In this document: positions 1 to 64,000 of the stretch, one piece after another | Position numbering within the stretch: the stretch's first letter is position 1 | How the letters are laid out: the number at the start of each line of letters is the position of its first letter | The notes under the pieces: model-generated | Databases searched by the model: none | What the model saw: the letters and a program-made list of their open reading frames with translations, nothing else | Told to the model about the DNA's origin: nothing | Assembly (NCBI GenBank): GCA_034428835.1 | Contig: DAOUHG010000265.1 | Span: forward strand, 1,400-65,399 | Source of the DNA: Dehalococcoidia bacterium | GTDB lineage: Bacteria > Chloroflexota > Dehalococcoidia > Lucifugimonadales > UBA1123 | DNA length: 64,000 bases | Reading direction: 5' to 3' | Translations under genes and position numbers: made by a program

Positions 1-2660
1 ATTCTCGAGTTGGGATCAAGGGCCGCGTTGGTCAAGAAGTTGGCCGCGTGCTCCTGGAGTTTAACGAACGGGACGAATATCTCACCGGCGCGCTGCCTCT
101 CTGTATAGACCGCTCGGGCCTCCAGGTCGCCGCGACGAGACCTGACTCTGATCCACTCACCATCTGGAATTCCGTACTTGTCACCGTCGGCTGGATTCAT
201 CCCCACAGTGAGTTCGGGGTCACGGGCCAGCAGGTTGTCCGCCCTCCTCGTAATTGTGCCACCGTGCCAGTGATAGAGAGTTCGGCCAGTGTTTAGGATT
301 AGTGGGAACCGCTTTGATGGAGCCTCATCCGCCACAGGTCCCTGATCAAATCCGACGAACTTGGCCCTCGGCCCACGCGGGAAGTCGGACTCGTACAGGA
401 AGCGAGTGCCGGGATGGTCGGGTTCCGGGCAAGGCCACTGAATTCCGCCCTCTTGCTCAAGCCGATCATAGGAGATACCTGCAATCATCGGCATGAGGGA
501 CGCCATTTCGTCGAATATCTCGGACGGATGACTGTAGTCGAATTCGTGCTCCAACTCAAGACCGAGGTTGGAGCTTAATCGCAGTGCGACGTCTCGGATA
601 ATCTCCCAGTCGGGTTTGCTCTCGCCAACGGGTTCGATCGCCTTACGGACGCGCTGCACACGTCGTTCGCTGTTGGTGAATGTGCCGTCCTTCTCGGCGA
701 AAGACGTAGCAGGCAGCACGACATCGGCGATCTGTGCAGTCTCGTGCATGAATATGTCCTGGACAACCAGGAAATCCAGTTTCTTAAACGTCTCTTCAGC
801 GTGATGGAGATCCGGTTCACTCAGCAGAGGGTTCTCTCCGGTAACGTACATCGCCCTGATCCGGCCTGAGTCCATTGCGGGAACCATCTCGGTAATTACC
901 AGTCCCGGCTCAGGAGGCAGGGCCTGATTGCTCCAGGCGCTCTGGAACTTTGCAAGAGACTCGTCGCCTATGGTCTGATACCCGGGTAGCGAGTTTGGCA
1001 GGCAACCTGAGTCGCCACATCCCTGAACGTTGTTCTGACCTCTGAGTGGGGAGATACCCGAACCAGGTCGGCCCAACTGTCCAGCGACGAAGGCGAGATT
1101 AAGTAGACCATGTGCGTTAGCCGTCCCCATAGTGTGCTGAGTTATGCCCATTCCCCAGATCAGACACGACCCGCTGAAGGGCGGGCTTGCGTAGATACGG
1201 GCTGCCTCGGCGATATCCTCAGCAGGAACTCCGGTGATCTTCTCAGCGTAGTCCAGATCGTACTTTTGGACCGTGCTCCACCATTCGTCGTACCCTTCGG
1301 TACGATCCGTGACGAATGAGTTGTCGGCAAGGCCTTCGTCCACGATGACCTTGGCCATGGCGTTGAGGAGCGCTACGTCTGTCCCCGGTCTCGGTCTGAG
1401 CCACAGGTCGGCGTAGTCACACATGTCGATCCTTCGGGGATTGATAATAATTAGCTTCGCGCCCCGTTCGACGACCGCGCGCCTCATTCTTGATGCCGCA
1501 ACAGGATGATTGGAATTCGCGTCTGAGCCTATGATTACAAGACAGCCCGACTCTTCGTAGTCGATGTATGAGTTGGAAGTCGCGCCGCTTCCGAGTGAGG
1601 TGAGCATAGCCTCGACAGACGGCGAGTGGCAGAGCCTCGTGCAGTGGTCGATGTGGTTGCTTCCCATCACGAGCCTGGCGAACTTCTGTTGAATGTAGCC
1701 ATCTTCATTCGTCGCCTTCGCTGAGGCAAGTGTACCGAAAGCGTCGCCGCGGTACTCTGACAGCCGCTCGGCTACGTAGTCGAGCGCCTCGTCCCACTCT
1801 ACTTCGACAAAGTCTCCGTTTTTTCGGATAAGTGGTTTCCTGATGCGGTCGGGATGGTTAACGAATGAGAAGCCGAATCTGCCCTTGACGCAAAGCATCC
1901 CCAGTGAGGACTGGTTTTCCGGGTCATCCAGTATCTCAATGATGTGGTCGTTCACGTCCACCTTAGCCTGGATGCCACAGCCCACTCCGCAGTACGGGCA
2001 GGTCGTCGCGACAGTACGGGCGGTCTCGGGAGGGTCGTTCTTGACTCGGATGGCGCCGGTTGGACATGAGGCGAGACAGGAGCCACAGGTGGTGCAAACG
2101 GATTCAACCAGCGGTCGATCCATGAACGTTCCTATTCTGGCCTCAGTGCCTCTGCCAAGAATGTCTATGGCTCCAATGAACTGATGTCCGTCCTGGCACG
2201 CTTGAGCGCACCGGCCACACATGATGCAAGAGTCCATCGCAATGTCGAACACGGGATTCGACACGTCGACTGGCTGGCGTGACCTGCCTTCCCACTTTGA
2301 AACGTCGATACCGTGGTGTTTGGCGGCAATAGACAACTCGCGATAGCTTCCGTTCGAGTTTTCGTCCGCATCCGGGAACATCGCCATCGTGAGCTCGAGG
2401 ACGCCGCGTCGCAGGTCCCTTGCCCTGTCGGTCTCTGTCTCAACGGACATCCCGTCAGCCGCCGGCACCGAACACGACGCCGGGAATCCTCGAACACCAT
2501 CAATGTTCACCAGGCAAGTCCTGCACGCGCCGATAGGCTTCATGTCAGGATCCTTGCAAAGCTGCGAAATGTAACTTCCCGACTGGTTGATGGCGTCCAG
2601 AACGGAAGAGCCGTCATTCACGGTGACCTGCTTGCCGTTGATTGAGAGAGTGACGCTCAT
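1..2660 (-). CDS. fdsA: NAD-dependent formate dehydrogenase catalytic alpha subunit (Mo/W-bis-PGD enzyme). The 3' end runs off the window, and it is absent from the ORF track because no stop lies inside the window.
   Basis: My own minus-strand translation from ATG at 2658-2660 gives MSVTLSINGKQVTVNDGSSVLDAINQSG... Motifs seen: GACRTCLV (2Fe-2S), CIMCGRCAQAC and CTTCGSCLASCP (4Fe-4S), TTCPYCGVGCG (MopB Fe-S), and active-site HCTRLCHSPSV with Cys (TGC), not Sec. The frame stays open to base 1. ATGA start/stop overlap with the upstream gene. Confidence 0.9.
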   Translation of the reverse strand, partial: MSVTLSINGKQVTVNDGSSVLDAINQSGSYISQLCKDPDMKPIGACRTCLVNIDGVRGFPASCSVPAADGMSVETETDRARDLRRGVLELTMAMFPDADENSNGSYRELSIAAKHHGIDVSKWEGRSRQPVDVSNPVFDIAMDSCIMCGRCAQACQDGHQFIGAIDILGRGTEARIGTFMDRPLVESVCTTCGSCLASCPTGAIRVKNDPPETARTVATTCPYCGVGCGIQAKVDVNDHIIEILDDPENQSSLGMLCVKGRFGFSFVNHPDRIRKPLIRKNGDFVEVEWDEALDYVAERLSEYRGDAFGTLASAKATNEDGYIQQKFARLVMGSNHIDHCTRLCHSPSVEAMLTSLGSGATSNSYIDYEESGCLVIIGSDANSNHPVAASRMRRAVVERGAKLIIINPRRIDMCDYADLWLRPRPGTDVALLNAMAKVIVDEGLADNSFVTDRTEGYDEWWSTVQKYDLDYAEKITGVPAEDIAEAARIYASPPFSGSCLIWGMGITQHTMGTANAHGLLNLAFVAGQLGRPGSGISPLRGQNNVQGCGDSGCLPNSLPGYQTIGDESLAKFQSAWSNQALPPEPGLVITEMVPAMDSGRIRAMYVTGENPLLSEPDLHHAEETFKKLDFLVVQDIFMHETAQIADVVLPATSFAEKDGTFTNSERRVQRVRKAIEPVGESKPDWEIIRDVALRLSSNLGLELEHEFDYSHPSEIFDEMASLMPMIAGISYDRLEQEGGIQWPCPEPDHPGTRFLYESDFPRGPRAKFVGFDQGPVADEAPSKRFPLILNTGRTLYHWHGGTITRRADNLLARDPELTVGMNPADGDKYGIPDGEWIRVRSRRGDLEARAVYTERQRAGEIFVPFVKLQEHAANFLTNAALDPNSR

Positions 2661-4249
2661 CTGCCCGCTCCTTGACGCCCAGCGATACGGTCACCGAAAA
2701 AGTACAGACCGCTAAGAATTGGATTGCCTGCCGCCTGGCCTAGTCCGCATAGCGAGGTCTCGTTAACGAGTCGTGCCAAGTCTTCCAACTCGTCTGGCGA
2801 GGCTCCTTCCTCTACAACAGCATCGAGAAGCGCAACCATCCGGGGTGTGCCTTCTCGACACGGTGTACACTTTCCACACGACTCGTCGGCATTATACTGC
2901 GCTAGATTGCGGACCACCTCAACAACGTCCATCGAGTCGTCGACTGCAATTACACCGCCAGCGCCGAGCATGACCCCCGAGCCGTGCAGGAAGCCCGGCT
3001 TGATCGGCGTTTCCAGCATGGAAGGTGGGAAGACGCCGCTGGAAGGTCCCCCGACGCCAATTGCGGTGAGCGTTCCGCCTCCGCGTATTCCACCGCCAAC
3101 ACCGTAGATTATATCGCGCAGTGTTGTACCGAATGGCACTTCAACTAGTCCTGGGCGCTCCACTGAACCGCTTAGACTGACTATCTTCGTGCCGGTGTCT
3201 TCGCCATCACCGATCGTTGCGAATTCGTCGGCGCCCCTGCTCAGAATCTGGGGGACGTTCGCTAGGGTCTCAGCGTTGTTGATTACGGTGGGAAGACCCC
3301 ACAAACCGGCCTCAGTCGGGTAGGGTGGTCGAAGTCTAGGCTCTCTGCGATAGCCCTCGATCGTGTTAAGCAGTGTCGTCTCATCTCCACAGACGTAGCC
3401 GCCGGCGCCACGGCGAATCTCAACGTGGACTTCGAACCCTGACCCGAGTACGTTCTTACCGATCAGGCCGAGGTGTGTTGCCTGCTCGATTGCCAAGGCC
3501 ATGCGCCGATTTGACAGATTGGCTTCGGCGTTTATGTAGAAGATGACGTCGTTGGCGTCGACGGCGTACGCCGCGATCAACGCGCCTTCGATAATCCTGT
3601 GAGGAACACCTTCCATGAGGTGGCGGTCTTTGAACAGCCCGGGCTCGCCTTCCTCGCAATTGACGACCACGTACCGGCGATCAGACCTGGTCCGCCTCGC
3701 GCCTTCCCACTTCACGCCGGCAGGGAAGTAGGCTCCGCCTCTACCCCTTATCCTTGAGGCCTTGATCTCTTCGATCACAGACTCTGGACTGGATTGCAGC
3801 GCATTTGACCAAGCTAAGTATCCCCCCGTCGCGAGATAGTGATCGATCGACTCAGCATCGAGCGAACCGCACCCTTCAAGGGAAACGCGCAACTGGGGGG
3901 ATAGGAATTCAGCGACCGCTGTTTCTTCGTCTGAGCTCGCACTTGCCAGATCTGTAAAGTCGAAAACGTCGGCTGACAGTCGTGAGAGGTAGAAGCGCTT
4001 GCCGCTTGTGGAAACTACTTCGAGAGATGGGGCGGCGAAGCATGCTCCGTCGCACCCTGCCACAATCAAAACTGCATCTTCGCCCATCTGCTGCCGGAAA
4101 CTATCGACAACATCGCCGGCGCCCGATGCCAGGGTGCAATGCCCGACATGGGCGATAACCCTAGTCTTGCCACTCACTCGTCCCTCGAATCGCTCTGTGG
4201 CAGACGCGACCAGAGTTTCCATCCTCGAGTGGATTTCAGCGTTACGCAC
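2657..4249 (-). CDS. fdsB: Formate dehydrogenase beta subunit, NuoF/HoxF-like (FMN/NAD/4Fe-4S), with an N-terminal thioredoxin-like extension
   Basis: ORF 2657..4339. Motifs GRGGAYFPAGVKW, ESCGKCTPCREG and SLCGLGQAAGNP. I prefer the GTG start at 4249 (GGAGGG 6 nt upstream); ATG 4222 or the track start 4339 remain possible. Confidence 0.85.
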   Translation of the reverse strand: MRNAEIHSRMETLVASATERFEGRVSGKTRVIAHVGHCTLASGAGDVVDSFRQQMGEDAVLIVAGCDGACFAAPSLEVVSTSGKRFYLSRLSADVFDFTDLASASSDEETAVAEFLSPQLRVSLEGCGSLDAESIDHYLATGGYLAWSNALQSSPESVIEEIKASRIRGRGGAYFPAGVKWEGARRTRSDRRYVVVNCEEGEPGLFKDRHLMEGVPHRIIEGALIAAYAVDANDVIFYINAEANLSNRRMALAIEQATHLGLIGKNVLGSGFEVHVEIRRGAGGYVCGDETTLLNTIEGYRREPRLRPPYPTEAGLWGLPTVINNAETLANVPQILSRGADEFATIGDGEDTGTKIVSLSGSVERPGLVEVPFGTTLRDIIYGVGGGIRGGGTLTAIGVGGPSSGVFPPSMLETPIKPGFLHGSGVMLGAGGVIAVDDSMDVVEVVRNLAQYNADESCGKCTPCREGTPRMVALLDAVVEEGASPDELEDLARLVNETSLCGLGQAAGNPILSGLYFFGDRIAGRQGAGR

Positions 4250-4718
4250 TGACTGCCCTCCGCACAATCTGCAGGGCAGACTCCCGGTCGACTCTACCAT
4301 GCCACTCGCCGTCGACCTCCATGGCGGGCGCCATAGCACAGAGAAAGCCGCATGGGACCTGCTCCAAGGTCAGCCTGCGATCTTCCGACGTCGATCCGGG
4401 AGAAACGTCAAACTCTGCGCCAAGCGCGTCCAGAATCTGGCTCGCCCCCGCTGTAGCACAACTCAGGGCCGTACATACTCGTACGACTGAGGTCCCTGCC
4501 TCTTCCAGCCGCAGCTCAGTGTACGAGGTTGCAGCACCGTACACTTCGGAAGACGGGATTCCCAGGTGCCAGCCCACAACTTCCATTGCCCAGTCCGGCA
4601 GGTGTCCAAACTCGTAATGAAGATAGTGCAGGGCGGGCAGGAGCTGGCCGTGGTCTCTCGGAAACCGTTCTCTTAGCTCACGTCGCAGCGCGTTTCGGTC
4701 TGTAGGCAATATAGACAC
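4242..4718 (-). CDS. fdsG: NuoE-like thioredoxin-fold [2Fe-2S] subunit (formate dehydrogenase gamma)
   Basis: 158 aa. Cys pattern VCTALSC ... PCGFLCAMAP is typical of the NuoE/HoxE family. Sits directly upstream of the NuoF-like gene in gamma-beta-alpha order. Confidence 0.8.
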   Translation of the reverse strand: MSILPTDRNALRRELRERFPRDHGQLLPALHYLHYEFGHLPDWAMEVVGWHLGIPSSEVYGAATSYTELRLEEAGTSVVRVCTALSCATAGASQILDALGAEFDVSPGSTSEDRRLTLEQVPCGFLCAMAPAMEVDGEWHGRVDRESALQIVRRAVSA

Positions 4719-4776
4719 CCCAAGCGCGATCCAGAATCGAGCATCGAGATTTTAACAGACTGGCTCGGTCGGATGT

Positions 4777-6648
4777 CTATCCAGATGGCCGGCCATCGCT
4801 TGCTGTCGCTGCGGTCTCTTCCGGGGAGACCAGCTTGAGCAGCCCCAGTTCATCGAGCTTACTGCTGGGGATAGTACCATCGGGGTTCCATCCCCTCACC
4901 TGATAGTAAGACGTGACCATCATCTGGAGATCACCGTCTGACAGTCCCACTCCAGCAGCGGCACCGTCAGGAAGCGGCTCGGTCAGAACTCGTCGTGGCA
5001 GGGTGTCGTCAGCGCGCGTCCAACCCTCCCGAATGTTGAAGAGCTTCTTGAGGTTGTTGATTCTTTCGCCAGCCATCTTGAGCTCATCCGGTTGAACGTC
5101 CCAGCCTGTAATCAAGTTGAGCGAGTCGGCCGATTCGTTCCAGAAGTCGTCAAACGCTTTGCGAAGGAACTTGCACCATATCAGCGAGTCCAGCACAGCA
5201 GAGAAGTCCTCACCTTCAGCAGTGATACCTCCCCGCTGAGCATCGGCTTCCATTCTGTTGACAACGTTGGAAAAGTCCGCCTCGTATGCCGATGACCTGT
5301 TATGGCAGGCGCCCCGTGTGCTCACCGCCAACGCCAGTGCCATAGTCTGCAGACTTCTGGGTTCGTAGCCTGGCATCTCCAAGCCTTTGACTTGCATCGC
5401 CCAAGCCTCTGAACCTTGACCGACGATCTCAGCGGAGACCCTTGATCCTTCCGATAAGAGACGACCAAGATTACCAGATCGGGTAGCGATGGCTTCAAGA
5501 CAGGGGAGTAGGACCTCGGCGTTCCCAAACTTCAGGGCGAGACCATCCGTGTCGGTCAACGTCAGTATGCCTCGCTCAAAGCACTCCATTGCCCAGGCGA
5601 TCGTACCGCCCACACTGATAGTGTCCATGCCCACGGCATCACAGTAGTGCGACGCGCGGATGATGGTTTCTCGGTCTCCAATACCGACCAATGGGCCGAG
5701 AGCGAAAGCACTCTCGTACTCCATACGCCCGGTCGACTTGCCAGAACCGTCTCCAACTGTCAGGATTTTCTCACATCCAATCGTGCAGTTCGCGCAGTGA
5801 GCATTCTTGACGAAGTGGCCGCTATACATGGCCTCGCCACTCACATTGTCTGTCATTTCGAATGTGGACTGCTGGAAGTTTCGAGTCGGGAGCGTGCCGA
5901 GCCTGTCGAATACGGCGAGGTTCGCCATTGTGCCGGTAGTCCGGTACTTCTCGGTGGCCGGCCCCAAGCTTCGGGCAGACAAGTCGCGACCGACTTCATT
6001 GAGCCGTTCGGCATCGAAAACAGGCGCTGGGTTACGACCTCTCACTGCGATAGCCTTGAGGTTCTTCGACCCCATCACGGCGCCCGTCCCTGTCCGACCA
6101 GCCTGACGTCCACCGTCGTTTGCGATGCTCGCGTACCGCACCCCGCTCTCGCCCGCGGGGCCTATGCAGGCAACCCTGAACCTGCGTCCCAGGTTGTTCT
6201 TGACTGCTTGCTCGGTGTCGTAAGTGCTCATACCCATCAGGTCGGAGGCATCGAGGAAGCGCACATCGTCGTCTTCCAAGAATAGCAGGGTAGGATGGTC
6301 ACTCCGGCCCACGACCACGAGCGCGTCGACCCCGATCCTCTTGAGCTCGACCGCCAGAAAGCTGGAACTGAGGGAGTCGCCGATCATACCCGTCAACGGC
6401 GACTTTGCCGCCACCGCGAATTTACTGGACGTGGTCAATCTGCTGCCAACCAGCGGACTGCACGCGAAGACCAGTGGGTTCTCTGGCCCCAGTGGGTCAG
6501 CGCCCGGTGGGCAGTGAGTGTACAGAAGATAGCTGGCTAGCCCAGTTCCTCCTATGAAACGTCTAAGTATCCGCTCGTCCAATGGCTCTCTGCGGGCCGT
6601 GCGCGCCGAGAGGTCTACGACGAGGCCGACACCGTGGTAACCGAACAA
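4777..6648 (-). CDS. aor: Aldehyde:ferredoxin oxidoreductase family (tungstopterin enzyme)
   Basis: 623 aa. N-terminus MFGYHGVGLVVDLS...RFIGGTGLASYLLY and Fe-S motif HCANCTIGCEK give an AOR-family look throughout. TTG start lies 7 nt after GGAGG. Confidence 0.85.
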   Translation of the reverse strand: MFGYHGVGLVVDLSARTARREPLDERILRRFIGGTGLASYLLYTHCPPGADPLGPENPLVFACSPLVGSRLTTSSKFAVAAKSPLTGMIGDSLSSSFLAVELKRIGVDALVVVGRSDHPTLLFLEDDDVRFLDASDLMGMSTYDTEQAVKNNLGRRFRVACIGPAGESGVRYASIANDGGRQAGRTGTGAVMGSKNLKAIAVRGRNPAPVFDAERLNEVGRDLSARSLGPATEKYRTTGTMANLAVFDRLGTLPTRNFQQSTFEMTDNVSGEAMYSGHFVKNAHCANCTIGCEKILTVGDGSGKSTGRMEYESAFALGPLVGIGDRETIIRASHYCDAVGMDTISVGGTIAWAMECFERGILTLTDTDGLALKFGNAEVLLPCLEAIATRSGNLGRLLSEGSRVSAEIVGQGSEAWAMQVKGLEMPGYEPRSLQTMALALAVSTRGACHNRSSAYEADFSNVVNRMEADAQRGGITAEGEDFSAVLDSLIWCKFLRKAFDDFWNESADSLNLITGWDVQPDELKMAGERINNLKKLFNIREGWTRADDTLPRRVLTEPLPDGAAAGVGLSDGDLQMMVTSYYQVRGWNPDGTIPSSKLDELGLLKLVSPEETAATASDGRPSG

Positions 6649-6651
6649 GAG

Positions 6652-6954
6652 CTATCCTCCTGCCTGGCTGGAGAACACGAAAATACGATCTCCGTCAGCG
6701 ATACGCACGGCCGAGCTGTCAAGAAACGAAAGGCCGTTTATGTTGGCAGTGTAGCTAGCCATCAACCCTCGTCCAGCAGTGTCTACGACGACACCTCTCA
6801 GCGACGGGACTGCGGAACACAAGGCGATCGCAAGGTCTGAGGCGTCCGATTCGCAAGGCAACTCTACTTCGATTTGTTTCACGCCACACACAAAACGGGC
6901 GTGACCGAATATCTCAACGGTTACCGATGCTGTCATGGAATCGGTTGCTTTCAT
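6652..6954 (-). CDS. moaD: MoaD/ThiS-like ubiquitin-fold sulfur carrier
   Basis: 100 aa ending in ...SSQAGG (C-terminal Gly-Gly). Its last codons (GGA GGA TAG) form the SD for the aor TTG start. ATGA overlap with mobA. Confidence 0.7.
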   Translation of the reverse strand: MKATDSMTASVTVEIFGHARFVCGVKQIEVELPCESDASDLAIALCSAVPSLRGVVVDTAGRGLMASYTANINGLSFLDSSAVRIADGDRIFVFSSQAGG

Positions 6955-7586
6955 TGGACCGGTGTCCTTGCGACGATACTCAACGCAGCCGTGAGGTCTT
7001 CCTGCGTGTTGACGTTGAAGAAACTAAGCAACTCGGGATCGGTGCGACGAATCTGCTCCTCAGGAACCAGGCATACTCGAACCTCTCCGAAGAAGGACGA
7101 AATCTTCAGGTCCTTTGCGACGATGCGCTCGCGGATCGGTTCGACGCAGGCGCGGGAATAGACCGCGTGAGTCGGCTCCGGCCTGCCATCAACCACCGGT
7201 ACAACGGCATCGTACCCGTTTCGGAGCGAGAGGAGCAACTGGTACAGCTGCGGGTTGAGAAACGGCATGTCGCAGGCGCAAAACGTTGCCCACTCAGTCG
7301 GGGCTGTAACCAATCCGGTAAGGATGCCTCCGAGCGAACCCATGCCCGGGTAACGGTCAACGGCGGTTGCCACGTCCGCCGGAAGATCCAGCTCGGCCGC
7401 ACGCTCAGGTTCGTTCACAACCACAATGATCGAATCACCGACCTGCCTCATACTTGCAATCACACGCCGGATCAGAGGCTCACCCTGAAATGGCTCAAGC
7501 GCCTTGTTCCGACCCAGCCTGCGGCTCATCCCGCCGGCAAGTATCACTGCCGTTGCGCCACTTTCGCTGTGTTCACGCCTTCTCAT
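6951..7586 (-). CDS. mobA: Molybdenum cofactor guanylyltransferase
   Basis: 211 aa. N-terminal AVILAGGMSRRLGRNKALEPF nucleotidyl-transferase motif. Confidence 0.8.
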   Translation of the reverse strand: MRRREHSESGATAVILAGGMSRRLGRNKALEPFQGEPLIRRVIASMRQVGDSIIVVVNEPERAAELDLPADVATAVDRYPGMGSLGGILTGLVTAPTEWATFCACDMPFLNPQLYQLLLSLRNGYDAVVPVVDGRPEPTHAVYSRACVEPIRERIVAKDLKISSFFGEVRVCLVPEEQIRRTDPELLSFFNVNTQEDLTAALSIVARTPVQ

Positions 7587-7605
7587 AGAATCAGACTAAC
7601 AGAGG

Positions 7606-9564
7606 TTAGGTCTGACTACCACAAATTGTCAATTTGAGACTACCCATTTTCCCGGTGTCGTAGCCTCCAAGCGCTTCGACCTCAATTCGGAATTCGGGAG
7701 AACGAATCAGATCCATCATAGGCCTCAATAAATCTGACTCGTAGAACTCGACCGGAATGACCAGGTCGTACTCCTCGCTGAACAGTGGGATAAAGTCGAG
7801 GTCCATTGCACGTGCCGCCGGTAGAATGCCCAGGCCCGTGTCCGCCTTGTCGCCACTAACAGCAGCAGCGACGGCCAGATGCGTATATTCCTCCCGGTTG
7901 TACCCTTTTACTTCGCCCGCATCAATACCCGCCCGGCGCAGCTCGTAGTCGAGCAGGACGCGGGTCCCTGAGCCTCTTTGACGATTGACGAACCTGACGT
8001 CAGGCCTTGACAGGTCGGCCAAGGATGACACATCCAGAGGATCCCCACGTTTGACCATCAAGCCCTGAGTTCTCGCTGCCAAATGGACGAGAGCGACTCT
8101 TCTATTTGGGATGTATCTCCTGATGTACGAAACGTTGTACTCGCCTGATTCCTCGTCCATCAGGTGCGTGCCCGCAATGTGGGCCTCGCCCCTTCTAATT
8201 GCCAACAGCCCTCCCATGCTGCCGACATTGGCTGATGCCAGTCCCGGACCTCCGGACGTCCGACTAAGACGACTAGCTATCAGGTCCAGCACCATATCGT
8301 GACTTCCGATAGCAACGATCGTTCTTAGCACCTCCTCAATAGGTTTGAGAAGCTGAACCTTCACCTCTGCCCCAGCCTCCAGACCCTCGACGGATCTTGG
8401 AATGAGCGTCAGGCCATCTGCCCTGACCAGGGAACTGATGACGCCGGCTCCACGCTGGACCGGGGTGGCCACCAGTCTGTCGCCTACCTGTCCGAGACGG
8501 ACCCTCAGGAACTCGTCCTCTCCCATGGGAGACTGGACTCGACGAGTAATGATTGCCTTGACATTCGGCCTGGGGGGGACGTTCTTCCCCAGCATCGCCT
8601 CCACGACCGGTTGGACGAATAGCTCACAGGCTATTGCCGCGGACACCGGGTATCCCGGTATTCCAATGACGGCGTTGCCATCTATGACGCCAAGGACGAT
8701 CGGGTGCCCAGGCCTTATTGCGACCCCGTGGACCACCAGAGTGCCGAGTTCTTCGACTATGCCGGCAGTATAGTCTTCGGTTCCCGCCGAAGAGCCCGCG
8801 TTGACAAGCACGATGTCGAACTGGTCGACCGCCGTTGAGATCGCGCGTCGGAGCATGTCGGGATCGTCTGAAACCGGGGCAAACCTAACCGGATCAGCTC
8901 CCCACTCTCGGAGCATTCCTCCCAACACCAGCGAATTGAACTCCACAATATCGCCCGGTTTGGGATCGGCGTCGATGTCCACCAGTTCCGTCCCCGTCGG
9001 GATAATCGCGACACTGGGTTTTCGCCGGACATCTACTTTGGTCACGCCGGCTGCGGCGCACGCTCCAAGATCGGCGGGGCGAAGCCTGTGATTCTCGGGG
9101 AGCAAGAGCTCAGAGGCTACGATGTCTTCCCCAAGTGCCCTTACGTGATTGTAGGGAGGAACAGGTGAGGTGATCTGAATCGTCGATTCGTCGATCTCCT
9201 GTACGACCTCGATCATAATGACCGCGTCAAATCCGTCAGGCACCGGCTCGCCAGTGTCCACCCATCGTGCCTGGTCGGGTAGGGTGAGCACTCGTGGCGA
9301 TGTCTCAGTCGCGCCTGCTGTATCTCGCGAAAGAACTGCCACGCCGTCCATGGCCGCCGAGTCATAGTGGGGTGCAGATCTGGCTGCCCAGACGGGTGTA
9401 GCCGTTATCCTACCGAGAGCATCCTGAATTGGTACCGTCTCGGTTTCCGTATGTCGCACGGAACCCGCGTCAGACAGCGCCTTCCAGTATCGAGCCTTGG
9501 CTTCATCCAGTGGAACGTCCTGGAGATAGTAGCGTCTGCCCTGTCGACCACGACCATGGGTCAT
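7606..9564 (-). CDS. moeA: MoeA-type molybdopterin metal-insertase fused to a C-terminal periplasmic-binding-protein-like (PBP-like) domain
   Basis: 652 aa. MoeA motifs SAAMDGVAV, PTGTEL and GIPGYPVSAAI, followed by a roughly 230-aa PBP-like tail (IVAIGSHDMVLDL...FVNRQRGSGTRVLLD). Confidence 0.8.
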   Translation of the reverse strand: MTHGRGRQGRRYYLQDVPLDEAKARYWKALSDAGSVRHTETETVPIQDALGRITATPVWAARSAPHYDSAAMDGVAVLSRDTAGATETSPRVLTLPDQARWVDTGEPVPDGFDAVIMIEVVQEIDESTIQITSPVPPYNHVRALGEDIVASELLLPENHRLRPADLGACAAAGVTKVDVRRKPSVAIIPTGTELVDIDADPKPGDIVEFNSLVLGGMLREWGADPVRFAPVSDDPDMLRRAISTAVDQFDIVLVNAGSSAGTEDYTAGIVEELGTLVVHGVAIRPGHPIVLGVIDGNAVIGIPGYPVSAAIACELFVQPVVEAMLGKNVPPRPNVKAIITRRVQSPMGEDEFLRVRLGQVGDRLVATPVQRGAGVISSLVRADGLTLIPRSVEGLEAGAEVKVQLLKPIEEVLRTIVAIGSHDMVLDLIASRLSRTSGGPGLASANVGSMGGLLAIRRGEAHIAGTHLMDEESGEYNVSYIRRYIPNRRVALVHLAARTQGLMVKRGDPLDVSSLADLSRPDVRFVNRQRGSGTRVLLDYELRRAGIDAGEVKGYNREEYTHLAVAAAVSGDKADTGLGILPAARAMDLDFIPLFSEEYDLVIPVEFYESDLLRPMMDLIRSPEFRIEVEALGGYDTGKMGSLKLTICGSQT

Positions 9565-10799
9565 GACCGGTGAATCCTGACCTTGACTGTGTCCCCCGCG
9601 TAGATCCCACCGGAGTCTATCGGGACTCTGATGATTCCATCGGATCTAATCAGGGTATAGATCAGGTTCGACTTCCCGAATACGGGAGTCGCGTGACAGC
9701 AGCCCGCGTCCCATGAAAGCGCTACAGGTACGTAGTCTTCGCGGCCAGATTCGGATGGCACATCCTGCGTCAGGACTGCTGTTACCTCTGGGATTATCAG
9801 GGCGCCCGTCTCTCCAGATAGCACTCGAATCGCCGGGGCGACGAGGAGGTCGAAAACGATGAGGGCGGATACCGGGTTGCCTGGCAGGCCAAACAGAGGC
9901 TTTCCGTCTGCTGCTCCAACGACGGTCGGTTTCCCCGGCTTGATCGAGATTCCGTGCAGAAGCACGCCCGGCTTTCCAAGCTGATTGAAGACATCAGCGG
10001 TCATGTCTCTAGTGCTCAGAGAGCTGCCTGCAGAGAATACCAACACGTCCGACGACTCCAGACCGGCAAGCGCAGCTTCCAACTGCGGCATATATTCATC
10101 GCGGGCTATATCCATAGCAAGATAGTCTGCTCCGCACTGAACAGCACGTGCCGCGATTGTGTAGGTGTTGATATCCCGAATCTTTCCGCTGGCGGGCTGA
10201 GCTGCGGGATGGGTGAGCTCGTCACCGGTAGAGACTATCGCGACTATCGGTCTTCGATAGACTGGTATGCCGACGATGCCGAGGGCCAGAAGCCCTCCGA
10301 TGTCCTGGGGACGAATTCGATGTCCCGCTCGAAAGAGAAGTTCGCCGCTGTGAACATCCTCCGCCACGTGGATGACGTTCTCACCCGGCGCGACGGGTCT
10401 GAGTACTTCTATGGATACTTCGTCGGCGGGCTGGGTTCTCTCGATCATTACGACCGCGTCTGCCCCTTCGGCTAGCGTACCGCCGGTGTAGGCAACCGCC
10501 GCCTCTCCGACTCCGACGCCAGCGTTGGAGGACTTGCCTGCGGGAATGTCCGCTACAATCTCGAAGAGAGCGGGCAGGCTTTCGGACGCTCCAAAAGTAT
10601 CGCTTGCGCGCACCGAAAAGCCGTCCATGGATGACCTCGGGAACGCGGGCAGGTCCTCTGGCGAGTGAATGTCGTGCGCTATCACACGTCCCAGAGCGTG
10701 CTCAGTCTCTAGGGTCTCGATGTCCGAAACGGGAACAAGGTGGGGCAGCAGGTCATGGAACGCCTGCTCGGGAGACCGGACATTGAAGAAATCAGGCAC
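9561..10799 (-). CDS. moeA: Molybdopterin molybdenum/tungsten transferase MoeA
   Basis: 412 aa. Motifs RSSMDGFSV, STGDEL and GLPGNPVSALI. 4-nt overlap with the downstream moeA-PBP gene. Confidence 0.85.
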   Translation of the reverse strand: MPDFFNVRSPEQAFHDLLPHLVPVSDIETLETEHALGRVIAHDIHSPEDLPAFPRSSMDGFSVRASDTFGASESLPALFEIVADIPAGKSSNAGVGVGEAAVAYTGGTLAEGADAVVMIERTQPADEVSIEVLRPVAPGENVIHVAEDVHSGELLFRAGHRIRPQDIGGLLALGIVGIPVYRRPIVAIVSTGDELTHPAAQPASGKIRDINTYTIAARAVQCGADYLAMDIARDEYMPQLEAALAGLESSDVLVFSAGSSLSTRDMTADVFNQLGKPGVLLHGISIKPGKPTVVGAADGKPLFGLPGNPVSALIVFDLLVAPAIRVLSGETGALIIPEVTAVLTQDVPSESGREDYVPVALSWDAGCCHATPVFGKSNLIYTLIRSDGIIRVPIDSGGIYAGDTVKVRIHRS

Positions 10800-10966
10800 A
10801 GTTCGGCCTCACCAGGCCCGATTGTATTGCTTCCCTATACCTCAACAAGCTCTGCTGTCGAATTCGATTCGGGGATCCGGTCGCCATATTCTTTCAGCAA
10901 AGCCAAGTGGAGTTTGATTGCCTCTTTGCATATCGCGTCCTTAACCTTTGGAATGGCAGTAACCGC

Positions 10967-12592
10967 TTACAGGCCAAGAATCGCCCCTTCGTCGTCCACG
11001 TCGAGCTGACGAGGCGAGCCCGGGAGACCGGGCATCGTGACGATGTTGCCCGCGATTGGATAAATGAACCCTGCGCCGACAGAGGCACGAACGTCGGAAA
11101 TCTGGAACGTGTATCCAGACGGACGCCCCTTCAGCGTCGCCCGGTGCGAAATCGACAGGTGGGTCTTCGCCATGCACACTGGCAGGTTGCCCCATCCCCT
11201 TTCTTGGAACTGTCGGAGCTGTCGGCCTGCGGCCAACACGTACGACACCCTCTCGGCGTTGTAAACGCGCTTCGCAAGTGCGAGCACCTTGTCCCGGAGC
11301 GTTGCGTCAATCTCATACGCGTAGTCGATTTCCGGGTGGTCGTCAGCGCTTGTTGCTTCAATAACGGCATTGGCCAGGTCAATACCACCAGCACCGCCTT
11401 CAGCGAATACCTTGCTTTCCACAGCTGCAAAAGCTCCAGCCTCTTCTGCGCCGCGCTTCAAGATTGCTGTCTCTTCAGGGGCGTCAGTCGGGAAGTGGTT
11501 GAGCGCGACGACGACGGGCAGGTTGAAAGACCGAATCATTCCGATTAGGTGTGTCAGATTGGACATGCCTTTCTCAACGGCCTGGGTATTTGGGACTTCC
11601 AAATCCCGCACTCTAACACCGCCGTGGTACTTGACCGCTCGAACCGACGCTACTATTACCGCAGCGTGTGGTTCCAGACCGTTAAATCTTGCCTTTATGT
11701 GCATGAATTTCTCGAAGCCAAGGTCGGCTCCGAACCCGGCTTCGGACAGGACGTAGTCAGCGTAGCCGAGCGCGAGTCTGTCTCCGACCACGGACGAGCA
11801 GCCGTGTGCAATGTTTCCGAAGGGCCCGGCATGAACGATCACGGGCTGGCCCTCGGTCGTCTGAACGATGTTGGGCTGGATCGCGTATCTGAGCAATGAC
11901 ATCATCGAGCCGACGGCTTCGACGTCATTGGCAGTTACGGGATCTCCCTGGTTCGTGTATCCGACGACGACACGGCTGATTCGCGCTCGCAGATCAGCCA
12001 GGTCGCGTGACAGCGCCAGTATGGCCATAATCTCGGAGGCGGTCACTATGTCGAAGCCGCTCTCACGCACGGGCGCATTGTTCGGACCGCCAACGCCCGT
12101 CATGATTGACCGGAGCGCTCGGTCCTCTACGTCAGTCACGCGCCTCCAGCTGATCCCCTCCGGTCTGAAACCATCTATCCGCCCTCGCTGCGCGGCGTTG
12201 TCGGTCAACGCTGCCAGAAGGTTGTGCGCAGAACCGACGGCGTGGGCATCCCCGGTGAAGTGTATGTTGACCTCATCTTCGGGTTCGATGAGGCTCTTGC
12301 CGCCGCCCGTTCCGCCGCCCTTAATGCCAAAAATCGGGCCGAGCGAAGGTTCTCTGAGAGTTGCGACTACGTTCTTACCCAGGCGCCCCATGGCTTGAGT
12401 AAGTCCAACGGTCGTCGTAGTCTTTCCTTCCCCCGCAGGAGTGGGCGTAATGCCCGTTACGACGACCATTTTGCCCCGTCGCCCGTTGTCTCTTATGGCA
12501 TCCAGAGGTATCTTTGCCTTGTAATGCCCGTAGGAAATTATTGAGTCGCGGGCCAGTCCGAACTCCTCTGCGACGTCTACAATAGGGCGCAT
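10967..12592 (-). CDS. fhs: Formate--tetrahydrofolate ligase
   Basis: 541 aa. Motif TPAGEGKTTTTVGL and an FTHFS-like sequence along the whole length. ATG lies 7 nt after GGAGG. Confidence 0.9.
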   Translation of the reverse strand: MRPIVDVAEEFGLARDSIISYGHYKAKIPLDAIRDNGRRGKMVVVTGITPTPAGEGKTTTTVGLTQAMGRLGKNVVATLREPSLGPIFGIKGGGTGGGKSLIEPEDEVNIHFTGDAHAVGSAHNLLAALTDNAAQRGRIDGFRPEGISWRRVTDVEDRALRSIMTGVGGPNNAPVRESGFDIVTASEIMAILALSRDLADLRARISRVVVGYTNQGDPVTANDVEAVGSMMSLLRYAIQPNIVQTTEGQPVIVHAGPFGNIAHGCSSVVGDRLALGYADYVLSEAGFGADLGFEKFMHIKARFNGLEPHAAVIVASVRAVKYHGGVRVRDLEVPNTQAVEKGMSNLTHLIGMIRSFNLPVVVALNHFPTDAPEETAILKRGAEEAGAFAAVESKVFAEGGAGGIDLANAVIEATSADDHPEIDYAYEIDATLRDKVLALAKRVYNAERVSYVLAAGRQLRQFQERGWGNLPVCMAKTHLSISHRATLKGRPSGYTFQISDVRASVGAGFIYPIAGNIVTMPGLPGSPRQLDVDDEGAILGL

Positions 12593-12735
12593 AAAGTTGC
12601 CTCCGATGTAACCTGGTGCGGTGAAGCGAACGAGCAGTCAGCTTGCGAAAACGCTTGCTAGAACGTTTGTCGAATTGTAGCATACGAACCAGCCCAGTCA
12701 ACTTTCCGGGCGTATCCAACCAGTAGTTCAAGGGG

Positions 12736-13764
12736 GTGGATATGAGGGGTGTCGTATTCGTAGGCGACCGCAGGGTCGAACTGAGGGATCTGCCCGAGCC
12801 CGAGCCAGGGCCCGGCGAAGTCCTGCTGAAGATGATGGCTTCCGGACTATGCGGTAGTGATCTCAGTAGGTATCGAATGGCTGCCTCCGATTTGACGCCA
12901 CCCCTGCATGTTGCAGGGCATGAGCCGTGCGGAGTCGTCGCCGAAGTCGGCCCGGGAGTGAGCGAGGTCCAGGTCGGCGACAGGGTCATGATGCACCATT
13001 ATACGGGCTGTAACACCTGCTCAATGTGCCGCATCGGATATACCCAGATGTGCCTGGTCCACCACGAGGTGTACGGCTCGACAGCTGATGGCGGACATCA
13101 GGACTTCCTTCTGTGTCCGGCGTCAACCTGCGTAAAGATGCCCGATGACCTGCCTTTTGACCAGGGCGCGGCCGTCGCCTGCGGCACAGGCACCGCTTTC
13201 CATGCCATTAAGCGACTTGGACTCACGGGCGTTGATACCGTCGCTATCTTCGGACAGGGACCGGTCGGGGCCAGCGCCACCATGTTTGCCCGCTCAATGG
13301 GCGCGAGGGTAATTGCCGTGGACGTAATCCCTGAGCGACTTGAACTTGCGGCCGAACTAGGAGCTGATACCGTAATCGATGCCTCTCGGGATGATGCCGA
13401 GTCCGTCATACGGGGCCTGACGGGTGGTGAAGGCGCCGACGCGACGCTTGATGCGACCGGGATTCCTGAAGTTCGGATCAACGCGGTCGACTCTGCTCGT
13501 TACTGGGGCCGAGTGTGCTTTGTGGGCGAGGGCAACACGACGACTTTCGACATAAGCGCCCAGATTATCCACAAGCAACTGACGATTTACGGTTCGTGGA
13601 CATTCAGTCTGGCGGGCCTGGCAGAGGCCGCCGAATTCGTAGTTAACCGTTCAGTCCCGTTGGACAAGCTCATCACACACAGGTACGAACTGGATCAGGC
13701 AGACGAAGCCTACAAGCTGTTTGATACCGGCAGGACAGGGAAGCCTGTGTTTATCTGGGAGTAG
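12736..13764 (+). CDS. Zinc-dependent alcohol dehydrogenase (MDR family)
   Basis: Motifs GLCGSDL, GHEPCGVV and GQGPVG. The true start may be ATG 12742 after AAGGGGGTGG. Confidence 0.85.
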   Translation: MDMRGVVFVGDRRVELRDLPEPEPGPGEVLLKMMASGLCGSDLSRYRMAASDLTPPLHVAGHEPCGVVAEVGPGVSEVQVGDRVMMHHYTGCNTCSMCRIGYTQMCLVHHEVYGSTADGGHQDFLLCPASTCVKMPDDLPFDQGAAVACGTGTAFHAIKRLGLTGVDTVAIFGQGPVGASATMFARSMGARVIAVDVIPERLELAAELGADTVIDASRDDAESVIRGLTGGEGADATLDATGIPEVRINAVDSARYWGRVCFVGEGNTTTFDISAQIIHKQLTIYGSWTFSLAGLAEAAEFVVNRSVPLDKLITHRYELDQADEAYKLFDTGRTGKPVFIWE

Positions 13765-13826
13765 CGCACGTTTAGGTTACCAACGCGGTATAATGTCGTG
13801 GCCAACCCATGTGCAAGGAGGACAGC

Positions 13827-14621
13827 ATGAAGGAACGTGGCGACACTATCATCGGAGAGGCGGCGATCAAGTTCGGAATCGAGTACAGAGACCTTCTGAA
13901 CGATCAGGGAGTCTGCATCCATGTTCTGGGGGATGTCAGCGACGACGATGAGCACGAACTGCTGAGGTTCGACTGCTTCGATCACGAGCCTCACTATCAC
14001 TACGGCCCGCAGAAGCGCAACCAACGTCTGATGCTGGACAAGACCACCGCCGGCGACTCGCTGGACTGGACTCTCCAGCAGATTAGGGACAGGCTGCCCG
14101 ACATGATCGACAGGGCAGGGTACCCAGAGCTTGCTGAGGCTACGAAGGGAACCGACCTCAGCGCAGCTATTGCCGACCTGGAGGCCCAGTCCCGCGCACT
14201 CGCGGTTTCTGGGCGCCGGACAGTGATGCACGATCGCGGCGACGTGATCCTCGAAGCAGGTCCCGTACGCTTTGGCGTGGAATTCCGCGAACTAGCGAAT
14301 GACCGTGGCGTAGCGATCCACGTTCTTGGGGACGTCGCAGGCCAGGAGTATGAGCTTCTCACGTTCGACTGCTTCGAGCGGGCTCCGCACTACCACTATG
14401 GGCCAAGAGCCAAGAACCAGCGCCTGTATCTCGACACCACGACGGTACCAGACCCTCTCGGATGGGCACTTGACCTATTCAAGGGCGGGAAGCTCGGATC
14501 GATGCTCGACAGGGCCGGCTACACCGACCATGCGGCGCGGCTGAACCCGTCACTCGTCCATGGAGCGGTTGAAGAACTCGAGACAGTCTCCCGAGAGATG
14601 GAGACCGCCAACGCGAAGTAG
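13827..14621 (+). CDS. Hypothetical protein built from two tandem homologous ~100-aa modules
   Basis: ORF 13809..14621; ATG 13827 has AGGAGG 5 nt upstream. The two modules (nt 13833-14132 and 14232-14531) share RGD.I...F(G)(I/V)E(Y/F)R.L.ND.GV.IHVLGDV...ELL.FDCF...PHYHYGP...NQRL.LD.TT...MxDRAGY. A perfect TATAAT lies at 13789-13794. Confidence 0.7.
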   Translation: MKERGDTIIGEAAIKFGIEYRDLLNDQGVCIHVLGDVSDDDEHELLRFDCFDHEPHYHYGPQKRNQRLMLDKTTAGDSLDWTLQQIRDRLPDMIDRAGYPELAEATKGTDLSAAIADLEAQSRALAVSGRRTVMHDRGDVILEAGPVRFGVEFRELANDRGVAIHVLGDVAGQEYELLTFDCFERAPHYHYGPRAKNQRLYLDTTTVPDPLGWALDLFKGGKLGSMLDRAGYTDHAARLNPSLVHGAVEELETVSREMETANAK

Positions 14622-14654
14622 CGCCTGATTCCCAAGGCGGACTTCTCATGATAA

Positions 14655-14686
14655 GCGTGCTGCCGGTTGAACGACCGGCAGCACGC
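14655..14686. terminator. 13-bp GC-rich hairpin between convergent genes (possible bidirectional terminator; no U-run)
   Basis: GCGTGCTGCCGGT-tgaacg-ACCGGCAGCACGC. It ends 1 nt before the MFS stop codon. Confidence 0.45.
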
Positions 14687-14687
14687 G

Positions 14688-16136
14688 CTATCCCATAGTC
14701 ACAAACAGATTGACCTGGTAGCGTACCGCCTCGTGGCTACTGAAACTCCCTAAGGCGTTTCTGATCTGAGTCAGCAAGACTGCCGCTGCGACGGCCAGCA
14801 GTAGCCCACCCAAGATGCCGATTGCAATTGGGCCACCAAAGTAGTCCACAGCGAGCCCGGCAGGCAGCATCCCCAAGGGCATAAGTCCGAAGTTCATCAT
14901 GAAAACGCTCATGACCCGTCCCCGATACTGGTCTTCGACGACTTCCATAATCAGACCCATGTTGATCGTTCTGCGACCAGAGTCACCAAGACCTACCAGA
15001 AGCATGATGACCGCCGCCGCGTAGTAGAACGGGAAGGCAGCGATCAGGAGCAATGCGACTCCTGACGCGAAAGCACCCACGATCAGCAGCATTCCTCGAC
15101 GCCAGTTTCCGAGAGCCGCGATCGCAAGCGAGCCTACCAGCGACCCTCCTCCCATTATCGCTACCAGCAGTCCCATGGAGTCCGGCCCTCTGCCGTAGAT
15201 GTCTACGACAAACACGGGAAGCAGCATCCGGAAGGGCGAGGCGAGCAGGGTCGTAGCAAGCCCCATTACCAGCAGCACCAACACCATTTGGTTGCCCTTG
15301 ATGTATCTGAGTCCGGCGGCGATGTCGCTCAGCATGGCCCTCTTACGGGATGGCGCTGAGCCGTTTGTCGGTCTGATGAGCGTGGTCATGATCACCGCCA
15401 CTACACTGAGGGCTGTGATAACGAAGTACACGTTGGCAGGACCGGCAAGGGCATAGAGGCCGCCCGCCATTGCCGGCGCCAAAAGTGTCATGGCGCTCAT
15501 GCCAGCGGCGTTCATAGCCATGGCGTTGCCAATCTTATCGGGTCCGACCACTTGGGGAATAATCGCCTGACGAGCTGGCATCATGAACGACCAGATGGCC
15601 CCTTGGATCAGGGAGGCTGCCAAGAGGTGGTACCACCGGACCAATTCCGCAAAGACGGCGACTCCGACGGCGAGTGCCAGCAGGCCAACGGTAATCTGGC
15701 CGATCTGAATCAGTCGCTTGCGGTCAAACCTATCTGCGATGGCGCCGCCAAACAGTGCCAGCACGAGCATCGGGACTGCGGACCCGGCGCTAACTATTCC
15801 GAGGAGCGACGCCGACCCTGTGAGGTCGTAGACCAGATATCCTCGGGCCAGCATCTGCATCTGCATACCGCCCATCATCGCCATCATCCCGAGCCACAGC
15901 ACCAAGTAGTCGCGACTCTTCAGCGACGAGAAAGTGTGGCGCCATCCTCTCTGAGGCTGGACTTCGGTTCGAGGGGGAAGCTGAGGACGAGGGCGTTCAG
16001 CGAGAGGAAGCCGTTTATCGCGGACTTGTCCGTTGACGCTCGCTGAACTCTGAGAATGATGCGATTCTAGAGGCTCGCGCGCTGGCGATAAGGCACCCTC
16101 GTCTTCTGAGGGCTTGGGTGAATCGGCTTTCATCAA
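14688..16136 (-). CDS. MFS transporter with a Pro/Ser/Glu-rich N-terminal extension
   Basis: 482 aa with about 12 hydrophobic segments. Contains GGAIADRFDRKRL-type MFS loop motifs. Confidence 0.8.
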   Translation of the reverse strand: MMKADSPKPSEDEGALSPAREPLESHHSQSSASVNGQVRDKRLPLAERPRPQLPPRTEVQPQRGWRHTFSSLKSRDYLVLWLGMMAMMGGMQMQMLARGYLVYDLTGSASLLGIVSAGSAVPMLVLALFGGAIADRFDRKRLIQIGQITVGLLALAVGVAVFAELVRWYHLLAASLIQGAIWSFMMPARQAIIPQVVGPDKIGNAMAMNAAGMSAMTLLAPAMAGGLYALAGPANVYFVITALSVVAVIMTTLIRPTNGSAPSRKRAMLSDIAAGLRYIKGNQMVLVLLVMGLATTLLASPFRMLLPVFVVDIYGRGPDSMGLLVAIMGGGSLVGSLAIAALGNWRRGMLLIVGAFASGVALLLIAAFPFYYAAAVIMLLVGLGDSGRRTINMGLIMEVVEDQYRGRVMSVFMMNFGLMPLGMLPAGLAVDYFGGPIAIGILGGLLLAVAAAVLLTQIRNALGSFSSHEAVRYQVNLFVTMG

Positions 16137-16184
16137 TTAAGTCTACCGAGAACCCGTTTGGCGATTCAAGTTTGGGGGAGAAGT

Positions 16185-16253
16185 GGGCCCGGACTACGAG
16201 CCGCACTCGCCCGTGAAACACGGGAGGCACTCGCAGGTGTTCAATCCGGGCCC
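16185..16253. other. Nested inverted repeat in the divergent MFS/aroC intergenic region
   Basis: GGGCCCGGA (16185-16193) pairs with TCCGGGCCC (16245-16253). These enclose CCCGTG-aaa-CACGGG (16210-16224), which is flanked by direct GCACTCG repeats. Confidence 0.4.
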
Positions 16254-16380
16254 TTCTTGACTTCTACTGAAGTGAATCAGCACGCAGATGATAACATAAC
16301 CTCGTTCGCGGACCCCTAGACCCGGCTTCGCTAGAACAGGTCAAATTGCAACACACACTGAGATTGCTGGAGGCACCTTG

Positions 16381-17463
16381 ATGGCAAACTCCTTTGGACG
16401 CAGCTTTTGTATCACGACCTGGGGCGAGTCCCACGGACAGGCTGTGGGTGTGACAGTAGATGGGTGCCCGCCGCGCTTTCCAGTTGAAGAAGGCGACATC
16501 CAGAAGGAGCTCGATCGCAGGAGGCCGGGCCAGAGCGTGATCTCGACCCAACGTCGGGAAGGGGACCAGGCCGAAATAGTGTCGGGAGTCTTCGAAGGGA
16601 TGACACTGGGGACGCCAATCCAGATCATCGTCTGGAACCGTGACGCCAGGAGCCGAGACTATGAAGAGATGCGTCTAAAGTATCGTCCGTCTCACGCAGA
16701 CTACTCGTACCAGGCCAAGTATGGCATCAGGAACTGGATGGGAGGTGGAAGAGCGAGCGCAAGGGAGACAATCGGGCGTGTCGCGGGGGGAGCGATCGCC
16801 AGAAAATACTTGGCCCAGGAATTCGGGATTGAGATCGTAGCCTACGTGAAACGCGTCTGGCGCCTGGAGGCCGAAGTAGATCCGGACTACGTCACAGCGG
16901 AAGAGGTAGAGGCGAATATCGCCCGATGTCCAGACGGCGATATGGCTATCCGCATGATCGAGCGCATCCAGGAGGCCCGCAAGGACGGTGATTCGCTAGG
17001 CGGCGTGGTCGAGTGCGTCGCGCGGAATGTGCCCCCAGGGTTGGGTGAGCCTGTATTCGACAAGCTAGAGGCCGATCTTGCCAAATCCGTGCTTTCTCTA
17101 CCGGCATGTAAGGGCTTTGAGATTGGATCAGGGTTCGCCGGAACCTATCTCACTGGTTCGGAGCACAACGACCCTTTCTACAATGAGGCAGGCAGGATCC
17201 GCACACGCACCAACAATTCGGGTGGCATCCAGGGTGGCATATCCAACGGCGAAAACATCGTAATGCGAGCCGGCTTCAAGCCGACCGCGACGATCATGAG
17301 GGAGCAGGAAACCGTAGACGTCTATGGAAACGAGACGACGCTGATGGGTAGGGGACGGCACGACCCGTGTGTGCTCCCGCGTGCCGTCCCAATTGTTGAA
17401 TCTATGATGGCCCTAGTGCTAGCCGACCACACGCTCAGACATAGAGGTCAGGTAGGAAGCTAG
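16381..17463 (+). CDS. aroC: Chorismate synthase
   Basis: Motifs TTWGESHG and [13 protein letters not shown] 16381 lies 7 nt after GGAGG (the track starts at TTG 16378). Confidence 0.9.
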
Positions 17464-17467
17464 AAAG

Positions 17468-18259
17468 CTAGACCACCGGGGATGTCCCGCCGTCGATGTT
17501 GACGGCTATGCCAGTGAGATAGCTTGCGCGATCGGAAGCAAGGAAGGCGATCACATCGCCGGCCTCTTCGCCTTCGCCCACCCGGCCGATGGGAACACGG
17601 TCGCCCATGTCGGCGTAGAACTGGTCGAGCGTGAGGTCTGGATTGCTCTCCTGCATCGTCTTGAATCGAGTCTCGTGCTGGCCGCTCTTTATGAGGCCGA
17701 TGCAGACAGTGTTGACAAGTATGTTGTCCGCGGCGAACTCCTTTGACATGGCCTTTGTCAGCGCGATGCCGGCAGCTCTGCTCACCGAAGTAGGCACTGA
17801 AGCAGCACCGGGGGCCTTGGCGCCCAGATTGGTCACGTTGATGATGCGGCCGCCGCCCTGCTGACGCATGATCGGCACGGCGAGTCTGGAGGTCCTGATC
17901 GCGCCGTACAGCTTCAGGTCGAGGTCGTGTTGCCATCCCTCGTCAGTAACGCCGAGGAATGGCCCACCCGCTGAGGTGCCGGCGTTGTTGACCAAAATGT
18001 CGATCCGCCCGAACTCTTTCATGGTCTGATCTATCAATGCCTGAACTTGGTCCGGATCCATGACGTCGGTAGGAATGGCAAGAACCCCGTGCTCGGATAC
18101 CTCGCCGATCTCAGACGCGGCGGCCTCAAGCACATCGGCCCTGCGAGCGGCTATGACGACGTCAGCGCCTTCGGCACCCATGCTCGCGGCGGCTGCCTTA
18201 CCAATGCCTTCGCTTCCTCCTGTTACTATAGCTACCTTACCATGCAGTCCTAGATCCAT
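17468..18259 (-). CDS. Short-chain dehydrogenase/reductase family protein with an atypical catalytic region
   Basis: ATG 18259 with AAGGAG 7 nt upstream gives MDLGLHGKVAIVTGGSEGIGKA (Rossmann TGxxxGIG) and NNAG. The segment expected to hold YxxxK reads PTSVSRAAG. The long N-terminal extension of track ORF 17468..18595 is rejected. Confidence 0.75.
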   Translation of the reverse strand: MDLGLHGKVAIVTGGSEGIGKAAAASMGAEGADVVIAARRADVLEAAASEIGEVSEHGVLAIPTDVMDPDQVQALIDQTMKEFGRIDILVNNAGTSAGGPFLGVTDEGWQHDLDLKLYGAIRTSRLAVPIMRQQGGGRIINVTNLGAKAPGAASVPTSVSRAAGIALTKAMSKEFAADNILVNTVCIGLIKSGQHETRFKTMQESNPDLTLDQFYADMGDRVPIGRVGEGEEAGDVIAFLASDRASYLTGIAVNIDGGTSPVV

Positions 18260-18326
18260 CGGTTGACTCCTTAAGTGGTGATTGGTTGGAAGTCCTGCTT
18301 CTCGTGTAAGAAAGGCGCTACCGAGC

Positions 18327-19655
18327 CTAACGGCTCGTATCTTCGAGTCTGTACGCCTCATCCAGCAGGTCGGTGACATACTTGACGTCTGCGGAAAGTC
18401 CTCGGTCGCCAATGCCGTACTGAAGCTGTAAGAGACACCCGGGGTTGGCAGTTGCAATAACGTCCGCGCCGGTGGTTTCGAAGTCATCCATCTTTGAGCC
18501 GAGCACTCTGAGCGAAAAGTCACGCTCTGTAATGGTGTACGTCCCGCCTGCGCCACAGCAGCGGCCGGCGCCGGGCAGCTCAACAAAGTCCACACCAGGT
18601 ATTGAGTTCAGTATCTGTCGCGGGGCGGACGTAATCCGCTGTGCGTTGCCGAGGTGGCATGAGTCCTGGTACGTGACCCTATAATCAAGTTCAGCGGTCG
18701 GTGGTGCGAACGGAAGGTCAACCAGGAACTCATGGATATCTTTAACTGTATGGACAAATCGCTTTGCCTTCTCCGCGTATTGGGTGTCGTCCTTAAGCAG
18801 ATGGTCGTACTCCTTCATTCTTGAACCACATCCGGCGGAGGCCACGACGACAGCATCTACGCCAGCACCAGAGAAGACGTCTATGTTGCGGCGAGCCATT
18901 GTTCTGGTGGCCTCAAGATCGCCTACGTGTGAGTGAATCGCCCCGCAGCAGACCTGTGCCTTCGGGACAACTACCTCGCATCCATTCCTATTCAGTACCC
19001 TGACAACGGCTTCCATCTCATGACCGCTGAACAGCGGCATTACACATCCAGAAAGTAAAGCGACCCTGGACCTGACAGTCCCTTCAGGATGCGACGTCTG
19101 ACCCTCTGCCCTGAAAAACCTTTCGGACACAACAGGCATAGAGGCTTCCATGTCAGCTATTGAACGTGAAAAGAGCTTCAGAATGCCTGTCTTTCGTACT
19201 AGCTTCTGTATTCCTGACCGCTGATAGACACGGGCGAGGGCCACAGAGAATTCGAGTGCTCCCTGATTCGGGATAATGTGGTTGAGGGCAAGTCCGGCGG
19301 CAAGCCTAGGGATTTTTCCGACCTGCCTCTTTCTCTCCACTTGTGCCATGGTGGCTTCTATCAGGCTACCGTATGGTACGCCTGAGGGACACGCTACCTC
19401 ACAGGCCCTGCATTGGATGCATAGGTCCCAGTGGCGCACTACGGAGTCGGTCATGCCGATTCTGCCCTCGTTCACAGCCTTCATCAACGCGATTCTGCCG
19501 CGAGGAGACTCGGTTTCAAGACCTGTCTCCAGATAGGTGGGGCAGGCCTGCAGGCAGAATCCGCAGTGAACGCACTTATACAGGTCCGCTTCTTCGGGAG
19601 CATCAGGCCCGGAAAATAGGAAAGAAGGGTCAATCACTGGTTTTAAATCGACCAT
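18327..19655 (-). CDS. glcF: Glycolate oxidase iron-sulfur subunit
   Basis: Motifs CVHCGFCLQACPTY and CIQCRACEVACPSG, plus two Cys-rich CCG-type regions. Confidence 0.8.
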   Translation of the reverse strand: MVDLKPVIDPSFLFSGPDAPEEADLYKCVHCGFCLQACPTYLETGLETESPRGRIALMKAVNEGRIGMTDSVVRHWDLCIQCRACEVACPSGVPYGSLIEATMAQVERKRQVGKIPRLAAGLALNHIIPNQGALEFSVALARVYQRSGIQKLVRKTGILKLFSRSIADMEASMPVVSERFFRAEGQTSHPEGTVRSRVALLSGCVMPLFSGHEMEAVVRVLNRNGCEVVVPKAQVCCGAIHSHVGDLEATRTMARRNIDVFSGAGVDAVVVASAGCGSRMKEYDHLLKDDTQYAEKAKRFVHTVKDIHEFLVDLPFAPPTAELDYRVTYQDSCHLGNAQRITSAPRQILNSIPGVDFVELPGAGRCCGAGGTYTITERDFSLRVLGSKMDDFETTGADVIATANPGCLLQLQYGIGDRGLSADVKYVTDLLDEAYRLEDTSR

Positions 19656-20980
19656 CAGAGACCTCCCACGAATCGGCCGGGGTTCATTATGTTATTGGGG
19701 TCGTACTGCGCCTTTAAACGTCGCATGAGTCTGATCCCGGAAGGTTCAGCGCCCCATATATTGACGCGGTCTTTCAGCGCGGTAGGGCACTGCTGGACAA
19801 CAACTGTGCCGGAAAGCAGACTTACTCCCTCACGCACATGTTTGACGATTCCGGCCAGCTCATCCATTTCAGCGGCGATCTCAGGGTCGAGCCAGATCGC
19901 TTCCACCGTTCCAAACCCCGGCTGTGAAAGAACGGCCACTTCCGAACGCCGCGTTGGAATTCCTTCAAACAGGCTGTGAACCTGCTCCACCTGGCCGGGA
20001 AGGACCGATACCCTCAGATTCAACGCAGGGGTTGAGTCAGGGTGCCATCCAAAGTCTGCTAGCAAGCGCCAAATCCGGCCCGCGCCTGGGCTGTCTGTCT
20101 GATCCATATCGATCGCCAGAAAACGTCTGCAAATGGCCGTCACCTCTTCCACCTGACGGTCCAATGTCCTCGGTCTCCCGCCCAGCCTGATCGCCACAAA
20201 TACTCCGGGTCTCTCATCAGCCCCGATTGCCTCAGCAACTGAACTGTTGAATCCGGTAATCGCCAGAGGTGTAACCTGCGAGTTGAACACGTCCAGAGCA
20301 CATTGAATAGCTCGGTCTACCGTTTGGAACCTGGCTAGGATTGTGCTCTCATACATGGAGACCGGAGTCAACTTGAAGCTGGCCTCAAGAATGAGTCCCA
20401 AGCTGCCTAAACCGCCGATGTGGAGCCTCGACATATCGTAGCCGCTGACGTTCTTGACGACTTGGCCTCCACTCTTGGTGATCCTCCCATCGGGTTGAAC
20501 CACTTTCATTCCAATCACAGTGTCCCTGAGATGTCCAAACTGCCACTTTGTGGGCCCGCTGGCACCTGTGGCCAATGTACCGCCTATTGTCGCCCTGCTA
20601 GGCAGGGGCGGGTCGATCGCTAGAAGCTGACCAGATTGCCCCAGAACCTCGGAAACCGTCTGAAGTGTGGCGCCTGCCTGAAAAGTGGCGGTCAGGTCCC
20701 CGGAGTTGTGGGCGACTACTCTGTTCAGGGAGGAGATATCTATGACAATACCTGGACGGTGAGGGACATTCCCCAAACAGATCCTGGTCCCGCCGCCCCA
20801 TGGAAACACGGCCACTCCATCACGGTTCGCGGCCGCGACCTCTTCACAAAGCAGTTCCACAGTTGCTGGTTTAACCACGGAGATTGGGGCGACTTCGTCA
20901 ATCATGTACGATGGATGTGCGGAGGAACTATAGGAAGCTCTTCCCACTGATTGATTACCGGATCGCTGTTGGAGACGCAT
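19655..20980 (-). CDS. glcE: Glycolate oxidase FAD-binding subunit
   Basis: FAD-binding PCMH-like region ...VAVFPWGGGTRI. The start is uncertain: ATG 20980 or ATG 20905. Track start 21145 would overlap glcD. Confidence 0.7.
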   Translation of the reverse strand: MRLQQRSGNQSVGRASYSSSAHPSYMIDEVAPISVVKPATVELLCEEVAAANRDGVAVFPWGGGTRICLGNVPHRPGIVIDISSLNRVVAHNSGDLTATFQAGATLQTVSEVLGQSGQLLAIDPPLPSRATIGGTLATGASGPTKWQFGHLRDTVIGMKVVQPDGRITKSGGQVVKNVSGYDMSRLHIGGLGSLGLILEASFKLTPVSMYESTILARFQTVDRAIQCALDVFNSQVTPLAITGFNSSVAEAIGADERPGVFVAIRLGGRPRTLDRQVEEVTAICRRFLAIDMDQTDSPGAGRIWRLLADFGWHPDSTPALNLRVSVLPGQVEQVHSLFEGIPTRRSEVAVLSQPGFGTVEAIWLDPEIAAEMDELAGIVKHVREGVSLLSGTVVVQQCPTALKDRVNIWGAEPSGIRLMRRLKAQYDPNNIMNPGRFVGGL

Positions 20981-20993
20981 TCGTGGAAACTGA

Positions 20994-22463
20994 CTAAATG
21001 TACGCGCCGGGTCCGACACGCTGAATTGCGCCAGACTGCAGGAGGTCGGCCGATGTTGAACCTGTCGGGAAGATCTTTCCAGGATTAAGCATGCTGTTGG
21101 TTGCAAAAGCAGGTCTGAGTCCAGCCATAGCTTCCATGTCGGCATCCGTGAACATCAGCGGCATGTATTCCTGTTTCTCCATTCCGATGCCATGTTCGCC
21201 GGAGAGGACACCACCGACTTCGACACAGAGCTCAAGGATCTCTCCGCCTATCTTCAGGGCGTTTTCTGTGTCGCCTGGCTTACGTTCGTCGAACAGCACA
21301 GAAGGGTGGAGATTGCCGTCGCCAGCGTGGAGAAGATTGGCGATCGGATAGCCTGTTCGCTCGGAAATGTCCTTGATTCTCGACAGAACTTCGACGAGTC
21401 GTGTCCTCGGTACAGTGCCATCGACAAGCAGATAGTTCGGGGCAAGTCTGCCGAGTGCACCTAGCACGCCTTTGCGACCGGACCACAGCCTGTCTCGTTG
21501 AGACTGTTCCGTGGCTGTCCTGATCTCCAGTGGATCGTAGAGATTGCAGACTTCTTCGACAGCCGCTACTTCCTCTTCGACGGCTTCCTGCAAGCCATCT
21601 ACTTCTACGAGCAACACCGCACCAGCACCCTCGGGATATCCCGCATGGACGGCAGCTTCGGCAGCGCTAATGCACAGGTCGTCCATCATCTCCAATGCTG
21701 CCGGTACTATTCCAGCGCCGATGATTCCCGACACTGCCGCGCTCGCGTCGTCTAATTCTTTGAATATCGCCAGTAATGTCTTGACCGCTTCAGGCTTCCT
21801 TAACAGACGGACCGCGACCTTCGTCACGATGGCCAGCGTGCCCTCCGAACCAATCAGAATCCCCCTGACATCGAACCCTAACGACTCCCTGTGAGTGCCA
21901 CCGACCCATTCGACGGTACCGTCGGCATATACGATCTCTAGTCCGAGGACGTGGTGAGTCGTCACCCCGTAAGCGAGACAGTGGGGTCCGCCGGAATTTT
22001 CCGCAACGTTTCCGCCGATAGTGCATGCCCTCTGGCTGGACGGGTCGGGAGCGTAGTAGAGACCGTACTGAGAGACATGCTCCGAGAGATCCAAATTGAT
22101 AACGCCAGGCTCAACAACAGCTACGCGGTTCTCAACGTCAACTTCCAGAATGCGAGTCATTCGTGTCAGAGGAAGCACAATGCCGCCCTGTGAAGCGACC
22201 GCGCCACCGCTCAGCCCAGTACCTGCCCCGCGAGCCACAATAGGGACACCATGTTTTGATGCAACTTTGACGCACGCCGACACCTCGTCGGTGCTATTCG
22301 GAAGAGCGACCACAGTTGGGAGAGACCGGTCCACCGACCCGTCGTATTCGAATACGATCAGGTCCTCCGGGCGGTAGATGACGTAGTCATCTCCGACAAC
22401 GGCCTGTAACTCTGCGACGATCGTGCTAATGTCCGGGGTCATACGTTTCGCTCCGGGGGACAA
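20994..22463 (-). CDS. glcD: Glycolate oxidase subunit GlcD (FAD-linked oxidase)
   Basis: 489 aa. Motif ARGAGTGLSGGA and an FAD-oxidase C-terminal domain. Confidence 0.85.
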   Translation of the reverse strand: MSPGAKRMTPDISTIVAELQAVVGDDYVIYRPEDLIVFEYDGSVDRSLPTVVALPNSTDEVSACVKVASKHGVPIVARGAGTGLSGGAVASQGGIVLPLTRMTRILEVDVENRVAVVEPGVINLDLSEHVSQYGLYYAPDPSSQRACTIGGNVAENSGGPHCLAYGVTTHHVLGLEIVYADGTVEWVGGTHRESLGFDVRGILIGSEGTLAIVTKVAVRLLRKPEAVKTLLAIFKELDDASAAVSGIIGAGIVPAALEMMDDLCISAAEAAVHAGYPEGAGAVLLVEVDGLQEAVEEEVAAVEEVCNLYDPLEIRTATEQSQRDRLWSGRKGVLGALGRLAPNYLLVDGTVPRTRLVEVLSRIKDISERTGYPIANLLHAGDGNLHPSVLFDERKPGDTENALKIGGEILELCVEVGGVLSGEHGIGMEKQEYMPLMFTDADMEAMAGLRPAFATNSMLNPGKIFPTGSTSADLLQSGAIQRVGPGAYI

Positions 22464-22512
22464 TGGTAGTTTATCCCCAATTCAGGCGCAACAGACTCCA
22501 GCGCTCGAGAAC

Positions 22513-24558
22513 TTAACGCAGATAGTCTGCCATCATGGTGTCGAGATCGTTCGTCGGAAGCTGGCAAGTATAGTTGCGGCAAACATAGGCTGTCGGTCGG
22601 CCGTCAATAGGCGTCCGTCCCAAGAACACGGGCCACTCGCCTGCCGGGCTATCTGAGTCAGATTTAGCTACCACGACCGCAGTAGGCTGGTACGCCGATG
22701 CCAGACGTCTCAGCATCGAGAGAGGAGAGCCTGCTTCCTGATCGGTTACGACCACGGCTTCTTTAGAGTCCGATAGATAGCCGTCCAGGGCGCACAGCCA
22801 GTGTCCTGCTCCAGTCGGGAACTGCTCCATGATGCCGCGCACGCCACGGAGCGACTGGGCCGCTATCGTTCTGAGGTCCGCGTCGCCCGTCATGACAGCC
22901 AGCCGATTAAGGACATCGGCCATCGCGGAGTGGCCGGACGGCAGAGCGTTGTCGGTAACGTCACGGGGCCGCACAATCAGGGCCTCCTGATCGCTCCCAG
23001 TGTCGTAAAACTGGCCCCCCTGAGAGTCCAGGAAGAGGTCGAGAGCGCTCCTGACCAGCTTCTCAGCCTCGATGAGCCACCTAGAGTCGCCATCAGCGCT
23101 GTGCAGCACCAACAGCCCGTCGATGAGCGCGGCGTAGTCGTCGAGGAAGCCGCGCGAACCGTTCTCGGAGTTGCTGTCCGTTCTTCGCAGCCTCCCGGCC
23201 TTCATCATCCGATCAAGCAAGTATGTGGCGTTGGTCTGGGCGACTTGCAGGTAGTCGTCTCGCTCAAATACAGCCGAGGCCTCGGCGATCGCCGCAAGCA
23301 TCAGACCGTTCCAGGACGTAATGATCTTTGTGTCCGTCATTGGCGGCACACGTAATGACCGCTCCTCGAAAAGCCTTTGGTTGGCAGTGTCAATAAGACT
23401 TTCGAGTTGGTCCGTAGTTAATGAGTGTCGTGCAGCAACGTCAGCGGGGACGGATGGCACGTTCAGTATGGACATGCCCTCGAAGTTGCCTGCGTTGGAA
23501 ACTCCGTAGTAGTCCGCGACGACTGCGGCATCGTCGGCTCCCAAGACGTCAATCAGATGCTCGGGTCTCCACACAAAGAACTTGCCCTCGACACCCTCAC
23601 TGTCGGCGTCTTGGGCCGAGTAGAAGCCACCCTCGGGCGAGGTCATCTCCCGGACAACATAGTTGATGATCCGCTCGGCTGTGCGGCGATACTGGCCGTT
23701 GGCCGTCACCTGGAAGGCGTGGGTATAGAGACGGGCGAGCAGTGCGTTGTCGTAAAGCATCTTCTCGAAGTGAGGCACAAGCCAGAATGCGTCAGTCGAG
23801 TACCGGTGGAATCCTCCGCCTATCTGGTCGTGGATTCCGCCGGACGCCATCTTGTCAAGAGTGAACTCCACCATCTCCAGCGCTAGCGGGATGCCGGTTC
23901 TTGCGTGGAAACGGAGCAAGAACTCGAGGGTGGTTGGCTGAGGAAACTTGGGCTGAAGTCCAAAGCCGCCGGATCGTTCGTCGAACTGAGGTAAGGCAGA
24001 ATCAAATGCGGCTCGGAGAATTGCTTCAGTCAGAGGCTCTTGTCCGGAATCAGCAGTGTATGCCTGCCTGAGACGTGCGACCAACTGCTGCCCACTATTG
24101 AGGACATCAGAGCGTCGTGACTGGTAAGCCTCAGAGATCGCCTCCAAGACACGGACGAAGGAAGGAAGCCCGCCCCTATCCTCTGGCGGAAAGTAGGTCC
24201 CTCCGTAGAATGGCTCGCCTTCCGTGGTCAGGAATACGGTCATCGGCCATCCGCCATGACCGGTCATTGCCTGTACTGCTGTCATGTAGACGGAGTCAAC
24301 ATCCGGGCGTTCTTCTCGATCAACCTTGATATTGACGAACATCCTGTTCATCCTGTCAGCGATGTCTTGGTCCTCGAACGACTCGCGCTCCATGACGTGG
24401 CACCAGTGGCATGACGAGTACCCTACACTCAACAGAATGGGAACGTCTCTATTGCGCGCGGACTCAAATGCTTCCGCGCCCCATGGGTGCCAATCCACCG
24501 GGTTCTCCGAATGTTGAAGGAGATATGGACTCGTCTCCTTCGCCAGTCTATTGGTCAT
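22513..24558 (-). CDS. Thioredoxin-domain protein of the DUF255/YyaL type (Trx-like N-domain plus six-hairpin glycosidase-like domain)
   Basis: 681 aa. N-terminus [25 protein letters not shown]...[19 protein letters not shown]. Confidence 0.8.
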
Positions 24559-24567
24559 GGCAGTGCG

Positions 24568-26052
24568 CTAGAGTCCCGTGACATCAAGGGTGGTGATCTG
24601 CATTGAACCCATATCGGCTACCCGGATGGCGTGATTGTTGGTGTCGGCTATGTAGAACTTGGCATTGAATGCGCTTATTCCAGCCGGCTCGAAGAACGAG
24701 GCTACGCCGGCGGCACCATCTTCGTGCCCGCTAGCCCCGGATCCGAACACCGATTGGCAGGCTCCGGAGACAGGTTCCAGTCGCTTAATCTTGTTGTTGT
24801 ACGTGTCTGCTATCCAAAGCGAGCCGTCGTAGAGTTCTACGCCTATAGGGTGCTGCAGCCTCACGTCTTTGCCTATTCCGTCTACATCCCCGAACGTAAA
24901 CAGATCGAGACCCACTATTGAGCTCACACTGCCCATAGGATCGACGGTCGCCGATCGTATGGAACTGGTCTCACTGTCAGCGAAGAGAAGTGTATGGCCA
25001 TCGCTCGCGATTCCACTGGGCTGCGCAAGCTCTGCCTGCGCCAGAGGGCCATCTTTGATGCGCTCCCTGCCATTGCCTGCATGGACAGACGTTTCTCTGG
25101 TGTTCAGATCAAGCTTCCAGAGTTGGTGGAAACCAGCCATCGCTATATATAGATGGTTATCTACTTTGACAACGTCCCACGGAGAACTGAGCGCTACGAA
25201 TCGTCCATTGCCACCCGGGTGGAATCCTCGAGATTGTAGACCAGTCCCCGCGAGTGTCATGACAGTTAGGGATTCCAGGTCGATCTGCCGAATCGCGTGA
25301 TTCTTGGTGTCCGCAACATACAGGTGGGGCCAGTCGAGGTCGCATCCCTGCGGATCGTAGAATCTGGCCTCATCGGCTGAGCCGTCTTTGAGTCCGCGCT
25401 CCCCGCCCCCTATGACTGCCTTGACACTACCGTCGAGACCTGTCCAAACGATTCTGTTGTGGTTCGAGTCAGAGATGAAGAGCCCATGTTCCGAGGCCAG
25501 GACCTTACCTGGGAATGACAGAGGTCTCTGCCACTCCTTGGAGCTCTCCAGAGCGAAGTCGAGGGGACGCCGGTCGATCTGGCCCGCACGGTCATACTCC
25601 TCGACCATCGTACCTAACAGATTGTCCAGCGCTTCTATCGGGAACTCACCCTCGTGCTTGCCAATGACTTTGCCGTCAGGGCCAATGAACATGAAGGTGG
25701 GCCAGGCGCGGACAGCGTACTGCTGCCAGACCATGAAGTCAGCATCGTTGATGACAGGGTGCTCGATCTCGTATCTGAGAATCGCGCGGCGGACGTTGTC
25801 CGTGGATTTCTCTGCATTGAACTTGGCAGAGTGGACGCCAACGACAGCCAGCTCACCCGCGTACTTTTGCTCCAGTTTCCGCAACTGCGGAAATACGTGC
25901 ATGCAGTTAATTCAACAGTACGTCCAGAAGTCGAGAATGAGTATCTTGCCATTGAAGTCGGCTAGTTGCAGCGGGCGCTCCGTGTTGAGCCAGTCCAGCG
26001 TGGGAGGGAAGTCTGGCGCGTTTACTGTGCCTGCGAACTTTCGTGGACTCAT
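24568..26052 (-). CDS. Thioredoxin-fold (redoxin) plus NHL-repeat beta-propeller protein; candidate selenoprotein with UGA (25912-25914) read as Sec
   Basis: Track ORFs 25912..26103 and 24568..25902 share one frame and are separated only by TGA. Read-through gives ...[27 protein letters not shown]... followed by NHL-like repeats ([50 protein letters not shown]). The likely start is ATG 26052; GTG 26103 is possible. Confidence 0.75.
25876..25893 (-). promoter_or_regulatory. SECIS-like hairpin downstream of the in-frame UGA
   Basis: The mRNA reads UGA-N18-UUUCCGC-AGUU-GCGGAAA: a perfect 7-bp stem and a 4-nt loop containing GU. The loop lies 26-29 nt after the UGA. Confidence 0.55.
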
Positions 26053-26105
26053 TTCATCAATCCCTGCTACTGAAGTACGACAGCAATGCGGCCCCGGGGC
26101 CACTG

Positions 26106-26777
26106 CTATTCAATGCTATTCATGGGCCACTGTTCGAGATTATACGCCATAGTCCAGAACATGTGCTCATACTGCACGCTTGTGAGGTAGGCAGCAGTCA
26201 TCCGGTCGCGCATGTCAGGTCCGGCAGTGTGTGCCAGGTCGTCCAGCAGGTCACTCCAAGCCCGGGTGCTTGCCTCGAGGATACCCTCAGAGTAAGTAGA
26301 CTGCCACATTCTGAAGACTGGATGATCCGGTTCACTCAGGATTTTTCCCACCTCGTGGTAGATACGAGGGCAGGGGAGCAGTGCTGCAACACCGCACGCC
26401 ATACCATCGACCCGCATGGCAACTTCCATATGATTCTGGTACGCGAGATTGGTAGGGGCTGGCCCACTGAGGGAAACTACGCCAGTTGTCACACCGAGGG
26501 CATCAAACAGTCTGCCATGGAGTGGACGCTCTACCGGCGTGGTGACTCTCTTAAGAAGTCGTCTAGCAGTCTCCGTGTCTGGAGCCGAAGACAGCGCGGC
26601 CGCAGCAGAGCGTCCAAAGCCCGCCAGATAGTGATAGTCCTGCAATATATAGAACCTGAACTTCTCTATCGGCAATGTGCCTGCTTCCAACTCTTCTAAG
26701 AATGGATGCCGCTTGATCGCGTTCCACACCGGGTTTGCAAGTTCCCAAAGATAGTCGCTGAAAGTCTGTTCACTCAT
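26106..26777 (-). CDS. tenA: TenA-family thiaminase II / aminopyrimidine aminohydrolase
   Basis: 223 aa. Sequence [46 protein letters not shown]. Confidence 0.8.
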
Positions 26778-26841
26778 ATGTATGGTCCTAGGATTAACCC
26801 CGGTTGCTGACCTCAGAGTATGAGAAATTTCAAATGAGCCT

Positions 26842-26905
26842 CAATATCAATATCGCGATATATTGCAAGCTTGTGGTTTGCGGATCTATCGATGATTCAA
26901 TATTG
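26842..26905. promoter_or_regulatory. Cluster of CAATAT/ATATTG half-sites and palindromes upstream of tenA (putative operator)
   Basis: CAATAT is present twice (26842, 26848). Perfect 12-nt palindrome ATATCGCGATAT at 26850-26861, ATATTG at 26860-26865, ATCGAT at 26888-26893 and CAATATTG at 26898-26905. Confidence 0.3.
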
Positions 26906-26957
26906 CATCGACGAACTAGGCGGGGCGCGAAGTAGTCTTGCGAGGATGGAAAGAAAG

Positions 26958-27031
26958 CGTCCCTGGCAGGATTCGAACCCGCGACCCGCTGCTTAGAAGG
27001 CAGCCGCTCTATCCATCTGAGCTACAGGGAC
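26958..27031 (-). tRNA. tRNA-Arg (anticodon UCU); no encoded CCA
   Basis: The reverse complement folds as GTCCCTG-TA-GCTC-AGATGGATA-GAGC-G-GCTGC-CTTCTAA-GCAGC-GGGTC-GCGGG-TTCGAAT-CCTGC-CAGGGAC-G. Confidence 0.9.
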
Positions 27032-27328
27032 TCGATAGCACTCGCTCGAAAGTTTAGCACAGCAGCTTGGAAACTGGTCAAGGATGCGCTCTTTCAAGTG
27101 CCTTAAGGACTTACAGGCCTCGTCTCATGCTCGCCGATCAATTGTGGCGTCCAATAGGACAGAGCGCGAGGTTACCAGACACAATTGCTAAAGGACTAAG
27201 ATGCGTACTCCATGACGGGATCACTCCTAGCTGGCTCAGGAGCTCTGACATACCACTTCCATTGTCTACTTGCCGAGTGAGGAGTAGGGGAGTGGGAAGC
27301 CCACGATCCAGATGCGCCGGTCAACGGG

Positions 27329-27937
27329 TCAGATACCACCCTGGCGAACCGACGCGGTCGAGAACCATATTACAGTCAATGGCGCCTTCTTCAGGACGCG
27401 CGCGGAGGTAATTTCAGTCCCATGGACTCTTGCCTCGGTAGTCAGTCTACGCTGCAAAAGCTTTCCAACCGGACGACTCAGGACGCTCGCCGTGACGAGA
27501 CCCACCACGGCGCCGCGGACGCGAGGCCAGAAGCCACGCCCTTGGCCTGCAATGAGAGCGGCAACCCCGCCGAGCAACGCAGCGGCAACGAAATTTGTGC
27601 CGCAGTATGAAGACACAGCCAGATCCGAGTGACCCTCCTTCAATAGAAGCAGAGCGTCTTCGGCAGCATCCAACACTGCACTATCAGGTGCTTTCGCCCA
27701 GATAATGAAACCGGAGGGGAGGGAGTACCCGCCCAGCGGGGGCGCAGTGCCGCGTTCCAGCAGAACCGCAACGGTGGCGTGTTCCAAGGCGTGATTCTTG
27801 CGGACTCTGTCAATTCCTGCAATCGGCAAATCCAATTCCTCCCAGTCTGCTATGTGCTGTAGCGCGAACCTAGCACATATCTCTTTACTTCGACCACCAA
27901 GTGAAACATTAGTGTGCCCGCTGTGCCGCCCTAGCAA
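27329..27937 (-). CDS. Hypothetical protein with an HALEH motif and a hydrophobic C-terminal half
   Basis: ORF of 202 aa from TTG 27937. TTG 27829 (GGGAGG 8 nt upstream) would give 166 aa starting (M)PIAGIDRVRKNHALEHATV. I recognise no family with confidence. Confidence 0.5.
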   Translation of the reverse strand: MLGRHSGHTNVSLGGRSKEICARFALQHIADWEELDLPIAGIDRVRKNHALEHATVAVLLERGTAPPLGGYSLPSGFIIWAKAPDSAVLDAAEDALLLLKEGHSDLAVSSYCGTNFVAAALLGGVAALIAGQGRGFWPRVRGAVVGLVTASVLSRPVGKLLQRRLTTEARVHGTEITSARVLKKAPLTVIWFSTASVRQGGI

Positions 27938-28100
27938 CCAGCCAGATTAACCAACAGAGTGGACCCTCTGTCCGAGCCAAATGTATTGACACACAAAATA
28001 GCCGTATCATTAACTCCAATGTCCATGCTTCTGGGGTTTCAGGCCCTATAGAATCTATTTCAAGGTTATGGAATATTGTGGAAAAAGTATTGAAAACTTG

Positions 28101-28130
28101 TTGACAGTCTTGATGGGACAGGGCTAGGAT
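28101..28130 (+). promoter_or_regulatory. Putative sigma-70 promoter for the small HTH gene
   Basis: TTGACA (28101-28106), an 18-nt spacer, then TAGGAT (28125-28130). Confidence 0.4.
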
Positions 28131-28162
28131 AGTATCAAGATAAGTGAACAGGGAGGAATCAG

Positions 28163-28396
28163 ATGATGCGCAAGAAGACTAAGAAGATGATGGCCGTTGA
28201 AGAGAAGTTTCACCAACCCTTGGAGAAGATTCTTCCTGAGATGGTGACCGATCAGGGCCTCTCATCCACAGCCGATAAGCTGGGCGTAAGTAAGGCTACT
28301 CTGGGGTACTGGCTGCTGAAGCTGGGAATCAACGTCCGCAGAGTTGCTCTGGCACCAGGCGAGACCATTGAAATCAAGAGGGTAAGCCCGGTCTAG
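28163..28396 (+). CDS. Small (77 aa) helix-turn-helix protein, function unknown
   Basis: GGGAGG lies 6 nt before the ATG. Lys-rich N-terminus, then LSSTADKLGVSKATLGYWLLKLGI (HTH-like). An intrinsic terminator follows. Confidence 0.6.
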   Translation: MMRKKTKKMMAVEEKFHQPLEKILPEMVTDQGLSSTADKLGVSKATLGYWLLKLGINVRRVALAPGETIEIKRVSPV

Positions 28397-28443
28397 GTTT
28401 CCCCCCCAACAACCCAGACCATTCGGGACACTTACCGAAAGAC

Positions 28444-28481
28444 GAAGCCGCTGGACGAACGTCCAGCGGCTTCTTGGTTTT
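28444..28481 (+). terminator. Rho-independent terminator (possibly bidirectional with smpB)
   Basis: GAAGCCGCTGGAC-gaac-GTCCAGCGGCTTC (13-bp stem) followed by TTGGTTTT. Confidence 0.8.
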
Positions 28482-28552
28482 CCCCTATGAGCTCCCCAAC
28501 TGCAACTGCGTGAAGCCCCGCGGCCCCATAGTGGTCGGACGGACTCGGGGCG

Positions 28553-29035
28553 TTACTGTCGTCCTATTGCAGCCCTCGCCTCGCGCTCACGTTCGCGTTC
28601 GATGAGCGCCCGTCGCTTGTCGAACCGCTTCTTCCCACGCGCCAGCGCCAGCTCGACTTTGGCCACGTGGTTCCTGATGTACAGTCTCAGAGGGATGAGT
28701 GTGAGTCCCTTCTGATCGATCTGGCTACTTAAGTCTTCAATCTGAGCCCGATGGAGCAGTAGCTTGCGAGGCCGTTTCGGATCGTGGTTGTTGTGACTCG
28801 CCGGAGCATACTCATCGATATGGAGGTTGTGCAGCCACATCTGGCCATCCACGGAACGGGCGTAGGAATCGCTGAGACTCACTTTATGCCCCCGGATGGA
28901 CTTGATCTCGGCGCCCTTTAGTACCAGTCCAGCCTCGACTGTGTCCAAGATTTCATAGTCGAACCGCGCCCTACGATTGACCGTCACAGTTGACGACGAG
29001 CGACGCCCGTTATTCGTCGCGACGTTTCTCGCCAC
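28553..29035 (-). CDS. smpB: SsrA-binding protein
   Basis: 160 aa. Sequence NRRARFDYEILDTVEAGLVLKGAEIKSIR...KLLLHRAQI. Confidence 0.9.
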   Translation of the reverse strand: MARNVATNNGRRSSSTVTVNRRARFDYEILDTVEAGLVLKGAEIKSIRGHKVSLSDSYARSVDGQMWLHNLHIDEYAPASHNNHDPKRPRKLLLHRAQIEDLSSQIDQKGLTLIPLRLYIRNHVAKVELALARGKKRFDKRRALIEREREREARAAIGRQ

Positions 29036-29038
29036 AGT

Positions 29039-30367
29039 TCACGCTCCTCCTGTCGGCGACCCTGTGTCGACCAGGTTCTCTATTACCTCGACGGCCTTCT
29101 CCAGCTGGATAGTCTCTGCCCTTTGCCGATCCCTGGACGTGACTTCGTGATCAGGGTCAATGCCGTTGCCTTCGATGAGCCTGCCGTTGGGCGTGTACCA
29201 CTTCGCGAACGTCAGATAGAGTCCGCCTCCGTTTCCGAGGCGATACAGCCGGTTGACGCTTCCTTTTCCGAATGTCGTATCTCCGACTATCTCAGCTCGC
29301 TCATGGTCCTGCAGCGCTCCTACGACAATCTCAGATGCGCTTGCGCTGCCGCCATTGGCGAGCACCACTAGAGGGATATCCGCGAACTTCCCGGCACTTC
29401 GGGATCGATGGTCTGTGCGACGCCCCGCTCCATCAAGTTCGTACAGTATCAAGCCTTCGTCAATGAACATGCTGACAACTTCCACGACGCTTGACAATAG
29501 GCCCCCGGGGTTGTCTCGCACGTCGAGGATTAACCCTTCGACTCCATTCGCTTGCTGTTCTTCGACCGCTTTGGCGAGATCTTCGGGAGTGTCGCTGTAG
29601 AACGTCGTCAGACGGATGTGGGCGAATCTATCTTCTGGCCTATTCCGCACCAGTACGCTCTCAAGCTCAATTCGGTCGCGGCGCACAACCAGCTCAACCT
29701 CTTCCATCTGGCCAAGATGTCTTACGAGCAGCGTCACTTCAGATCCTCTTGGCCCTCGGATCTTGTTTACCGCTTCCAGCAGGCTGAGTCCTTCGATGCT
29801 TTCGCCATTTACTGCCAGGATCAGATCTCCGCTTCTTAGTCCGGCGGCCTCTGCAGGGCTTCCTTCCAACGGAGCCACGATATAGAGCTTGAGGTCTGCG
29901 TTCATCTGCACGTTGGCGCCGATTCCCTCGAAGGCCCCATAAAGATCCTCATTGTCGATTTGGAACGCCTCCGGTGGTACGTAGTTGGTATGGGCGTCTC
30001 CCAGAGCCGCGATGATTCCTCTGATTGCCCCTTCGTCAAACTCTTCAGTGTCGAAGTTATCTCTATCGACGTGCTGCCCACTAATCAGAGACCAGACCTC
30101 CCAGGCGGTGGCTAGGTCCTCCGGGACGGCGTCGGGAATGTCTATCGGAACTGCGGGCAGGGCAGTGGGGAGGGCCATCGGATCGAACGGGACCACCGTT
30201 TCCGAGGCGGCCGGTTCCTCAGAAGCTGCCGGCGGGGCTGCGGTCGGCGCTGGATCGGACGTGCACGCTCCCAACATCACTGTAAGCAGGGCGAGCAGGG
30301 CGAGCGTCCCGAGTGACGCGGCGTATCGTACAGGCAGGTTGCGGTTGCGAGTTCGTTTGGTAAGCAT
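29039..30367 (-). CDS. ctpA: S41-family C-terminal processing peptidase with PDZ domain and N-terminal membrane/lipoprotein-like signal
   Basis: 442 aa. Motifs LLALLTVMLGAC, GLRSGDLILAVNG (PDZ), NGGSASASEI and TFGKGSV. Confidence 0.85.
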   Translation of the reverse strand: MLTKRTRNRNLPVRYAASLGTLALLALLTVMLGACTSDPAPTAAPPAASEEPAASETVVPFDPMALPTALPAVPIDIPDAVPEDLATAWEVWSLISGQHVDRDNFDTEEFDEGAIRGIIAALGDAHTNYVPPEAFQIDNEDLYGAFEGIGANVQMNADLKLYIVAPLEGSPAEAAGLRSGDLILAVNGESIEGLSLLEAVNKIRGPRGSEVTLLVRHLGQMEEVELVVRRDRIELESVLVRNRPEDRFAHIRLTTFYSDTPEDLAKAVEEQQANGVEGLILDVRDNPGGLLSSVVEVVSMFIDEGLILYELDGAGRRTDHRSRSAGKFADIPLVVLANGGSASASEIVVGALQDHERAEIVGDTTFGKGSVNRLYRLGNGGGLYLTFAKWYTPNGRLIEGNGIDPDHEVTSRDRQRAETIQLEKAVEVIENLVDTGSPTGGA

Positions 30368-30699
30368 GTTCTTATTCTATCACCTGACGTTGCTGCTTGG
30401 TCTTGTCGGCTTTTCTCGCTACTGACCTTCGGGAATCATGCCAACAAAGTCGGCGTCGAGTATAAACTCCTCTTCGCGACGGCTTTGGTCCAGATGCATC
30501 CGACACTATAAAGGCATTCGTTGACTTCATGGCACGTGCTGATCGCATCTACCATCGTATATACTTACGATCCGGGACCCAGTTTCGGACTGTGCTGAGG
30601 CGTCCGCAATCCCGTCGCTTAACTCGGGCCTTGTGCCCGGCCTGTTTTCAGAATGGCCTGAAACCGTGTTCCAACGTGTTGTCGGCCACCCCAATATCC

Positions 30700-30754
30700 G
30701 CTAAGCTTAATCTGCTAAGCTTATTGAAATGTTGTCGAATCTAAGTGAATCTAA
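30700..30754 (+). repeat. Two pairs of short tandem direct repeats upstream of the 30820 gene
   Basis: GCTAAGCTTA at 30700-30709 and 30714-30723. GAATCTAA at 30737-30744 and 30747-30754. TTTTCAGAA also occurs twice (around 30646 and 30765). Confidence 0.5.
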
Positions 30755-30819
30755 ACCTGCATCGTTTTCAGAAATAGCCCTATGCGCTTTTTCAATGGCA
30801 TTTTGCGAAGAGGCTGAAA

Positions 30820-31842
30820 TTGGCCAGACGCACCAGACTTACCAGACCATATCCAGTGAATACGCTCGAAGAGGTTATACCTATTTCGGAGACTATCCAG
30901 GAAGTAAACGGTGGGCAGCCTGTTCCCACAGATCTGCTAGCAGACGCTCTTGGGACCACGCCCAGGAGCAGTGCTTTTGTGCAGAAGCTTGGATCGTCGT
31001 CGAGGTATGGGCTGACGGTAGGATCCCATACGTCAGAGCAGATCGAGTTGACCGATCGAGGGGAGTCTCTGACTGCTCCGCGCAACTCCAATGAGAGGGT
31101 GACCGCGCTCTGGAACGCTGCAATGGAGCCAGAAACCTTTCGCAGTTTCTACGAAATCCACTCGGGTAAGCAACTTCCAGAGGTCACGTACGCATCCAAC
31201 ACGCTGGTCCGCGAGCTGGGGGTTCGCCAAGAGTTGACCGAAGAGTGTCTCCGTATCATCAGGCTGAATGGACTGTTCGCCGGGATTGTTTCAGACCAGT
31301 CAGGTTCACTCGTCGTCGACAATCTTGGCACGCTAGAAAGCGAAGATCAGCCGGCCGACGTCCCTTTGGCATCGCCATTTGATAGCGTTGAGGAAAGCGA
31401 TATCGCGCTAGGCGAAAAGCGATTCGTCCTAGTTCTGGCAATGGCCGGAGACACGGCAGCTGACGAGATTGTGCATCTAATGGGCGCTCTCTCAATACCT
31501 GCAAAGGTCAACGAGATCGATGTGCATGTGTCGACGGGGGTCAGCCTGGCGAAATCAGCGGCTCTCCGGTCGGCACGCGGATGCGTGGTTGTCTGGCCCA
31601 AGACGAATCAATCGGACGACGCACGACTCTTGCAGACAAGGACATGGCTAGCAATCGGCGCGGCTTCTTACCAACTTGGAGACCGGGTTGTTATTGTTGC
31701 CGACGGCGAAGACCAAGAGGATATGGCTATGGCCGAAGCCCTCGAATTAACAGTTGTCGACCCTCAGGCAGCTGGCGGCGTTTTTGCCTCCGTGATTTCG
31801 GCTCTGGTCAGCAAGTCGATCGTACAGGTGTCAGTCGCGTAG
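30820..31842 (+). CDS. Hypothetical two-part protein: N-terminal winged-helix-like repeats and a C-terminal Rossmann/TIR-like (flavodoxin-like) domain
   Basis: TTG start 6 nt after AGAGG. The C-terminal pattern KRFVLVLAMAGD...CVVVWPKTNQSDD...WLAIGAASYQLGDRVVIVADGE resembles predicted TIR-like nucleotide-binding domains, but that is a by-eye impression only. Confidence 0.5.
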   Translation: MARRTRLTRPYPVNTLEEVIPISETIQEVNGGQPVPTDLLADALGTTPRSSAFVQKLGSSSRYGLTVGSHTSEQIELTDRGESLTAPRNSNERVTALWNAAMEPETFRSFYEIHSGKQLPEVTYASNTLVRELGVRQELTEECLRIIRLNGLFAGIVSDQSGSLVVDNLGTLESEDQPADVPLASPFDSVEESDIALGEKRFVLVLAMAGDTAADEIVHLMGALSIPAKVNEIDVHVSTGVSLAKSAALRSARGCVVVWPKTNQSDDARLLQTRTWLAIGAASYQLGDRVVIVADGEDQEDMAMAEALELTVVDPQAAGGVFASVISALVSKSIVQVSVA

Positions 31843-32020
31843 GATTCGACGATGGTTCGTTGTGACTTTGTTATGTCAAGTTATCTGCCGAAGCAGACAG
31901 AATCCGCACTCTTACTTTACATAACATTTATAGTGCGAACCAACCACCGCGAGAGTCCAGCCCCCTGCCCTCAGGTTCGGACATAGGTCACGAAGGACGT
32001 TGTAAGAGATTAGAGTCTCG

Positions 32021-33142
32021 CTAGGCGACGACAGGCACCGCGTTGGCGTCCGCGGACGTTAACATCACATCGGCCCTCTCAAGCAGGAAGTCGACGCCTT
32101 CCCCAGTGAGCGCCGATACCCGGACCCAGTCCGCAGCCCCTGAGGACATCGTCTTCAGATAGTCGACGGAATGTCCCACCCACCGAGATTCAGACTCAGA
32201 GTTAAGGTCTGACTTGTTCAGGGCTGCAATGACCGGGATGTCGTTGAGCCCAAGATCTTCCAGGATGGACTCTACAACGCTTACCTGCTCAGGTGCATTG
32301 CGGTGGGTGGAGTCGACGACGTGCAGGATGAGCGACGACTCTTCGATCTCCTCCAAAGTCGCTCTAAACGCGGCGACCAAGGAGGTTGGAAGCTTATGGA
32401 TGAAGCCTACTGTGTCGGTCAGCAGTGCAGGCCGTCCCGAAGGCAGCTGTATCCGGCGCGTTACGGGGTCCAGAGTGGAGAACATCAGGTTCTCGGCCCT
32501 GACCTTGGCGTGAGTGATCCTGTTCAAGAGAGTGCTCTTGCCGGCGTTGGTATATCCGACCAAAGACAGGACCGGAATCTGGTTGGCAGCGCGTTTCGAC
32601 CTGTGCTGCTTTCGGTGCCGCCTGACGCCCTGTATTTCGGACTTGAGCTTCTGAAGCCTGCCGCGAACGAGCCTCCGGTCGGTCTCTATCTGCGTCTCTC
32701 CTGGTCCACGAGTTCCTATGCCGCCTCCGAGCCGTTCCAAGTGAGTCCATTGGCCAGCGAGACGTGGCAGCAGATACTCGTGCTGCGCGAGTTCAACCTG
32801 AAGTCGTCCCTCCCGTGTCCTAGCCCTTGAGGCAAACACGTCGAGAATCAGTGCTGTCCGATCGAGAACTTTGCGCCCTCCGAGTTGGTCCTCCAAGTTG
32901 CGCTGCTGAGTTGGCGTCAACTCGTCGTCGCAGATGACCGTGTCGACTTCGAGGCGTCGACAGGTCTCGTCGAGCTCGCTGAGTTTTCCTTTACCCAGAT
33001 ACGTGTTGGACGGTCTATCCAAGCGCTGAGCTACACGTCCGACTTCCGTTGCCCCAGCCGTCCGCGCCAACTCCGCCAGCTCGTCCAGCGAGTCCTGCGG
33101 GTCCAGGAGAGGTATCTTCCGCTTGAGGGTTACGCCTACCAA
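32021..33142 (-). CDS. hflX: GTPase HflX
   Basis: Motifs GYTNAGKSTLLN, DTVGF and NKSD. The frame stays open upstream of TTG 33142, and the conserved-looking RERALLVGV needs an ATC start at 33190 (AGGAGG 6 nt upstream). Confidence 0.85.
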   Translation of the reverse strand: MVGVTLKRKIPLLDPQDSLDELAELARTAGATEVGRVAQRLDRPSNTYLGKGKLSELDETCRRLEVDTVICDDELTPTQQRNLEDQLGGRKVLDRTALILDVFASRARTREGRLQVELAQHEYLLPRLAGQWTHLERLGGGIGTRGPGETQIETDRRLVRGRLQKLKSEIQGVRRHRKQHRSKRAANQIPVLSLVGYTNAGKSTLLNRITHAKVRAENLMFSTLDPVTRRIQLPSGRPALLTDTVGFIHKLPTSLVAAFRATLEEIEESSLILHVVDSTHRNAPEQVSVVESILEDLGLNDIPVIAALNKSDLNSESESRWVGHSVDYLKTMSSGAADWVRVSALTGEGVDFLLERADVMLTSADANAVPVVA

Positions 33143-33216
33143 GAGCGCCCTCTCGCGACGTGGCCGTGTGGTCTTGAGTTTCTTAGCGATGCTCTTCCTC
33201 CTGAATGCCCTGCATT

Positions 33217-34386
33217 CTACGTAGTAGAGCCTCTCCAGGTTGCGAGCCGCTTGAGGCCTTCCTCCATCTGGTCGTCAGGTATGGTGAGGGAGAACCTGAT
33301 GTATCCCTCTCCAAAGGAGCCATATCCGGCTCCAGGCGTGACAACGATATCGCACTGGTCAAGCAACTGCTCGGCGAAGTCGCCGCTGGAAGACCCGTCC
33401 GGGACACGCGCCCAGACATACAGGCTCGCCTTCGGCGGATCGAATTCCAGACCTATTTCGGAAAGCACTTCAAGAACCCTGTCCCGGCGGCGCTGGTACA
33501 CAGCATTGCGTTCGTCAATCCATTCGTCGGTAGTATTGAGCGCTTCGATGCCCATGTACTGAATCGCCTGGGGCACACCCGAATCTAGATTGGATTTGAC
33601 GATCAGCAGCGCATTGATCATGGCAGCATTGCCCACAGCCATTCCCAATCGCCAGCCAGTCATGTTGTATGTCTTGGACAGAGAGTGAAACTCCATCCCA
33701 ACATCCATCGCACCTTCAGCCTGCAAGAATGAAGGGTGCCTGTATCCGTCGAAGGTCACATCGGTATAGCACGCGTCATGCAACACTGCTATGTCGTAGG
33801 ACTTAGCGAATTCGACTACTCTATTGAAATAGCCAAGGTCCGCCACAGCTCCGGTCGGGTTGTTCGGGTAATTCAGCCACATAACCTTGGCACGTTTGGC
33901 GACGTCTTCTGGTATTGCCTCCAGATCAGGGAGCCATCCGTTCTCCTCTTTCAGACCCAGCCAGTGACATTCTCCACCTGCGAACCAGGTTCCGACCGAA
34001 TAGACCGGGTACCCTGGGTCCGGCACAAGTGCGATGTCACCAGGCTCAATGAAGCACAGCGCCGCATGTCCGATTCCTTCCTTCGCCCCTATCAGGGAGA
34101 TTACCTCTGAGTCTGGATCCAGGGAGATGCCGAACCGGCGCTGGTACCAATTCGCGGTCGCCTTCCTGAACTCGGGAAGGCCATCGGACTCGGGGTACCG
34201 ATGATTGGGAAGGTCCTCGGCCGTAGTACGTAGGACATCAACGACCCGAGACGGCGTTTCAAGATCCGGATCTCCGATCCCGAAGGAAATAACCTCTATT
34301 CCCTCTTGACGTTTCTGGGCAATCTTCCTGCTGATCTCCACGAACAGGTACGGAGGGATCTTTTCTACACGACTCGCAAATCTCAT
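33217..34386 (-). CDS. dapL: LL-diaminopimelate aminotransferase-like class I aminotransferase
   Basis: 389 aa. Sequences KIPPYLFVEISRKI...ISFGIGDPDLETP and SLSKTYNMTGWRLG (PLP Lys). dapF is the neighbouring gene. Confidence 0.7.
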   Translation of the reverse strand: MRFASRVEKIPPYLFVEISRKIAQKRQEGIEVISFGIGDPDLETPSRVVDVLRTTAEDLPNHRYPESDGLPEFRKATANWYQRRFGISLDPDSEVISLIGAKEGIGHAALCFIEPGDIALVPDPGYPVYSVGTWFAGGECHWLGLKEENGWLPDLEAIPEDVAKRAKVMWLNYPNNPTGAVADLGYFNRVVEFAKSYDIAVLHDACYTDVTFDGYRHPSFLQAEGAMDVGMEFHSLSKTYNMTGWRLGMAVGNAAMINALLIVKSNLDSGVPQAIQYMGIEALNTTDEWIDERNAVYQRRRDRVLEVLSEIGLEFDPPKASLYVWARVPDGSSSGDFAEQLLDQCDIVVTPGAGYGSFGEGYIRFSLTIPDDQMEEGLKRLATWRGSTT

Positions 34387-34813
34387 TTCTGCTCCTGCGC
34401 TAGCGTGACTGGTCGATACATGTTAAGCCAACCGCGACTGAGGGTAAAGGAACAATTAAGGTATCAGCGCATTTTGGGAAGGGTCAAATACCGACCCGAC
34501 CCGCCGAAGTCAAATTGCTAGTGCGCAGTTGATGCAGGACAAGTTCAAGAAGGACGCGAACCTGTTCGTGCACTAAGCCAAGCGACATATGGGGGTGCTA
34601 TCCAAAACAATAATACGACAACAATATGTCAACCTTTCAACGTACTATGGGCGCAAAACCGGGTGCAAGCTGCAGATGGGTCAACTTTAAGCGAAGTCGG
34701 CGTTAGTTCCTGATTTCATCAGCCCGGCACTCACTAAACCACAGCAAAATTGCACAGATAGTGACCGCAAAACACCTTTACCTAACTACAACGGCAATAA
34801 CGCTCATGCAGCA

Positions 34814-35671
34814 CTATTCAGTCCAATCCCCTTCAAAAACGCGCGAGACTGGCCCCTCCAGTGTCACATTTCCCTGGCCCGACCAGATGACAGTCAGCTC
34901 GCCCCCAGGCAGCTCGACAAGAACTTCGTCGTCGACTAGACCGTGCAGCCGAGATGCCACAACCGCCGCACATGCCCCGGTCCCACACGCTAGGGTAATA
35001 CCTGACCCTCGCTCCCACACACGCACTCTGATGCGGCCTCTGTCAACAACGTTGACGATCTCGAAGTTCACACCTTCAGGAAACATTGGATTTCGCTCCA
35101 CCAGCGGCCCTATCTCAGTCAGTGGAAAGCCTTCCACACAATCCTGAAGAAACATAACAGAGTGAGGATTTCCCATTGAAACGCAGCTGAGCAACAGATC
35201 GTGGCCAGCTACAGTTAGTGTATGGTCTAGAACTTCTCCTTGTTCACCGGCGACGTCAACGGGAATCTCCTGAGCGTTCAACCTTGGACTTCCCATGCTC
35301 ACTGACGCGCGCGCCATCAGGCCATCTGACCAGATAGGTCGGACATTTAGCACACCCGACGCCGTCTCGATATCGAACGCGGTATTACCGGATGGCAGGG
35401 CTTTAACATCTAAACCGAAACGCACAAGACAACGGATTCCGTTACCACACATCGATCCTTCGGAGCCGTCAGCATTGAACATCTGCATTCTGGCGTCCGC
35501 TATTTCCGACGAACGGAGCAGGATTAGACCGTCAGACCCGACACCAAAGTGACGGTCGCTCACACGGCGTGCAACCTCAGGCCAGTTTCGATCTTGGCCG
35601 TGCGCCTCCAGGTCGCGGGCATCCATATAGATGTAGTCGTTACCTGCCCCATGGAACTTGACGAATTTCAT
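34814..35671 (-). CDS. dapF: Diaminopimelate epimerase
   Basis: ATG 35671 gives MKFVKFHGAGNDYIYMD. Catalytic Cys motifs MCGNG and ACGTGA. The track extension to 35869 overlaps miaA and is rejected. Confidence 0.85.
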   Translation of the reverse strand: MKFVKFHGAGNDYIYMDARDLEAHGQDRNWPEVARRVSDRHFGVGSDGLILLRSSEIADARMQMFNADGSEGSMCGNGIRCLVRFGLDVKALPSGNTAFDIETASGVLNVRPIWSDGLMARASVSMGSPRLNAQEIPVDVAGEQGEVLDHTLTVAGHDLLLSCVSMGNPHSVMFLQDCVEGFPLTEIGPLVERNPMFPEGVNFEIVNVVDRGRIRVRVWERGSGITLACGTGACAAVVASRLHGLVDDEVLVELPGGELTVIWSGQGNVTLEGPVSRVFEGDWTE

Positions 35672-35711
35672 AAGGCTCCCCTGTTTTTGAATGTATAAAG
35701 CAGCGTTTATA

Positions 35712-36734
35712 TTAGAATTTTGACGACTCGATCCAAGACAGAGCGTATTCAACCGCCGCGTCAGTATCGCACATTTCGAACCAGTTGATCCTCGTGTCAG
35801 AGGCCCTGAACCAGTTGAACTGCTGGCGGATGTAGCGATGGGTTCGATACTTTGCCCTCTGTACGACATCTTTCAAATCAGCACCGTTTAGCAGGTGATC
35901 AACCAGTTCACTGTAGCCTATCCCACTCATCGCGGGCAATTCGGGAGCGTATCCTGCATCCAAGAGCCCTCCTACTTCAGCCAGGAATCCGTTGGTCATC
36001 ATTGCATCGAGCCGGAGGTCCGCCTTGGCGTACAGCTGCGTCCGGTCGGCGCTAAGGCCAATCACTATCGAGTCGAAGTTGGGTGCTACCTTATTCGGAT
36101 GAGCTCCCCAGGGATGACCAGCTAAGGCCCTTTCAATGGCCCTGATTATTCGACGTGGATTCTTCAGGTCGACTGCTTCAAGTGCCGCCGGGTCAACACT
36201 CCGAAGTTCCGCCACAAGTCGATCGACTCCGCTAGCCGCAAGATCGGCCTCAAGCCGGCAACGCAGATGAAAGTCCGGGGGCACAGGTGGAACTGTCCAT
36301 CCTTCAAGAAGTGCCTTAATATACTGGCCTGTGCCTCCAACCAGAAGCGACACGTTACCGCTTCGCTTTGCGTTTGGGATTGCTTGTTTTGCCGAATATA
36401 TATATTTCTGCAAACTGAATTCGTCACACGGATCGATTATGTCAACAAGATGATGCGTGACCGACGCACGCTCTTCAGGCGATGGTTTGGCGGTGCCGAT
36501 GTCCATGTAACGATACACCTGGCGACTGTCGGCACCTACAATTTCGACAGACACATGCTGCGCCAACTTCATCGCCAGATCGGTTTTTCCGACGGCGGTT
36601 GGCCCAACTATCGCAACTAGGCGGTCTCTGCTGTCAGACCGTTGAATCGGGGCGGCCGCGGCTAACGGCATGTCAGCACCTCCTCCATCCGAGCAGGCGG
36701 CACGAGTCGTGTCCTGAAGCATCGGCTCCAGCAT
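35712..36734 (-). CDS. miaA: tRNA dimethylallyltransferase
   Basis: P-loop IVGPTAVGKT and sequence ADSRQVYRYMDIGTAKP. The start could be ATG 36671. Confidence 0.85.
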   Translation of the reverse strand: MLEPMLQDTTRAACSDGGGADMPLAAAAPIQRSDSRDRLVAIVGPTAVGKTDLAMKLAQHVSVEIVGADSRQVYRYMDIGTAKPSPEERASVTHHLVDIIDPCDEFSLQKYIYSAKQAIPNAKRSGNVSLLVGGTGQYIKALLEGWTVPPVPPDFHLRCRLEADLAASGVDRLVAELRSVDPAALEAVDLKNPRRIIRAIERALAGHPWGAHPNKVAPNFDSIVIGLSADRTQLYAKADLRLDAMMTNGFLAEVGGLLDAGYAPELPAMSGIGYSELVDHLLNGADLKDVVQRAKYRTHRYIRQQFNWFRASDTRINWFEMCDTDAAVEYALSWIESSKF

Positions 36735-36821
36735 CTCAGACCCCTACCCTACACAGACCGATTCTCTGTCCATGAGGACAGAATTATGTATGGCAGCACA
36801 ACTAGGTCTCGGCGAAGCCGT

Positions 36822-37577
36822 CTACTGCTGGGCCTCAGTCGCGGCTTTCACTATGGCGGCGAAAGAATCCGCCTCCAGACTCGCCCCTCCTACAAGCGCC
36901 CCATCGATGTCCGGCTGTTCTAGGAATTCAGAGATGTTAGCTGAGTTTACACTCCCTCCGTACAGACAGGGCACCTCGTCCGCCACTGCTCCGTGGAGGT
37001 TTCGAAGTGTACTTCGAAGAGCGCCAGCCACCTCCTGTGCCGCCTGCGAAGTCGCAGCCTGTCCGGTGCCAATGGCCCAGACCGGCTCATATGCCACAAG
37101 AATGCTGGAGACGTCCGCAACATACGACAGACCTTCCGTTAGCTGTCCTGTGACGAATTCCTCAGTAGTTCCGCCGATTCGCACTTCGGCCGGCTCTCCT
37201 ACGCACAGAATCGGACGCAAGCCAGCTTTCACCACGGCGGCTACCTTCCGGCTAATGAAATCGTCCGTCTCGCCAAAGAGCGTTCTGCGCTCAGAGTGAC
37301 CGACTATGACGTACCTAGCGACTTCGCGAGCCATTTCAGCGGAGATTTCGCCCGTGAAGGCCCCATCGGTCGCCGAGTGGACATTCTGCGCCCCCACGGC
37401 GATCTGCGAATTCTCAAGCACTCTGCAGACCGTCGCGAGCGCAATGGACGGTGGGCAGACAACTACACTTGATCCTGCATGGTCAGCCAATCTATCCCTG
37501 ACATCGGCCGCCAGAAGCTCAGCCTCTGTCGGCGTCTTGTTCATTTTCCAGTTTCCAACAATTGTCGCTCTACGCAT
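36822..37577 (-). CDS. tpiA: Triosephosphate isomerase
   Basis: Motifs GNWKMN, VGHSERR and AYEPVWAIGTG. Confidence 0.9.
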   Translation of the reverse strand: MRRATIVGNWKMNKTPTEAELLAADVRDRLADHAGSSVVVCPPSIALATVCRVLENSQIAVGAQNVHSATDGAFTGEISAEMAREVARYVIVGHSERRTLFGETDDFISRKVAAVVKAGLRPILCVGEPAEVRIGGTTEEFVTGQLTEGLSYVADVSSILVAYEPVWAIGTGQAATSQAAQEVAGALRSTLRNLHGAVADEVPCLYGGSVNSANISEFLEQPDIDGALVGGASLEADSFAAIVKAATEAQQ

Positions 37578-37638
37578 GTTCTGTGTTCACTATCCAATCT
37601 CTATGGAGTCTTGCTTCTTTGCGCGAACGTTCTCACTT

Positions 37639-38844
37639 TCACGCGCCGAACTTCTTGAGCTTCCCAGCATGGGCAAGTAGCTGAAGCATCAACGATGTGG
37701 CTTGCTGTGTGCCAAGCTGTCCCGCAGCACACGAACGCTCGTTGAACGCAGCCGATCCGGCACCAGTAGTTAAATCCGAATTGATCAGCAGTGGGACGGG
37801 ATGCCAACTGTGCGCACCAAGAACCGATGGCGTGGAGTGGTCTCCCGCCACGGCAAGGACATCCGCACCAAGGCCCAGTAGCCTTGGAATCCTCCGATCC
37901 AGTTCTTCAAGCATTTTGACCTTTTCGTCAAAGTCTCCGTCCTCTCCGGCCGCGTCCGCTGGTTTGTAATGCAGGAACGCGAAGTCATGCTCACGCATGT
38001 GCTCTTCCACGGTATCCAATTCTGCGTCGAAGTCGCGGCCTGTCGACAATACTGTCATTCCCACTAGACTCGCGAGCCCCCGATACATGGGGTAGGCTGC
38101 AACCGCGCATGGATTCAAGCCATAGCTAGGTCCGAACTGAGGCCAACTTGGAATCCTGGAGAACCCGCGCATCAGCACCATATTCGCGGTTTTCCTAGAA
38201 CCGAGAATATCCCGAGCGTTCTCTATGAACTGTGACGCTTTCTCAGCGGTCGCGCCCGACTGTTTATCAGATCCCACTGGATCCAGAGCTTGAACTCCCA
38301 GGCGCTGTGGATCAGTATCACTCACGTCCTGACCAAGGCCCTCAGCACGGAAAACGACAACGAACCTATAGTCCTGCACAGGCCTTACTAACAGCTCTGC
38401 ACCTTCGACATTGATTTCTGCCAACTGGTGCACTAGTGGTTCGGAATCCGAAGACCTAATGCGCCCTGCCCGACGATCCACAAGTAGTCCACGATCGTCG
38501 ACAGTGCAGAAATTGCCTCTCACAGCTATGTCTTCCGGTCCCAGATCGATGCCGATCCCGAGTGCCTCGAGAACACCGCGGCCAATCACGTACCTGAGCG
38601 GGTCGTAACCAAATAGAGCCAAATGCCCTGGGCCACTTCCTGGCGTTATACCAGGGCCCAAAGGGACAGTCAGCCCACATGCGCTCTTCCGGGCCAATTC
38701 GTCCAAATGTGGAGTGCGAGCCTCCTCTAGCTCCGACCTACCTGTCTCGGGCCGGGCCAATCCGCCGAGACCATCGACGACCAGCAGAATGATCTTACTG
38801 TCGTTGGGAGCGCACAGTTCGGCCAGAAATGGATGATCGATCAT
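37639..38844 (-). CDS. apgM: Cofactor-independent phosphoglycerate mutase, archaeal (ApgM) type
   Basis: 401 aa. Sequences KIILLVVDGLGG and GDHSTP; the alkaline-phosphatase-superfamily ApgM pattern. Confidence 0.8.
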   Translation of the reverse strand: MIDHPFLAELCAPNDSKIILLVVDGLGGLARPETGRSELEEARTPHLDELARKSACGLTVPLGPGITPGSGPGHLALFGYDPLRYVIGRGVLEALGIGIDLGPEDIAVRGNFCTVDDRGLLVDRRAGRIRSSDSEPLVHQLAEINVEGAELLVRPVQDYRFVVVFRAEGLGQDVSDTDPQRLGVQALDPVGSDKQSGATAEKASQFIENARDILGSRKTANMVLMRGFSRIPSWPQFGPSYGLNPCAVAAYPMYRGLASLVGMTVLSTGRDFDAELDTVEEHMREHDFAFLHYKPADAAGEDGDFDEKVKMLEELDRRIPRLLGLGADVLAVAGDHSTPSVLGAHSWHPVPLLINSDLTTGAGSAAFNERSCAAGQLGTQQATSLMLQLLAHAGKLKKFGA

Positions 38845-38891
38845 TGGTATCGCAGGCTCACGGATACTCCAGGTATTTCGACAGGGCAGGT

Positions 38892-40094
38892 CTAGGCCTG
38901 AACGTCGTCCAGGGCGTCGATCCCTGGCAGCTCCTTGCCCTCCAGGTATTCCAGAGTGGCTCCTCCACCAGTCGATACATGCGAAAACCGGTCGGAGAGG
39001 CCCATTGAGGAGACTGCATCGGACGTCGACCCGCCGCCAATTACGGTGAATGCGTTGTCAGCGCCGGCAATCGCCTCCGCGACGCCTCTAGTTCCATGGG
39101 CGAAAGGTGCCCACTCAAAAACGCCCATTGGCCCGTTCCAGACAATGGTCCGGGCGTCCGAGAGGTGCTCAGCATACAGTTTGACGGTCTCTGGGCCAAT
39201 GTCCAAAACCGGGTGACATGCAGGAGCAAGATCGGATCGGCATACTTGCCACTCTGAGTCTTCGGCAAATCGATTTGCCGCCACGACGTCAACCGGCGTG
39301 ACTACCTCATACCCTCGATGCCGAGCGTCATCCAAGATGCTTCTGGCGAGAGCACGTTCTTCGTGAATCCCCTCCCCTCTCCCCGACGCTGAATGCGCTG
39401 ACGCAAGAAATGAGGCGACCATGCCGCCGCCGATTAGAAACATATCGGCCTTCGGTGCTAGGTTCTGGATGAGAGGAAGTTTATCCATTACTTTAGCACC
39501 GCCGACGACTACGGCATACGGATTTCCAGGCTCCTCTACGACCCTGCTCAGAGCGACGATTTCTCGCTCCATAAGCAATCCAGCCGCCGCAGGAAGGTAC
39601 TGGGCAACTCCATATGTCGAGGCATGTTTCCGGTGGGCTGCTCCGAACCCATCATGCACATAGCAGTCAGCCAGGCCAGCTAGTTGCTGAGCGAATGCGG
39701 CGTCGTTGGTCTCCTCCCCCGGGTGGAACCTCAGATTCTCGAGTAGAGTGACCGATCCCTGCGGCATCTGCTGAATCGCGGCTTCTGTCTCCGGTCCAAC
39801 GCAATCGTCTACGAAAGTAACCGTCTCTCCAAGGATCTCGGATAGACGAAGCACTACAGGTGCCAGGCTAAATTCCGTGCTGCGTTGACCGCGGGGACGC
39901 CCTAAGTGAGAACACAAAATGACACGGCAGCTTCGGGACTTCAAGTATCTGATAGTATCTACAGAAGCAGCAATCCGACTGTCATCAGAAATGTTCCTGG
40001 TCCCAGGCTCAAAAGGAACGTTGTAGTCGACCCTAACCAGGACCGCGGTCCCGGGCTTCAAGGAGAGATCACGGATACTCCTTTTTCGGGACAT
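38892..40094 (-). CDS. pgk: Phosphoglycerate kinase
   Basis: Sequences VLVRVDYNVP and STGGGATLEYLEGK. ATGA overlap with the upstream gene. Confidence 0.9.
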   Translation of the reverse strand: MSRKRSIRDLSLKPGTAVLVRVDYNVPFEPGTRNISDDSRIAASVDTIRYLKSRSCRVILCSHLGRPRGQRSTEFSLAPVVLRLSEILGETVTFVDDCVGPETEAAIQQMPQGSVTLLENLRFHPGEETNDAAFAQQLAGLADCYVHDGFGAAHRKHASTYGVAQYLPAAAGLLMEREIVALSRVVEEPGNPYAVVVGGAKVMDKLPLIQNLAPKADMFLIGGGMVASFLASAHSASGRGEGIHEERALARSILDDARHRGYEVVTPVDVVAANRFAEDSEWQVCRSDLAPACHPVLDIGPETVKLYAEHLSDARTIVWNGPMGVFEWAPFAHGTRGVAEAIAGADNAFTVIGGGSTSDAVSSMGLSDRFSHVSTGGGATLEYLEGKELPGIDALDDVQA

Positions 40095-41122
40095 CAGACA
40101 GACCTGACTACGTCGCGCACAAGATTTTCAAGGTTCGCATCGCTTGCGCCGTCTTCAAGGGCGACCGCTAAGGACTCCCTAGCACGGTCGAGCTGAGAAT
40201 CGACCAGCGACCTAGTTTGTGCGGTTCCCCCAATGCAGTCAACCAGTCTTGCCAAGTTTCTGACATCGGACGGGTCCAGGACACGTTTGAAGTAGAAGTC
40301 ACCAAGCTGTCTCCGCTGCCTTGAAGTGGCCGCCTCGAACGACCAGACTACGGGATACAATTTCCGCTTGTTCATCATATCGTCGGATGGCGTGCCGCCT
40401 TCTTCGAGAGCATTGACGATTTGCTCCAGGTCATCGGCGATCTGCACGGCCACACCAAGGTTCGCGCCCCACTCTGAGAATCTGCTCCTAACGTCGGTAT
40501 CCGCGCCCGCTACCAGGGCCCCAAATTCGGCCGCACAGGCAAAGAGGGAGCCAGTCTTCAATGAGGCCATGGCAAGATATGATTCGGACGACACGTCCAG
40601 CCTCTCTTGTGCTTCAAGCTCCATAAACCTGCCTTCACAGGTCGCAAGGCTCGCACGATCCAGGATCTGAATAGCCTCGAAGACAGTCTCCGAGCCGAAT
40701 CCCCTGTCCATCATTCCAAGCAGGGCCATACGTGCAAGGGCGTGCATTCCATCGCCGGTGTTGATGGCTTGAGCTGGTCCCCACTTCCACCAGACTGAGT
40801 CCCGGCCACGCCTCTCCACCCGTCCACTTTGAATGTCATCGTGGATCTCGCAGAAGTTTTGTACGAGTTCGATCGCGGCAGCAGCTGGCAATGCATCCTC
40901 GATGTGTCCTCCAACTGAGGCGCTAGTCCCCAAGCAGATTGAACCGAGAATTCTCGGTTCCAAGCTTGAGCTACTCTCAGAATCAGACGTCCACCCCAAT
41001 TGGTGGCCCATCATTGAATAGAGCGGCAGATTGCGCTCAGCAACCACACGCCGTAACTCACTGTCGACGAGCAGACCGTACTGGTCGAGGTGTGATGAGG
41101 ATTCCAATAGTGCAACTTCCAA
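40094..41122 (-). CDS. Polyprenyl synthetase family protein (trans-isoprenyl diphosphate synthase)
   Basis: First Asp-rich motif EIHDDIQSGRVERRG; second motif VQIADDLEQ. Confidence 0.75.
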   Translation of the reverse strand: MEVALLESSSHLDQYGLLVDSELRRVVAERNLPLYSMMGHQLGWTSDSESSSSLEPRILGSICLGTSASVGGHIEDALPAAAAIELVQNFCEIHDDIQSGRVERRGRDSVWWKWGPAQAINTGDGMHALARMALLGMMDRGFGSETVFEAIQILDRASLATCEGRFMELEAQERLDVSSESYLAMASLKTGSLFACAAEFGALVAGADTDVRSRFSEWGANLGVAVQIADDLEQIVNALEEGGTPSDDMMNKRKLYPVVWSFEAATSRQRRQLGDFYFKRVLDPSDVRNLARLVDCIGGTAQTRSLVDSQLDRARESLAVALEDGASDANLENLVRDVVRSV

Positions 41123-41190
41123 AGGAGAGTCAGGGTCGCCAGAGAGGCAAGGGGAATGCCCTATCGGGCGCTCGAACCTCTGGAACGATT

Positions 41191-41829
41191 CTACATGCTA
41201 GAAACAGACCCTGTCACATGCTCTATCGCCGCCGTAGACACCACTCCCTCACGAAGAATCCTCGCCGGTTTAGAGGTCGTATCGACTACCGTAGAGGGCC
41301 TTGATGGAGTGAGTTGGCCGCCGTCGAACACAAGGTCCAGACTGGCTCCGAGCTGTTCTAACACAGAGGCTGCCGAGACCAGAGACTCAGTGCCGCTGAC
41401 GTTGGCGGACGTGGCCGTAATTGGAGCGCCCAGGGACGAAATTATCCGGTCTGGCACTGGGTGGTCGGAAATGCGCAGACCCACGGTGTCGAGACCGCCT
41501 GACACGACGTAAGGGATCCGGTCGGACTTGGACACGACGATCGTGAGTTGTCCTGGCCAGAAGGCTTCCGCTAAGGCCACTGCCTCGTCACTAATGTCAG
41601 TACCGTACCTAAAGAGGTCATCGACTTCACCGATAAGCACCGGTATGGGACTCGTATCTTCCCTGCTCTTTAGCCGGAACACTCGGCCCACCGCCTCCTC
41701 GTCAAGTGCATTCGCAGCGATGCCATACACGGTATCCGTAGGAATCCCAATGACGCCTCCCCGCTGCAAAATAGCGACCGCGCGATCTATCGATGTGGAA
41801 AGCATGTTGTGACGTTCGGATTCCTGCAC
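41191..41829 (-). CDS. tsaC: L-threonylcarbamoyladenylate synthase (TsaC/YwlC/Sua5 family)
   Basis: Sequences GGVIGIPTDTVYGIAANA and LRISDHPV. Confidence 0.8.
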   Translation of the reverse strand: MQESERHNMLSTSIDRAVAILQRGGVIGIPTDTVYGIAANALDEEAVGRVFRLKSREDTSPIPVLIGEVDDLFRYGTDISDEAVALAEAFWPGQLTIVVSKSDRIPYVVSGGLDTVGLRISDHPVPDRIISSLGAPITATSANVSGTESLVSAASVLEQLGASLDLVFDGGQLTPSRPSTVVDTTSKPARILREGVVSTAAIEHVTGSVSSM

Positions 41830-41929
41830 GTCTCTCGCTGCATGTGCCTAGCCAATCGGAGGTCATATAAATGGGAGCTCGCTTGACCCAAATATAACAC
41901 AGGTGCTAGCCTGAAACCTGATCGGAGCC

Positions 41930-43600
41930 ATGCCTGAACCCCGCCCTGAATCGTCACTTGGAACGCCTACTTCCAGTAGCAGTCTGGGGGCGTTGGCGCA
42001 CACAAATCCGGTGCCTAAGAACAACGGACAGTTGCTAGGCAGTTCCTCCGAAGCACCCGCTTCGAGAGAGTCCATCATCATTATGGACTTTGGGTCGCAG
42101 TACTCACGTCTGATTGCCCGCAGGGTCAGAGAGGCCAACGTGTATTGCGAACTGGTTCCACATTCTGCGCCCTGGGAGACGATTGAACCGCTCAATCCTA
42201 AGGGCGTGATCCTATCGGGCGGACCCGCAAGCGTCTATGAGGCGGGCGCGCCGCTTGCCCCACAGTGGGTGTACGACTCCGGCCTTCCGCTTCTGGGCAT
42301 TTGCTACGGTATGCAGGCCATGGTCCACCAGCTTGGTGGCCGTGTTGCCCCAGGGTCTCACCGCGAATACGGTTATGCAAAGCTGAGTGAGATCAGGCCC
42401 GGAGAACCGCTGTTCCTCAATGTTTCCGACTCCCCTCAGGTGTGGATGAGTCACGGCGACAATATCGTGGAGATGCCTCAGGGTTTCAGGTCGCTGGCCA
42501 GCACAGACAACTCACCGATAGCCGCACTTGGCGACGGCTCGGGGCGTCTGGGCCTGCAATTCCACCCTGAAGTCGTCCACACTCCCGAGGGATGCAGGCT
42601 GATTCGCAACTTTCTCTATGAAGTATGCGGGTGCTTAGGTTCTTGGACTCCGGGAAACTTCGTGGCGGAGTCAGTTGCCTCCATAAGAGGAAAGGTCGGG
42701 GACGGCAAGGTCATCTGCGCACTATCCGGTGGAGTGGATTCCGCAGTTGCGGCGTCCCTTGTCCATGTGGCAGTGGGAGACCAACTAACATGCGTGTTTG
42801 TCAATAACGGTCTGCTGCGCCACAGCGAGCCAGAACGCGTCAGGGACACGTTCGAGAGCTACATGGAGATGAACTTGTCCTACGTTGACGCCACCGAGCG
42901 CTTCCTGGGTGCGCTCAGAGGAGTGACTGACCCGGAAGTCAAACGCAAGATCATTGGTGAAGAGTTCATCAACGTATTTGAAGAAGAGGCTTCCACACTT
43001 GGTCAGGTGGACTTTCTCGCCCAGGGTACGCTCTACCCGGATGTAATCGAGAGCCAAGTTCCAGGCGATACCGTTTCGGCAAAGATCAAGACACACCACA
43101 ACGTGGGCGGATTGCCCGGACACATGCGAATGGACCTAGTCGAGCCTCTGCGCTTCCTGTTCAAAGACGAAGTGAGGCAGGTCGGCCTCGAGCTGGGCCT
43201 ACCGGAGGAGGTTGTTAACAGGCAGCCATTTCCGGGTCCTGGCCTCGCGATCAGGATCATCGGTGAAGTAACTCATGACGCGCTGTCAACGCTACGAGAT
43301 GCTGACCGAATAGTCATGGAAGAAGTCGAGCGCAATGGCCTTTATCACGAGCTCTGGCAGAGCTTCGCGGTTCTCACCGACTCCAGGTCCGTTGGCGTGA
43401 CCGGAGATTTCAGGACGTACGGCAACGTGATCGCCATCCGCGCGGTCACCAGCGATGATGCCATGACTGCGGACTGGGCGCGAATCCCTCACGAGGTGTT
43501 GGCGCGAATGTCGAGCAGGATCTCGAACGAGGTTCCCGGCGTCAATCGAGTCGTGTACGACATCACCAGCAAGCCTCCAGGCACGATAGAGTGGGAATGA
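41930..43600 (+). CDS. guaA: GMP synthase (glutamine-hydrolysing)
   Basis: Motifs [17 protein letters not shown] and SGGVDS; C-terminus PPGTIEWE. The track start gives a ~50-aa Ser/Pro-rich N-terminal extension, so the true start is uncertain. Confidence 0.85.
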
Positions 43601-43643
43601 CCGTCGAAGTAGAACACAAGGGCTTCGGAGCCTGCCCAAGTCT

Positions 43644-44945
43644 ATGGCTTTCCTGCAACTTTCAGCTCGGGAAGCCGGGAGCGAGCTGTTGAAAGTTCTG
43701 ATAGTAGGCGGAGGCGCGCGCGAACACGCTTTAGCCTGGAAGACAGCTCAAAGTCGTCACTGCCCAGAACTCCTCATCGCTCCGGGAAACGCGGGCACAG
43801 CCGACCTTGGTCGAAATATCGAGATTGACGCTGAGGACGTGGACGGGCTGCTGGAGCTTGCCCTTCGAGAAGCCGTCGACCTTACAATAGTTGGACCGGA
43901 GGGGCCGCTCGCGGCAGGCCTAGTTGACAGATTCAACGCCTGTTCGCTGCCTGTCTTCGGCCCAACGAAGGCTGCGGCTCGTATCGAGTCCAGCAAGGCC
44001 TTCGCAAAGATGGTAATGACAGAGGCCGGAGTGCCCACTTCCCGAGCCGATGTTTACACGGACCTCGAATCTGCCATACTCCATATAGAGACGTCCGATC
44101 CACCGTTTGTCGTTAAAGCCGACGGCCTCGCCGCAGGTAAGGGTGTCCTAATTGCCCAAGACAGAGAGTCGGCGCGCGAGGCGCTGCACTCAATGTTTGT
44201 GGACCGTGCCTTTGGGAGCGCCGGAAACACTGTGCTGGTGGAGGAATGGATGGAGGGACGGGAGGTGAGTGTCTTCGCTTTCTTGGATGGCGAATACGTC
44301 TCGGAACTGACTGTCGCGTGTGACTACAAGCGCGTCTACGACAATGACATCGGACCCAACACAGGAGGCATGGGGAGTTACAGTCCCCCACCCTTTTGGG
44401 ACGCTGAGCTAGAAGAATCGGTCCGCACTCGAATCCTGCTCCCAGTGGCGAAAGAGATGGCAGACATGGGATGTCCATTCCGTGGGATACTCTACGGCGG
44501 CATCATGCTCACGGACCAAGGTCCGAGAGTGTTCGAATTCAACTGCCGGATGGGAGACCCTGAGGCTCAAGTTGTCCTGCCCAGACTGAAGTCGGACCTG
44601 CTGGATGTAGTGTTTGCGGCGATCAACGGTCATCTGTCGGAATGCAGCGTTGAGTGGTCGCCTGACCCGTGGGTTGGCATCGTGATGGCATCCGAAGGTT
44701 ATCCCGCAGCGTACGAGACAGGAGTGGATGTTAGTAGACTCCCCTCCAACACGAATGACAGCGTCATCTTTCACGCAGGTACACGCATCCACGATGGAAG
44801 TACAGTAACGTCCGGAGGAAGGGTTCTTACAGCAACAGCACGCGGCTCCGATATAGCCGACGCTCGACGCCGCGCATACGAAGTAGCAAATGAAGTCGAA
44901 TTCGCCAATGCCTATTTTAGAACAGACATCGCAGCATCAATCTGA
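43644..44945 (+). CDS. purD: Phosphoribosylamine--glycine ligase
   Basis: Sequence KVLIVGGGAREHALAW and an ATP-grasp body. TTG 43689 (GGGAG 7 nt upstream) may be the real start. Confidence 0.9.
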   Translation: MAFLQLSAREAGSELLKVLIVGGGAREHALAWKTAQSRHCPELLIAPGNAGTADLGRNIEIDAEDVDGLLELALREAVDLTIVGPEGPLAAGLVDRFNACSLPVFGPTKAAARIESSKAFAKMVMTEAGVPTSRADVYTDLESAILHIETSDPPFVVKADGLAAGKGVLIAQDRESAREALHSMFVDRAFGSAGNTVLVEEWMEGREVSVFAFLDGEYVSELTVACDYKRVYDNDIGPNTGGMGSYSPPPFWDAELEESVRTRILLPVAKEMADMGCPFRGILYGGIMLTDQGPRVFEFNCRMGDPEAQVVLPRLKSDLLDVVFAAINGHLSECSVEWSPDPWVGIVMASEGYPAAYETGVDVSRLPSNTNDSVIFHAGTRIHDGSTVTSGGRVLTATARGSDIADARRRAYEVANEVEFANAYFRTDIAASI

Positions 44946-44954
44946 GGAGGAATA

Positions 44955-45413
44955 ATGCCGCTCGTAGGAGTTTTAATGGGCAGCAGCTCTGACAGGCCCG
45001 CGATGGACGCGACTGTTGAGGTTCTCAACCAAATGGGTATCGACCACGAGGTTGAGGTAATGTCCGCCCATCGTACACCCGACAGGGTCCGCGATTATGG
45101 AGTTACCGCAAGAGACCGAGGGATTGAAGTCATCATCGCCGGTGCGGGAGGGTCCGCCGGCCTTCCGGGCGTGCTTGCATCGTGGACAACAATGCCGATT
45201 ATTGGCGTGCCAATCCCATCCAGCGACCTTAAGGGCATTGACGCGCTTTATGCCATAGCACAGATGCCTCCCGGAATACCTGTAGCGTGTGTAGCCGTGG
45301 GCTCTTGGGGGGCGCGCAACGCCGCCTTTCTCGCGGCGCAGATACTGGGCGGCAAGCACCCAGAGATCGGTCAAGCCTATGACGATTACCGAGAGGGCCT
45401 CAGAAACCGCTGA
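44955..45413 (+). CDS. purE: N5-carboxyaminoimidazole ribonucleotide mutase
   Basis: 152 aa. Motifs GSSSDRP, SAHRTP and AGGSAGLPGV. Confidence 0.9.
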   Translation: MPLVGVLMGSSSDRPAMDATVEVLNQMGIDHEVEVMSAHRTPDRVRDYGVTARDRGIEVIIAGAGGSAGLPGVLASWTTMPIIGVPIPSSDLKGIDALYAIAQMPPGIPVACVAVGSWGARNAAFLAAQILGGKHPEIGQAYDDYREGLRNR

Positions 45414-45431
45414 CGATAACGGAAAGGCAAC

Positions 45432-46724
45432 ATGATTGAACGATACGCCCGGCCTCGAATGAAGCGGGTCTGGTCCGATGAGAGTAAGTACGATAAGTGG
45501 CTGCTGGTAGAGCTTGCGGTATGCGAGGCGTGGACGGCCGCAGGGGTCATTCCTTCAGAGGACATGCACAAGCTGCGCAAGGCTCAATACGACATCGAAC
45601 GCCTGAACGAGATCCTTCGCGTAACCAGACACGACATGACCGCCTTCCTCGGTTCAGTCACCGAGGGGCTAGGGCCCGAAGGGCGCTGGCTCCACCTGGG
45701 ACTTACCACTAGCGACGTGTGGGACACCGCGACCAGTCTTCAGATGGTGGCTGCAGCTGACGCCCTCGGCGACGAGATCGACCAGTGTCTAGATGCACTT
45801 GGAAATTGCGCCCGTGAACATAAGAAGACACTAATGATGGGTCGCACCCACGGAGTACATGCTGAACCGATCACATTTGGATTGAAACTGGCCTTATGGT
45901 GGGATGAAATGAGGCGAAACCGCGAACGCCTGTGCAACGCGAGAAAGGACATAGCGGTTGGAAAGATTTCCGGGCCGGTTGGAACGCACGCCACAGTGTC
46001 GCCCGACGTCGAGGCGGCCGTGTGCAATGAACTTGGTATTGGGGCCGCGCCCGTCTCCAATCAGGTTGTGCAGCGAGATCGCCACGCCGGGTTCGTCACA
46101 ACCCTGGCGATCATAGCTGCCTCGCTGGAGAAGTTCGCGACCGAGATCCGCGGACTTCAACGTACGGAGGTTCGGGAAGTCGAGGAGCCTTTCTCCGAGG
46201 GTCAGACCGGATCGTCGTCGATGCCTCACAAGCGCAACCCAGAATTGAGCGAAAGAATCTGCGGCCTGTCTCGACTTATTCGAGGTCATGCGGTTACCGC
46301 ACTGGAGAACGTCGCCCTTTGGGGAGAGCGAGACATAAGTCACTCGTCGGCCGAGAGATTGATCCTTCCGGACTCCTGCATGGCACTGGACTATATTCTT
46401 GACCTGTTCACCGGGATCGTCACCGGAATGCGCGTTTATCCCGAGCGTATGCTTCAAAACATGGAACTAACCAGAGGACTGCTCTTCTCGCAGCGGTTGA
46501 TGCTTACCCTGATCGAGAAGGGTGTCAGCCGCGATGACGCCTACAAGGTGATGCAAACGAACTCTGCTCGCACTTGGGATGAAGACGAGGACTTTCGAGA
46601 TCTCGTTCGTCGCGATCCAACCGTGACCAAGTACATCAGCCAGTCCGAGCTGAGCGGCACATTTGACTATGGCTACTACGTCCGATTCGTGGATGAAGTT
46701 TTCGATCGAATCGGCCTAAATTAA
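45432..46724 (+). CDS. purB: Adenylosuccinate lyase
   Basis: 430 aa. Fumarate-lyase signature GQTGSSSMPHKRNP. Confidence 0.9.
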   Translation: MIERYARPRMKRVWSDESKYDKWLLVELAVCEAWTAAGVIPSEDMHKLRKAQYDIERLNEILRVTRHDMTAFLGSVTEGLGPEGRWLHLGLTTSDVWDTATSLQMVAAADALGDEIDQCLDALGNCAREHKKTLMMGRTHGVHAEPITFGLKLALWWDEMRRNRERLCNARKDIAVGKISGPVGTHATVSPDVEAAVCNELGIGAAPVSNQVVQRDRHAGFVTTLAIIAASLEKFATEIRGLQRTEVREVEEPFSEGQTGSSSMPHKRNPELSERICGLSRLIRGHAVTALENVALWGERDISHSSAERLILPDSCMALDYILDLFTGIVTGMRVYPERMLQNMELTRGLLFSQRLMLTLIEKGVSRDDAYKVMQTNSARTWDEDEDFRDLVRRDPTVTKYISQSELSGTFDYGYYVRFVDEVFDRIGLN

Positions 46725-46754
46725 CATCGAATCCACGGAGGAGTCACAGACCCC

Positions 46755-47630
46755 ATGACAGCCATCACAGAGACCAATCTGCCCGATCTGCTCTATCGAG
46801 GCAAGGTTAGAGACACCTATCCGGTGGACGATGACAAGCTGTTGATGATCGCTACCGACCGCATTTCGGCGTTCGACGTCGTGCTACCCACCGGCATTCC
46901 CAACAAAGGAGCCGTACTCAATCAGATCTCCGCGTTCTGGTTCGACAAGACCTCCCATATCGTCCCAAACCACTTAATCGAGTTGGCGGCGGACCGTTCA
47001 GACCTTAACATCCCTGACGAGGTCACCAAGCGCGCGATGGTCGTCAAGAAGGCTGACAGGATCGACGTCGAGTGCGTCGTACGTGGCTTCATCACGGGCT
47101 CAGCCTGGTCTGAATACAAGAAGTCAGGAACAGTACAGGACAGACCTATGCCAGCTGGTCTTCAGGAAGGCGACCAGTTTCCAGAAGTGCTCTTCACTCC
47201 TACCACTAAGGCTGAGGTCGGGCACGACGAAAACATGAGCTATGACGAAGTCATTGGCATGGTCGGACAGGAAATGGCCGACCGGCTGCGCGACACCACG
47301 ATTGAGGTTTACGAGTTCGCCAGAGACTTCGCGAAAGAGCGGGGAATAATAATTGCGGACACCAAGTTGGAATTCGGCACAATCGACGGCGAGTTGACAC
47401 TCATCGATGAGCTCTTGACGCCGGACTCCAGCAGATTCTGGGACGTAACCGGATACGAGCCCGGAAAGTCTCAGCCCAATTTCGACAAACAGTTTGTTCG
47501 GGACTGGCTGGATGCCTCAGGATGGGATCACGAGCCACCGGCACCAGAGTTGCCCGAGGACGTCGTAGCTAGGACAACCGAGCGTTATGCCGAAGCGTTC
47601 AGCAAGCTCACGGGGCTTGAGCTTCAATAG
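46755..47630 (+). CDS. purC: Phosphoribosylaminoimidazole-succinocarboxamide synthase
   Basis: Sequences LYRGKVRDTY, ATDRISAFD and IADTKLEFG. Confidence 0.9.
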   Translation: MTAITETNLPDLLYRGKVRDTYPVDDDKLLMIATDRISAFDVVLPTGIPNKGAVLNQISAFWFDKTSHIVPNHLIELAADRSDLNIPDEVTKRAMVVKKADRIDVECVVRGFITGSAWSEYKKSGTVQDRPMPAGLQEGDQFPEVLFTPTTKAEVGHDENMSYDEVIGMVGQEMADRLRDTTIEVYEFARDFAKERGIIIADTKLEFGTIDGELTLIDELLTPDSSRFWDVTGYEPGKSQPNFDKQFVRDWLDASGWDHEPPAPELPEDVVARTTERYAEAFSKLTGLELQ

Positions 47631-47659
47631 TATCCAGCCGCCGGGGAGTCGAAATACAC

Positions 47660-48310
47660 ATGGCAACAGCACCGGGAGGCAGTACCTCTCGAACGAGACT
47701 GACACCCACCCAGGCCCGTCGTGCACGACGGGCCCGTAGGCAAAGACGTCGTCGCATCTACATATGGGCTGGAGGCATCGCAGTCGGGTTGATCGCATCT
47801 ACCCTCGTACTGTCGATTATTCTACCAGGACTCCCACTGCAGAACCTCTTCCAGGGAGGTACTCCCGACGGTCCAGGCCTCCGAATCGAGAATCAGGGCC
47901 AGACGCATGTGAGTCCAGGAGAGGACCATCCCCAGTACAATTCGGTCCCGCCAACTTCTGGCTGGCACTACGACCTACCGCTCGCACCGGCCCGCTGGGG
48001 AATCTACGACGAGCCAATTGCAGACGAGGTGTTGCTGCACAATCTGGAGCACGGGTATATCAACGTTCACTACGACTGTCCGGAGGGGTGCCCTGAACTC
48101 GAGGCGCAGCTTACCGGGCTGGTACAAGAGGGGATCGACGGCGGTGGGAAGCTGCTGATGAGCCCATACACTGGTATGGACAATCGAATCGCTCTGACAG
48201 CCTGGACATTCCTGGATCGGTTCGATGAGTTTGACGAGGATCGAATTCGATCCTTTGTCAACGCTCATGAGAGTTCGCCAAACGCGCCTGAGTACAGGTT
48301 GCCACGGTAA
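47660..48310 (+). CDS. Membrane-anchored hypothetical protein (DUF3105-like)
   Basis: Arg-rich N-terminus, one TM helix (IWAGGIAVGLIASTLVLSIIL), then PPTSGWHY...LHNLEHGYINVHYDCPEGCPEL. Confidence 0.6.
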   Translation: MATAPGGSTSRTRLTPTQARRARRARRQRRRRIYIWAGGIAVGLIASTLVLSIILPGLPLQNLFQGGTPDGPGLRIENQGQTHVSPGEDHPQYNSVPPTSGWHYDLPLAPARWGIYDEPIADEVLLHNLEHGYINVHYDCPEGCPELEAQLTGLVQEGIDGGGKLLMSPYTGMDNRIALTAWTFLDRFDEFDEDRIRSFVNAHESSPNAPEYRLPR

Positions 48311-48315
48311 GCGTA

Positions 48316-48579
48316 ATGTTTCTCGCCAGAATCTACATCACGCTGAAACCCAGCGTCAACGACCCTCAAGGCCTAACCATCCTTGGGGGACTACACCAGC
48401 TAGGCTTCGACACGGTCGCCGACGTGCGGGCGGGCAAGTACATGGAGATCAGGCTAGATCAAGAGGACGTTGACGAAGCGGGCGACCGGGTATCGGAAAT
48501 GTGCGATCAACTCTTGGCTAATCCCATTATTGAGGAATTCAGATTCGAGTTGGAATCGATCGAACCCGCTTCACCATAA
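48316..48579 (+). CDS. purS: Phosphoribosylformylglycinamidine synthase subunit PurS
   Basis: 87 aa. Sequence ITLKPSVNDPQGLTILGGLHQLGF. Confidence 0.85.
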   Translation: MFLARIYITLKPSVNDPQGLTILGGLHQLGFDTVADVRAGKYMEIRLDQEDVDEAGDRVSEMCDQLLANPIIEEFRFELESIEPASP

Positions 48580-48584
48580 CTGTC

Positions 48585-64000: not shown

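Follow-up and report, generated by a model that had tools for sequence, protein, structure and literature searches.

A very probable selenocysteine codon and its conserved RNA hairpin in a bacterial relative of NHLRC2 and SOQ1

A thioredoxin/NHL-repeat gene in a 64,000-nucleotide stretch of Dehalococcoidia DNA (the window) contains an in-frame TGA that, judged from sequence comparison, is very probably a real selenocysteine (Sec) codon with its own conserved RNA hairpin, placed at the position of a catalytic cysteine. By homology and domain order the predicted product belongs with human NHLRC2 and plant SOQ1, as their bacterial relative. Taken as a whole, it appears highly likely that UGA codon 47 is decoded as Sec through a bacterial SECIS and SelB, giving a U-I-N-C redox centre in an NHLRC2/SOQ1-type protein. 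The preliminary description of this DNA had put forward a Sec-containing thioredoxin/NHL-repeat protein, and that proposal is supported by the alignment of the UGA with Cys, the co-conservation of UGA and hairpin, covariation within the hairpin, and its fit to the bacterial SECIS model.

The Read-Through Gene and Its Annotation

Translation of positions 26103-24568 on the minus strand gave one internal stop only, the TGA at 25914-25912, in agreement with the earlier claim that this codon is the sole break between two ORFs in the same frame. The gene was assigned the span 26052-24568 because homologues start at the Met of MSPRKFAG. Its features are as follows.

26052-24568, minus strand: complete read-through gene, 494 codons plus stop, with a single internal stop in translation
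26052-26050, minus strand: start ATG of the read-through gene
25917-25915, minus strand: TGT codon, C46, the extra Cys preceding the motif (first C of CCINC)
25914-25912, minus strand: in-frame UGA, proposed Sec codon U47 (codon 47), aligning to the first Cys of CxxC
25905-25903, minus strand: TGC codon, C50, predicted resolving Cys of the U-I-N-C motif
24570-24568, minus strand: stop codon of the read-through gene
26052-25912, minus strand: separate 46-aa ORF called for the upstream piece, an annotation artefact
25902-24568, minus strand: mis-called 444-aa ORF, an annotation artefact whose caller start is the Met four codons past the UGA

Around the TGA the minus strand reads TAC TGT TGA ATT AAC TGC ATG CAC GTA TTT CCG CAG TTG CGG AAA CTG GAG. 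The C50 position is Cys without exception in the 39 Sec-form and 25 Cys-form sequences analysed, and Gly takes the place of C46 in the Cys forms of a Pyrinomonadaceae/Acidobacteriota group (YGCINC). TGA terminates 18 of the 48 long ORFs in the window, indicating that UGA is an ordinary stop in this genome and that the code has not been reassigned genome-wide.

Gene calls on public contigs split the locus into a 46-aa ORF and a 444-446-aa ORF. In a search of 5.8 billion proteins, about 100 of the best 120 matches were 440-447 residues long and started at the Met after the TGA; the identities of these short matches ranged from 100% down to 61%, and most full-length matches among the best 120 were Cys forms with identities of 60% or less. 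The shortened products are labelled in GenBank as 'alkyl hydroperoxide reductase' (446 aa). Over the 21.3 kb compared, a 2.58-Mb ENA contig (ena:ERZ28763718:ctg125485) and the window are 99.97% identical; a 130-kb contig that encodes an identical 444-aa protein is 98.9% identical to the window. Complete genomes with the TGA form include the ENA contig, OZ242284.1, OY764155.1 and OZ241333.1.

Conservation of the TGA and the Hairpin

The codon at the Sec position was read directly at the locus of 80 species-representative genomes, giving 81 sequences together with the window; codon and hairpin are unscored in one of them (L075). TGA was found in 40 of the 81 (window included) and TGC or TGT in 40, and the hairpin was present in 40/40 TGA forms and 0/40 Cys forms. 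The TGA forms belong mostly to the Dehalococcoidia, with one each from the Rokuibacteriota (L036), the Dormiibacterota (L052) and the Chloroflexia (L054). At the hairpin site the encoded residues are F-P-Q-L-R-K in Sec forms and I/L-P-D-L-K-K/R in Cys forms.

Metagenomes were scanned with a pattern composed of the motif and the hairpin, in which the Sec-position codon was left free. All 120 contigs returned, which contain 88 distinct sequences, had TGA at this position. The preliminary description had asked whether orthologues keep the TGA together with the hairpin, and both are kept in 39 other species-level genomes and in the 120 metagenome contigs. In a neighbour-joining tree the Sec forms make up one deep clade, and the association of TGA and hairpin therefore represents one event that has been long maintained rather than 40 independent ones.

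Two properties looked for in a bacterial selenoprotein were found here: the UGA aligns to a Cys, with coding sequence conserved on both sides, and UGA and SECIS-type hairpin are conserved jointly and are missing from Cys forms with a single exception. The exception is locus L090, whose protein (P0041, 60% identical) has TGC at the Sec position in a continuous 497-codon ORF, with a hairpin identical to that of the Sec forms and the same downstream neighbour. We read L090 as a probable recent Sec-to-Cys reversion that retains a fossil SECIS. Its TGC beside an exact hairpin indicates that the hairpin is able to persist without the UGA, and its uninterrupted ORF indicates that the two halves are one protein.

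The Hairpin as a Probable Bacterial SECIS Element

Downstream of the TGA, within the coding sequence, lies the following element.

25893-25876, minus strand: bacterial SECIS-type hairpin UUUCCGC-AGUU-GCGGAAA, with the 5' arm at 25893-25887, the loop at 25886-25883 and the 3' arm at 25882-25876

The stem begins 18 nt and the loop 25 nt from the UGA, so that the loop occupies nt 26-29 after the TGA; the sequence thus bears out the perfect 7-bp hairpin, with GU in a loop at 26-29 nt, that had been described 18 nt past the UGA. The claim of SECIS-like geometry was assessed with the bSECIS model (the Zhang and Gladyshev consensus, as summarised in PMC13188914), which sets a UGA-loop distance of 16-37 nt and a minimum free energy (MFE) below -7.5 kcal/mol (PMC13188914). 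It held on four of four published points: an AGUU loop with G at position 2 followed by U, a 7-bp stem, a distance of 25 nt and an MFE of -9.3 kcal/mol. In Rfam neither a SECIS nor any other match was returned for the whole window at the gathering threshold or for 25780-25980 at E <= 10.

As a single sequence the hairpin folds with that same MFE at z = -0.71, and 42 of 200 shuffles were equally stable. Since the hairpin alone is no more stable than shuffled sequence, its significance comes only from the comparison of genomes. Codons +7 to +12 in the Sec set (TTT CCG CAG TTG CGG AAA in the window) are held essentially to one codon each (CCG in 38/39, CAG in 39/39, TTG in 39/39, CGG in 38/39), and two to four codons are in use for each of the neighbouring invariant residues (G, H, S, T, D). 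At third codon positions, pairwise identity reaches 0.93 within the hairpin, against 0.47 for the 36 codons before the UGA and 0.48 for the 108 codons after it.

In the 39-sequence alignment 99.2% of stem cells are paired, and pairing is lost when the partner columns are slid. Double-sided changes occur in three of the seven stem pairs, and none of 500 shuffles reached the observed values. The compensatory changes are those of the basal U-A pair, which becomes C-G in L034, L036 and L037, and three altered pairs in the Chloroflexia genome L054. RNAalifold on the 39 genomes returned exactly the SECIS-type helix and nothing else. The hairpin is under selection at the nucleotide (RNA) level. Its apical GC-AGUU-GC, comprising the top two base pairs and the loop, is invariant in the Sec clade, which suggests lineage-specific recognition by SelB. 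The arrangement resembles that of the E. coli fdhF/fdnG type, with an in-frame UGA and a stem-loop directly downstream within the coding sequence, but the sequence of the hairpin is unrelated to the E. coli SECIS elements and has no Rfam model.

Relationship to NHLRC2 and SOQ1

A Pfam domain search of the read-through protein, in which Cys was put at the stop position, identified two domains.

25950-25666, minus strand: thioredoxin-like domain (TlpA-type, Thioredoxin_8; Pfam PF13905, aa 35-129, 2.2e-15), spanning the UGA
25527-24574, minus strand: NHL-repeat beta-propeller, about aa 176-493 (Pfam NHL, 2.4e-18)

No NCBIfam model matched the read-through protein at its cut-off, and no selenoprotein model was among those matched. 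Among solved structures, the nearest are that of the Arabidopsis SOQ1 lumenal region (7DJJ; E 3e-123 over residues 11-493) and that of human NHLRC2 (6GC1; E 8e-103). In both the motif region reads LDFWTYCCINCMHV, with CCINC. The propeller part of the window protein (residues 175-493) also aligns to the NHL-only crystal constructs 7DJM and 6G7W.

Two family characters of NHLRC2 and SOQ1 are found in the window protein. It has a TlpA-type thioredoxin-like domain with the CC(I/V)NC motif, here C-U-I-N-C in LDFWTYCUINCMH, and directly after it an NHL propeller, a structure that is six-bladed in the family and is recognised here by Pfam NHL and by alignment to 6G7W and 7DJM. In an alignment with ten full-length Cys homologues, which begins at residue 1, the TGA falls on the second C of their CCINC, the first Cys of C-I-N-C. 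This alignment agrees with the preliminary description, which had located the UGA at the nucleophilic Cys of a CxxC motif and given CCINC as the reading of related proteins. U47 is equivalent to C431 of SOQ1 and C90 of NHLRC2.

Full-length homology, the LDFWTYC-x-INCMH motif and the order of domains are thus shared with SOQ1 and NHLRC2, but the window protein differs in having predicted Sec in place of Cys and in lacking a HAD domain, a transmembrane helix and an evident signal peptide. It also lacks the C-terminal beta-stranded domain of SOQ1, which carries a second Cys pair and a reported methionine sulfoxide reductase activity; the window protein ends at residue 494, directly behind the propeller. 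The domain occurs in Cys homologues 624-687 aa long. Most bacterial homologues are without it according to Biterova et al. (PMC6107167), and it is therefore not defining for the bacterial branch.

In NHLRC2 the motif (residues 89-93) faces the propeller from the N-terminal end of a thioredoxin-fold helix (PMC6107167). In SOQ1, C431 and C434 are each essential for function in planta, and C431 has been proposed to be the mixed-disulfide partner of the C-terminal domain (bioRxiv 2021.03.16.435614). According to a 2024 preprint, the lumenal domains of SOQ1 have methionine sulfoxide reductase activity, for which the thioredoxin-like domain supplies electrons.

Proposed Decoding and Activity

The decoding and chemistry set out here are modelled on the families involved. 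With UGA codon 47 in the A site, the hairpin 18 nt downstream would act as the SECIS, and SelB carrying GTP and Sec-tRNASec would bind the apical GC-AGUU-GC, so that Sec is inserted and termination does not occur. The predicted product would have a U-I-N-C redox centre replacing C-I-N-C, at the N-terminus of the thioredoxin-fold helix and facing a cleft with the NHL propeller. As the nucleophile, Sec47 would attack a substrate disulfide, a sulfenate or a partner protein, with Cys50 then resolving the selenenylsulfide. The propeller might serve as the substrate-binding face, presumably for a protein substrate. The likely activity would be the reduction of a protein disulfide or sulfenate, or the supply of electrons to a methionine-sulfoxide-reducing step, as in SOQ1.

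Sec Machinery and Alternative Readings of the UGA

Genes for Sec decoding were sought with ARAGORN and Pfam on the window ORFs, and by tblastn with E. coli SelA, SelB and SelD, together with ARAGORN, on all loci. Across a combined total of about 1.4 Mb, made up of the window, the 80 genome loci and the 120 metagenome loci, these searches detected neither selA, selB or selD nor a tRNA-Sec. In the window ARAGORN identified only two tRNA-Arg and one tRNA-His, and a SelB-like match in L150 was rejected, as it proved to be EF-Tu adjoining NusG. Two earlier observations were borne out by these data: that the window is without sel genes and tRNA-Sec, on which the ARAGORN and Pfam searches agree, and that its formate dehydrogenase uses Cys, the alpha subunit (1-2660, minus strand) reading HCTRLCHSPSV with Cys where selenocysteine-type enzymes have U. 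A second selenoprotein gene was found neither in the window nor in any of the loci scanned, which yielded out-of-frame noise only. These negative results weigh against the Sec reading, as do the Cys of the formate dehydrogenase, the missing Rfam match, the unremarkable stability of the hairpin as a single sequence, the descent of all Sec forms from one clade and the hairpin of L090. The support that the literature gives for the Sec trait is at class level only, for Dehalococcoidia: two MAGs of this class, with 46 and 49 selenoprotein genes, are among the ten bacteria richest in such genes (BSepDB paper, PMC13326102).

Sec machinery having been found neither in the window nor in the related loci, the UGA might be read through by something other than Sec, for example by a near-cognate Trp or Cys tRNA, with the hairpin as stimulator. 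Downstream structures can stimulate read-through in other systems, and that fact speaks for such a reading. We nevertheless consider it quite improbable. The UGA coincides exactly with a catalytic Cys in a CxxC centre, the loop content, stem length and spacing of the hairpin agree with the SelB-type SECIS model, and selenoproteins are known to be numerous in this lineage. Inserting a non-redox residue at low efficiency would ruin the active site, and for Cys a TGC codon would serve better.

Gene callers and GenBank present the locus as a split gene, a 46-residue peptide followed by a 444-residue protein that starts at the ATG four codons on. That ATG is present in 33 of the 39 Sec-form genomes, but in the other six it is replaced by GCC, GCG, GTC, CTG or TTG, which means that re-initiation there is not conserved. 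The 444-residue product would also lose the redox motif entirely, together with the first strands of the thioredoxin fold. For the 36 codons that precede the UGA the amino acid identity is 0.69, with identities of 0.82 at codon positions 1 and 2 and 0.47 at position 3, a coding signature of the same pattern as that of the downstream part; the upstream codons are constrained as the downstream part is, across 40 species. The preliminary description had named an obviously truncated gene as a possible objection, and the protein-coding selection on the 46 codons upstream of the TGA answers it. A pseudogene, the other form of this explanation, would not preserve the exact stop codon, the frame and the hairpin in 40 species and 120 metagenome contigs, and the Cys revertant L090 has one uninterrupted ORF of 497 residues. 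A split gene or pseudogene is very improbable on these grounds, and Sec insertion at codon 47 remains our preferred reading.

The TGA might instead be a mistake of sequencing or assembly for TGC or TGT, and the hairpin a by-product of the peptide FPQLRK. The single base between TGA and TGC and the occurrence of TGC with the same hairpin in L090 would fit, but we attach almost no probability to this reading, which the comparison of genomes refutes. Forty genomes assembled independently of one another, many as complete long-read chromosomes, have the TGA, and so do the 120 metagenome contigs; one sequence is used out of thousands of synonymous encodings of FPQLRK; pairing is kept where the peptide changes; and Cys forms have a different peptide at this site (I/L-P-D-L-K-K/R).

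Relation to Known Selenoproteins

The window protein matches the classical bacterial pattern, in which Cys-to-Sec replacement occurs at the first position of CxxC in a thioredoxin fold with a SECIS just downstream. Catalogues from the Sargasso Sea and GOS contain several UxxC families that are TlpA/ResA- or Prx-like ('Thiol-disulfide isomerase-like protein', 'Prx-like thiol:disulfide oxidoreductase', 'Redoxin family protein'), and these resemble the window protein in belonging to the thioredoxin-fold superfamily with Sec at the first UxxC position. A 'thiol-disulfide isomerase-like' member from 2005 aligns with the window protein so that the U positions coincide (25% identity over 95 residues, E 3e-4), but the members of that family are small, single-domain proteins with a W-U-x-x-C motif and no NHL propeller. 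Membership in this family (Zhang et al. 2005) was rejected, given the low identity over 95 aa and the different architecture and motif.

None of the searched supplements to the Sargasso and GOS catalogues contains 'UINC', 'UVNC' or 'FPQLRK', and no mention of a Sec-containing NHL, NHLRC2 or SOQ1 protein was found in the full-text literature or in selenoprotein catalogue tables, although such a protein may sit in BSepDB under a generic name. Selenocysteine is unmentioned in the NHLRC2 paper (PMC6107167) and in the 2024 SOQ1 preprint. The window gene appears to encode a selenoprotein of an ordinary kind, of the UxxC type and with a canonical SECIS, from a family for which Sec is apparently undescribed.

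We lean slightly towards a broader proposal, that these genes make up an uncatalogued selenoprotein family, the natural Sec form of NHLRC2/SOQ1, with one SECIS maintained in Dehalococcoidia, SAR202-type marine lineages among them, and in a few other phyla, and with systematic mis-annotation throughout. If this is true, the second Cys of CCINC (C90 in human NHLRC2, C431 in SOQ1) would be marked as the catalytic nucleophile, since Sec replaces only a catalytic redox Cys. The redox role of NHLRC2 and SOQ1 is debated, as neither has classical thioredoxin activity and methionine sulfoxide reductase activity was proposed for SOQ1 only recently; a natural Cys-to-Sec change at C431/C90 would be independent evolutionary evidence for redox catalysis by that residue. 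The same reading, if true, bears on the human FINCA disease protein, whose biochemical function is still unknown, and the Sec form would offer a more reactive natural variant for biochemistry.

For annotation, hundreds of database entries would be shortened and misnamed, the true product being a predicted selenoprotein of 494 residues. For selenium biology, a widespread multidomain family would be added to the selenoproteome of the Dehalococcoidia, a class that is abundant in oceans, soils and the subsurface. The SECIS with its invariant GC-AGUU-GC could seed a lineage-specific search model.

Gene Context

Nine nucleotides past the stop codon of the read-through gene lies a second thioredoxin-domain gene.

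24558-22513, minus strand: downstream YyaL/SPATA20-like thioredoxin-domain protein (Thioredox_DsbH and Thioredoxin_7, CHWCH motif)

The cluster is conserved within the order and not in deeper genomes of the Sec clade, and for this reason a functional link to the YyaL-like protein is a suggestion only. Its genes lie on the same strand in the order TenA, read-through gene, YyaL/SPATA20-like gene and GlcD/E/F-type oxidase subunits, and adjacency to the YyaL-like gene is kept in the closest subclade (L001-L003, L005, L007, L010-L012, L050 and L086-L090).

Variation at the proposed selenocysteine codon and hairpin

In one locus, L090, a relative with 60% identity to the window protein (L090:383-1876) carries TGC, encoding Cys, at the selenocysteine (Sec) position. 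The hairpin TTTCCGCAGTTGCGGAAA is retained exactly, with motif and hairpin at about 515-560, and the YyaL-like gene downstream is also retained. This looks like a recent Sec-to-Cys reversion that has left a fossil SECIS. The stem has diverged in the single Sec form from Chloroflexia (L054:3139-3198), where it reads GGUGC-AGUU-GCGUC and includes two G-U pairs; the invariant apex GC-AGUU-GC is kept and the distance from UGA to the apex is unchanged.

Among Cys forms, a Pyrinomonadaceae/Acidobacteriota group has YGCINC instead of YCCINC (motif near 3100-3200 in L051, L057-L059, L061, L062, L064-L069, L071, L072 and L074). The motif can thus do without the extra first Cys of CCINC, whereas the C/U-x-x-C pair is invariant.

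The Asn-Cys codons directly after the UGA, AACUGC on the minus strand of the window, are complementary to GCAGUU, the end of the SECIS 5' arm plus the loop. Their pairing would form an alternative helix, mutually exclusive with the SECIS hairpin:

25903-25908 with 25883-25888, minus strand: putative alternative helix (nt 7-12 with nt 27-32 from the U of UGA)

This helix is the minimum-energy fold in several orthologues (L007, L020, L046 and L054), and its sequence offers no variation by which the pairing could be probed.

Genomic context

The selenoprotein gene lies in a same-strand cluster, only 9 nt from the YyaL-like gene:

22513-26777, minus strand: TenA, NHLRC2-like selenoprotein gene, YyaL/SPATA20-like thioredoxin-domain protein, GlcD/E/F-like oxidase subunits

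The closest order keeps this cluster throughout (the window and L086-L090), and in some members an acetyltransferase or ABC transporter interrupts it.

The window also encodes a cluster comprising formate dehydrogenase alpha, a NuoF-like subunit, aldehyde:ferredoxin oxidoreductase, two MoeA genes, and formate-tetrahydrofolate ligase:

1-2660, 2657-4339, 4777-6648, 7606-10799 and 10967-12592, all minus strand: formate dehydrogenase alpha and the other genes of this cluster

The preliminary description held that the formate dehydrogenase uses Cys, and the alpha subunit (1-2660, minus strand; clipped by the window edge) is indeed Cys-type, with HCTRLCHSPSV. This molybdo/tungsto-enzyme uses Cys, yet the genome appears to use Sec elsewhere.

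Two public contigs closely resemble the window. L082, a 2.58-Mb ENA contig, is 99.97% identical over the 21.3 kb compared, and it and the window are probably the same genome. L081, a 130-kb contig whose 444-aa product is identical, matches the window at only 98.9%. It also has an insertion of 1.56 kb (L081:6408-7964), containing a DDE transposase, that is absent from the window (27931-27934).
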